IMG/VR virus record: IMGVR_UViG_2645727717_000001 | Strand: one strand, 5' to 3' | Origin: a virus | Taxonomy: Monodnaviria; Loebvirae; Hofneiviricota; Faserviricetes; Tubulavirales; Inoviridae | Length of the DNA stretch: 7,037 bases | Shown here: one piece after another, positions 1 to 7,037 of the stretch | How the letters are laid out: every line of letters starts with the position of its first letter | Numbering within the stretch: the stretch's first letter is position 1 | Program-made: the position numbers and the translations under genes | The notes under the pieces: generated by a model | What the model was told of the DNA's origin: nothing | Seen by the model: only the letters and a program-made list of their open reading frames with translations | Database searches by the model: none

Positions 1-260
1 TTAACCTGGTAATATCTCTCTTGGGTGACTCTCCAAACATCCGCGAATATTCCCGACAGAAATGGGATAGCTTTCGTAACCGACAGCATAGGCTGCTGTG
101 GTGACATCGTAATGTTCATTCAGCATCTGTCGCCTGACTTCATTGAGACGTAGCCATTTCTGATACCAGAGTGGACTCATTCCCGCTTGATCCGTCCTTA
201 AATAAGTAACAGCACCCTCTGGTGTTTTCGTATGCAGTGTCTATGCGACAGACACTGCGC
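1..260 (-). pseudogene. AraC/XylS-family transcriptional regulator, C-terminal HTH region, decayed (at least two frameshifts); runs off the left edge of the window
   Basis: Minus-strand translation gives ...AGMSPLWYQKWLRLNEVRRQMLNEHYDVTTAAYAVGYES in one frame, then SHFCREYSRMFGESPKRDITRL in a second frame from ~pos 70; together these match the AraC-family signature (GxSPxxY...RL...VGYES.SxFSREYxRxFGxSP). A further frame break lies around 185-195 and a stop at 241-243. The second frame stays open past position 1. Confidence 0.65.
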
Positions 261-393
261 TCTTAGCATGGGGCAGGGAATAACCAGGCTATTTCTCCAT
301 GCACAGGCCAATTATGAAAGAGGAGAGGCTTAAGTTCTTGAACCCTGAACGAATAACGACTACCAGAAAAGCACTTCGCATCACTCAGACATG

Positions 394-421
394 ATTTAAC
401 ATAATATACATTATGCGCACC
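394..421 (-). other. dif: dif chromosome-dimer resolution site (XerC/XerD target), exact 28-mer
   Basis: Plus strand 394..421 is ATTTAACATAATATACATTATGCGCACC, the exact reverse complement of the canonical E. coli dif GGTGCGCATAA-TGTATA-TTATGTTAAAT. XerD arm = 394..404, central region = 405..410, XerC arm = 411..421. Confidence 0.9.
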
Positions 422-547
422 AATGGTAAGGATGGCAGAATCTGGCGGGAATCGTTGACACTTGGCGTCAACTGGCAACTATCGACAGTGATTCAAAATC
501 ATCCGTTTCTCCAGACGAATCAGAATCAAATGTCTGTCAGCAGTAAG

Positions 548-581
548 TGAACGGCCTGACCTCACCAATCAGGCCTGTTCA
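548..581. repeat. Hairpin / inverted repeat (12-bp stem with one bulge, 9-nt loop)
   Basis: TGAACGGCCTGA (548..559), loop CCTCACCAA (560..568), TCAGGCCTGTTCA (569..581). Core GGCCTGA/TCAGGCC is a perfect 7-bp pair. No T-run follows on either strand. Confidence 0.5.
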
Positions 582-719
582 TCCAGTTGCAGTTGGTAAA
601 TCTGTACCTGATACATGAAACCTTCCCCAGAAATACAGCCACAATGTCAGATAAGATGAACGCTGCCGCGCCGAATCAGCTATAACGCTCAAAATGAAAA
701 CTGTACGGCTTGGCCAACC

Positions 720-755
720 CCGGACAGCAACAAAACGAGTTTTGTCACTGACCGG
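720..755. repeat. 36-bp imperfect palindrome with symmetric mismatches
   Basis: CCGG-a-CAG-ca-ACAAAAC-ga-GTTTTGT-ca-CTG-a-CCGG. The arms pair except at symmetric 1-nt and 2-nt positions, which would give internal loops in a single-stranded fold. Confidence 0.45.
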
Positions 756-801
756 AGTTTACGATAACTTCGTAAGCATTAAATTTTAGCGGCTAAAAAG
801 T

Positions 802-1050
802 TCACCACCACCATGCAAACGGCTTGTTACTGACAGGAAATGCGATACCGTCAGCATCACGACCACGCAAGACCTGATTAAGAAGCTTTCTGACTTCACG
901 GCGCTCTGGCCGGGTCATCATCATATTGCGATACCAGGACGGTGATTTATCAAACCACCTGGAACAACTGGTAAAATGTGAACTAACACGACGGTAAGAC
1001 TTCATGCGACCACTGGGGAGTCGATCGCGCACCCTGCTTTTTACAGACAT
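802..1050 (-). CDS. Hypothetical small basic protein (82 aa), unknown function
   Basis: Only open frame >=60 aa in the region between gIV and dif. ATG at 1048..1050 with GAGG 8 nt upstream and a 21-bp palindrome just upstream. Arg-rich with a C-terminal WWW. No similarity recognised by eye; could be spurious. Confidence 0.3.
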   Translation of the reverse strand: MSVKSRVRDRLPSGRMKSYRRVSSHFTSCSRWFDKSPSWYRNMMMTRPERREVRKLLNQVLRGRDADGIAFPVSNKPFAWWW

Positions 1051-1059
1051 AAAAAACCT

Positions 1060-1080
1060 CTAAGTAATTGAATTACCTAG
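1060..1080. promoter_or_regulatory. Near-perfect 21-bp palindrome, candidate operator
   Basis: CTAAGTAATTgAATTACCTAG; core GTAATT/AATTAC is perfect around a single central base. Lies ~10 bp upstream of the ATG of the 802..1050 ORF on the minus strand. Confidence 0.4.
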
Positions 1081-1119
1081 AAGATGTCTTTCTGTTCATA
1101 TCCTGTCAGTTTTAAGGCC

Positions 1120-1200
1120 ATATAGAGGCTCCGTGGTGAAACGTAAAATCCGGCTCTTGATGTGGCCATACCGGGGCTTAACGCACCCGCCACGGCCCCA
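1120..1200 (-). other. GC-rich dyad-symmetry region immediately downstream of gIV (candidate terminator or packaging/origin hairpins)
   Basis: GGGGC...GCCCC and CCGTGG...CCACGG inverted repeats, two TGGCCA palindromes. Position corresponds to the start of the Ff intergenic region. No clear U-tract. Confidence 0.3.
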
Positions 1201-2466
1201 TCAAAGCGCGCGAATAATATGAGCGGTCAGCAGAACATACATAATGCGTTGCTCATTACTGTCAGCTTTACTCCTGAAAAGCCAGCCAATCACCGGAATT
1301 TTACTGATAAACGGTACAGAACGGTCAGCATTGCTGGATGATGAATCAATCAGCCCACCAAGTAAGAGCGTCTGGCCATCCTTAATCTGAACTGTTGTCT
1401 GTATCTGACGCTGGTTCGTAATAATATCAGATGCCTGGTCATCGTTGCTGATGGAATCAGCGCGGGTATCAATAGTAAGTACAAGCTGGCCGTTCCCCAT
1501 AACAACAGGCGTCACCTTCAGAGATACGCCAACATCATGACGTTCAATGGTCTGAAACGGATTATTTACCCCGGCAGATTCACCCGTAACTTTACCCGTG
1601 ATAAAGGGTACATTTTTACCAACAGAAATATAGCCTGTCTGACCAGACTGGGTAAGAATCCGGGGCGTTGAAATCACCTTAGACCGGGAGTTACTCTGCA
1701 CCGCACGCAGGGATACGGCCAGAACATTACCATCAAAAATGCCAAAAGAGCCGCCGGCAGTCGACAATGCGCTACCCAATGCTGAAGTATTAAAGCCCCC
1801 TGCTACTTTATGCCCGGATGCAGAACCGGCTGCAAACGACAAATCAACACCATCCGACAGACTGGTTTCAAACATCAGCGACTGAATCAAAACCTGATCG
1901 CGGGCAACATCCACTGAATTGATGAAATCGGAAAGGACGGGAAGCAGCTCATCAGGTGCGGAAACAATCAGGGAGTTATTGCCAGGATAATCCACAACAT
2001 TACCCCCGCCATTAGAATCCAGATAAATTTTAACCAGTTGCTGAACATCAGACGATCGAACTTTTGTCAGCTTAAAATTTCTGACAGTAAACTCCACTGG
2101 CGCTGGCTGATAAGATGGCTCAGACGGGAAAGAGTCATAAGACCGAATATCAGCATCATCAAGGTCTGACGCCATCTGTGATGGTAATTTTGACGGCAAA
2201 GAGACTACTGCAGGATTACCCGAAAGCATGACAAATCCGTTAGCATTCAGTACAGATTTGAAGAAACTATCAATATTTGTGGGATTAACATCAGCATTAA
2301 ATACCGTTACGGTTCCTTTAACATCAGGATTAACAATAACGGGCTTGCCAGTTTTTGATGAATACCACTGGACAAATGAGCGAACGGATGAATTATTCAG
2401 GTTAACAGTTTCAGCAGAAACGCAAAAAGAATAAGTGAATAAGATAGCAATGAAAAATAAACGCAT
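1201..2466 (-). CDS. IV: pIV outer-membrane secretin for phage extrusion (421 aa)
   Basis: Collinear similarity to M13 pIV from the signal peptide through the C-terminal ...YVLLTAHIIRAL (M13 ...YVLVKATIVRAL), including GTVTVF, GGSFGIFDGNVL, PFITGKVTGESAGVNNPFQTIER, QTLLLGGL. Start taken at the internal Met (MRLFFIAILF..., ATG 2464..2466) with AGGAG 9 nt upstream; the longer track ORF would overlap gI. Confidence 0.93.
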   Translation of the reverse strand: MRLFFIAILFTYSFCVSAETVNLNNSSVRSFVQWYSSKTGKPVIVNPDVKGTVTVFNADVNPTNIDSFFKSVLNANGFVMLSGNPAVVSLPSKLPSQMASDLDDADIRSYDSFPSEPSYQPAPVEFTVRNFKLTKVRSSDVQQLVKIYLDSNGGGNVVDYPGNNSLIVSAPDELLPVLSDFINSVDVARDQVLIQSLMFETSLSDGVDLSFAAGSASGHKVAGGFNTSALGSALSTAGGSFGIFDGNVLAVSLRAVQSNSRSKVISTPRILTQSGQTGYISVGKNVPFITGKVTGESAGVNNPFQTIERHDVGVSLKVTPVVMGNGQLVLTIDTRADSISNDDQASDIITNQRQIQTTVQIKDGQTLLLGGLIDSSSSNADRSVPFISKIPVIGWLFRSKADSNEQRIMYVLLTAHIIRAL

Positions 2467-2473
2467 AATAATA

Positions 2474-2848
2474 TTACTCCTGGCAGGTGATGTTTTGTAA
2501 ATAACGGCCTTTTCTGATAACAATTCGGCAGGCATCTTTAATATCAACAGAATAACCATCTTTAATTAAATCAAAATACTGGTACTTCATACCCTTAGCA
2601 TCAACAAACGTAACGGAAACATCAAAACCAAGTTGAGAGAAGGAATTAATTGATAGTCTCGGTAAATCGCTGGTACTGTCAGGAGTTACTGCCCTCACCT
2701 GTTCAGCATGAGCAGATTTAATAGCCGAAATCTCATCAGCATTCTTACCAGATTGTAGCCAGAAGCCAAGTCCAAGCCCCAATGCCAGAAATGAAAGCAT
2801 TAATATTAATCGGTTTGATTTTCGAAAGTAAATTTTCGTGAGGCGCAT
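2474..2848 (-). CDS. XI: pXI, in-frame internal start within gI (124 aa)
   Basis: Met241 of pI (MRLTKIYFRK...) aligns with the M13 pXI initiator Met241 (MKLTKIYLKK...) and is followed by a hydrophobic transmembrane stretch. ATG at 2846..2848. Confidence 0.5.
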   Translation of the reverse strand: MRLTKIYFRKSNRLILMLSFLALGLGLGFWLQSGKNADEISAIKSAHAEQVRAVTPDSTSDLPRLSINSFSQLGFDVSVTFVDAKGMKYQYFDLIKDGYSVDIKDACRIVIRKGRYLQNITCQE

Positions 2849-3568
2849 ATAATAATTAAACCCTTTGTTAACGGAAAACTGACCATGTGTAATAAATGGC
2901 GGCAAAAGCGAATAAGCACCATGCGGATAATTATCAGTAAAAGCCTGTTTTGTATTGTAGGCGGAATATAATGACTTTCCGGTATACATCCATTTATCAA
3001 CAGTTATTGAATTAACGTTGTCACCATATTTAACAATACCAAAGTGAACCTTTGGTAAAGAAAAACGAGCACCTGAAATTATATTCATGAAAGAACCAAT
3101 AAATGGGATGTTTAACTTATCTGAACGACGACAATAAACAACATGCTCCGCAAGCGCCAGCCGTGCTTGCTTGTCCATAATCGAAATATCCTGAATCAGA
3201 AAAATAATATCCCAGCCTAATTTACGGGCATGCAAAAACCAGTCAATAACTGGCTGTCTGTCTTTATCCCCCCACGAACGGGAATTAAACCAAGTCCCAC
3301 ATTCATCAAGAACCAGTAGACCATTACGTGATTCATCATAGGAAGTATTGCCTACACCAATAGCCAGCAGATCATTTAATGAAGGTTTGTCAGGGACACG
3401 AATCACGCGTGTTTTTTTCGCATAACGACCAACCATGGGCATATTATGTAGTTTAATATCTAGATTAGTGGCTACAGGACAGCCTTTAGCTAGTCTTTCC
3501 TGTATTCTGGCAACACTAACCAGTGTCTTACCTGAACCTAATTTCCCTGTTACGACATGAACCGTCAT
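2474..3568 (-). CDS. I: pI assembly ATPase (Zot-like), inner-membrane morphogenesis protein (364 aa)
   Basis: N-terminus MTVHVVTGKLGSGKTLVSV... closely matches M13 pI MAVYFVTGKLGSGKTLVSV.... Walker A GKLGSGKT at 3524..3547. Long identical runs (GLLVLDECGTWFN, QPVIDWFLHARKLGWDIIFL, DKQARLALAEHVVYCRR). RBS AAGGTGA upstream; the ATG abuts the gVI stop. Confidence 0.95.
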   Translation of the reverse strand: MTVHVVTGKLGSGKTLVSVARIQERLAKGCPVATNLDIKLHNMPMVGRYAKKTRVIRVPDKPSLNDLLAIGVGNTSYDESRNGLLVLDECGTWFNSRSWGDKDRQPVIDWFLHARKLGWDIIFLIQDISIMDKQARLALAEHVVYCRRSDKLNIPFIGSFMNIISGARFSLPKVHFGIVKYGDNVNSITVDKWMYTGKSLYSAYNTKQAFTDNYPHGAYSLLPPFITHGQFSVNKGFNYYMRLTKIYFRKSNRLILMLSFLALGLGLGFWLQSGKNADEISAIKSAHAEQVRAVTPDSTSDLPRLSINSFSQLGFDVSVTFVDAKGMKYQYFDLIKDGYSVDIKDACRIVIRKGRYLQNITCQE

Positions 3569-3910
3569 TCAAATCACCTTGTTTGCATAATCAAGGAATT
3601 TTTGTTTTAAATCGAAAACAAAAACGCTAATTCGAGTAATCATAATGACATTAACACAGGCCTGAAAATGGTCTGGTAAGACAGATGCAATTAAATGTGA
3701 AAAATCAGCAGGAAGGCCATTGTACATAACCTCAGCAAGATATTGCATTAAGAGAGTGACAGTTGTTGTAATTAATGCAACTAATGCTACAGCTATCAAT
3801 CCTGTTTTAGTCGCAAGGCGTGCGAGGAAGCTTGCCACATAGCCAATAAATAAAGGAACAAGCCCAATAAGAAAACGCAATAGTGCAGGAATACCTAATA
3901 ATAAAGGCAT
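3569..3910 (-). CDS. VI: pVI minor coat protein (113 aa)
   Basis: MPLLLGIPALLRFLIGL... vs M13 pVI MPVLLGIPLLLRFLGFL...; C-terminal FVFDLKQK vs FIFDVKQK. The ATG overlaps the gIII stop (TAATG). Confidence 0.9.
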   Translation of the reverse strand: MPLLLGIPALLRFLIGLVPLFIGYVASFLARLATKTGLIAVALVALITTTVTLLMQYLAEVMYNGLPADFSHLIASVLPDHFQACVNVIMITRISVFVFDLKQKFLDYANKVI

Positions 3911-5153
3911 TACTCACCTCCTTTACGAAGTAATGAGGTTAAAGACGTAAATACATACCAGAAGGTAAGGCAATAAAAAATCCATGAAAGCGCATCTTTG
4001 ATAGTAAGTAATTTATCGCATTCAATATCAATCTGATAAATTTCACCGGGGAAAATAACAAGTTCAGAACAACCATTACCATTAGGTAAACTAGGGAGCA
4101 TAGCACCTTTATTCAGGAATGCTTCCCATAAAGCACCATGAGAATCTTTAGCTATTCCTAATTCGGATTCAGCCAATGTTGAAGCACTGTCTAATTCGGA
4201 ATCCCCTTTCCCATAACGAGAATCACCGCCAGAAGGATCAGCAAAACGTCCGGCTCCGCGAGTAAGGTTATTTATAGCGTCACCAAGACGATTTATATTA
4301 TTTTTAGTCTGTTCATCAGCCGATTTTTTATCATCAGATGAGGTGTCTTTTTCTGTTAACTTATCATGAATCTCACTGGCCATTTTAGGTGAAGCACCTT
4401 CAATAGCTGACTGAATATCTCCTTTGGTAATACTTGAGCCATTACCACCTGAGTTACCGCCACCTGAGTTACCACCGCCTGTATCACCTCCTCCAGTATC
4501 ACCACCCCCCGTATCCCCGCCTCCAGTATCCCCACCATCGCCAGCAGGAGAAGAAGGCTTATCTGAAGGATCGGCTACGGTTCCGGTAGGCTTCCATGTC
4601 GCCGCACAAACAGTGCCATCACCCTGGCAAACAATGACGCCAGTGGCCTCATATTCACAACCGTTATAATAAATATAACGATCACCATCATAAGATAGAC
4701 ATTATTAAATACACCTTCTTCAGGAGGTTTAGCTTCACAAATTTCTTCAGGTGTAGGCTCGGAGGGTTTTTCATCAGGAATAGAACGCTGAATATCACCG
4801 ATAATATAAGCGGTTAAATTCCAGTATTTATCTTTCTGGCCCGGAGAGTCGCTGTAGGTACAAGCGTCAGAAAACACAAGACGGAATTCAGAGTTAGGCC
4901 ATACTCCCTCATAAGTTGGTTTAACCTGAGTAAAAACACCCTGAGCACTGTCTTTAGCCCCCTGACAGGCAGAAGCCTGCATAGCTGCATCAATATAATA
5001 AACAGTTTGTTTAGTGCCATCTTGGTTGGTTATTTGCTTACTTTCAGAATAGGCAGAGCTTTGAAAAGTAGATTTAGTAATGCTTTCCCATGAATCAGCA
5101 TGTGAAAAAGAAGAAATAAGAATAGCGGAAATAATTAATATTTTCCTTTTCAT
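3910..5153 (-). pseudogene. III: pIII adsorption / minor coat protein, split across two frames by an apparent 1-nt deletion near 4698
   Basis: Frame A (5153 -> stop 4575): signal peptide MKRKILIISAILISSFSHA, ~150-aa N-terminal domain, Pro/Glu-rich linker, ...[16 protein letters not shown], then nonsense. Frame B (open 4701 -> 3913): [39 protein letters not shown] (cf. M13 N1 DRYANYEGCLWNATGVVVCTGDETQCYGTWVPIG), Gly-rich linker, C-terminal domain ending ...LPSLP...IDCDKL...FWYVFTSL. Span is 1244 nt, i.e. 3n+2. Confidence 0.8.
4444..4533 (-). repeat. Six imperfect 15-bp tandem repeats encoding the pIII Gly-rich linker
   Basis: Minus strand GGGGATACTGGAGGC / GGGGATACGGGGGGT / GGTGATACTGGAGGA / GGTGATACAGGCGGT / GGTAACTCAGGTGGC / GGTAACTCAGGTGGT, encoding (GGDTG)x4 then (GGNSG)x2. 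Confidence 0.8.
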
Positions 5154-5160
5154 AATAACC

Positions 5161-5190
5161 CGCTTTAATAAAGGGGCAACGAGTGCCCCT
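5161..5190 (-). terminator. Rho-independent terminator between gVIII and gIII
   Basis: Stem AGGGGCA (5172..5178) / TGCCCCT (5184..5190) with 5-nt loop; on the transcribed minus strand it is followed by TTTATT. Same position as the central terminator of Ff phages. Confidence 0.6.
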
Positions 5191-5199
5191 GAGTGAATT

Positions 5200-5442
5200 T
5201 TAAACTGCTTTCGAAGAGAACTTTTTAAACAAACGAATGGCAAGACCCGCACCAACGACAGCGACAACAGCAGGCCATACTTTTGCAATAAGATCGTTTG
5301 CCTGAGTCAGCAGTGAATCCATTGCCTGACCTGCATAGTCAGTGCTACCCGTTGCGCCATCAGCAGCAAAACAACTTGCAGAAACAAAAAGTGCGGTTGA
5401 AGCCACAGCAATTTTAGATTTAATAACAGAAATGACTTTCAT
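5200..5442 (-). CDS. VIII: pVIII major coat protein precursor (80 aa)
   Basis: Signal peptide MKVISVIKSKIAVASTALFVSASCFA, acidic mature N-terminus ADGATG..., hydrophobic core, basic C-terminus LFKKFSSKAV (M13: LFKKFTSKAS). RBS GGAG 9 nt upstream. Confidence 0.93.
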   Translation of the reverse strand: MKVISVIKSKIAVASTALFVSASCFAADGATGSTDYAGQAMDSLLTQANDLIAKVWPAVVAVVGAGLAIRLFKKFSSKAV

Positions 5443-5471
5443 ATAAATAACTCCATTTAAGTTAGGTTTTA

Positions 5472-5567
5472 TTACATTAATCGGTCAGATAATGTTTTAA
5501 ACGAACCGACCGCATAGAAAAGGGCAAATCCTAAGGTATAAGCCCCGAAGAAATACACAATATACAT
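5472..5567 (-). CDS. IX: pIX minor coat protein (31 aa)
   Basis: Hand-translated MYIVYFFGAYTLGFALFYAVGSFKTLSDRLM; resembles M13 pIX (MSVLVYSFASFVLGW...TRLM...). ATG overlaps the gVII stop (TAATG). Below the ORF-track length cutoff. Confidence 0.7.
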   Translation of the reverse strand: MYIVYFFGAYTLGFALFYAVGSFKTLSDRLM

Positions 5568-5653
5568 TAACGAATGACACCTGCGGTAATAGCACCAAGA
5601 CCAAAAGAAATAACAATGCCGGATGCTATTAATATTTGAATAACATCATCCAT
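5567..5653 (-). CDS. VII: pVII minor coat protein (28 aa)
   Basis: Hand-translated MDDVIQILIASGIVISFGLGAITAGVIR; resembles M13 pVII C-terminal half (...QISVVLCFALGIIAGGQR). ATG is 2 nt after the gV-analog stop; AAAGG upstream. Confidence 0.65.
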   Translation of the reverse strand: MDDVIQILIASGIVISFGLGAITAGVIR

Positions 5654-5655
5654 AA

Positions 5656-5973
5656 TTAACCTTTTATTTCAGTGATCCCACCATCTGATGAAATATTATA
5701 AGTCACACCTTCTCTACCCTCCATTGACCAGACACGAACATATACAGGGATTTGAACTAATTTCCCCGTAAAACTATTGGCTTGATTCATGACTCCGGCG
5801 TTCACAAGGGACTGTGATACACGAATAATTATTTGGTCTTGCTTAGTACCGCCAAAACCATCAGGGATCTCTAAACCGATACCAATTTCATTGTAATAGC
5901 CCTGACCATTGACTTTATTACGCTGACGAGCACCAAGCATTTTACCTTTTACAAAAAGACCATAATTAGACAT
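5656..5973 (-). CDS. Putative ssDNA-binding protein, gV positional analog (105 aa); no resemblance to Ff pV
   Basis: Sits between the replication initiator and gVII exactly where gV lies in Ff. AAGGAG RBS 7 nt upstream of the ATG. Function assigned by position only. Confidence 0.5.
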   Translation of the reverse strand: MSNYGLFVKGKMLGARQRNKVNGQGYYNEIGIGLEIPDGFGGTKQDQIIIRVSQSLVNAGVMNQANSFTGKLVQIPVYVRVWSMEGREGVTYNISSDGGITEIKG

Positions 5974-5984
5974 ATCACGCTCCT

Positions 5985-7037
5985 TTAATGCCAGTTACTG
6001 GCATGTGAAATACGGTTGTAATCAAAAATAAAACCTTTCTCATAAACCCATGTAGGGATTTGGGCTGGTTTAGCTTCAAGTGTTCTTACTAATGGAACAA
6101 CATTATTTGAATCAGGGGATTCACAATAAAAATTAATATCTATCCCGAAAGACAATAATTCTTTTCGGTGCCTGTAAAATGTTGGCTTTGGAAGCATTTC
6201 TTTCATGTTTGCGCCCTGCTTCCACAGTAAATATGTTGATTGTATTTTTCTCGGCAGTTTAACTATTTTTTCATCGGTCAAAATGGCATTTTGATTCATT
6301 TCTATTCTCCCTACATATTCAGAGAATAATTTGTTTGGAGTATCGATATTCCAGTTACTGCCAAGCGTAAGGTTTAAGTCAATTAATTCTGTTGTTCTTA
6401 GCGTCAATTCAATTCGTAATTTATCTTTAGACCAGTCAAGTAAGCCAGCTTTAACAAACTCTTCTGCTATCTGGTGTCCTTTTTTACCAGAAATATGCTC
6501 ATCATATTTTGAATAAAATTTCAGGCTCCACCGCCGGGAGTTTTTCCCTAAGTAAACAGTTCCACCTTTACCACAGGCGCGACCATGGCGAGTTTTAGCC
6601 TTGAATTCTGCGGCATATAGCCATGCGCGGACATTTTCCAGCGTTGATAATGAATACATGTAGTTAATATCAATGCGTGAGATCTTAAATTGCCCTGCCA
6701 TTACCTGACGATAGGATGGTAGATCATGAGGAATATGAAGTAATGCCAATATTCTTGCGTAAGCGGTTAATACCAGCCCCTGCAAATCATCGGAGCCAAT
6801 AACAGAATGCCCCTGAAGAAATTTTGACGGATTTCCGTCAATATAAAGATGAGTTGCCCGGCCCTCCCCGTCTGATCCAACAGATCGTACTTTCATTGTG
6901 GATTCGTATGAACCGCGAACGGTCAACCGCTTTACTGTTTCCCACTCCACTGCACCGTCAGCATCAACGCTGACGACACTACCGGCCGGTAACGGTCGGT
7001 GTGTGCAAGGAAGAATTCCGGTAAACCAGTCGATCAT
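5985..7037 (-). CDS. II: Rolling-circle replication initiator, gII equivalent (350 aa), likely of the RstA / Phage_CRI type rather than Ff pII
   Basis: Large ORF upstream of the gV analog beginning MIDWFTGILP...; no collinear similarity to M13 pII beyond MID. The ATG is the last 3 nt of the window, so an upstream extension cannot be excluded. Family assignment is from memory of N-terminal motifs. Confidence 0.75.
   Translation of the reverse strand: MIDWFTGILPCTHRPLPAGSVVSVDADGAVEWETVKRLTVRGSYESTMKVRSVGSDGEGRATHLYIDGNPSKFLQGHSVIGSDDLQGLVLTAYARILALLHIPHDLPSYRQVMAGQFKISRIDINYMYSLSTLENVRAWLYAAEFKAKTRHGRACGKGGTVYLGKNSRRWSLKFYSKYDEHISGKKGHQIAEEFVKAGLLDWSKDKLRIELTLRTTELIDLNLTLGSNWNIDTPNKLFSEYVGRIEMNQNAILTDEKIVKLPRKIQSTYLLWKQGANMKEMLPKPTFYRHRKELLSFGIDINFYCESPDSNNVVPLVRTLEAKPAQIPTWVYEKGFIFDYNRISHASNWH

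Follow-up and report, generated by a model that had tools for sequence, protein, structure and literature searches.

A mosaic filamentous prophage at the Escherichia coli dif site that probably uses host XerC/XerD in the manner of CTXφ

The window analysed here, a 7,037-nt stretch from the virus IMGVR_UViG_2645727717_000001, comprises the dif-proximal end of a filamentous (M13-like) inovirus prophage that continues beyond position 7037 (Table 1). Its IKe/I2-2-like gene set consists of gII, gX, gV, gVII, gIX, gVIII, gIII, gVI, gI and gIV, of which all but the putative gX were confirmed on the minus strand by Pfam and PHROGs. As the sequence-only reading of the window had claimed, the 28-mer GGTGCGCATAATGTATATTATGTTAAAT, which is the dif published for E. 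coli K-12 and Yersinia pestis (PMC2731167), occurs once and exactly, with none of 200 shuffles giving a match at three or fewer mismatches. On the plus strand, its XerD arm (394–404), centre (405–410) and XerC arm (411–421) follow one another, so that the XerD arm faces positions 1–393 and the XerC arm faces the phage, in agreement with the orientation given in that reading. The host-type AraC-family pseudogene that it had placed beside dif was likewise recovered, as a remnant that matched the AraC-type HTH_18 family with an E-value of 1e-5, under Pfam's cut-off, and that RefSeq annotates as a frameshifted and incomplete HTH pseudogene.

Table 1. Features assigned within the 7,037-nt window.
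Feature	Position	Strand	Basis
Host chromosomal flank, XerD-arm side of dif	1–393		Identical in prophage-free genomes, including K-12 MG1655
AraC-type HTH pseudogene remnant	1–186	minus	HTH_18 match and RefSeq annotation
Intact dif, attR of the prophage array	394–421	minus	Exact 28-mer
Dif-proximal non-coding phage end, CUS-1/Ypfφ type	422–801	minus	blastn; within the tandem unit
orf82, conserved basic 82-aa protein, function not assigned	802–1050	minus	Counterpart of the CUS-1/Ypfφ attR-adjacent ORF
Terminator-like hairpin and T-run, just upstream of orf82	1057–1083	minus	Consensus match only
Long imperfect hairpin at the gIV 3' end, candidate packaging (morphogenetic) signal	1145–1207	minus	Fold and I2-2 alignment
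gIV, outer-membrane secretin, 421 aa	1201–2466	minus	Pfam Secretin 7e-45, plus N0 and Secretin_N
gI, assembly ATPase, Zot family, 364 aa	2474–3568	minus	Pfam Zot 1e-38
gVI, minor coat protein, 113 aa	3569–3910	minus	DUF5455 and phrog_1944 "minor head protein"
gIII, IKe-type attachment protein, frameshifted	3910–5153	minus	RefSeq comparison, domain matches
GC-rich hairpin AGGGGCACTCGTTGCCCCT and T-rich run between gVIII and gIII, candidate terminator	5162–5199	minus	Read from sequence
gVIII, major coat protein, 80-aa precursor	5200–5442	minus	Pfam Phage_coatGP8 1e-19
gIX, minor coat protein, 31 aa	5472–5567	minus	phrog_28333, 6e-10
gVII, minor coat protein, 28 aa	5567–5653	minus	Pfam Inovirus_G7P_2, 3.5e-11
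gV, ssDNA-binding protein, 105 aa, Ypfφ/CUS-1 type	5656–5973	minus	Pfam Putative_G5P 1.6e-51
gII, rolling-circle replication initiator, 350 aa, Ypfφ/CUS-1 type	5985–7037	minus	Pfam Phage_CRI 2e-72, G2P_X_C 7e-33
Putative gX, from an in-frame internal ATG of gII at 6299	5985–6299	minus	Start read from sequence

In blastn against F11 and Y. pestis, positions 422–618, next to dif, shared 97% of their nucleotides with CUS-type and Ypfφ prophages, and the 65-aa ORF of CUS-type phages was not intact in the non-coding end, where tblastn gave only 8-aa fragments. The adjoining orf82 shares 82% of its residues with the Y. pestis and F11 copies, and its dN/dS values of 0.16–0.19 point to purifying selection; a Pfam search of its product gave no family. 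The hairpin upstream of it has a 12-pair stem followed by TTTTTT. The longer hairpin at the end of gIV, within a region (1045–1215) whose DNA fold scored a z of −4.7, corresponds in alignment to the morphogenetic signal annotated in I2-2, located at the same place there, and may serve as the packaging signal. The hairpin between gVIII and gIII has the position of the Ff gVIII terminator and is a putative terminator, although it was not called by a consensus terminator scan.

Protein comparisons separated two groups of genes. Towards UPφ of E. coli ECONIH2 (CP014667, a triple array), amino-acid identities were 93% for gIV, 94% for gI, 96% for gVI, 84% for gVIII and 90% for gIX, with 73% (gIV) and 63% (gI) towards I2-2 and only 27% between gIV and its Ypfφ counterpart. 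In contrast, gII (which also matched phrog_17464 over residues 247–346) and gV were each 96% identical to Ypfφ, compared with 87% to UPφ for gII and with 57% (gII) and 41% (gV) to the Lineavirus phages, the latter value against I2-2.

For the far junction and the tandem arrangement, the sequence examined was that of the close relatives SCPM-O-B-12142 and GCA_977064715.1 rather than that of the window's own genome. E. coli SCPM-O-B-12142, the nearest complete genome, shows three differences from the window (two substitutions and one indel) and carries a 9,078-bp unit in two tandem copies, with no differences between them, located between dif and hipA. The unit extends the genes of the window by a repressor and two accessory genes encoding membrane proteins of 140 and 369 aa; none of its proteins gave a Pfam or PHROG match to a recombinase or integrase, the two accessory proteins being without functional assignment. 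At the hipA side, the host XerC arm GGTGCGCATAA is followed by the phage centre TGTACGACTCG, an XerD-like arm and then hipA, which is the degenerate dif-like site that the sequence-only reading had predicted for the far end. The copy-to-copy and hipA-side junctions have the same attP sequence, and the full dif is present only at the left site. The two host flanks, when joined in silico, gave 400 nt that were 100% identical to the empty site of K-12 MG1655, and these were covered to at least 80% in one place in 3,170 of the 5,426 complete E. coli genomes. In the nearest genome, the far junction and the empty site thus support the product geometry proposed earlier, namely XerCD integration with dif regenerated on one side. 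Circular whole-phage records, which would correspond to the unintegrated form, have the same attP as the tandem junction; such "plasmid" records may, however, have been produced by the assembly of tandem arrays and not be true episomes. The CUS-1/Ypfφ-type replication module was found in 160 of the 5,426 genomes (about 3%).

A phage in an island merely beside dif, or one that had arrived by homologous or illegitimate recombination without Xer, was weighed against these junctions. An array already in place may gain copies by homologous recombination (PMC4266046), and IS elements are near (IS3 in L001; IS1 inside the unit in GCA_977064715.1). The insertion is, however, exact to the base at the border between XerC arm and centre, and removal of the copies leaves a perfect empty site. 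Positions 422–1200, which would be ordinary host sequence if the phage only neighboured dif, lie within the tandemly repeated phage unit and are present in only 119 of the 5,426 complete genomes, being absent from 98%. Moreover, E. coli, Klebsiella spallanzanii, Phytobacter and Y. pestis all have this junction, flanked in each case by DNA of the respective host, and we regard such an origin as extremely improbable.

The attP comprises two inverted dif-like sites, 34 nt apart, which in silico base-pair to form a forked hairpin on the virion (+) strand, corresponding to the minus strand of the window. The first site consists of GGTGCGCATAA, 11 nt and TTATGTTGAAA, and its partner of GGTTCGCACAA, 5 nt and TTATGCTAAAG. 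The (+)-strand fold had an energy of −28.6 kcal/mol (z −7.0), and across eight distinct attP sequences 93.6% of cells were paired under the hairpin model, compared with 35–49% in slid registers. Four compensatory pairs were present, one within the XerD arm, all four arising from one divergent sequence (Brenneria) in this alignment of only eight distinct rows. A single duplex attP of about 28–29 bp with a centre of functional length, as in VGJφ-type elements, was considered and rejected, the spacers being 11 and 5 nt. The phage centre has only TGTA, adjoining the XerC arm, in common with the dif centre TGTATA, and central homology with dif limited to the bases beside the XerC arm is the rule for CTXφ-type elements (PMC4246890). 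Junction comparison gave 15 nt common to dif and attP, at 407–421 (GGTGCGCATAATGTA on the minus strand), and on this comparison the crossover must be confined to them.

These features bear on whether the phage instead integrated as VGJφ does, with a double-stranded replicative form recombining with dif at a single attP to give a reversible, excisable prophage. Elements of this type are common among filamentous phages (PMC4246890), their integration would likewise regenerate dif on one side and leave a hybrid site on the other, and the phage site matches dif perfectly in the XerC arm and at 9 of 11 positions in the XerD-like arm. Nevertheless, the XerC and XerD arms in the duplex are 11 nt apart, whereas 6–7 nt are needed, and the second site has a 5-nt spacer; the same spacer features are the reason given in the literature for the duplex inactivity of CTXφ attP1 and attP2 (PMC4246890). 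The conserved inverted partner site and the hairpin would also be left without a role, and the attP of Ypfφ/CUS-1, which does not differ from this one, counts as CTX-type (PMC4246890), so that VGJφ-type integration appears distinctly improbable here. Over its 94 nt, the attP is the same as in Y. pestis Ypfφ, and Ypfφ and CUS-1 are placed with CTXφ as (+)ssDNA-integrating elements (PMC4246890; PMC3089051); XerC-catalysed integration of single-stranded phage DNA is therefore the most likely route. Taken as a whole, the locus is very probably best explained as an inovirus prophage that uses host XerC/XerD in the CTXφ manner. Ypfφ itself is reported to have its XerC/XerD sites as an inverted pair, to be followed at the 3' end by an intact dif and to form arrays of 2–4 copies (PMC4266046).

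Under CTXφ-type integration, the (+)-strand hairpin would offer an XerC arm and an XerD arm around an unpaired centre, and XerC would swap a single strand pair with chromosomal dif where the arm meets the centre, the intermediate presumably becoming a prophage through replication. The hipA side would then carry a dead hybrid site, made of the host XerC arm and the phage centre, and the opposite side a regenerated intact dif, with which chromosome-dimer resolution would be kept. Since the duplex phage sites lack a workable spacer, integration should be irreversible; tandem arrays would arise by repeated integration, and new phage DNA would come from gII-driven rolling-circle replication spanning two copies. 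When Ypfφ enters a cell that already carries copies, it often goes in between them at an imperfect site, or by homologous recombination (PMC4266046), so the classical model does not fully account for array growth.

CTXφ of Vibrio cholerae, with a different host and dif, shares with the window phage inverted dif-like sites with unusable spacers (12 and 5–7 bp, against 11 and 5 nt here), dif homology only beside the XerC arm, a regenerated dif on one side, tandem arrays, the lack of an integrase and a divergent repressor adjoining gII. Its sites are 90 bp apart instead of 34 nt, and it is not known to have a secretin gIV of its own, whereas the window phage has its own gIV and no toxin genes. 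The episomal Lineavirus coliphages IKe and I2-2 have the same gene order as the window phage, morphogenesis proteins at 50–73% amino-acid identity and a packaging-signal-like hairpin at the gIV end; in IKe and here, the pilus-binding domain of g3p precedes the TolA-binding domain (PDB 4eo0, 4eo1). They are, however, non-integrating and lack dif-like sites, a repressor and accessory genes (PMC7307601).

Closer relatives are already known at dif. The sequence-only reading had considered an integrated IKe/I2-2-type coliphage unusual, a view that did not hold: prophages that integrate at dif had already been published, namely CUS-1 (2002), Ypfφ and the IKe-like UPφ (2020) (PMC4266046; PMC7307601), UPφ having been described as IKe/I2-2-related tandem repeats at dif in 189 of 12,401 E. 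coli assemblies (Shapiro & Putonti 2020, PMC7307601) and the other two being older still (PMC4266046). The window phage is therefore a new mosaic of a known class, and in genome scans an exact dif beside inovirus genes flags a Xer-exploiting prophage of that class. With UPφ (UPφ901; ECONIH2) it shares the order of the IKe/I2-2-like core genes, a position at dif beside hipA, tandem repeats, a nearly identical attP and a 98% identical 140-aa accessory protein. Its core proteins are 82–96% identical to those of ECONIH2, morphogenesis proteins included, far under the at least 98% found within UPφ (PMC7307601). The UPφ-defining h1 (77 aa) and h2 (102 aa), normally between dif and gIV, gave no tblastn match in the unit, the CUS-type orf82 region standing in their place; h3 is absent from the window phage, and the unit measures 9,078 bp compared with 7,560 bp in UPφ.

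CUS-1 (E. coli O18:K1:H7) and Ypfφ (Y. pestis) resemble the window phage in being integrated at dif, with the intact dif following the secretin end, and in forming tandem arrays. The HTH (RstR-like) repressor is 99% identical to theirs and, with gII and gV, falls at 96–99% to Ypfφ/CUS-1 against 87–93% to UPφ, the repressor having no UPφ homologue. UTI89 has a protein identical to the 369-aa accessory protein, and RS218, the original host strain of CUS-1, has a variant of it. By contrast, their virion and assembly module is unrelated, with only gIV detectable: the other CUS-type morphogenesis and secretion genes (YPO2276–YPO2280 homologues) gave no match in the unit, and a DUF2523 protein and a 520-aa putative adsorption protein replace the IKe-like gVI and gIII. 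By sequence comparison, the phage is a mosaic of a UPφ/Lineavirus (IKe, I2-2) type segment from gVII to gIV and a CUS-1/Ypfφ-type gII, gV, repressor, orf82 and attP. As this locus shows, a virion module of Lineavirus type and a module of CUS-1/Ypfφ type, with the replication and immunity genes and the attP, can be exchanged, which the UPφ authors suspected from gII/gV similarity alone (PMC7307601). More tentatively, recombination within mixed CUS/UPφ arrays at dif may be the source of such mosaics. Modest fitness effects of CUS-1 and Ypfφ have been reported in infection models (PMC4266046), which makes the shared accessory genes candidates for such an effect.

The Ff-like morphogenesis set that the earlier reading had called complete is present, as the Pfam and PHROGs assignments attest, yet it is not intact. 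Relative to the RefSeq record, a 1-nt deletion near 4694 shifts the gIII frame after residue 153 of 414, leaving an N-terminal ORF (4575–5153) of 192 aa, with 153 native and 39 out-of-frame residues, while 3910–4693 lies in another frame. The pilus-binding and TolA-binding domains match the IKe g3p structures 4eo0 and 4eo1 at 1e-27 and 1e-25, and the frameshift takes away the TolA-binding and C-terminal domains. The truncated product recurs exactly on 82 public contigs; the window copy is therefore probably non-infectious, that is, unable alone to make infectious virions. In GCA_977064715.1, both tandem copies carry the frameshift and each has an IS1.

Spread as infectious virions could still be served by an intact gIII in another copy, by a co-resident helper inovirus or by translational recoding. 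CUS-type and UPφ-type copies are known to share an array, as in F11, helper-supplied g3p has been proposed for a UPφ with a gIII nonsense mutation (PMC7307601), and the frameshifted allele, given its 82 contigs and its presence in both copies of the tandem pair, has been propagated and duplicated. Clonal host descent can, however, account for the contigs and unequal crossing-over for the duplication; the two copies in GCA_977064715.1 are both frameshifted, the 20-kb loci showed no further inovirus, and the frameshift site TCTATCTTATG is not an evident slippery sequence. We therefore hold continued virion spread to be unlikely. Also rather unlikely, and put forward tentatively, is a domesticated array whose infectivity is dead and which the host keeps and amplifies for its cargo or for an effect at dif, not as a virus; the cargo would then be the two membrane proteins of 140 and 369 aa together with orf82, which shows a signature of purifying selection. 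As gIII is intact in SCPM-O-B-12142 and frameshifted in the window's lineage, the two forms provide a natural allele pair for asking whether host benefit maintains such prophages.

The prophage at dif is real, and it is an inovirus prophage of an already published type that very probably exploits XerCD. The dif 28-mer, GGTGCGCATAATGTATATTATGTTAAAT, occurs in the window as a single exact copy on the minus strand and is the published dif of both E. coli K-12 and Y. pestis CO92 (PMC2731167). As a control, 200 dinucleotide-preserving shuffles were searched with three mismatches allowed, and none matched. Since the plus-strand order is XerD arm, centre and XerC arm, the XerD arm points towards positions 1-393 and the XerC arm towards the remaining window (422-7037), an orientation already recognised in an earlier sequence-only reading. 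The HTH remnant on the host side is labelled in RefSeq as a frameshifted and incomplete pseudogene. The complete morphogenesis gene set claimed by that reading was recovered in full as a series of genes, but gIII is frameshifted within the window. An Rfam scan yielded no families at gathering thresholds. The features are listed in the table.

Features of the window and their coordinates
Feature	Position	Strand	Remarks
HTH pseudogene remnant	1-186		AraC-type HTH_18, E 1e-5, sub-threshold
dif 28-mer	394-421	minus	
XerD arm of dif	394-404		order read on plus strand
dif centre	405-410		order read on plus strand
XerC arm of dif	411-421		order read on plus strand
orf82	802-1050	minus	
Terminator-like hairpin			precedes orf82
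Long imperfect hairpin	about 1145-1207		gIV 3' end; aligns with the annotated I2-2 morphogenetic signal at the equivalent position
Inovirus gene series gII, gV, gVII, gIX, gVIII, gIII, gVI, gI, gIV	1201-7037	minus	Pfam and PHROGs
gI		minus	Zot family
gIV		minus	secretin
gIII, two parts	4575-5153 and 3910-4693		split by a 1-nt deletion
gX	internal start at 6299	minus	in frame within gII

End to end, the window matched the E. coli SCPM-O-B-12142 chromosome (NZ_CP144928.1), except for two substitutions and one base missing near 4694. The substitution at 477 is non-coding, while that at 5270 gives Ala in the window and Val in SCPM-O-B-12142 at position 58 of the major coat protein precursor. This chromosome carries two tandem copies of a 9,078-bp unit, with no differences between them, flanked by the dif/HTH-pseudogene side and by hipA. 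Beyond the window, the opposite strand of each unit encodes an HTH repressor of 148 residues and two accessory proteins of 140 and 369 residues. The full dif is present only as the left site of the array. The copy-to-copy junction is the same as the hipA-side end and reads GGTGCGCATAA-TGTACGACTCG-TTATGTTGAAA on the minus strand, after which come, in this order, a GC-rich stem-loop and CTTTAGCATAA-CGTCA-TTGTGCGAACC. The hipA-side site is thus a fusion of host XerC arm and phage centre sequence, the degenerate far-end site that the sequence-only reading had predicted.

That reading had also proposed a comparison with a prophage-free strain, which defined the empty site: the 200 nt to the left of the array, ending in dif, and the 200 nt to its right were joined and proved 100% identical to K-12 MG1655, so the insertion was exact. 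The joined site was covered to at least 80% in one place in 3,170 of 5,426 complete E. coli genomes. The crossover lies inside the 15 nt common to dif and to the phage attachment region attP, GGTGCGCATAATGTA. The possibility, raised beforehand, that 422-1200 is ordinary host DNA was excluded, as this segment is part of the tandem unit and is present in 119 of the 5,426 genomes.

In Ff-like phages, the virion strand is the coding strand, and the minus strand, which is the coding strand of the window, was taken as the virion (+) strand. On this strand, two mutually inverted dif-like sites, whose spacers measure 11 and 5 nt, lie 34 nt apart in the 94-nt attP. As ssDNA this attP folds into a predicted hairpin (-28.6 kcal/mol, z -7.0), in which XerC arm pairs with XerC arm and XerD arm with XerD arm, leaving the centres unpaired. 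Eight distinct attP sequences, drawn from E. coli, Salmonella, Y. pestis, Photorhabdus and Brenneria, were aligned; under this model 93.6% of the cells paired, compared with 35-49% when the partner was slid by 1-3 columns. Both-sided changes were found at four hairpin pairs, including one within the XerD arm; the Brenneria sequence alone accounts for all of them, and the covariation evidence therefore has little depth. Over all 94 nt, the attP matches that of Y. pestis Ypfφ exactly, and the homology of its centre with dif is confined to TGTA beside the XerC arm.

This layout corresponds to attP1/attP2 of CTXφ, whose centres measure 12 bp and 5-7 bp, respectively, and which are both inactive as duplexes (PMC4246890). 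There, XerC by itself swaps one pair of strands between dif and the folded (+) strand; homology is required only beside the XerC arm, replication finishes the process, and the phage integrates irreversibly (PMC4246890). Lists of CTXφ-type elements include Ypfφ and CUS-1 (PMC4246890; PMC3089051), and Ypfφ has been reported with an inverted pair of XerC/XerD sites, an intact dif at its 3' end and arrays of 2-4 copies (PMC4266046). Among the Pfam and PHROG matches of the 9,078-bp unit, no recombinase was found; the two accessory proteins have no functional assignment. The hairpin, its conservation, the CTXφ parallel, the TGTA homology, the identity with Ypfφ and the lack of a recombinase match together make it very probable that the phage integrates as folded (+)ssDNA at dif by XerC catalysis. 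The geometry was observed directly, while the catalysis and the substrate are argued by analogy, and to this extent the XerCD mechanism proposed from the sequence was right. The main rival, a duplex reaction of the VGJφ type, is disfavoured, as both the spacers of 11 and 5 nt and the conserved partner site speak against it. Under XerC-catalysed integration of the folded strand, XerC would exchange strands between (+)ssDNA and dif, phage would be produced by rolling circle from the tandem copies, and the window phage would work like CTXφ and Ypfφ.

In Brenneria alni, the prophage junctions (13-106 and 9051-9144 of the locus) have GGTTCGCATAA as their XerC arm, and the partner arm on the opposite side of the hairpin is perfectly complementary to it. 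Among published dif sequences, this XerC arm is that of Erwinia carotovora (Pectobacterium), which is likewise a soft-rot enterobacterium, and not that of E. coli (PMC2731167). The XerC arm of the integrated junction could derive from the host dif, not from the phage.

An integrated coliphage of IKe/I2-2 type had been considered unusual, a view refuted by the UPφ viruses, CUS-1 and Ypfφ. UPφ viruses, relatives of IKe/I2-2 whose gII and gV resemble those of Ypfφ, form tandem repeats integrated at dif; they were found in 189 of 12,401 E. coli assemblies and also in Salmonella, Klebsiella, Citrobacter and Yersinia (Shapiro & Putonti, PMC7307601). CUS-1 and Ypfφ were described before UPφ (PMC4266046), and the facts on CUS-1 were taken from the Derbise & Carniel review. 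ECONIH2, a named UPφ example (PMC7307601), was among the matches to the window. A megablast of the whole window against the phage collection found only I2-2 (77% over 421 nt of gI); UPφ901 and Ypfφ are without phage records in that collection, and chromosomal loci were therefore used for the comparisons. Of the 5,426 complete E. coli genomes, 51 contain 80% or more of the window, 160 the gII-gV module (median two copies) and 161 the attP junction. Relatives at about 90% identity and with the same layout were found in four other complete genomes. In E. coli EC5502 (NZ_CP092647.1, around 4936339), the window was matched at 15 places on one chromosome; the per-genome maxima were 13 gII-gV copies and 16 attP copies, and some strains may carry very long arrays.

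For the field, such a prophage is ordinary, and its modest extra interest lies in its mosaic composition and in a widespread frameshifted gIII allele. Protein comparisons identify the phage as a mosaic of UPφ-type and CUS-1/Ypfφ-type modules. The morphogenesis genes, gVII to gIV, share 82-96% aa identity with UPφ of ECONIH2 and 50-73% with I2-2, whereas the CUS/Ypfφ morphogenesis module is unrelated except for gIV (27%). Conversely, gII and gV are 96% identical to those of Ypfφ and the CUS-type phage of F11 (87% and 93% to UPφ), and the HTH repressor (99%) and orf82 (82%), the dif-proximal ORF, have homologues in the same two phages and none in UPφ. The UPφ group is defined by h1 and h2; neither these nor h3 were found in the unit. 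Lacking h1 and h2, the phage is not a UPφ virus in the strict sense; nor, with its different virion module, is it CUS-1/Ypfφ. The 140-aa accessory protein is 98% identical to an ECONIH2 protein, and the 369-aa one is identical to a UTI89 protein, with a variant in RS218, the original host strain of CUS-1. In E. coli F11 (NZ_CP076123.1, locus 1900-22836), a single dif array contains two CUS-type copies followed by one UPφ-type copy, and mixed arrays of this kind are a plausible natural setting for recombination between the two types.

The 1-nt deletion at about 4694 shifts the gIII frame after residue 153 of the 414-residue attachment protein, within the part that matches PDB 4eo1, the IKe g3p TolA-binding domain; the match of the pilus-binding domain is PDB 4eo0, also from IKe g3p. 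The predicted truncated product would keep the pilus-binding domain and lack the TolA-binding and C-terminal domains as well as the glycine linker. This exact 192-aa product was found on 82 contigs (NCBI, ENA and Logan assemblies) and the intact 414-aa form, the allele of SCPM-O-B-12142, on 38; the window matched the dif-proximal copy in GCA_977064715.1 with one mismatch and no gaps. A sequencing error was excluded by the multi-source contigs and the gapless match, and the contig counts identify the frameshifted gIII as a circulating allele. With the frameshift not a read error, the window copy on its own is probably non-infectious, and it may be a decaying remnant, helper-dependent or retained for its cargo. 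GCA_977064715.1 (CDRULO010000001.1, 2384219-2414650) carries two tandem copies of 9,853 bp, both with the gIII frameshift and with an IS1 between the genes for the 369-aa and 140-aa proteins, so that duplication, or homogenisation by gene conversion, was later than both lesions. On the host side just beyond the window, an IS3-family element breaks a fimbrial usher gene in SCPM-O-B-12142 (locus 9161-11723), and the usher ORF (382 aa) is uninterrupted there in GCA_977064715.1.

The product of orf82 comprises 82 residues, is very basic and Trp-rich, and is conserved in CUS-1/Ypfφ-type phages. Its dN/dS of 0.16-0.19 against two homologues reflects purifying selection and indicates a real gene; no family assignment was found for it. 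PADLOC gave no credible defence-system match for orf82 or the 140-aa and 369-aa proteins, its assignment of orf82 to JetB (E 2.5e-4, 17.8 bits) being judged noise, and Pfam returned only sub-threshold noise for the 369-aa protein.

Two small circular records deposited as plasmids are whole phage genomes with an unintegrated attP, one of UPφ type from Salmonella (NZ_CP140410.1; 7,938 bp), with a Doc-family toxin gene as cargo, and one of CUS type from E. coli (NZ_CP128883.1; 9,565 bp). Both may be genuine replicative forms, or tandem arrays may have been assembled into circles. In PLSDB, 441 plasmids were matched overall, most of them through a 72-nt homologue (about 93%) of the attP inner half. 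This homologue, carried mostly by conjugative E. coli plasmids, has the dif-like site with the 5-nt spacer and the GC hairpin, without the outer XerC-arm site. In the one plasmid examined, the IncF plasmid pAPEC-1 (NC_011980.1), it lies at 3004-3066, directly after a gene of the STM4504/CBY_0614 family. This homologue may be the remnant of an inovirus end. The phage family was also found on MAG contigs assigned to "Aerococcus sp." and "Candidatus Nanosynbacter"; the latter (JARKOR010000214.1) has E. coli-type flanks around dif, on both the hipA and the HTH-pseudogene sides, and is thus almost certainly a misbinned E. coli contig.

Follow-up and report, generated by a model that had tools for sequence, protein, structure and literature searches.

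A strand-specific two-hairpin element near attP of filamentous prophages integrating at the Escherichia coli dif site, a candidate complementary-strand origin

The non-coding end of a filamentous prophage integrated at dif carries an element of about 110 bases, hereafter D, composed of two adjacent hairpins. An imperfect palindrome (720-755), singled out in a preliminary description of this region, is the core of this two-hairpin signal, which is common to a group of filamentous prophages with the dif of E. coli as their insertion site. By elimination and analogy, we tentatively propose that D is most likely the complementary (minus)-strand origin of these phages. The window, i.e., the whole stretch of DNA that was analyzed (7,037 nucleotides), contains the following features.

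393 to 420, minus strand: chromosomal dif, regenerated at the prophage-host junction, with minus-strand sequence GGTGCGCATAA TGTATA TTATGTTAAAT.
421 to 612, minus strand: "A+B," an optional non-coding module of about 190 bp next to attP1, which holds hairpin 548-581 and weaker predicted hairpins.
548 to 581, no strand assigned: hairpin B, a 12-bp stem with one bulge and a 9-nt loop (−10.7/−10.6 kcal/mol, z −6.3/−5.6).
584 to 595, no strand assigned: (CAGTTG)2 tandem, judged to be a chance repeat and not conserved in relatives.
655 to 764, minus strand: element D, a two-hairpin module read on the phage (+) strand (covariance model R1, window score of 116 bits).
665 to 715, minus strand: hairpin D2, from predicted fold and alignment, with stem GGCCAAGCCG / CGGCGCGGC, a 2x2 internal loop and a variable T-rich loop of about 33 nt.
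716 to 759, minus strand: hairpin D1, the extended palindrome, with a 20-bp stem and a 4- to 5-nt loop (91.7% of cells paired).
757 to 777, no strand assigned: small hairpin TTACGA(TAACT)TCGTAA, just 5' of D1 in phage sense, terminator-like on the plus strand.
802 to 1050, minus strand: ORF82, encoding a small Arg/Trp-rich protein, often just upstream of D.
1157 to 1204, minus strand: putative packaging (morphogenetic) signal, a hairpin across the gene IV stop codon (−18.6 kcal/mol, z −4.7).

The first 392 positions are E. coli chromosome, and 4,467 of 5,426 complete genomes of this species have a match to them. They are followed by dif, whose XerC arm (410-420) is common to dif and the phage attP1, and the same phage-dif junction was seen in many loci. 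To the right of dif lies a UPphi-type filamentous prophage with its genes on the minus strand, in the order II (5985-7037), V, VII/IX, VIII, III, VI, I, IV (1201-2466), an 82-aa ORF (802-1050), and a non-coding stretch of about 380 nt (421-801). The packaged phage (+) strand is therefore the minus strand of the window, which we call the phage sense. The same sequence is found at 99.9% in NZ_CP144928.1, as a tandem prophage with a unit of 9,078 bp. The gpII proteins of the window and of phage I2-2 share 57% identity, and the match to I2-2 at the DNA level is restricted to gene I. The UPphi group has an I2-2-like core, shares genes II and V with YpfPhi, and integrates in tandem at dif (PMC7307601); the prophage of the window is a member of this group. 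Compared with NZ_CP144928.1, the attachment-protein gene III (3910-5154, minus strand) shows a 1-nt deletion around 4694 that leaves two ORFs (3910-4383 and 4575-5288), and the only other differences in the window are single-base changes at 477 and 5270. Two weak promoter-like matches (9/12) at 401-438 on the minus strand are directed out of the prophage, over dif and toward host DNA; the phage-dif junction gives rise to one of them, and their count is not above that of shuffles.

Both inverted repeats reported in the preliminary description are present and fold as single-stranded DNA. The hairpin at 548-581 (12-bp stem, one bulged base, 9-nt loop) reaches −10.7 kcal/mol on the plus strand (z −6.3) and −10.6 kcal/mol on the minus strand (z −5.6), and 0 of 200 shuffles folded as well. 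The values for the palindrome at 720-755 are −9.0 kcal/mol (z −3.9) and −10.0 kcal/mol (z −4.8), respectively, and its arms extend to 716-736 and 739-759. Among 200 dinucleotide-shuffled versions of 421-801, the most stable 46-nt hairpin had a mean of −7.5 ± 1.3 kcal/mol, and 3% reached −10 on the phage-sense strand, compared with −13.1 kcal/mol observed for 716-759 and −11.2 kcal/mol for 548-581. For the whole 421-801 stretch, z is −4.3 when the minus strand is folded and −3.0 for the plus strand. The palindrome had been described as having symmetric mismatches; this holds for the plus strand of the window (A.A and two A.C), but on the minus strand these positions are a T.T and two G.T wobbles, so that the stem is continuous on the minus strand only. 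The (CAGTTG)2 tandem also exists, at 584-595 and not at 582-594 as reported, and we dropped it as a feature: it is altered or missing in most relatives, which carry CAACTAACTGG (23 loci), CAACTTCAACTGG or CAACTGAAACTGG at this place or miss the stretch entirely. Perfect two-copy tandems with a unit of at least 6 nt are expected about 0.1 times per 380 nt, by simple arithmetic with uniform base composition.

In phage sense, D starts with D1, and D2 follows directly after. We analyzed covariation in 21 distinct versions of D, extending an earlier set of 16; these versions are related, so the counts of covariation and of strand asymmetry given here overstate the number of independent events. In D1, 7 of the 20 pairs show changes on both sides. 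The covariation score of D1 plus D2 was 0.077, compared with 0.048 in column shuffles (reached in 0 of 500) and 0.011 to 0.036 when partners were slid. The compensatory changes and a covariation score above both controls show that D1 is a real structure. Its forms range from perfect stems (L041, L031; L numbers designate the loci carrying relatives) through intermediates (L005) to compensated stems (L009, L021). The stem of D2 is nearly invariant; in L021, its internal loop is changed to two Watson-Crick pairs and one G-C pair to A-T. The small hairpin at 757-777 is replaced by other sequence in YpfPhi-type relatives. No T run follows 548-581 or 716-759 on either strand, as would be seen in intrinsic terminators. 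A search of D against Rfam gave a best match of 21 bits (gathering score of 60, E of 1.3), and a linear scan for −35/−10 consensus sequences, which cannot read a folded promoter, revealed no promoter-like pair in D.

The structure of D is biased toward one strand. Folding with DNA parameters favors the phage sense for D1 in 24 of 26 versions, by 3.5 kcal/mol on average, and for the whole of D in 25 of 26 versions, by a mean of 3.9 kcal/mol. Two adjacent wobbles of D1 (T.G and G.T) persist in 14 and 19 of 21 versions, respectively, or turn into Watson-Crick pairs, and A.C is found at these positions of the phage strand in one lineage only; the G.T wobbles of the phage strand correspond to A.C on the opposite one. 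This wobble pattern and the bias of stability toward the phage sense indicate that D is selected as a structure of the packaged strand, or of RNA of the same sense, and not as a duplex palindrome. The preliminary description had placed its structured elements in an intergenic region and proposed minus-strand origins, packaging signals and single-stranded attP sites as possible functions. The region is indeed the non-coding part of a dif-integrated filamentous phage, and the palindrome is a strand-specific single-stranded structure, which fits the first of these functions; the other two are located elsewhere, as described below.

Relatives were gathered in three ways, i.e., by gpII, by a conserved DNA motif and by the covariance model. 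We found D at 65 places (score of at least 80 bits) in 26 distinct versions. Its orientation relative to the phage genes is identical in all 65, and it lies 80 to 600 nt 5' of attP1. Besides attP, it is the only non-coding block common to all relatives. D was found only in dif-integrating phages, and the covariance model did not detect it in I2-2, which does not integrate. In most relatives, D ends 12 to 25 nt before the start codon of a variable cargo ORF, and the window keeps D without this ORF. Two loci, L020 and L034, have the initiator without D; gene IV is missing from them as well, and they look defective.

D accompanies very different phage genes: two types of gene II, two families of gene V and three types of gene IV/I assembly modules. 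Phages with D and a second type of initiator are found in L061, L067, L098, L077, L079, L094, L103 and L111. This second gpII is very distant from that of the window (BLASTP E of 0.003, with 25 to 33% identity over short stretches only), and the two score 29 and 244 bits, respectively, against the Pfam profile Phage_CRI. In L067, assembly genes of UPphi type (92 to 93% identity) are combined with the second initiator and a gene V of the Ff family; the exchanged block comprises the repressor, the regulatory region, gene II and gene V, and D, the cargo ORF, A+B and attP are unmoved. L098 joins the second gene II type to a gene IV of YpfPhi type and the first gene V type. The replication block is swapped as a module in L067, L098 and L061 relative to L001, in phages that are otherwise 84% identical. 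A site recognized by gpII would not be expected with such different initiators, gene V families and assembly modules, but a site recognized by host enzymes could be; the function of D therefore probably depends on host factors.

Matches to D were also present on plasmids of Klebsiella and Pantoea. We rejected these as independent single-strand signals, since they are decayed prophage remnants at dif-like sites of the plasmids. One of them, L052 4001-4330 (Klebsiella variicola plasmid pKGB1a), derives from a UPphi prophage by decay and joins the attP-proximal module directly to an inner part of gene IV. An element of about 5 kb was seen at dif-like sites in L021 (666-5612), L056 and the plasmid L053; it carries gene I, gene IV, a diverged D and a Cys-rich ORF, with no visible gene II, gene V or coat genes, and may be a satellite or a decayed phage.

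Upstream of D, ORF82 has 77 to 100% DNA identity in many D-bearing relatives and is absent from those of L005 and L067 types. ORF82 gave no Pfam match and a weak PHROG match to a family of unknown function; the absence of a Pfam match led us to discard the idea of a Xer activation factor (DUF3653-like). At 1057-1083 of the minus strand, a hairpin resembling a terminator, with a T6 run, extends up to the start codon of ORF82 and overlaps the ribosome-binding site of this ORF.

The packaging signal and attP, two of the functions initially considered for the flagged hairpins, map to other sequences. The hairpin at 1157-1204 is collinear with the annotated morphogenetic signal of I2-2 and has the same GGTGCGTTA..GCCC loop as the latter. 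A hairpin is present at the stop codon of gene IV in all phages whose gene IV is of I2-2 type, with a stem sequence that differs among them. Judging from these comparisons, the packaging signal of this phage is the separate hairpin at 1157-1204, and D is not. The packaging signals of I2-2, IKe and Ff resemble D in being long imperfect hairpins of the (+) strand, but their homolog is at 1157-1204 and D also occurs with unrelated assembly modules.

The attP is formed at the junction between prophage copies (L001 21395-21505). It carries GGTGCGCATAA-TGTACGACTCG-TTATGTTGAAA as well as a hairpin with an 11-bp stem, after which comes an inverted dif-like site with a 5-nt center; two inverted dif-like sites, with centers of 11 and 5 nt, thus surround a hairpin. 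In phage sense, this junction folds with −30.7 kcal/mol (z −7.7). The 11-bp-stem hairpin also resembles a terminator of genes of the reverse strand. YpfPhi and CUS-1Phi have been listed as CTX-type phages (PMC4246890), and the sequence of the attP junction predicts the CTX-type forked hairpin architecture for this prophage. The forked attP(+) of CTXphi is thus the system used by the phage group that carries D, but the flagged hairpins have neither XerC nor XerD arms. No dif-like sequence was found within 421-801, and the window contains only the XerC arm (410-420) of attP. Hence, D is not attP.

With packaging and attP located elsewhere, the complementary-strand origin is the host-dependent cis function of a filamentous phage that D could fulfill, and this is what makes it our preferred, if tentative, assignment. 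On the incoming single-stranded genome coated with SSB, the hairpins of D would keep their fold, an enzyme of the host (RNA polymerase or primase) would start an RNA primer at D, and this primer would serve for the synthesis of the second strand. Both the priming of DNA synthesis by D and the host enzyme in question are suggested by analogy with known systems. The position of D downstream of the packaging signal, as in Ff, supports this assignment; in L067, D is about 90 nt after the packaging signal on the packaged strand. The minus origin of Ff (hairpins [B] and [C] of f1/M13) shares several other traits with D: it consists of adjacent hairpins of the packaged strand in a non-coding region downstream of gene IV and the packaging signal, it is specific for one orientation, independent of phage proteins, and strongly structured compared with shuffles. 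The two differ in sequence, with no similarity by BLAST or covariance model between D and the origin region of M13, and no promoter mimic was recognized in D; with no promoter-like pair recognized by the linear scan, the RNA polymerase mechanism of Ff is not specifically supported. Unlike the Ff origin, D adjoins a Xer attP and moves among phages with different replication genes. The comparison with the origin region of I2-2 suggested in the preliminary description likewise gave no similarity by BLAST or covariance model.

A first alternative, which we consider unlikely, is that D is or contains the plus-strand origin, where gpII would bind and nick, with D1 or D2 extruded as a cruciform in the supercoiled replicative form. 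The plus origin must be common to phages whose gpII are 85 to 100% identical, and D is their sole shared non-coding block besides attP; the region upstream of gene II is not conserved, which favors D. We had considered an origin upstream of gene II at the "TTTTTCAATAG" motif and rejected it, since the phages have at least four immunity types in this region that cannot be aligned with one another and have no 9- to 10-mer in common. The nick site of Ff is TTAATAGTGG (PMC11765958), and the junction between the loop and the 3' arm of D2 in L031 and L010, TTAAT(T/C)GCGG, is loosely similar to this context within a hairpin loop. However, TTAAT.GCGG-like sequences are confined to these two versions, and the candidate nick motif differs elsewhere, being CTGATTCGG in the window. 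The argument for D as the plus origin, on the ground that it is the sole shared block, is weakened by its presence with the second, very distant gene II family and in the hybrids L067 and L098, where the initiator block was exchanged independently of D. Moreover, the strand asymmetry of D is unexpected for a duplex or cruciform site, and D1 covaries when gpII is nearly constant, which suggests that the structure is read rather than the bases contacted by a protein. The plus origin could instead sit inside gene II, as it does in the initiator genes of pT181 and phiX174. Reduced synonymous variation in gene II revealed a single clear dip, at nt 706 to 765 (around 6273-6332 of the window), where variation at the third codon position is 0.17 to 0.27 compared with a mean of 0.62 (33 gene II sequences); this dip coincides with the expected in-frame start of gene X. 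No Ff-like plus origin was found in phages with the second gene II type. Since the plus-strand origin was located nowhere, D is still a candidate for this function in phages with the gene II type of the window.

A second alternative, also improbable in our view, is that D1 and D2 act as RNA in phage-sense transcripts, as a 3' stabilizer or an RNase III-type processing site lying between the assembly operon and the variable cargo gene after D. An RNA hairpin fits the G.U-tolerant stems of the sense strand equally well. The 20-bp stem of D1, with its internal mismatch, is similar to substrates of RNase III, and the position of D, 12 to 25 nt before the start of the variable ORF in most relatives, would be in line with such a role. 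This reading is at odds with the window, which has D though the cargo ORF is missing, with the terminator-like hairpin lying upstream at 1057-1083, and with the lack of an Rfam match for D. Finally, it is very unlikely that D is a part of the integration module, as an accessory single-stranded structure aiding XerCD recombination at the folded attP(+): its restriction to dif-integrating phages (and absence from the non-integrating I2-2) and its fixed orientation 80 to 600 nt 5' of attP1 would be expected under this explanation, but the folded attP of CTXphi alone has been described as the substrate (PMC4246890), D has no dif-like sequence, and its spacing from attP is highly variable.

The complementary-strand origin, our preferred reading of D, leaves room for a more speculative proposal, to which we give a small chance: D and the CTX-type attP(+) could together be a portable "entry module." A second strand started at D would be extended around the circle in the direction opposite to attP, the attP hairpin would be the last part to become double-stranded, and this late duplex formation would give XerCD the longest time window for single-strand integration. 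If true, this would account for the constant place and orientation of D by attP amid the exchange of replication and assembly genes.

The second hairpin of the region, at 548-581, is of a different nature. It belongs to the A+B module, located between the cargo position and attP, which is present in relatives of UPphi, YpfPhi/CUS-1, L006, L067 and L020 types and absent from those of L005, L011, L033, L010 and L032 types. Several of the latter are apparently complete, and they include a circular 7.9-kb replicative form from Salmonella. No compensatory change was seen in the 56 predicted pairs of A+B, whose low diversity gives too little variation for a test, and hairpin 548-581 shows no strand preference. 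In YpfPhi-type phages, a 65-aa ORF, missing in the window, ends inside the loop of this hairpin. Given these observations (the absence of the module from apparently complete relatives such as the 7.9-kb form, no covariation or strand preference, and an ORF that stops within the loop), it is quite plausible that neither the hairpin nor the A module has a function in itself, both being a hitchhiking remnant, for instance the decayed 3' end of a cargo gene. Against this, the hairpin is far stronger than expected by chance and is invariant in most relatives, in modules that are otherwise 84 to 96% identical; the three altered versions still fold, with a new 3' arm and a larger loop in L034, loss of the bulge and gain of a G.T in L052, and one mismatch in L067. 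We regard it as no more than a stable hairpin, which may be an auxiliary single-strand signal. A 45-aa ORF on the plus strand (413-550) has its ATG in the XerC arm and its stop codon as the first triplet of hairpin 548-581; it is open in all versions, one of them with an in-frame replacement. We set it aside, since a promoter would not fit behind the terminator hairpin of attP.

Single-strand initiation signals (ssi) of plasmids and Frpo-type single-strand promoters are imperfect hairpins that act on one strand only and depend on host enzymes. D resembles them in its strand bias, in its conserved mismatches or wobbles and probably in depending on host enzymes, but the copies of D on plasmids are prophage remnants at dif-like sites and not signals of leading regions. 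Our search of the literature on YpfPhi and UPphi, and a further search, retrieved no description of D. It is therefore best filed as an undescribed element, whose closest known kind, by analogy, would be the minus-strand origin of Ff and, more loosely, the ssi signals of plasmids.

YpfPhi of Yersinia pestis, CUS-1 of E. coli K1 and UPphi of uropathogenic Enterobacterales are linked to virulent lineages, and we know of no cis-acting replication signal that has been mapped in them. D provides a concrete candidate for such a signal, as a 110-nt module with a defined structure. Its detection at 65 places also makes it a sensitive marker for these prophages and their remnants. If the linkage between D and attP is functional, the priming of the second strand would be tied to single-strand Xer integration in these phages.

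Follow-up and report, generated by a model that had tools for sequence, protein, structure and literature searches.

In tap-repA of the IncFII plasmid R1 and in repY-repZ of the IncIα and IncB plasmids, translation of a leader opens a stem that sequesters the ribosome binding site (RBS), and the leader stop codon lies near or within the structure. The locus that we describe here – a small gene of a filamentous prophage, ORF82, preceded by a short leader ORF and a hairpin – matches this anatomy, although the coupling is in our case inferred from sequence, neither an antisense RNA nor a pseudoknot partner turned up, and ORF82 is not a replication initiator. A looser likeness is to ermC and to cat/cmlA attenuation, where a conserved short leader peptide is similarly encoded just upstream of a hairpin that hides the Shine-Dalgarno (SD) sequence. 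Conservation of the GYEQxDIF stretch in the ORF82 leader hints at a nascent-chain effect of the erm/cat kind; unlike ermC and cat, however, ORF82 has no known inducer, and any stall would fall at the stop codon. RBS hairpins also control translation in phages, as in the case of the MS2 coat/replicase hairpin and of the f1 gene V protein acting on gene II mRNA, and by analogy one could hypothesise that the small and basic ORF82 protein binds such a hairpin, namely that of its own leader.

The phage under study belongs to the UPΦ/CUS-1/YpfΦ group. The first-pass annotation of this DNA started from the premise that Ff-type intergenic regions normally carry no genes, which holds for Ff and IKe but not for the dif-integrating enterobacterial inoviruses (PMC4266046, PMC7307601). 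In these phages the ORFs YPO2280a and YPO2281 (YpfΦ, CUS-1; PMC4266046) and h1 and h2 (UPΦ901; PMC7307601) occupy the same position as ORF82, between the secretin gene and the dif-side end of the prophage. Both papers describe the ORFs as lacking a predictable function and, as far as their available parts go, mention neither a leader ORF nor a hairpin. We found no functional work on YPO2280a/YPO2281 in the literature. The counterpart of ORF82 is probably YPO2280a, matched by position only; Y. pestis (loci L006 and L007) carries an 82-aa ORF 82% identical to ORF82. The relatives' second ORF, which is either 65 aa long (CUS-1 type) or an 81-aa acidic, convergent ORF (UPΦ-like), is missing from our phage. 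Finally, XafT (HTH plus DUF3653), the Xer activation factor of TLCΦ and CTX-I inoviruses, is likewise small and encoded by a terminal gene beside a dif-like attP (PMC6744903, PMC12715192). Unlike XafT, ORF82 displays no DUF3653 or HTH similarity and is co-oriented with the assembly genes, its attP is of the CTX type and not of the TLC type, which lacks a proper XerD arm and needs a XerD activator, and its family is widespread outside IMEXs.

A small gene between gene IV and dif

The window, i.e. the whole 7,037-nt stretch of DNA that was analysed, begins with E. coli chromosome (positions 1-393, an HTH pseudogene adjoining the ydeQRST fimbrial cluster) and continues with a perfect E. coli dif site as read from the sequence, ATTTAACATAA-TATACA-TTATGCGCACC (394-421, plus strand), which marks the prophage/chromosome junction with its XerD arm toward the chromosome and its XerC arm toward the phage. 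To the right of dif lies a filamentous prophage with its genes read on the minus strand: gene II (5985-7037, running past the end of the window), gene V (5656-5973), gene VIII (5200-5442), gene III (3910-5155), gene VI (3569-3910), gene I of the Zot family (2474-3568) and the secretin gene IV (1201-2466), the upstream neighbour of the ORF82 cassette. Only three positions differ between the window and the tandem prophage of E. coli SCPM-O-B-12142. At the tandem-copy junction (L001), the attP can be read as a GC hairpin with an inverted pair of dif-like sites on its flanks, a CTX-type architecture; such an arrangement was previously proposed for YpfΦ (PMC4266046).

ORF82 (MSVKSRVRDRLPSGR...KPFAWWW; 802..1050, minus strand) starts with ATG and is present both in the ORF list and in the RefSeq annotation, where, in a near-identical E. 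coli prophage, it is named hypothetical protein (WP_071792182.1). The first-pass annotation's description of an 82-aa Arg-rich ORF with a reasonable RBS, located between gene IV and dif, is borne out: the protein contains 14 Arg and 5 Lys residues (pI 11.6), is Trp-rich and hydrophilic and has no hydrophobic segment; the SD, AGAGG (1061..1057, minus strand), is located 6 nt ahead of the ATG, within the 3' arm of the hairpin described below; and the stop codon lies 380 nt from dif. The sequence TTAGAGG is nearly invariant ahead of the start codon in 17 relatives. In the window and in several relatives ORF82 is the gene closest to the attP/dif side, and in other relatives an extra ORF or cargo is inserted between the two. 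A dif-like site is found in the same orientation 125-1224 nt downstream of the ORF82 homologue in most inovirus loci, and in inoviruses the gene is always on the XerC-arm side of attP/dif, travelling with the attP segment.

Chance ORFs of 60-80 aa are numerous in the window, and a length of 82 aa alone is unremarkable. Conservation, in turn, is pronounced. Inoviruses of E. coli, Salmonella, Pantoea, Yersinia pestis, Brenneria, Xenorhabdus and metagenomes, present as prophages or as replicative forms, encode homologues with 61-100% identity. All 25 distinct homologous CDS, which come from six genera, have exactly 82 codons and not a single indel; their variable sites are split 43/38/72 among the three codon positions, that is, with period 3, and the pairwise dN/dS has a median of 0.14 and a maximum of 0.30. 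By these measures, ORF82 is a real gene under strong purifying selection. The suggestion that the ORF is spurious and sits in a non-coding intergenic region could draw on the lack of a Pfam or NCBIfam family and on the low confidence of the single-family AlphaFold run (pLDDT 52 with a shallow alignment). It has next to no chance of being correct, however, given the intact frame and exact length at down to ~61% amino-acid identity, the period-3 variation, the low dN/dS and the 153 cluster representatives that match the family profile at E<1e-3.

Of 5426 complete E. coli genomes, 116 carry the gene, mostly in two tandem copies, and once it is found on a 9.6-kb circular ‘plasmid’, NZ_CP128883.1, which is evidently a phage replicative form. 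UTI89 is an example of a CUS-1/UPΦ lysogen. The gene is common to phages with differing structural and replication modules, such as the IKe-like (the window), CUS-1/Ypf-like (L002 and L109) and Rep_trans (L003) modules. By tblastn, and in agreement with PMC7307601, it is absent from IKe, I2-2, M13 and other GenBank phages; when GenBank phages were searched by tblastn with ORF82 and two distant family members, the sole match was an unverified 3.6-kb Salmonella contig. Since the non-integrating relatives IKe, I2-2 and M13 do without the gene, ORF82 is dispensable for filamentous-phage replication and assembly.

Leader micro-ORF and predicted RBS hairpin upstream of ORF82

The near-perfect 21-bp palindrome reported upstream of ORF82 is likewise there, with arms at 1059-1069 and 1071-1081 that are 91% complementary (one mismatch pair) around a 1-nt spacer. 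We rejected the idea that it is statistically exceptional by itself, as about one palindrome of such quality is expected per 7 kb in simulations: three distinct ones are seen in the window versus a simulated mean of 1.0, and the raw count of four overlapping matches is reached in 5.5% of simulations. Neither the ORF nor the palindrome stands above chance alone; it is their conservation that argues that both are real. Both were retained when related elements were compared, the ORF with its 82 codons in 25 of 25 sequences and the hairpin with compensatory changes, and this supports the palindrome as a conserved functional element tied to ORF82 expression.

Alignment of the 170 nt upstream of the ORF82 homologues from 17 relatives revealed that conservation runs ~27 nt past the palindrome, in the form GGN TAY GAR CAR nnn GAY ATY TTC TAG. 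These nucleotides close a leader micro-ORF, 14 codons long in the window (MALKLTGYEQKDIF followed by the stop; 1077..1121, minus strand), conserved in frame and unannotated in RefSeq. It has its own purine-rich SD, GGAG (1129..1132, minus strand), 7 nt before the leader ATG, and its UAG stop (1079..1077) sits in the 5' arm of the hairpin. A leader of 13-14 codons is present in 25 of 25 distinct upstream sequences and follows the pattern M-x4-5-GYEQxDIF-stop, with one variant, GYEMQDIF-stop, in L043; the differences are synonymous third positions and one in-frame codon insertion. The distance from leader stop to ORF82 AUG is 24-29 nt across the relatives. We also considered a 38-aa GTG-started ORF (1077-1193) as the true upstream gene and discarded it, as relatives do not share the N-terminal portion. 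That GYEQ, encoded ahead of the stem, is conserved as a peptide hints that the nascent chain of the leader may also matter, for example through pausing at termination.

The palindrome is the core (1059-1081) of a predicted RBS-sequestering hairpin, CUUCUAGGUAAUU-C-AAUUACUUAGAGG (1057..1083, minus strand). Sense-strand pairing holds for 97.5% of the stem cells in 18 distinct sequences, versus 37-62% in slid controls. G·U or U·G wobbles account for 37 of the 162 stem cells (~23%) and do so on the sense strand only; one stem position is U·G in 15 and another G·U in 14 of the 18 sequences. On the other strand these wobbles become A·C mismatches, which makes the half-sites of the double-stranded DNA asymmetric. 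Compensatory double changes, from G-C to A-U or U-A, occur in two of nine pairs. A stem of 12-16 bp that buries the SD is predicted in all 18 relatives, at -9 to -17 kcal/mol and with z-scores of -1.6 to -6.5. Furthermore, the ORF82 start codon and the two nucleotides following it (AUGUC, 1046..1050, minus strand) are predicted to form an outer helix with GACAU (1084-1088), which is made up of the Asp-Ile codons of the leader (alignment columns 16-20 paired with 57-61 by RNAalifold). Minimum free energy folds show this helix onto the AUG for the E. coli/Yersinia/Brenneria clade; sequences of the Xenorhabdus clade form theirs between GAUAU and AUAUC, directly after the SD. Coding (Ile-Phe-stop) restricts the 5' arm and the SD restricts the 3' arm, so that the complementarity could partly be a by-product, and we regard the support from covariation as moderate.

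We consider it probable, with some room for doubt, that the palindrome functions as an mRNA hairpin that hides the ORF82 RBS and is opened by translation of the leader, i.e. by translational coupling. That one stem holds both the leader UAG and the ORF82 SD, with wobbles on the sense strand only, argues for translational coupling over a DNA operator. Positions 802-1132 (minus strand) would then constitute a self-contained accessory cassette comprised of the leader ORF with its own SD, the hairpin and ORF82. The last leader codons (Asp-Ile-Phe) together with the UAG stop would form the 5' arm and the ORF82 SD the 3' arm, and the outer helix would cover the AUG or, depending on the clade, the bases immediately past the SD. 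The free mRNA would be folded and ORF82 translationally silent. A ribosome reaching the leader stop would melt the stem and expose the SD and the AUG 24-29 nt downstream, and ORF82 output would be proportional to leader translation, via either coupling or re-initiation.

A GC-rich hairpin with 19-nt arms overlaps the gene IV stop codon (1157..1204, minus strand) and separates gene IV from the leader-ORF82 cassette; it is a candidate terminator and/or packaging-signal-like element, and CUS-1/Ypf-type relatives have a different GC-rich inverted repeat at the same site. Another hairpin, with 21-nt arms, is located ~45 nt past the ORF82 stop (716..759), displays compensatory changes relative to a UPΦ-like relative, and is a candidate terminator or ssDNA origin element. 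No sigma-70-like promoter was found on the minus strand near 1050-1200 and none overlapping the palindrome; with an antisense RNA regulator of the leader in mind, crude scans yielded no promoter-like site on the opposite strand (1000-1200) and only sub-threshold noise against Rfam (380-1300). The lack of a promoter within the cassette and the strong hairpin after gene IV count against leader coupling, as do the weak predicted folds of the relatives with the shortest leaders (MRF-stop and MRL-stop, see below).

Protein family and possible activity

Searches of the protein databases said little about what ORF82 does. ORF82 has no Pfam match at E<=10 and no NCBIfam family, and the PHROGs search gave two groups of unknown function only, 12343 (E=4e-4) and 7840. 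A sequence profile search of the PDB returned only a low-complexity match to Prp4 (E=0.0055). The AlphaFold model improves from pLDDT 52 to 76 when a deep alignment is used, but the resulting fold has no structural match, and the Foldseek search of BFVD came back empty. Three candidate identities were tried and set aside. A lone weak match to JetB in PADLOC (17.8 bits, one of 31 members) was judged spurious. PSB15, a packaging-signal-binding protein of Xanthomonas phages, differs in size, and ORF82 lacks its WAGFXF motif. A type I toxin with a coupling frame (hok/mok-like) does not fit a highly basic, hydrophilic protein devoid of a hydrophobic segment.

The 153 cluster representatives, recovered at E<1e-3 with a profile of the inovirus ORF82 proteins, are 60-130 aa long and have neither a name nor a Pfam domain. 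They have in common a module of ~50 residues at the very C-terminus, (S/T)PSWW-N--MTRP-RR----L--V--G-D-D--FPL--KPH-YYW. In tailed phages, some of them on jumbo-sized contigs, members lie in the early or accessory region; others are encoded beside phd-doc in a myovirus-like prophage, on a Rep3 plasmid-like contig, and in a tyrosine-integrase island of a GC-rich genome. Homologues in tailed phages, on the Rep3 contig and in integrase islands show that the family is not Xer/dif-specific.

Many of the distant members are likewise preceded by a short upstream ORF (uORF). The first six distant loci all have a uORF of 9-12 codons just upstream of the main gene; in most of them a stem forms over the main SD with the uORF stop in or beside its 5' arm, and in L047 and L048 the stop overlaps the main SD directly. 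Two of the six uORFs end in QDIF-stop or EDIF-stop. Among distant family members, L050 combines the uORF MHYLDQDIF-stop with a stem onto GGAG, L049 combines MVKHYRKALDAL-stop with a stem onto AGAGG, and in L076/78, where the uORF ends in AEDIF-stop, GGACAUUUU is paired with AAAAUGUCC. We then counted SD-led mini-uORFs that end 14-22 nt before the main ATG, using ORFs of the same contigs as controls: such a uORF precedes 29 of 46 further distinct viral loci versus 32 of 340 control ORFs (9%). The shortest readings of these mini-uORFs range from 9-10 codons down to MRF-stop, MT-stop and a bare ATG-TAG, and for two of them the call had been placed at a GTG farther upstream, giving 18-20 codons. 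With many family leaders being only one to three codons long (M-stop, MT-stop, MRF-stop), an exit-tunnel arrest peptide is impossible there. The mini-uORF stop is UAG in 24 of 29 cases versus 8 of 32 controls; UAG is the stop codon read only by RF1. At most mini-uORF loci the nucleotides around the stop can pair with the main SD or with the start codon, e.g. GACAUAG with CUAUGUC and UAGAUA with UGUCUA; the MRF-stop/MRL-stop subfamily has weak predicted leader folds (z ~ -0.5). Pairing of uORF and RBS in family elements without an ssDNA stage argues that the hairpin acts in RNA.

Finally, at 19 of 47 distant loci (~40%) the gene follows a tRNA gene of the same strand after 8-75 nt, in most cases 46-56 nt; the tRNA often belongs to a phage tRNA array and sometimes stands alone. 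We found no functional work on start-stop/uORF/tRNA phage leaders in the literature. Our best guess is that ORF82 is a tightly dosed accessory (‘moron’) protein that binds nucleic acid or the translation/RNA machinery, because of its extreme basicity, its conserved Trp/Tyr-rich tail and the tRNA adjacency of its distant relatives (19/47). Its family is carried as cargo by many kinds of mobile element, and ORF82 would not act on XerCD/dif. A more far-reaching reading, which we put forward as speculative and on balance unlikely, makes ORF82 the inovirus member of a widespread, undescribed phage/MGE family with the module consensus PSWW-x-N-x2-M-TRP-x-RR ... FPL-x2-KPH-x-YYW-COOH. This family would be universally gated by a mini-uORF (from 14 codons to a bare AUG-UAG) whose stop region, nearly always with UAG, pairs with the main start site, and the cassette would sense the translation or termination state of the host and release a basic effector acting on tRNA, ribosomes or RNA.

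Alternative readings and significance

The first-pass annotation proposed that the palindrome is ORF82's own operator and the protein an autoregulated DNA-binding protein. The first proposal survives in so far as the palindrome is conserved and linked to expression, and a dsDNA operator would sit well with a small and very basic protein, with the position of the conserved palindrome immediately upstream of the gene and with the symmetric changes in the two arms, which are likewise expected for a dimer-binding site. The sense-only wobbles (~23%) are, however, hard to reconcile with dsDNA half-sites, and the palindrome lies within the stop codon and SD of a translated leader, not over a promoter. 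Distant relatives keep the uORF/TIR complementarity with wholly different sequences. As for the protein, searches detected neither an HTH or RHH nor any other fold or domain for DNA binding in ORF82, and we regard autoregulation through a DNA operator as very improbable. It is also improbable that the same stem is a terminator or attenuator of gene IV read-through, or a viral-strand ssDNA element (packaging signal or complementary-strand origin), with its overlap with the RBS incidental. In the window, UUUUUU follows the stem, which was flagged terminator-like, the sense strand is the packaged strand, and Ff phages have their packaging and origin hairpins directly after gene IV. Yet relatives have AUUAAUU, AUAUUUUU or GUAUCCCGA in place of the U-run, which argues against a conserved terminator; the stem is AT-rich; and the much stronger GC hairpin after gene IV (1157-1204) is the better candidate for either role. 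Moreover, the uORF-RBS pairing recurs in dsDNA phages and plasmids that lack an ssDNA stage.

The location of ORF82 raised the possibility of a lysogeny or integration factor, specifically one that would do the work of XafT on XerCD at the adjacent attP. In inoviruses ORF82 is the last or almost the last gene on the XerC-arm side of attP/dif; in the non-integrating IKe and I2-2 these ORFs are missing along with the dif site (PMC7307601); and in Vibrio IMEXs xafT is the terminal gene beside attP (PMC12715192, PMC6744903). Against this, neither ORF82 nor 31 family members (E<=1) nor the other prophage ORFs give a DUF3653/XafT signal, and homologues are found in tailed phages, tRNA arrays, the Rep3 contig and tyrosine-integrase islands, that is, outside dif elements. 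The attP, with its two inverted sites, is of the CTX type, and for CTXΦ host XerCD suffices, with no phage-encoded factor required. An integration role is in our judgement improbable, and we favour ORF82 as translationally coupled accessory cargo. The comparisons above show a real gene, a conserved leader ORF, a conserved and strand-specific hairpin and the recurrence of this design across the family; how the coupling works, what the leader peptide contributes and what the protein does are what we infer.

The gene itself was already known as a hypothetical ORF; what is new is the leader, the logic of the hairpin, the breadth of the family and the link to tRNA genes. YpfΦ, CUS-1 and UPΦ prophages have been linked to the fitness of plague bacilli and of extra-intestinal E. 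coli, and the ORFs at the prophage end are singled out in reviews as the unexplained part of these phages (PMC4266046, PMC7307601). Our analysis shifts the question from a virulence or integration gene to a generic service that a tightly dosed basic protein may render to mobile elements. The order SD, mini-ORF, UAG, SD, AUG-UCU offers a signature with which to search for further members, and the tRNA adjacency of the distant members provides a concrete lead to the function of the family.

Leader ORFs and tRNA neighbours of the family

On the minus strand of the window, ORF82, the gene for the conserved 82-aa basic protein, lies directly 3' of a conserved 14-codon leader ORF (1077-1121, minus strand; MALKLTGYEQKDIF followed by the stop) that has its own GGAG, and RefSeq carries no annotation at window 1077-1121. 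Mini-uORFs were also seen in the leaders of distant family members (loci L052-L107), where the stop is TAG in 24 of 29 cases, as compared to 8 of 32 controls. In these leaders the stop is recurrently followed directly by RTA (TAGGTA or TAGATA), which is complementary to the region of the main start, and the leader of L092 is a bare start-stop, ATG-TAG.

Among the viral contigs with distant family members (L054-L103 and L044), 19 of the 47 homologues have a same-strand tRNA gene 8-75 nt upstream, mostly at 46-56 nt. The anticodon differs among these tRNA genes. Many of the tRNA-adjacent homologues lie within arrays of 5-19 tRNAs; a lone tRNA precedes the homologue in L080, L100 and L103. The 71-kb viral contig L058 carries both a family member and, in its tRNA region, a permuted tmRNA gene (1729-2124).

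Phage forms, attP and gene III

The phage attP, read at the tandem prophage junction of L001 (18395-18500), has a CTX-type forked-hairpin architecture: a GC hairpin lies between a pair of dif-like sites in inverted orientation, GGTTCGCACAA-TGACG-TTATGCTAAAG and TTTCAACATAA-CGAGTCGTACA-TTATGCGCACC. An ORF82 homologue is also present on NZ_CP128883.1 (L109; 9,565 bp, E. coli TUM14759). This 'untypable plasmid' is the replicative form of a CUS-1-type inovirus, circular and complete.

Compared to the otherwise near-identical E. coli SCPM-O-B-12142 prophage, gene III of the window (attachment protein, minus strand) has a 1-nt deletion at ~4694 that splits it into two frames, 3910-4383 and 4575-5155; either this copy of the prophage is defective or the deletion is an error of sequencing.

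Hairpins and the stretch between ORF82 and attP

A strong GC-rich hairpin with 19-nt arms (window 1157-1204), a candidate packaging signal or terminator, overlaps the gene IV stop codon. In relatives of the CUS-1/Ypf type, this position is occupied by another inverted repeat, also GC-rich. Just downstream of ORF82, a second hairpin with 21-nt arms (window 716-759), which shows compensatory differences relative to the UPΦ-like relative L004, is a candidate terminator or complementary-strand origin element.

Between ORF82 and dif, L004 carries an acidic 81-aa ORF (2123-2368) convergent with ORF82. At the corresponding place the window has ~100 nt of unrelated sequence (~585-700), and CUS-1-type phages have a different ORF of 65 aa. 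This makes the stretch between ORF82 and attP a variable cargo slot.

Follow-up and report, generated by a model that had tools for sequence, protein, structure and literature searches.

Does the filamentous prophage held in record IMGVR_UViG_2645727717_000001 still possess a working attachment gene? In the 7,037-bp stretch of DNA analyzed here (hereafter the window), gene III (gIII), which encodes the attachment protein pIII, is divided between two reading frames. The sequence-only reading of this locus had offered two alternatives, namely that the prophage may be defective or that the interruption is an indel sequencing error. Both were examined by comparing the window with related loci in public genomes, together with the possibilities that the break is bypassed during expression or that the shortened product has been kept for a function of its own.

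The prophage and its integration site

The window carries its phage genes on the minus strand in the order gII, gV, gVII, gIX, gVIII, gIII, gVI, gI and gIV (Table 1). Gene III is thus located between gene VIII, encoding the major coat protein, and gene VI, as indicated by the ORF order in the window and by the RefSeq annotation of a near-identical record (see below), and the same order is found in IKe. Gene III and its neighbours share 69-71% nucleotide identity with phages IKe and I2-2 and with the Erwinia PEar phages. The first attribution of the gene, to gIII of an IKe/I2-2-like filamentous prophage, therefore agrees with both the domain matches and the matches to relatives.

A full E. coli dif site adjoins the prophage and marks its junction with the chromosome (Table 1). 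In related loci, the prophage lies between hipBA and a ydeQRST-type fimbrial cluster, flanks typical of the E. coli terminus region. In GCA_977064715.1 the prophage forms a two-copy tandem array with a unit of 9853 bp, and a second prophage copy is also present in NZ_CP144928.1. The tandem unit measures 9.08 kb in the strain with an intact gIII and 9.85 kb where an IS1 insertion is present.

These properties are shared with the UPphi viruses (UPphi901 and relatives), which are integrated at dif in tandem copies, carry a structural module nearest to that of I2-2/IKe with the core order II-V-VII-IX-VIII-III-VI-I-IV, and bear accessory ORFs beside dif (PMC7307601). The window has ~84% nucleotide identity with the ECONIH2 prophage discussed in the same study. 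It differs from the UPphi901 type in its pIII, which is 81% identical and whose linker is built of (GGGDT)x4 and GGGNS x2 repeats instead of GGGES, and its tandem unit is longer than the 7.56-kb query used in that work (Shapiro & Putonti 2020; PMC7307601). CTXphi, Ypfphi and CUSphi also integrate at dif as tandem arrays, but their structural genes, including gIII, are unrelated or distant (PMC7307601); a further trait of the UPphi viruses is an identity above 85% of their genes II and V to the Ypfphi counterparts, but in the phage collection no match to Ypfphi was obtained, and gII matched I2-2 weakly. Given its position at E. coli dif, its I2-2/IKe-like structural genes and its chromosomal flanks, the element is assigned to the UPphi viruses as an IKe/I2-2-like filamentous prophage. 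Its integration was presumably mediated by XerCD.

Gene III is divided between two reading frames

Gene III spans positions 5153 to 3910 of the minus strand, or 1244 nt, a length of the form 3n+2. From the ATG at 5153, the first frame begins with MKRK and remains in frame up to GVFNNVY, after which it becomes nonsense and ends at a TAG (4577-4575). The -1 frame is closed by TAA TAA at 4707-4702, is open from 4701, and encodes the remainder of pIII to its C-terminus at 3910. Both frames are consequently open over 124 nt (4578 to 4701). Translation bore out this description, which had been given from the letters of the window alone; as a fixed property of the sequence, the split calls for no test against chance.

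As shown in Table 1, the product of the first frame has 192 amino acids. Cleavage after MKRKILIISAILISSFSHA would give a mature product starting with DSWES. The pilus-binding domain of IKe/I2-2-type G3P was recognized on the 192-aa product itself, and a profile search of the same product gave no match to PF05357. The 39 out-of-frame residues at its end are unrelated to any pIII. A whole TolA-binding domain, with its four cysteines on one polypeptide, is encoded solely by the restored or intact allele. Although conserved in sequence, the Gly-rich linker and hydrophobic C-terminal anchor lie in the -1 frame and not in the ORF that bears the signal peptide. In this downstream frame there is no ATG, GTG or TTG ahead of the ATG at 4383, and gene callers report only a 157-aa ORF (4383 to 3910) for the 3' part.

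The order of the encoded parts, i.e. signal peptide, pilus-binding domain, TolA-binding domain, Gly-rich linker and C-terminal anchor, is that of the G3P proteins of IKe and I2-2 (Lineavirus; PDB 4eo0 and 4eo1). Identity reaches 56% across the first 205 residues, and the motif EEICEAKPP..GVFNNV is conserved. However, IKe and I2-2 are non-integrating phages in which gene III is a single ORF of 434 aa, whereas here the ORF is split and resides in a dif-integrated prophage.

Table 1. Location of the main features of the window and of its gene III.
Feature	Position	Strand	Remarks
Host chromosomal flank	1-393		Contains an AraC-family pseudogene
E. coli dif site	394..421	-	28/28 match; prophage/chromosome junction; tandem-copy homology begins at 407
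gII	7037..5985	-	Extends past the window end
Gene III, 5' reading frame	4575..5153	-	192-aa product: signal peptide, pilus-binding domain, linker, first 24 residues of the TolA-binding domain, 39 out-of-frame residues, TAG; same 192-aa protein in public assemblies
Putative Sec signal peptide, 19 aa (MKRKILIISAILISSFSHA)	5097..5153	-	Alignable to the 19-aa signal peptide annotated in IKe gIII
Pilus-binding domain, residues 20-128	4770..5096	-	PF21443, E=2e-25 (residues 22-125); PDB 4eo0 (IKe G3P), E=1e-27 (residues 20-128); intact in the window
TolA-binding domain, residues 130-195 of the intact protein	4570..4766	-	PF05357, E=8e-8 (135-176); PDB 4eo1 (IKe), E=1e-25 (130-195); fd/M13 N1 entries from residue 137
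Cysteines of the TolA-binding domain	Residues 139, 166, 176 and 183		Numbering of the intact protein
1-nt deletion site	4694..4695	-	Coding strand GTC TAT|CT TAT; intact GTC TAT TCT TAT; one T of a TT pair lost
Out-of-frame tail, 39 codons	4578..4694	-	Strongly hydrophobic; Kyte-Doolittle 19-residue mean up to 2.5
Gene III, 3' part, -1 frame	3910..4701	-	Remaining TolA-binding domain, Gly-rich repeats, C-terminal domain with membrane anchor
Gly-rich linker repeats, (GGGDT)x4 and GGGNS x2	4432..4542	-	Residues 205-241 of the intact protein

Identification of the missing base

When the whole window was compared by megablast with complete E. coli genomes, one near-identical record was found, NZ_CP144928.1 (strain SCPM-O-B-12142). 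The matching region has 7038 bases against the 7037 of the window and bears a RefSeq-annotated intact attachment protein, WP_053902684.1, encoded by 1245 nt (414 aa plus the stop). Base by base, the two sequences show three differences only. Two are SNPs, at 477 and at 5270, and the third is a base that NZ_CP144928.1 has in addition, so that the 1-nt deletion is the sole indel in 7 kb. The expectation that a gene of 1244 nt lacks a single base, and that its intact form is one continuous ORF of ~414 aa, was therefore confirmed.

On the plus strand, the single A at 4695 of the window corresponds to AA in NZ_CP144928.1. The coding strand of the intact allele reads AAT AAT GTC TAT TCT TAT GAT GGT (N N V Y S Y D G), and that of the window continues from GTC as TAT CTT ATG ATG G. 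The deletion affects codons 153-154, the restored peptide being NNVYSYDGD, and it falls in a pair of Ts instead of a homopolymer run. The previous proposal of one lost base was right as to its number but not as to its identity and position: a C had been supposed to be missing at ~4698, and the alignment with NZ_CP144928.1 and the relatives points to a T at 4694/4695. The repair GTC-CTATC proposed with it (V-L-S-Y-D, giving NNVLSYDGD) was discarded for one with a further T behind TAT, as in the intact record (GTC-TAT-TCT, V-Y-S-Y-D).

The last native residues are V152 and Y153. According to the alignment with 4eo1 and the positions of the cysteines, the break lies 24 residues into the TolA-binding domain as crystallized for IKe, past the first cysteine (C139). 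It is thus inside this domain, and not between the Pro-rich linker and the domain as had been thought. Nine relatives, ranging from ~100% to ~69% nucleotide identity to the window, were compared at the site (SCPM-O-B-12142, LSN03-016011/A, A20, 16843, F11, Combat2C1, IKe, I2-2 and PEar1). All nine read through it in one frame, including IKe and I2-2, whose gIII the sequence-only reading had named for alignment. Since every relative keeps a single frame across the site, the deletion is the derived state.

Distribution of the frameshift allele

In the gene-position index, 108 blocks of the collection list the truncated 192-aa protein in its exact form. It was found on 82 contigs from sources that include NCBI, ENA and Logan, a figure that counts contigs and not strains or sequence types; CTS82439.1, CTT59010.1 and CTU66334.1 are examples of its protein records. 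For the exact intact parent protein the count was 38 contigs, with NCBI, ENA and Logan again among the sources. Named carriers of the deletion are GCA_977064715.1 (on a 4.87-Mb contig), GCA_001285805.1 and GCA_017117365.1, along with the Logan re-assemblies SRR29270441, SRR28801437 and SRR5616885. A further IMG/VR record, UViG_2695420487_000001, is 100% identical to the window over 407-7037, including the otherwise private A at 477.

In all the carriers inspected the same T is missing (five further deletion loci were compared at the site). The carriers examined have the same chromosomal flank and near-identical sequences, differing among themselves by up to three further SNPs. All of them have a G at 5270, which makes residue 58 of pVIII an Ala, where the intact strain has an A (Val). 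In addition, a 768-bp IS1 occurs in the accessory region of the three carrier loci that reach that far (L006, L007 and L008), and the contig of another (L009) apparently starts just past it; this IS1 is absent from the intact strain. In GCA_977064715.1, both tandem copies bear the deletion and the same IS1 insertion.

None of 5,426 complete RefSeq E. coli genomes has the deletion, and the allele is therefore confined to a lineage which that set does not sample. An exact 31-mer spanning the deletion had one match in IMG/VR and none in the JGI metagenomes or among the GTDB species representatives. A 40-aa out-of-frame stretch yielded no candidates among 5.8 billion protein cluster representatives, a result of no weight, since truncated alleles do not act as representatives in that set.

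Other gene III lesions among the relatives

The intact gIII was also searched against complete E. coli genomes and the lengths of the matches were compared. About 51 of the 55 gIII homologues differ in length from the query by multiples of three only. The exceptions bear lesions that are unrelated to one another. In A20, gIII is interrupted by an IS21-family insertion, and gI and gVI are truncated too. In ERP001 the gene is reduced to its first 21%, and in PEC422 the match covers its first 93% only. The F11 prophage (NZ_CP076123.1) is a parallel case, as a UPphi-type element with a 1-nt deletion in the attachment gene (annotated "frameshifted" by PGAP) and intact neighbours. It differs from the present case in that the change is a C6 to C5 contraction at about codon 201, past the TolA-binding domain, and is known from one genome only, where it may be a homopolymer error.

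A UPphi prophage in GCA_001519645 was previously described with an early stop in gene III, and the same argument for loss of pIII was made there (PMC7307601); none of our carrier assemblies was found in the supplements of that study. The scatter of these lesions is as expected of ordinary prophage decay. A pseudogenized attachment gene in this group of dif-integrated filamentous prophages is thus already known in kind, and with the present allele the gIII lesions on record for UPphi-type elements gain another, well-documented example.

Sequencing error, recoding or a retained function?

That the missing base is an indel introduced by sequencing or assembly, the real gene being intact, might be supposed from the fact that single-base indels are the commonest assembly error, and from the intact gene of the nearest complete RefSeq genome and the lack of the deletion in that whole genome set. 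However, the identical truncated protein recurs in assemblies from different submitters and years as well as in Logan re-assemblies of raw runs, and the deletion is present in both tandem copies on a single 4.87-Mb contig. The carriers also share a linked SNP (G at 5270) and an IS1 insertion, both missing from the intact strain. The TT site is no homopolymer run, and the presence of the intact allele on 38 contigs of the same source types speaks against a systematic miscall there. A one-off or systematic error is therefore very unlikely. The suggestion of a sequencing error is accordingly left without support by carriers from NCBI, ENA, Logan and IMG/VR, and that of a defective prophage is strengthened by the same truncated product on so many contigs, in both tandem copies and in carriers with differing SNPs. 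Programmed recoding is scarcely credible either. In this reading, ribosomes shifting by -1, or slippage during transcription, within the overlap would yield some full-length pIII and keep the phage functional. It is true that both frames are open for 124 nt, and that a -1 shift in roughly the first 10 nt of this zone would restore a near-native protein. Rebuilding the conserved segment would in fact require a shift within ~10 nt of 4701, where the sequence is AAT GTC TAT CTT ATG. Yet neither a canonical (X XXY YYZ) nor a relaxed slippery heptamer occurs in the overlap zone (4578-4701), homopolymers there stay below five bases, and the sole structure returned by a generic scan is a weak 5-bp hairpin at 4629-4614. 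Moreover, the two-frame arrangement is not conserved, every relative, even the near-identical one, having a single continuous ORF, and it was born of a recent 1-nt deletion. Programmed frameshifting and slippage were rejected on these grounds. Separate expression of the 3' part from the ATG at 4383 was rejected as well, as the resulting 157-aa fragment has no signal peptide and would be unlikely to insert correctly. From the lack of recoding signals, the absence of the arrangement in relatives, the lack of a start before 4383 and the missing signal peptide of the 157-aa fragment, we conclude that full-length pIII would not be made.

It may also be asked whether the truncated allele has been domesticated. 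After secretion, its pilus-binding domain might become anchored to the inner membrane through the hydrophobic tail and there disturb the function of a conjugative pilus or superinfection by related phages. In favour of this reading, the truncated product retains a complete pilus-binding domain and ends in a strongly hydrophobic out-of-frame tail (19-residue Kyte-Doolittle mean of 2.5), all the other phage genes are still intact, and the truncated allele has been sampled more often than its exact intact parent. Furthermore, in the diverged relative P0010 an independent 1-nt deletion ~10 codons upstream leads to the same frame and the same tail, though P0010 is known from a single Logan contig. 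On the other hand, the shared flank and near-identity of the carriers mean that clonal hitch-hiking accounts for the frequency of the allele, and the gIII lesions of the relatives are unrelated in position and in kind. In Ff phages, pIII fragments exclude superinfecting phage by means of the TolA-binding domain, the very part that is destroyed here. Such a domestication is thus improbable. If it were true, the allele would be kept for protection of the lineage from related pilus-specific phages or for modulation of conjugation, and P0010 would be a case of parallel evolution. The excess of contigs with the frameshift allele (82 vs 38) could reflect the sampling of a successful clone or some advantage.

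Predicted consequences for the prophage

Taken together, the comparisons make it very probable that gene III of this prophage has been inactivated by a genuine, vertically inherited 1-bp deletion, and that the window carries a clonally inherited loss-of-function allele. Once a T is lost from TAT-TCT (codons 153-154), ribosomes starting at the usual ATG would make a 192-aa pre-protein in which the signal peptide and the entire pilus-binding domain are followed by the first 24 residues of the TolA-binding domain and 39 hydrophobic out-of-frame residues. What remains of the TolA-binding domain would no longer be part of the secreted protein, nor would the Gly-rich linker or the C-terminal domain.

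In phage f1, the N-domains of pIII mediate binding to the pilus and to TolA, while its C domain joins the tip with pVI and is required to end assembly and release the filament (PMC10175506). Loss of pIII lowers the infectivity of f1 by some six orders of magnitude, and fragments of the C domain no longer than 83 residues fail to terminate assembly (PMC10175506). By analogy with this Ff protein, the earlier statement that pIII is needed for infection and for virion release would hold here, and the prophage alone is most likely unable to make released, infectious particles.

The other phage genes are intact and differ from those of the intact strain by two SNPs only. As these genes are otherwise unchanged, replication and tandem maintenance of the element may continue. 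The prophage would then be carried along passively in a clonal E. coli lineage and spread only with a helper supplying pIII, which could mobilise it; a helper-dependent or other retained role may also exist. In the carrier lineage, the element should be annotated as a prophage with a gIII pseudogene and not as a self-transmitting phage.

The T deletion at 4694/4695, the IS1 insertion and the SNP giving A58 in pVIII together provide a marker of the lineage. Since the two alleles differ by so few bases (one base in gIII and two SNPs elsewhere in 7 kb), the intact sister allele can serve as a natural control for the effects of the prophage on its hosts.

Lesions and linked polymorphisms of the frameshift lineage

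Loci that carry the window's gIII deletion and extend into the accessory region upstream of gII (L006, L007 and L008) also contain a 768-bp IS1. This element is flanked by an 8-bp target duplication and separates the 369-aa accessory ORF from the 140-aa one. It is missing from strain SCPM-O-B-12142, in which gIII is intact. The frameshift lineage thus has two lesions, the gIII deletion and the IS1 insertion. Both tandem copies in GCA_977064715.1 contain IS1. The presence of both lesions in both copies indicates that the array was formed, or homogenised, later than the gIII deletion and the IS1 insertion.

In L008 (positions 1-4900; GCA_001285805.1, contig CYBP01000067.1), the sequence next to the prophage IS1 is the aldA-gapC-cybB region, in place of hipBA and the 369-aa accessory gene. 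Either IS1 mediated a rearrangement or deletion near the terminus, or the assembler passed from one locus to another through a repeated IS1.

The gIII deletion is also linked to a SNP that changes a residue of the major coat protein. At window position 5270, within codon 58 of gVIII, G (Ala58) occurs in every frameshift carrier and A (Val58) in the intact-gIII strain; the residue lies within the hydrophobic segment of pVIII. At position 477, the window has A, whereas L004 and L006-L010 have T. This A is common only to the window and to the IMG/VR record UViG_2695420487_000001, which is 100% identical to the window over 407-7037. The probable source of the window is the genome behind that record or one very closely related to it.

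Gene III in related prophages

Other lesions of gene III, each independent, are present in the relatives P0010 (a diverged one), F11, A20 and ERP001 (see table). Among complete E. coli genomes, gIII length ranges from -42 to +141 nt, in steps that are always multiples of three except in F11. The Gly-rich linker of gIII corresponds to the region that PMC7307601 describes as hypervariable; the repeats of the UPphi901 type are GGGES/GGGSS, in contrast to the GGGDT and GGGNS repeats of the window.

The out-of-frame tail of the truncated gIII product has a hydrophobicity matching that of a transmembrane helix (Kyte-Doolittle mean of 2.5). This hydrophobicity probably arose by chance, from a Tyr/Gly/Asp-rich segment being read one base out of frame, but the tail would act as a membrane anchor for the truncated product.

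Features of the prophage, its relatives and the host junction
Feature	Sequence	Position	Strand	Remarks
31-aa ORF	window	5472-5567	-	MYIVYFFGAYTLGFALFYAVGSFKTLSDRLM; gene IX position, between gVII and gVIII
82-aa ORF	window	802-1050	-	between gIV and dif; hypothetical protein WP_071792182.1
Out-of-frame tail of gIII	window	4578-4694	-	39 residues
Gly-rich linker of gIII	window	4432-4542	-	(GGGDT)x4 + GGGNS x2
E. coli dif	window	394-421	-	perfect 28 bp; prophage/chromosome boundary
Host flank	window	1-393
AraC-family (HTH_18) pseudogene	window	~1-186		frameshifted; inside host flank
IS1	L006	4139-4906, 13992-14759		768 bp; outside window
P0010 gene III lesion	Logan, one contig			earlier 1-nt deletion, enters same frame
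F11 gene III lesion	L013	301-1580		C6 to C5 at ~codon 201
A20 gene III lesion	L011	3937-7309		IS21-family insertion in gene III
ERP001 gene III lesion	NZ_CP063214.1			most of gene III lost

Small ORFs and the dif junction

RefSeq records for this prophage do not annotate the 31-aa ORF; the only gene they give there is gVII ("tail virion protein G7P-2"). The 82-aa ORF is found in every prophage copy and belongs to the uncharacterised accessory genes that UPphi prophages typically carry; no Pfam match is on record for its product. At the dif boundary, homology between the window and the next tandem copy begins at position 407.

Follow-up and report, generated by a model that had tools for sequence, protein, structure and literature searches.

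An IKe-type domain order in the attachment protein of a dif-integrated filamentous prophage of Escherichia coli

What is the domain that precedes the TolA-binding domain in the gene III product of this prophage, and could it decide which pilus the phage uses? In the g3p of the Ff phages (fd/f1/M13), the TolA-binding domain N1 comes first and the F-pilus-binding domain N2 second, as is seen in the structures 1g3p and 2g3p, whereas in the pIII described here the N1-like domain is the second one. This contrast had been drawn correctly by a first-pass annotation of the window, by which we mean the whole 7,037-nucleotide stretch of DNA that was analysed. The annotation had further proposed that the extra leading domain follows an IKe/I2-2-style arrangement, and that it probably determines the choice of conjugative pilus and thus the host range. 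Our analysis confirmed the observation in part: the leading domain is real, but its boundaries had been drawn too wide, and a frameshift within gene III had been overlooked.

The prophage and its nearest copy

The window covers the core of a filamentous prophage that has inserted into an E. coli chromosome at dif. All of its genes lie on the minus strand in the canonical order of inoviruses: gII, annotated as belonging to the II/X family (7037..5985), gV (5973..5656), gVII and gIX between gV and gVIII, gVIII encoding the major coat protein (5442..5200), gIII encoding the attachment protein g3p/pIII (5153..3910), gVI (3910..3569), gI (3568..2474), gIV (2466..1201), and finally a 249-nt ORF for a hypothetical protein of 82 aa located between gIV and dif. 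The prophage-host junction is marked by a 28-bp sequence that matches the E. coli dif site perfectly (GGTGCGCATAATGTATATTATGTTAAAT; 394-421, minus strand), and positions 1-393 are host DNA with the remnant of an AraC-type HTH pseudogene, which the source record describes as 'frameshifted; missing N-terminus'.

The nearest copy of the window found by megablast is located on the chromosome of E. coli SCPM-O-B-12142 (NZ_CP144928.1), where the prophage is present in tandem and adjoins a ydeP/fimbrial gene cluster. Over 7038 bases the window and this record showed three differences, namely one deletion, which lies in gene III, and substitutions at positions 5270 and 477. The substitution at 5270 changes GTT in the record to GCT in the window and replaces Val by Ala in the major coat protein, and that at 477 is non-coding and lies near dif. 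The two tandem copies in NZ_CP144928.1 (1-13038 of the locus) encode an identical, intact gene III product, and are separated by three reverse-oriented accessory ORFs, one of which encodes an HTH protein, in agreement with the description of the UPphi prophages. A related prophage in NZ_CP035884.1 is flanked by hipA. Related prophages spanning at least 80% of the window were found in 51 of the 5426 complete E. coli genomes, and I2-2 was the only phage that matched the window at the nucleotide level.

The structural genes of the window resemble those of I2-2 and IKe. Prophages of Enterobacterales that integrate at dif, are related to IKe and I2-2 and are Lineavirus-like have been described as UPphi (Shapiro & Putonti 2020, PMC7307601); in this group, structural genes of the Lineavirus kind are joined to a gene II/V module resembling that of YpfPhi. 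Like the prophage in the nearest record, those of the UPphi901 type are arranged in tandem at dif, carry Lineavirus-like structural genes and encode a replication protein of the II/X family (PMC7307601). Their g3p is the most variable gene and contains a Gly-rich repeat of varying number (PMC7307601), a feature shared by the pIII of the window. The Gly-rich repeat unit is GGGDT in the window and GGGES in the UPphi901 type. The GGGES-repeat type and the window share about 84-85% nucleotide identity and 85-86% g3p identity, and two hypothetical ORFs (309 and 234 nt) follow gene IV in the GGGES-type loci, whereas the window has the single 249-nt ORF. The window thus fits the UPphi group of dif-integrating prophages as a somewhat divergent lineage.

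Two further features of the window concern its composition and the region ahead of gene III. The GC content is approximately 46-49% at positions ~1-2250 (the 3′ half of gene IV and the downstream region) versus approximately 35-40% at 2250-6500, and this step near 2250 suggests a mosaic or recombinant origin of the 3′ part of the secretin gene and the region that follows it. The interval separating gene VIII from gene III contains, at 5172-5190 (minus strand), a hairpin rich in GC (AGGGGCA-CTCGT-TGCCCCT) with TTTATT after it, and the equivalent position of IKe holds a stem-loop annotated as a potential terminator. The consensus terminator scan did not call this hairpin, because its T tail is too short.

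Domains of the gene III product

Residues are numbered here according to the intact 414-aa protein. Gene III begins with an ATG at 5153, where the RefSeq CDS WP_053902684.1 ('attachment protein') is annotated at the same place, and ends with the stop codon at 3912..3910 (minus strand). The signal peptide comprises residues 1-19 (MKRKILIISAILISSFSHA; 5097..5153, minus strand) and aligns with the annotated sig_peptide of IKe, and the crystallised IKe fragment 4eo0 begins at the equivalent of D20.

The leading domain extends over residues 20-127 (108 aa; 4773..5096, minus strand). The Pfam search assigned PF21443, 'G3P pilus binding domain', to residues 22-125 with an E-value of 8.3e-25 and 87 bits against a cutoff of 27, and residues 20-128 matched PDB entry 4eo0, titled 'pilus binding domain of the filamentous phage IKe', with an E-value of 1e-27 and 48% identity; matches of such strength lie well outside the range of chance. 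For residues 20-128, AlphaFold (AF2) produced from 44 sequences a model with a mean pLDDT of 95.4, which consists of a beta-sheet packed on one long helix. In a Foldseek search of the PDB, the model superposed on 4eo0 with an rmsd of 1.0 Å over 106 columns (E 2.3e-14, TM 0.93/0.95, 47% identity), so that structure prediction bore out the proposed kinship with the IKe domain. The Foldseek search returned no PDB match besides 4eo0 at E<=0.001.

A TolA-binding fold and an Ff/IF1 N2-like fold were both considered for the leading domain and rejected, 4eo0 being the sole significant match in the PDB. No similarity between the leading domain and the IF1 chains was detected by Foldseek in the PDB, and no match to N2 was found in the prophage pIII by sequence; by fold, the fd N2 chain 9g8e reached only an E-value of 1.8.

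The first-pass annotation had assigned the whole range 4706-5153 (149 codons) to a single Cys-containing domain of ~150 aa. A folded domain with two conserved Cys residues (C63 and C98) is indeed present, but its size is about 108 aa, and the range in fact comprises the signal peptide (19 residues), the leading domain (108), the interdomain linker (9) and, at its end, 13 residues with which the TolA-binding domain begins. The linker itself, residues 128-136 with the sequence EKPSEPTPE (9 aa; 4746..4772, minus strand), lies between the matches to 4eo0 and 4eo1 and coincides with a dip of the pLDDT to ~73 at residues 121-140. The Pro/Glu-rich linker had been read as DEKPSEPTPEE...KPPEE; its EKPSEPTPE part holds, whereas the later ICEAKPPEE belongs to the TolA-binding domain and aligns with fd N1. 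In this alignment EEICEAKPPEEGVF, which contains the first Cys of the N1 disulfide, is paired with fd N1 ESCLAKPHTENSF, and the fd counterpart of the start of the N1-like segment is ESCLAKPHTENSFTNVW.

The second domain, of the fd N1/Phage_Coat_A type, occupies residues 137-192 (56 aa; 4579..4745, minus strand). PF05357, 'Phage Coat Protein A', was assigned to residues 135-176 (E 8.4e-8), after PF21443, and residues 130-195 matched 4eo1, titled 'TolA binding domain from the filamentous phage IKe', with an E-value of 1e-25. Foldseek aligned the full-length model to 4eo1 with a TM score of 0.89 and 72% identity. The fd N1 structures 1g3p and 2g3p matched at about 1e-12 to 1e-13, and 1tol and the N1 structures of f1 and IF1 were matched as well. 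The four Cys residues of the domain (C139, C166, C176 and C183) are conserved in the homologues. The 72-75% identity to 4eo1, together with the homology to the fd N1 in 1tol, suggests that the second domain would bind TolA (domain III). The 4eo1 structure also shows that the counterpart of the N1-like segment was crystallised on its own, which agrees with the segment being an independent domain.

The remainder of the protein consists of a Pro/Ser stretch followed by a Gly-rich linker with four GGGDT repeats (residues 193-241; 4432..4578, minus strand), predicted to be disordered, and of a C-terminal domain with the hydrophobic membrane/virion anchor (residues 242-414; 3913..4431, minus strand), which is conserved in the homologues and aligns with the C-terminal part of f1 pIII (8b3o). 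Within the Gly-rich linker, at window positions ~4450-4540 (minus strand), the four GGGDT repeats are followed by GGGNS-type units, and close relatives of the protein vary by whole repeat units in this linker (405, 414 and 424 aa). The full-length model agreed with the layout: two separate folded N-terminal domains were predicted with pLDDT values of ~90 (residues 21-125) and ~85-89 (135-193), the Gly-rich segment 206-246 was disordered (pLDDT ~28), and the C-terminal domain was helical, with a helix at 379-413. In the Foldseek search, the full-length model matched 4eo0, then 4eo1, and then IF1 and fd N1.

The pIII of the prophage is colinear from end to end with the g3p of IKe, I2-2 and Erwinia PEar6, and 4eo0 and 4eo1 map onto it in the same order as in IKe. 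The order in IKe G3P is identical, i.e., signal peptide, pilus-binding domain, short linker, TolA-binding domain, Gly-rich linker and C-terminal domain; the folds are alike (TM 0.93-0.96 to 4eo0 and 0.89 to 4eo1) and the Cys pattern is shared. The identity to IKe amounts to 48% in the pilus-binding domain, 78% in the interdomain linker, 75% in the TolA-binding domain and 50% in the C-terminal domain. In contrast, the Gly linker of the prophage pIII is shorter than that of IKe (proteins of 414 and 434 aa, respectively), and the prophage protein is encoded on a dif-integrating element, whereas IKe is a non-integrating phage. The architecture is also shared by the g3p of I2-2 and the pIII of Erwinia PEar1/2/4/6 (Lineavirus), to which the leading domain is 46% and 44% identical, respectively; IKe and I2-2 share 91% identity in this domain. 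In the Ff g3p, N1 is homologous to the second domain of the prophage protein, sharing its four Cys and 46-49% identity in the structural alignment; the homology extends to the C-terminal domain, but the leading domain has no Ff counterpart. The TolA-binding domain of IF1 g3p (2X9A/2X9B) has the same fold, with TM scores of 0.77-0.87 and 29% identity.

A leading domain matched by PF21443 and 4eo0 is therefore followed by a TolA-binding-type domain matched by PF05357 and 4eo1, and this identity and order of the domains agree with the full-length model. The IKe/I2-2-style interpretation stands, since the N-terminal region does not have a TolA-binding fold and the N1-like segment is a domain of its own. 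From these matches taken together, residues 20-127 very probably constitute an IKe-type pilus-binding domain, which would act as the primary-receptor module at the virion tip. The IKe/I2-2-style reading was both right and already known: the architecture is documented by a 2012 crystal structure, by a Pfam family and by the RefSeq annotation 'attachment protein', and the present domain adds a divergent member to a characterised family and no new principle. Jakob and co-workers are said to have reported in 2012 that the two domains of IKe G3P fold independently, and to have described the pilus-binding fold as unique.

The one-base deletion in gene III

A single intact reading frame of gene III is absent from the window. 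Compared with NZ_CP144928.1 and with NZ_CP035884.1, a 90%-identical relative that served as the second reference for this site, the window lacks one T between positions 4695 and 4694 (minus strand), so that TAT TCT (Y153-S154) reads TAT CT, a -1 change of frame. The gene is thereby split into a first frame covering 5153..4695 and continuing from there as far as a stop at 4575, and a second frame covering 4692..3910. The deletion is located inside the TolA-binding domain, after residue 153. The claim that an Ff-N1-like domain follows the linker is correct by PF05357, 4eo1 and fd N1; the frame in the window differs from the one assumed, the annotation having read across the missing base. As the deletion breaks the gene, the copy of gene III as written in the window cannot yield a functional pIII. 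Elsewhere the gene is intact, both in the RefSeq CDS WP_053902684.1 (414 aa) and in all homologues examined for this site, and an identical intact protein (P0014) comes from Salmonella enterica.

The broken frame might mean that gene III of the window is a dead pseudogene and its leading domain a relic, in which case virions would need an intact tandem copy or a helper. Besides the truncation itself, frameshifted fragments of gene III (P0003, P0008 and P0010) in other public genomes and a premature stop reported for gene III of one UPphi prophage (PMC7307601) are in line with such decay; the three fragments indicate that a broken gene III recurs in prophages or assemblies. However, the nearest record is intact in both tandem copies and shows just 3 differences over 7038 positions, and the deleted version was matched exactly in none of the complete E. 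coli genomes. For these two reasons, an error of sequencing or assembly, or an edit of the sequence, is at least as likely as a true pseudogene, and we regard the pseudogene as a tentative reading, somewhat short of an even chance. It would in any case leave the identity of the leading domain unchanged. An exact-match scan of the GTDB species representatives found neither the deleted nor the intact site and was uninformative on the natural origin of the deletion.

Among the three fragments, P0008 and P0010 are frameshifted after about residue 77, and P0003, located on a contig of 5,005,213 bp, after residue 128.

Variability of the family and the probable receptor

With the full-length protein as the query, about 60 full-length homologues were collected, and nearly all of them carry PF21443 followed by PF05357. 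They originate from Salmonella, Escherichia, Yersinia, Citrobacter, Izhakiella, Providencia, Proteus, Pantoea, Pectobacterium and Arsenophonus, and from metagenomic contigs of 6-9 kb; the close relatives come from Salmonella, E. coli, Yersinia, Citrobacter and Izhakiella. In the most divergent homologues, a weak PF21443 signal or none precedes a clear PF05357. A homologue search with the leading domain only returned just 13 sequences, mostly truncated or frameshifted fragments. When 1.84 billion representatives were searched exhaustively with HMMER, using the leading domain by itself, only 14 matches at E<=1e-3 were obtained, so the family of this domain is narrow, and no new architectures were found among these 14 representatives. 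Three further proteins were noticed in passing. P0077 (508 aa), annotated as a secretin, carries PF21443 and is probably a fusion or a mis-call, and P0083 (1386 aa) and P0084 (1938 aa) matched the helix region of the pilus-binding domain weakly and in several stretches.

Among 46 aligned homologues, the mean pairwise identity was 0.36 in the leading domain, 0.67 in the TolA-binding domain and 0.67 in the C-terminal anchor region, which makes the leading domain the most variable folded part of the protein. Mosaic proteins illustrated the same partition, with identities in the leading versus the TolA-binding domain of 28% versus 86% in P0058 and 36% versus 88% in P0037. Such a pairing, in which the primary-receptor module varies and the co-receptor module is conserved, is what a specificity determinant would be expected to show, and is not proof of one.

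PMC6431161, with reference to Jakob et al. 2012, describes the p3 of IKe as binding the retracting pilus via D1 and TolA via D2; literature cited there states that IKe uses IncN pili and that IncI2 plasmids also confer sensitivity to IKe. Judging from the homology to IKe and from its being the most variable of the folded domains, the leading domain of the prophage pIII probably sets the choice of pilus and the host range. Since it is only 48% identical to the IKe domain, its specificity may differ from the N and I2 pili used by IKe.

All UPphi901 hosts in the collection of Shapiro and Putonti contained IncI plasmids, and these authors put forward the IncI pilus as a suspicion; they could not obtain new infections, candidate IncI-bearing strains included (PMC7307601). 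E. coli SCPM-O-B-12142, the strain closest to the window, carries a 59.6-kb IncI2 plasmid (NZ_CP144929.1). This plasmid encodes a VirB/Trb T4SS with a TrbC/VirB2 pilin and a type IVb PilV-shufflon pilus, and its virB10 is interrupted by an IS3 element. As a T4SS of this type was found in 298 of the 5426 complete E. coli genomes (5.5%), the co-occurrence of prophage and IncI2 plasmid in one strain is anecdotal and only suggestive.

The same data bear on an alternative in which the domain keeps the fold and position of the IKe domain but recognises a receptor that is no conjugative pilus, for instance a surface filament encoded on the chromosome or some other structure of the envelope, and the prophages spread without plasmids. 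An identity of only 44-48% to the leading domains of IKe, I2-2 and PEar, the occurrence of close relatives across Salmonella, E. coli, Yersinia, Citrobacter and Izhakiella, and the failure to infect candidate IncI-bearing strains (PMC7307601) are compatible with such a switch. Against it stand the conjugative pili bound by the sole characterised member of the family (title of 4eo0; PMC6431161), the IncI plasmids in all UPphi901 hosts of the above collection (PMC7307601) and the IncI2 plasmid in the strain closest to the window. We consider it unlikely that the leading domain of this UPphi-related lineage has moved to a non-conjugative-pilus receptor. If it had, the switch would explain how, with no fixed plasmid partner, these prophages spread over Salmonella, E. 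coli, Yersinia and Citrobacter, and the IKe fold would be a general tip adhesin that can be re-targeted.

Returning to the preferred reading of a pilus-binding domain, the course of infection can be outlined on the IKe/Ff paradigm. The leading domain would attach to a retractile, most probably conjugative, pilus, and retraction of the pilus would carry the virion tip to the envelope. There, the fd-N1 homologue on its 9-residue linker would bind the C-terminal domain of TolA, and the C-terminal domain of pIII, which is held on the flexible Gly-rich linker, would anchor pIII in the virion and drive entry. In such a scheme, it would probably be the leading domain that sets the host range in a prophage family widely distributed among clinical Enterobacterales. 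Once known, the bound pilus would tell which plasmid-bearing strains are within reach, and phages could be targeted to those plasmids.

The homologues also bear on a last explanation of the split gene, a programmed ribosomal frameshift that would yield a short secreted pilus-binding protein beside the full-length pIII; although the upstream frame runs 40 codons past the shift and includes a hydrophobic stretch, this explanation was rejected and is in practice excluded, because the site GTC TAT CTT ATG offers no slippery heptamer and because the ~60 full-length homologues and IKe, I2-2 and PEar all have the gene in a single frame with the sequence conserved across the site. The out-of-frame tail of the window copy (4575-4694, minus strand) encodes 40 aa and opens with a 13-residue hydrophobic run, which is why the truncated product would comprise the signal peptide, the pilus-binding domain and a possible membrane segment; this combination is probably accidental.

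Follow-up and report, generated by a model that had tools for sequence, protein, structure and literature searches.

A tandem dif prophage of Escherichia coli that probably combines an IKe/I2-2-like morphogenesis block with a YpfΦ-type filamentous phage backbone

The window analyzed here, a 7,037-nt stretch of DNA listed in IMG/VR as an inovirus record (IMGVR_UViG_2645727717_000001), consists of 6.6 kb out of a 9.08-kb prophage and about 400 bp of chromosome. A RefSeq chromosome, NZ_CP144928.1, matches the window with 99.96% identity and contains two tandem copies of the prophage, adjoining a perfect dif site. Both the comparison of these copies and matches to E. coli genomes identify positions 1-393 as E. 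coli chromosomal flank and not phage, including a frameshifted AraC-type HTH pseudogene (about 1-186, minus strand) annotated by PGAP. The junction between prophage and chromosome is a perfect E. coli dif site, GGTGCGCATAATGTATATTATGTTAAAT (394-421, minus strand; 0 mismatches, 0 expected by chance). Matches to UPφ-type prophages begin at position 394, homology between the two tandem copies of NZ_CP144928.1 begins only at 407, and the crossover is placed inside dif at about 406/407. Where the two copies meet, the dif-like site is imperfect, and an inverted repeat comes after it. No recombinase is present among the annotated genes of the prophage. As judged from these features, the prophage fits the Xer-dependent integrative filamentous phages (IMEX; CTXφ/YpfΦ-like), which are integrated at dif, have a dif-like attP and carry no phage integrase.

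At least 80% of the window is present in 51 complete E. coli genomes, and some part of it matches in over 4,400 E. coli genomes out of 5,426. Together with the tandem copies and the dif site, these matches mean that the window cannot be a whole circular phage genome, and a reading of it as a complete circle with its origin in positions 1-1200 was excluded on the same grounds. What the original prediction had called a mosaic genome is thus part of a dif-integrated prophage, in tandem in the RefSeq match, together with chromosomal flank. Next to dif lies an 82-aa ORF (802-1050, minus strand; WP_071792182.1), which has no known function and is part of the YpfΦ-type backbone rather than of the IKe/I2-2-like module. 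Its counterpart in a Yersinia pestis prophage is 82% identical and that in a Brenneria phage 79%, and I2-2, IKe, and M13 lack the ORF. This ORF has no Pfam match, and searches of the 82-aa, 140-aa, and 369-aa accessory ORFs against Pfam and PHROG returned nothing informative. A gene for an RstR-like HTH repressor lies just past the window end, and an Rfam scan across the window gave 0 matches.

Positions of about 1155-5650 are occupied by a morphogenesis module, gVII, gIX, gVIII, gIII, gVI, gI, and gIV plus a packaging hairpin, all on the minus strand, with proteins 51-74% identical to those of IKe and I2-2 and 26-52% identical to those of M13. Its first gene is gVII (5567-5653, 28 aa; Pfam Inovirus_G7P_2, 3.5e-11; 70% identical to I2-2 and 67% to IKe), followed by gIX (5472-5567, 31 aa; 50-57% identical to pIX of I2-2 and IKe) and by gVIII for the major coat protein (5200-5442, 80 aa; Pfam Phage_coatGP8, 1e-19; I2-2/IKe/M13 identity 57/57/42%). 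The attachment protein gene gIII (3910-5153) matches G3P_pilus-bind in its N-terminal part (2e-25), and its product shares 53% identity with pIII of IKe and I2-2. In the window, the loss of 1 nt at about 4695 splits it into two ORFs, whereas it is intact in the RefSeq copy (414 aa); if this deletion is not a sequencing error, the frameshift may make the window copy defective. The remaining genes encode the minor coat protein pVI (3569-3910, 113 aa; Pfam DUF5455; I2-2/IKe/M13 52/51/39%), the Zot-family assembly ATPase pI (2474-3568, 364 aa; Pfam Zot, 1e-38; 64/65/52%), and the secretin pIV (1201-2466, 421 aa; Pfam Secretin, 8e-45; 74/70/51%). The packaging (morphogenetic) signal hairpin (1157-1204, minus strand), located by alignment to I2-2, begins inside the gIV stop codon (1201-1203) and extends downstream. 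It lies in a 76% alignment to I2-2 positions 2226-2298, overlapping the annotated "morphogenetic signal" at 2260-2330, and the 121-nt stretch that contains it folds as DNA at -22.4 kcal/mol (z = -2.85).

The original prediction described pI, pIV, pVI, pVIII, and the pIII C terminus as close to M13 proteins. The similarity is real, at the M13 identities given above and at 36% over 58 aa for the pIII C terminus, but "close" overstates it, since the same proteins are 51-74% identical to those of IKe and I2-2. At the nucleotide level, the only megablast match in a phage collection was between 420 nt of gI and I2-2. A tree of the structural genes has the form (M13,((window, ECONIH2),(I2-2,(IKe, PEar1)))), placing the morphogenesis block, as far as its sequence tells, in the IKe/I2-2 (Lineavirus-like) branch of Ff-like phages.

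Upstream of this module, the gII rolling-circle initiator gene (5985-7037, minus strand) encodes a 350-aa protein of the II/X family that starts MIDWFTG, exactly the ORF originally described, and its Pfam matches identify it as a real gene. It matches Phage_CRI (PF05144, 2e-72, 244 bits against a cut-off of 21.7), G2P_X_C (PF05155, 7e-33, 113.5 bits against 25) over residues 253-335, and TIGR01629 (rep_II_X) over residues 2-338 (259.9 bits, cut-off 29); pII of IKe and of I2-2 match the same three models. The view that this protein has no Ff similarity has to be given up: BLASTP links it to M13 pII with E = 8e-8, global identity is 22-25%, and it shares its families with IKe pII. In sequence terms, pII is a diverged Ff-pII homologue. 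The original prediction had named descent of both replication proteins from Ff pII and pV as a finding that would speak against it; given its family membership, pII is such a homologue, and the gene V-position protein discussed below is not. Within the family, pII of the window phage is 96% identical to that of YpfΦ, 56-57% to that of I2-2, and at most 25% to those of IKe, PEar1, and M13.

The motifs KxLQGH, RxD, SRxxxxxY(175)xK, and NVVPL of pII are invariant relative to M13 and IKe. Tyr175, in SRRWSLKFYSKYDE, aligns with Tyr197 of M13, in SRHRTLVAYLKHVE, and this column is invariant in an alignment of six sequences. In f1 gpII, Tyr197 reportedly forms the covalent link to the nick, a finding attributed to Asano and colleagues in 1999. 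From its alignment with f1 Tyr197, Tyr175 is predicted to be the catalytic residue. In YpfΦ, disruption of gII (YPO2274) abolishes phage production (Derbise & Carniel 2014, PMC4266046).

Whether gII has an internal gX-like start had been considered beyond judgment from sequence. We found an in-frame ATG at codon 247 (6299-6297), preceded by AGGGAGA 7 nt upstream and located at the same codon as the annotated gX start of I2-2, which predicts a 104-aa pX (5985-6299, minus strand). The ATG and its Shine-Dalgarno nucleotides are invariant in six phages, whose gII differs by up to 20% of nucleotides. In addition, the 100-aa profile of PHROG 17464 matches pII residues 247-346. The conservation of this site argues for an internal start for pX in gII.

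The gene V-position protein (5656-5973, minus strand, 105 aa) was also confirmed as a real gene by its match to Putative_G5P (PF17426, 1.6e-51), and here the claimed lack of Ff similarity holds. BLAST found no match between it and the Ff protein, and it belongs to PF17426, versus PF02303 for pV of M13 and IKe; PF02303 does not match it, compared with 1e-42 and 2e-23 for the M13 and IKe proteins. In hhalign, its family showed no profile similarity to M13/IKe pV (probability 0.3%), and the two types fall into separate PHROG families, 1547 for the 105-aa type, listed there as "unknown function," and 1199 for the Ff type. NCBIfam has no model for either. Identity is 96% to YpfΦ pV and 39-42% to I2-2 pV. 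The proposed check for an OB fold, run on a shallow alignment that comprised 14 close sequences, yielded a predicted β-barrel of five strands in which β3 and β4 are separated by a helix, that is, an SSB-like OB fold. Searched against all PDB sequences, the pV profile gave nothing significant (best, a BepA-type protease at E = 0.08 and PrgE at E = 0.13); against a representative library, it recovered a small family of 65 clusters, each of about 100-120 aa, with no connection to other families. Relative to OB domains of bacterial SSB and PriB (e.g., 1qvc, 1eyg, and 6cqk), pV is 10-16% identical, and it lacks an acidic C-terminal tail. From its fold and gene position, we infer that pV binds single-stranded DNA (ssDNA). 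It would be a non-orthologous substitute for Ff g5p that resembles SSB-type OB domains, and the predicted fold is consistent with an SSB-derived OB domain having displaced g5p in this module.

A candidate plus-strand origin lies beyond the window end (locus L004, 16663-16713). This 52-nt block is 85% identical to part of the I2-2 intergenic region (2666-2716) and was found at every locus with this type of pII. It folds as two hairpins (-16.2 kcal/mol, z = -4.9), with compensatory changes in the second. The layout is that of Ff and IKe, two hairpins side by side and TAATA in the loop of the first; the stem sequences are unrelated to theirs, and across the whole 25-kb locus, no Ff-type origin core was found with up to 3 mismatches. 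For the candidate origin, the expectation that it would be non-Ff was borne out in sequence, which is of the I2-2 type, but not in layout. Both origin and nick site are candidates assigned by conservation and likeness to Ff.

The two kinds of modules meet at sharp boundaries, observed directly in the alignments. At the proximal junction, gV stop/gVII start (TAATTATGGAT, 5645-5658), identity to YpfΦ gives way to identity to IKe/I2-2 within a few bases: a YpfΦ block of 2,088 nt (89.8% nucleotide identity) stops at the gVII start codon, unit position 3836, and I2-2 homology begins at unit position 3834. The block shared by the ECONIH2 prophage and the Brenneria phage stops at the same gV/gVII boundary. 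At the distal junction (1122-1156), placed by the end of the blastn block and a three-way alignment, I2-2 homology changes to YpfΦ homology, and a second block in common with YpfΦ runs from the 82-aa ORF to dif (394-1120). Four other complete E. coli genomes (89-91% identity) and an independent metagenomic contig (83%) show this architecture as well. The proposed combination of an Ff-type structural module with a non-Ff replication module thus survives as a mosaic, in which replication is only partly non-Ff, pV being non-Ff and pII of the Ff family. The suggested parallel with I2-2 is right as to the kind of exchange, but the closest replication module is that of YpfΦ, for pII and pV alike, not that of I2-2. 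In the proposed whole-genome comparison, I2-2 proved to have the same replication type, and IKe, PEar1, and M13 the other.

The gII tree contains two clades about 20% apart in nucleotides. One holds the window phage, with IKe/I2-2-like morphogenesis genes, and YpfΦ, with Ypf-type morphogenesis genes; the other holds the ECONIH2 UPφ, of the IKe/I2-2-like type, and the Brenneria phage, of the Ypf type. Since both morphogenesis types occur in each gII clade, the tree points to two or more independent swaps at one and the same junction, so far as relationships can be read from sequence, and I2-2 may represent a third.

Among other explanations, the one that fares best takes the I2-2/YpfΦ-type replication module to be ancestral to the IKe/I2-2/UPφ-like clade, in which case IKe and PEar, and not I2-2, would be the recombinants, having reacquired an Ff-type module. 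The structural-gene tree supports this, and the divergence of the window phage from I2-2 is compatible with codescent, pII being 56% identical, similar to pI (64%), pIII (53%), and pVI (52%). However, IKe and M13 diverge just as proportionately (pII 59%, pI 51%, and pIV 48%), so that two events are needed under both scenarios and neither is favored, and the near identity to YpfΦ implies that exchange continues either way. We regard an ancestral module as possible but rather doubtful. It is very improbable that no exchange took place and that gII and gV are simply fast-evolving vertical orthologues of Ff/IKe gII and gV. Membership of pII in the Ff/IKe Pfam and TIGRFAM families, the shared two-domain layout and internal-start position, and the Ff two-hairpin layout of the origin would fit such descent, but the breakpoint data already contradict it: the gII-gV block has 88-90% nucleotide identity to YpfΦ, which has no detectable similarity in morphogenesis genes, and this identity ends at the gVII start within a few bases. 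Moreover, pV differs from Ff g5p in both family and OB subtype, and in two separate clades the gII tree conflicts with morphogenesis type. An assembly chimera of coresident UPφ-like and YpfΦ-like dif prophages, conceivable in that heterologous dif prophages can share a host and tandem arrays pose problems for assembly (PMC7307601), is the least credible reading of all, given that the complete RefSeq chromosome contains two identical copies in tandem, both with these junctions, and that the architecture recurs in the other E. coli genomes and the metagenomic contig.

The closest described relatives are the UPφ prophages. The architecture of UPφ901 matches that of the window phage, and its gII and gV exceed 85% identity to their YpfΦ counterparts (Shapiro & Putonti 2020, PMC7307601). 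The window phage has in common with UPφ901 and the ECONIH2 prophage a dif-integrated tandem location in Enterobacterales, the gene order, IKe/I2-2-like morphogenesis genes, and YpfΦ-like gII and gV. Its core proteins are 82-96% identical to those of ECONIH2/UPφ, with 98% for the 140-aa accessory protein, but nucleotide identity to UPφ is only about 84%, and published UPφ members are about 98% identical to one another in protein (PMC7307601). Its gII is closer to that of YpfΦ (87.8% nucleotide identity) than to that of ECONIH2 (80.5%). Downstream of gIV, ECONIH2 has 102-aa and 77-aa ORFs, which from the description in PMC7307601 are probably h1 and h2, the genes that define UPφ; tblastn of both ORFs found no match in the prophage, which has the unrelated YpfΦ-like 82-aa ORF there. 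Of the traits of UPφ, the window phage thus has the tandem dif location, the IKe/I2-2-like core, and the YpfΦ-like gII/gV, but not the h1/h2-type ORFs. At the site of its RstR-like HTH repressor, ECONIH2 has a 60-aa ORF.

To YpfΦ of Y. pestis and CUS-1 of E. coli K1 (PMC4266046), the window phage is related through its backbone. In addition to pII (YPO2274) and pV (YPO2275), the RstR-like repressor (YPO2273) is 99% identical, and the origin hairpins, the end from the 82-aa ORF to dif, and tandem integration at dif are common to YpfΦ and the window phage. The accessory genes between dif and origin differ, and tblastn searches of YpfΦ for gVII, gIX, gVIII, gIII, gVI, and gI found no match, with gIV 27% identical. 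I2-2 (NC_001332) has the same two kinds of modules, which likewise meet at the gVII start and the packaging signal, but its 6,744-nt genome is non-integrating and lacks a dif site, repressor, and accessory genes, and its replication proteins are far more distant than those of YpfΦ. The mosaic architecture of I2-2 was reportedly described by Stassen and colleagues in 1992 (J Mol Evol). With Ff (M13/f1/fd) and IKe, the window phage shares the pII family (Phage_CRI plus G2P_X_C, TIGR01629), the Tyr motif, and an internal gX start before the C-terminal domain, but its pII is 60-70 aa shorter.

Taken together, the element is with high probability a 9.08-kb temperate filamentous phage integrated at E. 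coli dif, a recombinant of an IKe/I2-2-like morphogenesis block and a YpfΦ/CUS-1-type backbone, with replication that would work like that of Ff. The backbone would comprise gII/gX, gV, the 82-aa ORF, dif, the RstR-like repressor, and the candidate origin. In this phage, pII would nick the viral strand in the loop of the conserved hairpin 625-675 nt upstream of gII, putatively at GTTGGT^AATA, with Tyr175 predicted to form the covalent link to DNA. The product of the internal start at codon 247, pX, would then act with the gene V-position protein and its predicted OB fold to sequester single strands, shifting replication towards packaging.

The window phage is an undescribed sibling of a mosaic design already published for I2-2 and for UPφ901/YpfΦ (2020), and its mosaic confirms module evolution in filamentous phages, an idea put forward for I2-2 and taken up again for UPφ901. 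New here are predictions for the YpfΦ-type replication module, namely of the origin hairpin and nick motif, the gX start, the catalytic Tyr175, and an SSB-like pV fold, as well as indications of exchange more than once at the same boundaries. On balance, we lean towards the view that the gV/gVII start codon and the stretch after the packaging hairpin are recurrent swap points, at which dif prophages of enterobacteria trade an entire morphogenesis cassette, and thereby their receptor specificity, against a YpfΦ-type backbone of replication, immunity, and integration. If so, the window phage would be a hybrid not described before, in essence YpfΦ in the coat of a virion specific for conjugative pili. 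A further new point is that the backbone of the virulence-associated YpfΦ/CUS-1 circulates in E. coli with a different virion, probably specific for conjugative pili, a change that would alter the host range and spread of this backbone.

The window matches the chromosome of E. coli SCPM-O-B-12142 (NZ_CP144928.1) at 99.96%, and at least 80% of it is present in 51 complete E. coli genomes. In NZ_CP144928.1 the element occurs in two identical tandem copies with a unit of 9,078 bp, and copy-to-copy homology begins at window position 407, within a perfect E. coli dif site (394-421, minus strand), while positions 1-393 are chromosomal and include an AraC-type pseudogene. Instead of the complete genome that the original prediction took it for, the window holds a truncated dif prophage, whose candidate origin lies beyond the window's end. 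The junction between the tandem copies (18404-18500 of L004, the 25-kb locus from NZ_CP144928.1) has the sequence GGTGCGCATAATGTAcgactcGTTATGTTGAAA; after it comes a long, imperfect inverted repeat centred on a GC-rich hairpin. This repeat, outside the window, resembles the forked-hairpin ssDNA attP of CTXφ.

By ORF calling, every long ORF in the window lies on the minus strand, in canonical Ff gene order. In global protein alignments (local identities were also computed), identities to I2-2, IKe and M13 are, respectively, 74%, 70% and 51% for pIV (gene at 1201-2466), 64%, 65% and 52% for pI (2474-3568), 57%, 57% and 42% for pVIII (5200-5442), 53%, 53% and 26% for pIII (3910-5153), and 52%, 51% and 39% for pVI (3569-3910); gIX and gVII lie at 5472-5567 and 5567-5653. 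YpfΦ, a dif-integrated filamentous phage of Yersinia pestis, has no detectable similarity to window gVII, gIX, gVIII, gIII, gVI or gI and only 27% identity to gIV. The 350-aa pII (5985-7037) is 96% identical to that of YpfΦ (Y. pestis NCTC5923 prophage), 87% to that of the ECONIH2 UPφ prophage, 56% to I2-2 and 22-25% to IKe, PEar1 and M13. The 105-aa protein in the gV position (5656-5973) is 96% identical to its counterpart in YpfΦ, 93% in ECONIH2 and 39% in I2-2, with no detectable similarity to pV of IKe, PEar1 or M13. Pfam matches of these two ORFs (Phage_CRI, 2e-72, and G2P_X_C, 7e-33; Putative_G5P PF17426, 1.6e-51) confirm both as real genes, as predicted, and the remaining matches in the window are to Phage_coatGP8, G3P_pilus-bind, DUF5455, Zot, Secretin and Inovirus_G7P_2.

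The nucleotide block common to YpfΦ (89.8% over 2,088 nt) begins a little upstream of the candidate origin, takes in the repressor gene, gII and gV, and ends at the gVII start codon, where homology to I2-2 and IKe starts within 2-3 bases. The far boundary lies at about 1122-1156, between the packaging hairpin 3' of gIV and the region upstream of an 82-aa ORF; here I2-2 homology stops and a second YpfΦ block (79-97%) extends from this ORF to dif. The 1992 paper on I2-2 reportedly described the same module boundaries (coat genes, assembly genes and morphogenetic signal). An assembly chimera is ruled out, because the tandem copies are identical and the same architecture recurs in several independent genomes as well as in an independent metagenomic contig. 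Vertical divergence cannot yield the observed pattern of identities and breakpoints. The predicted joining of an Ff-type structural module to a non-Ff replication module at 5656-7037 was thus largely right as an observation and right in kind as modular exchange, with YpfΦ/UPφ, not I2-2, as nearest relative.

The window's gIII is split by a frameshift at about 4695, 3' of the part encoding the N-terminal pilus-binding domain, caused by a 1-nt deletion relative to NZ_CP144928.1 (plus strand, CATAAG-ATAG versus CATAAGAATAG); either the copy is defective or the deletion is a sequencing error. The two further differences are substitutions at 477 and 5270. At 4383-4575, short tandem repeats code for the pIII linker, rich in Gly and Pro, and read on the opposite strand as a 19-residue protein stretch; linker repeat number differs from strain to strain in UPφ (PMC7307601). 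The 82-aa ORF (802-1050), basic and Trp/Arg-rich, has no family assignment, is 82% identical to its YpfΦ and 79% to its Brenneria phage counterpart, and occupies the position held by the toxin genes in CTXφ.

The claim that the two replication proteins show no Ff similarity holds for one of them. pII is an Ff-family homologue: it matches M13 pII by BLASTP (E = 8e-8), matches, as do IKe and I2-2 pII, the same Pfam domains and, over its full length, the NCBIfam model TIGR01629 (rep_II_X), and is shorter than Ff/IKe pII because several insertions are missing. Motifs invariant between pII, M13 and IKe include SRxxxxxYxK, in which Tyr175 aligns with f1 Tyr197, the covalent attachment site. An RstA/Rep_trans-type assignment is rejected, the Pfam match being marginal and below the cut-off (E = 0.006). 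In YpfΦ, disruption of YPO2274, 96% identical to window pII, abolishes phage production (PMC4266046). An internal gX-like start, which the original prediction considered beyond judgement from sequence alone, has a candidate in an in-frame ATG at gII codon 247 (6299-6297), preceded by a Shine-Dalgarno-like AGGGAGA with a 7-nt spacer; I2-2 gX is annotated at the same codon. In six relatives with up to 20% nucleotide divergence in gII, the 24 nt surrounding this start are nearly invariant, with 15 nt upstream and the ATG invariant, and a pX-length PHROG family matches pII residues 247-346 exactly. Together, these sequence features make it very likely that a 104-aa pX is made.

The 105-aa protein belongs to PF17426, as does I2-2 pV, whereas M13 and IKe pV belong to PF02303, and no similarity to Ff and IKe pV emerged from profile-profile comparison (probability 0.3%). 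Its predicted fold is an ssDNA-binding one, so that the original prediction is not refuted by the lack of such a fold. The protein is best described as a putative non-orthologous, SSB-like g5p replacement that would bind ssDNA. With 65 clusters at 50% identity this is a small family, and its PHROGs entry reads "unknown function".

No Ff-type origin was found in the window or the 25-kb locus. Significant non-coding similarity to the I2-2 intergenic region occurs at only two places, the packaging hairpin (1157-1204) and a 52-nt block (L004 16663-16713), outside the window and 625-675 nt upstream of gII. This block is kept in every locus with the same pII type and folds as two adjacent hairpins (-16.2 kcal/mol, z = -4.9), the second with compensatory changes (GTCTCA/TGAGAC to GTACCA/TGGTAC). 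The similarity and conservation point to a candidate origin of I2-2/YpfΦ type in recognition sequence, in line with the predicted non-Ff origin. Its layout is that of M13 and IKe origins, with TAATA in the first loop. It seems to be distantly homologous to the Ff origin and not unrelated to it; by analogy with the Ff nick site CTTT^AATA, nicking may occur at GTTGGT^AATA.

Past the window's end, divergent from gII, lie genes for a 148-aa HTH_3/CI-like repressor (L004 16210-16656, plus strand), a 140-aa protein and a 369-aa protein, the last two with no informative Pfam or PHROG annotation. The repressor is common to YpfΦ (99% to RstR-like YPO2273 of the Y. pestis prophage); in its place, Klebsiella and Aerococcus-MAG loci have an HTH protein of 40% identity, and ECONIH2 has an unrelated 60-aa ORF; flanking gII is conserved in all compared loci, and the ori block where examined (not in the Aerococcus MAG). 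These replacements resemble the heteroimmune variants of CTXφ rstR. Between dif and the ori hairpin, an accessory block (140-aa and 369-aa ORFs; L004 16735-18404, unit 81-1750) is exchanged independently of all else: YpfΦ homology stops 81 nt from dif and returns about 22 nt before the hairpin, a pattern to be expected if replication ran through two tandem prophages of different kinds.

Shapiro & Putonti (2020, PMC7307601) described UPφ901 and related phages as tandem prophages at dif whose core genes resemble those of IKe and I2-2 and whose gII and gV share more than 85% identity with YpfΦ. They explicitly interpreted this combination as recombination between modules, so that the phenomenon was already known. 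As a sibling of the UPφ set, the window phage falls outside it: the ECONIH2 prophage is about 84% identical in nucleotides and has two ORFs downstream of gIV, probably the UPφ-defining h1 and h2, where the window phage instead has the YpfΦ-type 82-aa ORF. In the gII tree, about 20% nucleotide divergence separates two clades, one with the window, YpfΦ and the Klebsiella locus, the other with ECONIH2, a Candidatus Nanosynbacter MAG and Brenneria, whose gII groups with ECONIH2 UPφ and not YpfΦ. Over the morphogenesis genes, YpfΦ and the Brenneria phage are collinear, ECONIH2 and Brenneria share an 88.5% block again ending at the gV/gVII boundary, and gI and gIV of the window phage are 85-87% identical to ECONIH2. 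The data therefore call for no fewer than two separate exchange events at one and the same junction. Within the Lineavirus branch, the identities favour neither I2-2 nor IKe as the recombinant.

The Brenneria alni contig (9,278 bp) is entirely a Ypf-type phage with overlapping ends (terminal repeat of about 80 nt), pointing to either a circular replicative form or a tandem prophage that was collapsed. The Candidatus Nanosynbacter (Saccharibacteria) and Aerococcus MAGs carry enterobacterial UPφ/Ypf-like phage genes (pII 88-94% identical), and their host labels almost certainly reflect mis-binning or contamination, not the true host. To the published architecture, the analysis adds exact breakpoints, evidence that swaps have recurred, and testable assignments of the candidate origin, gX and pV.
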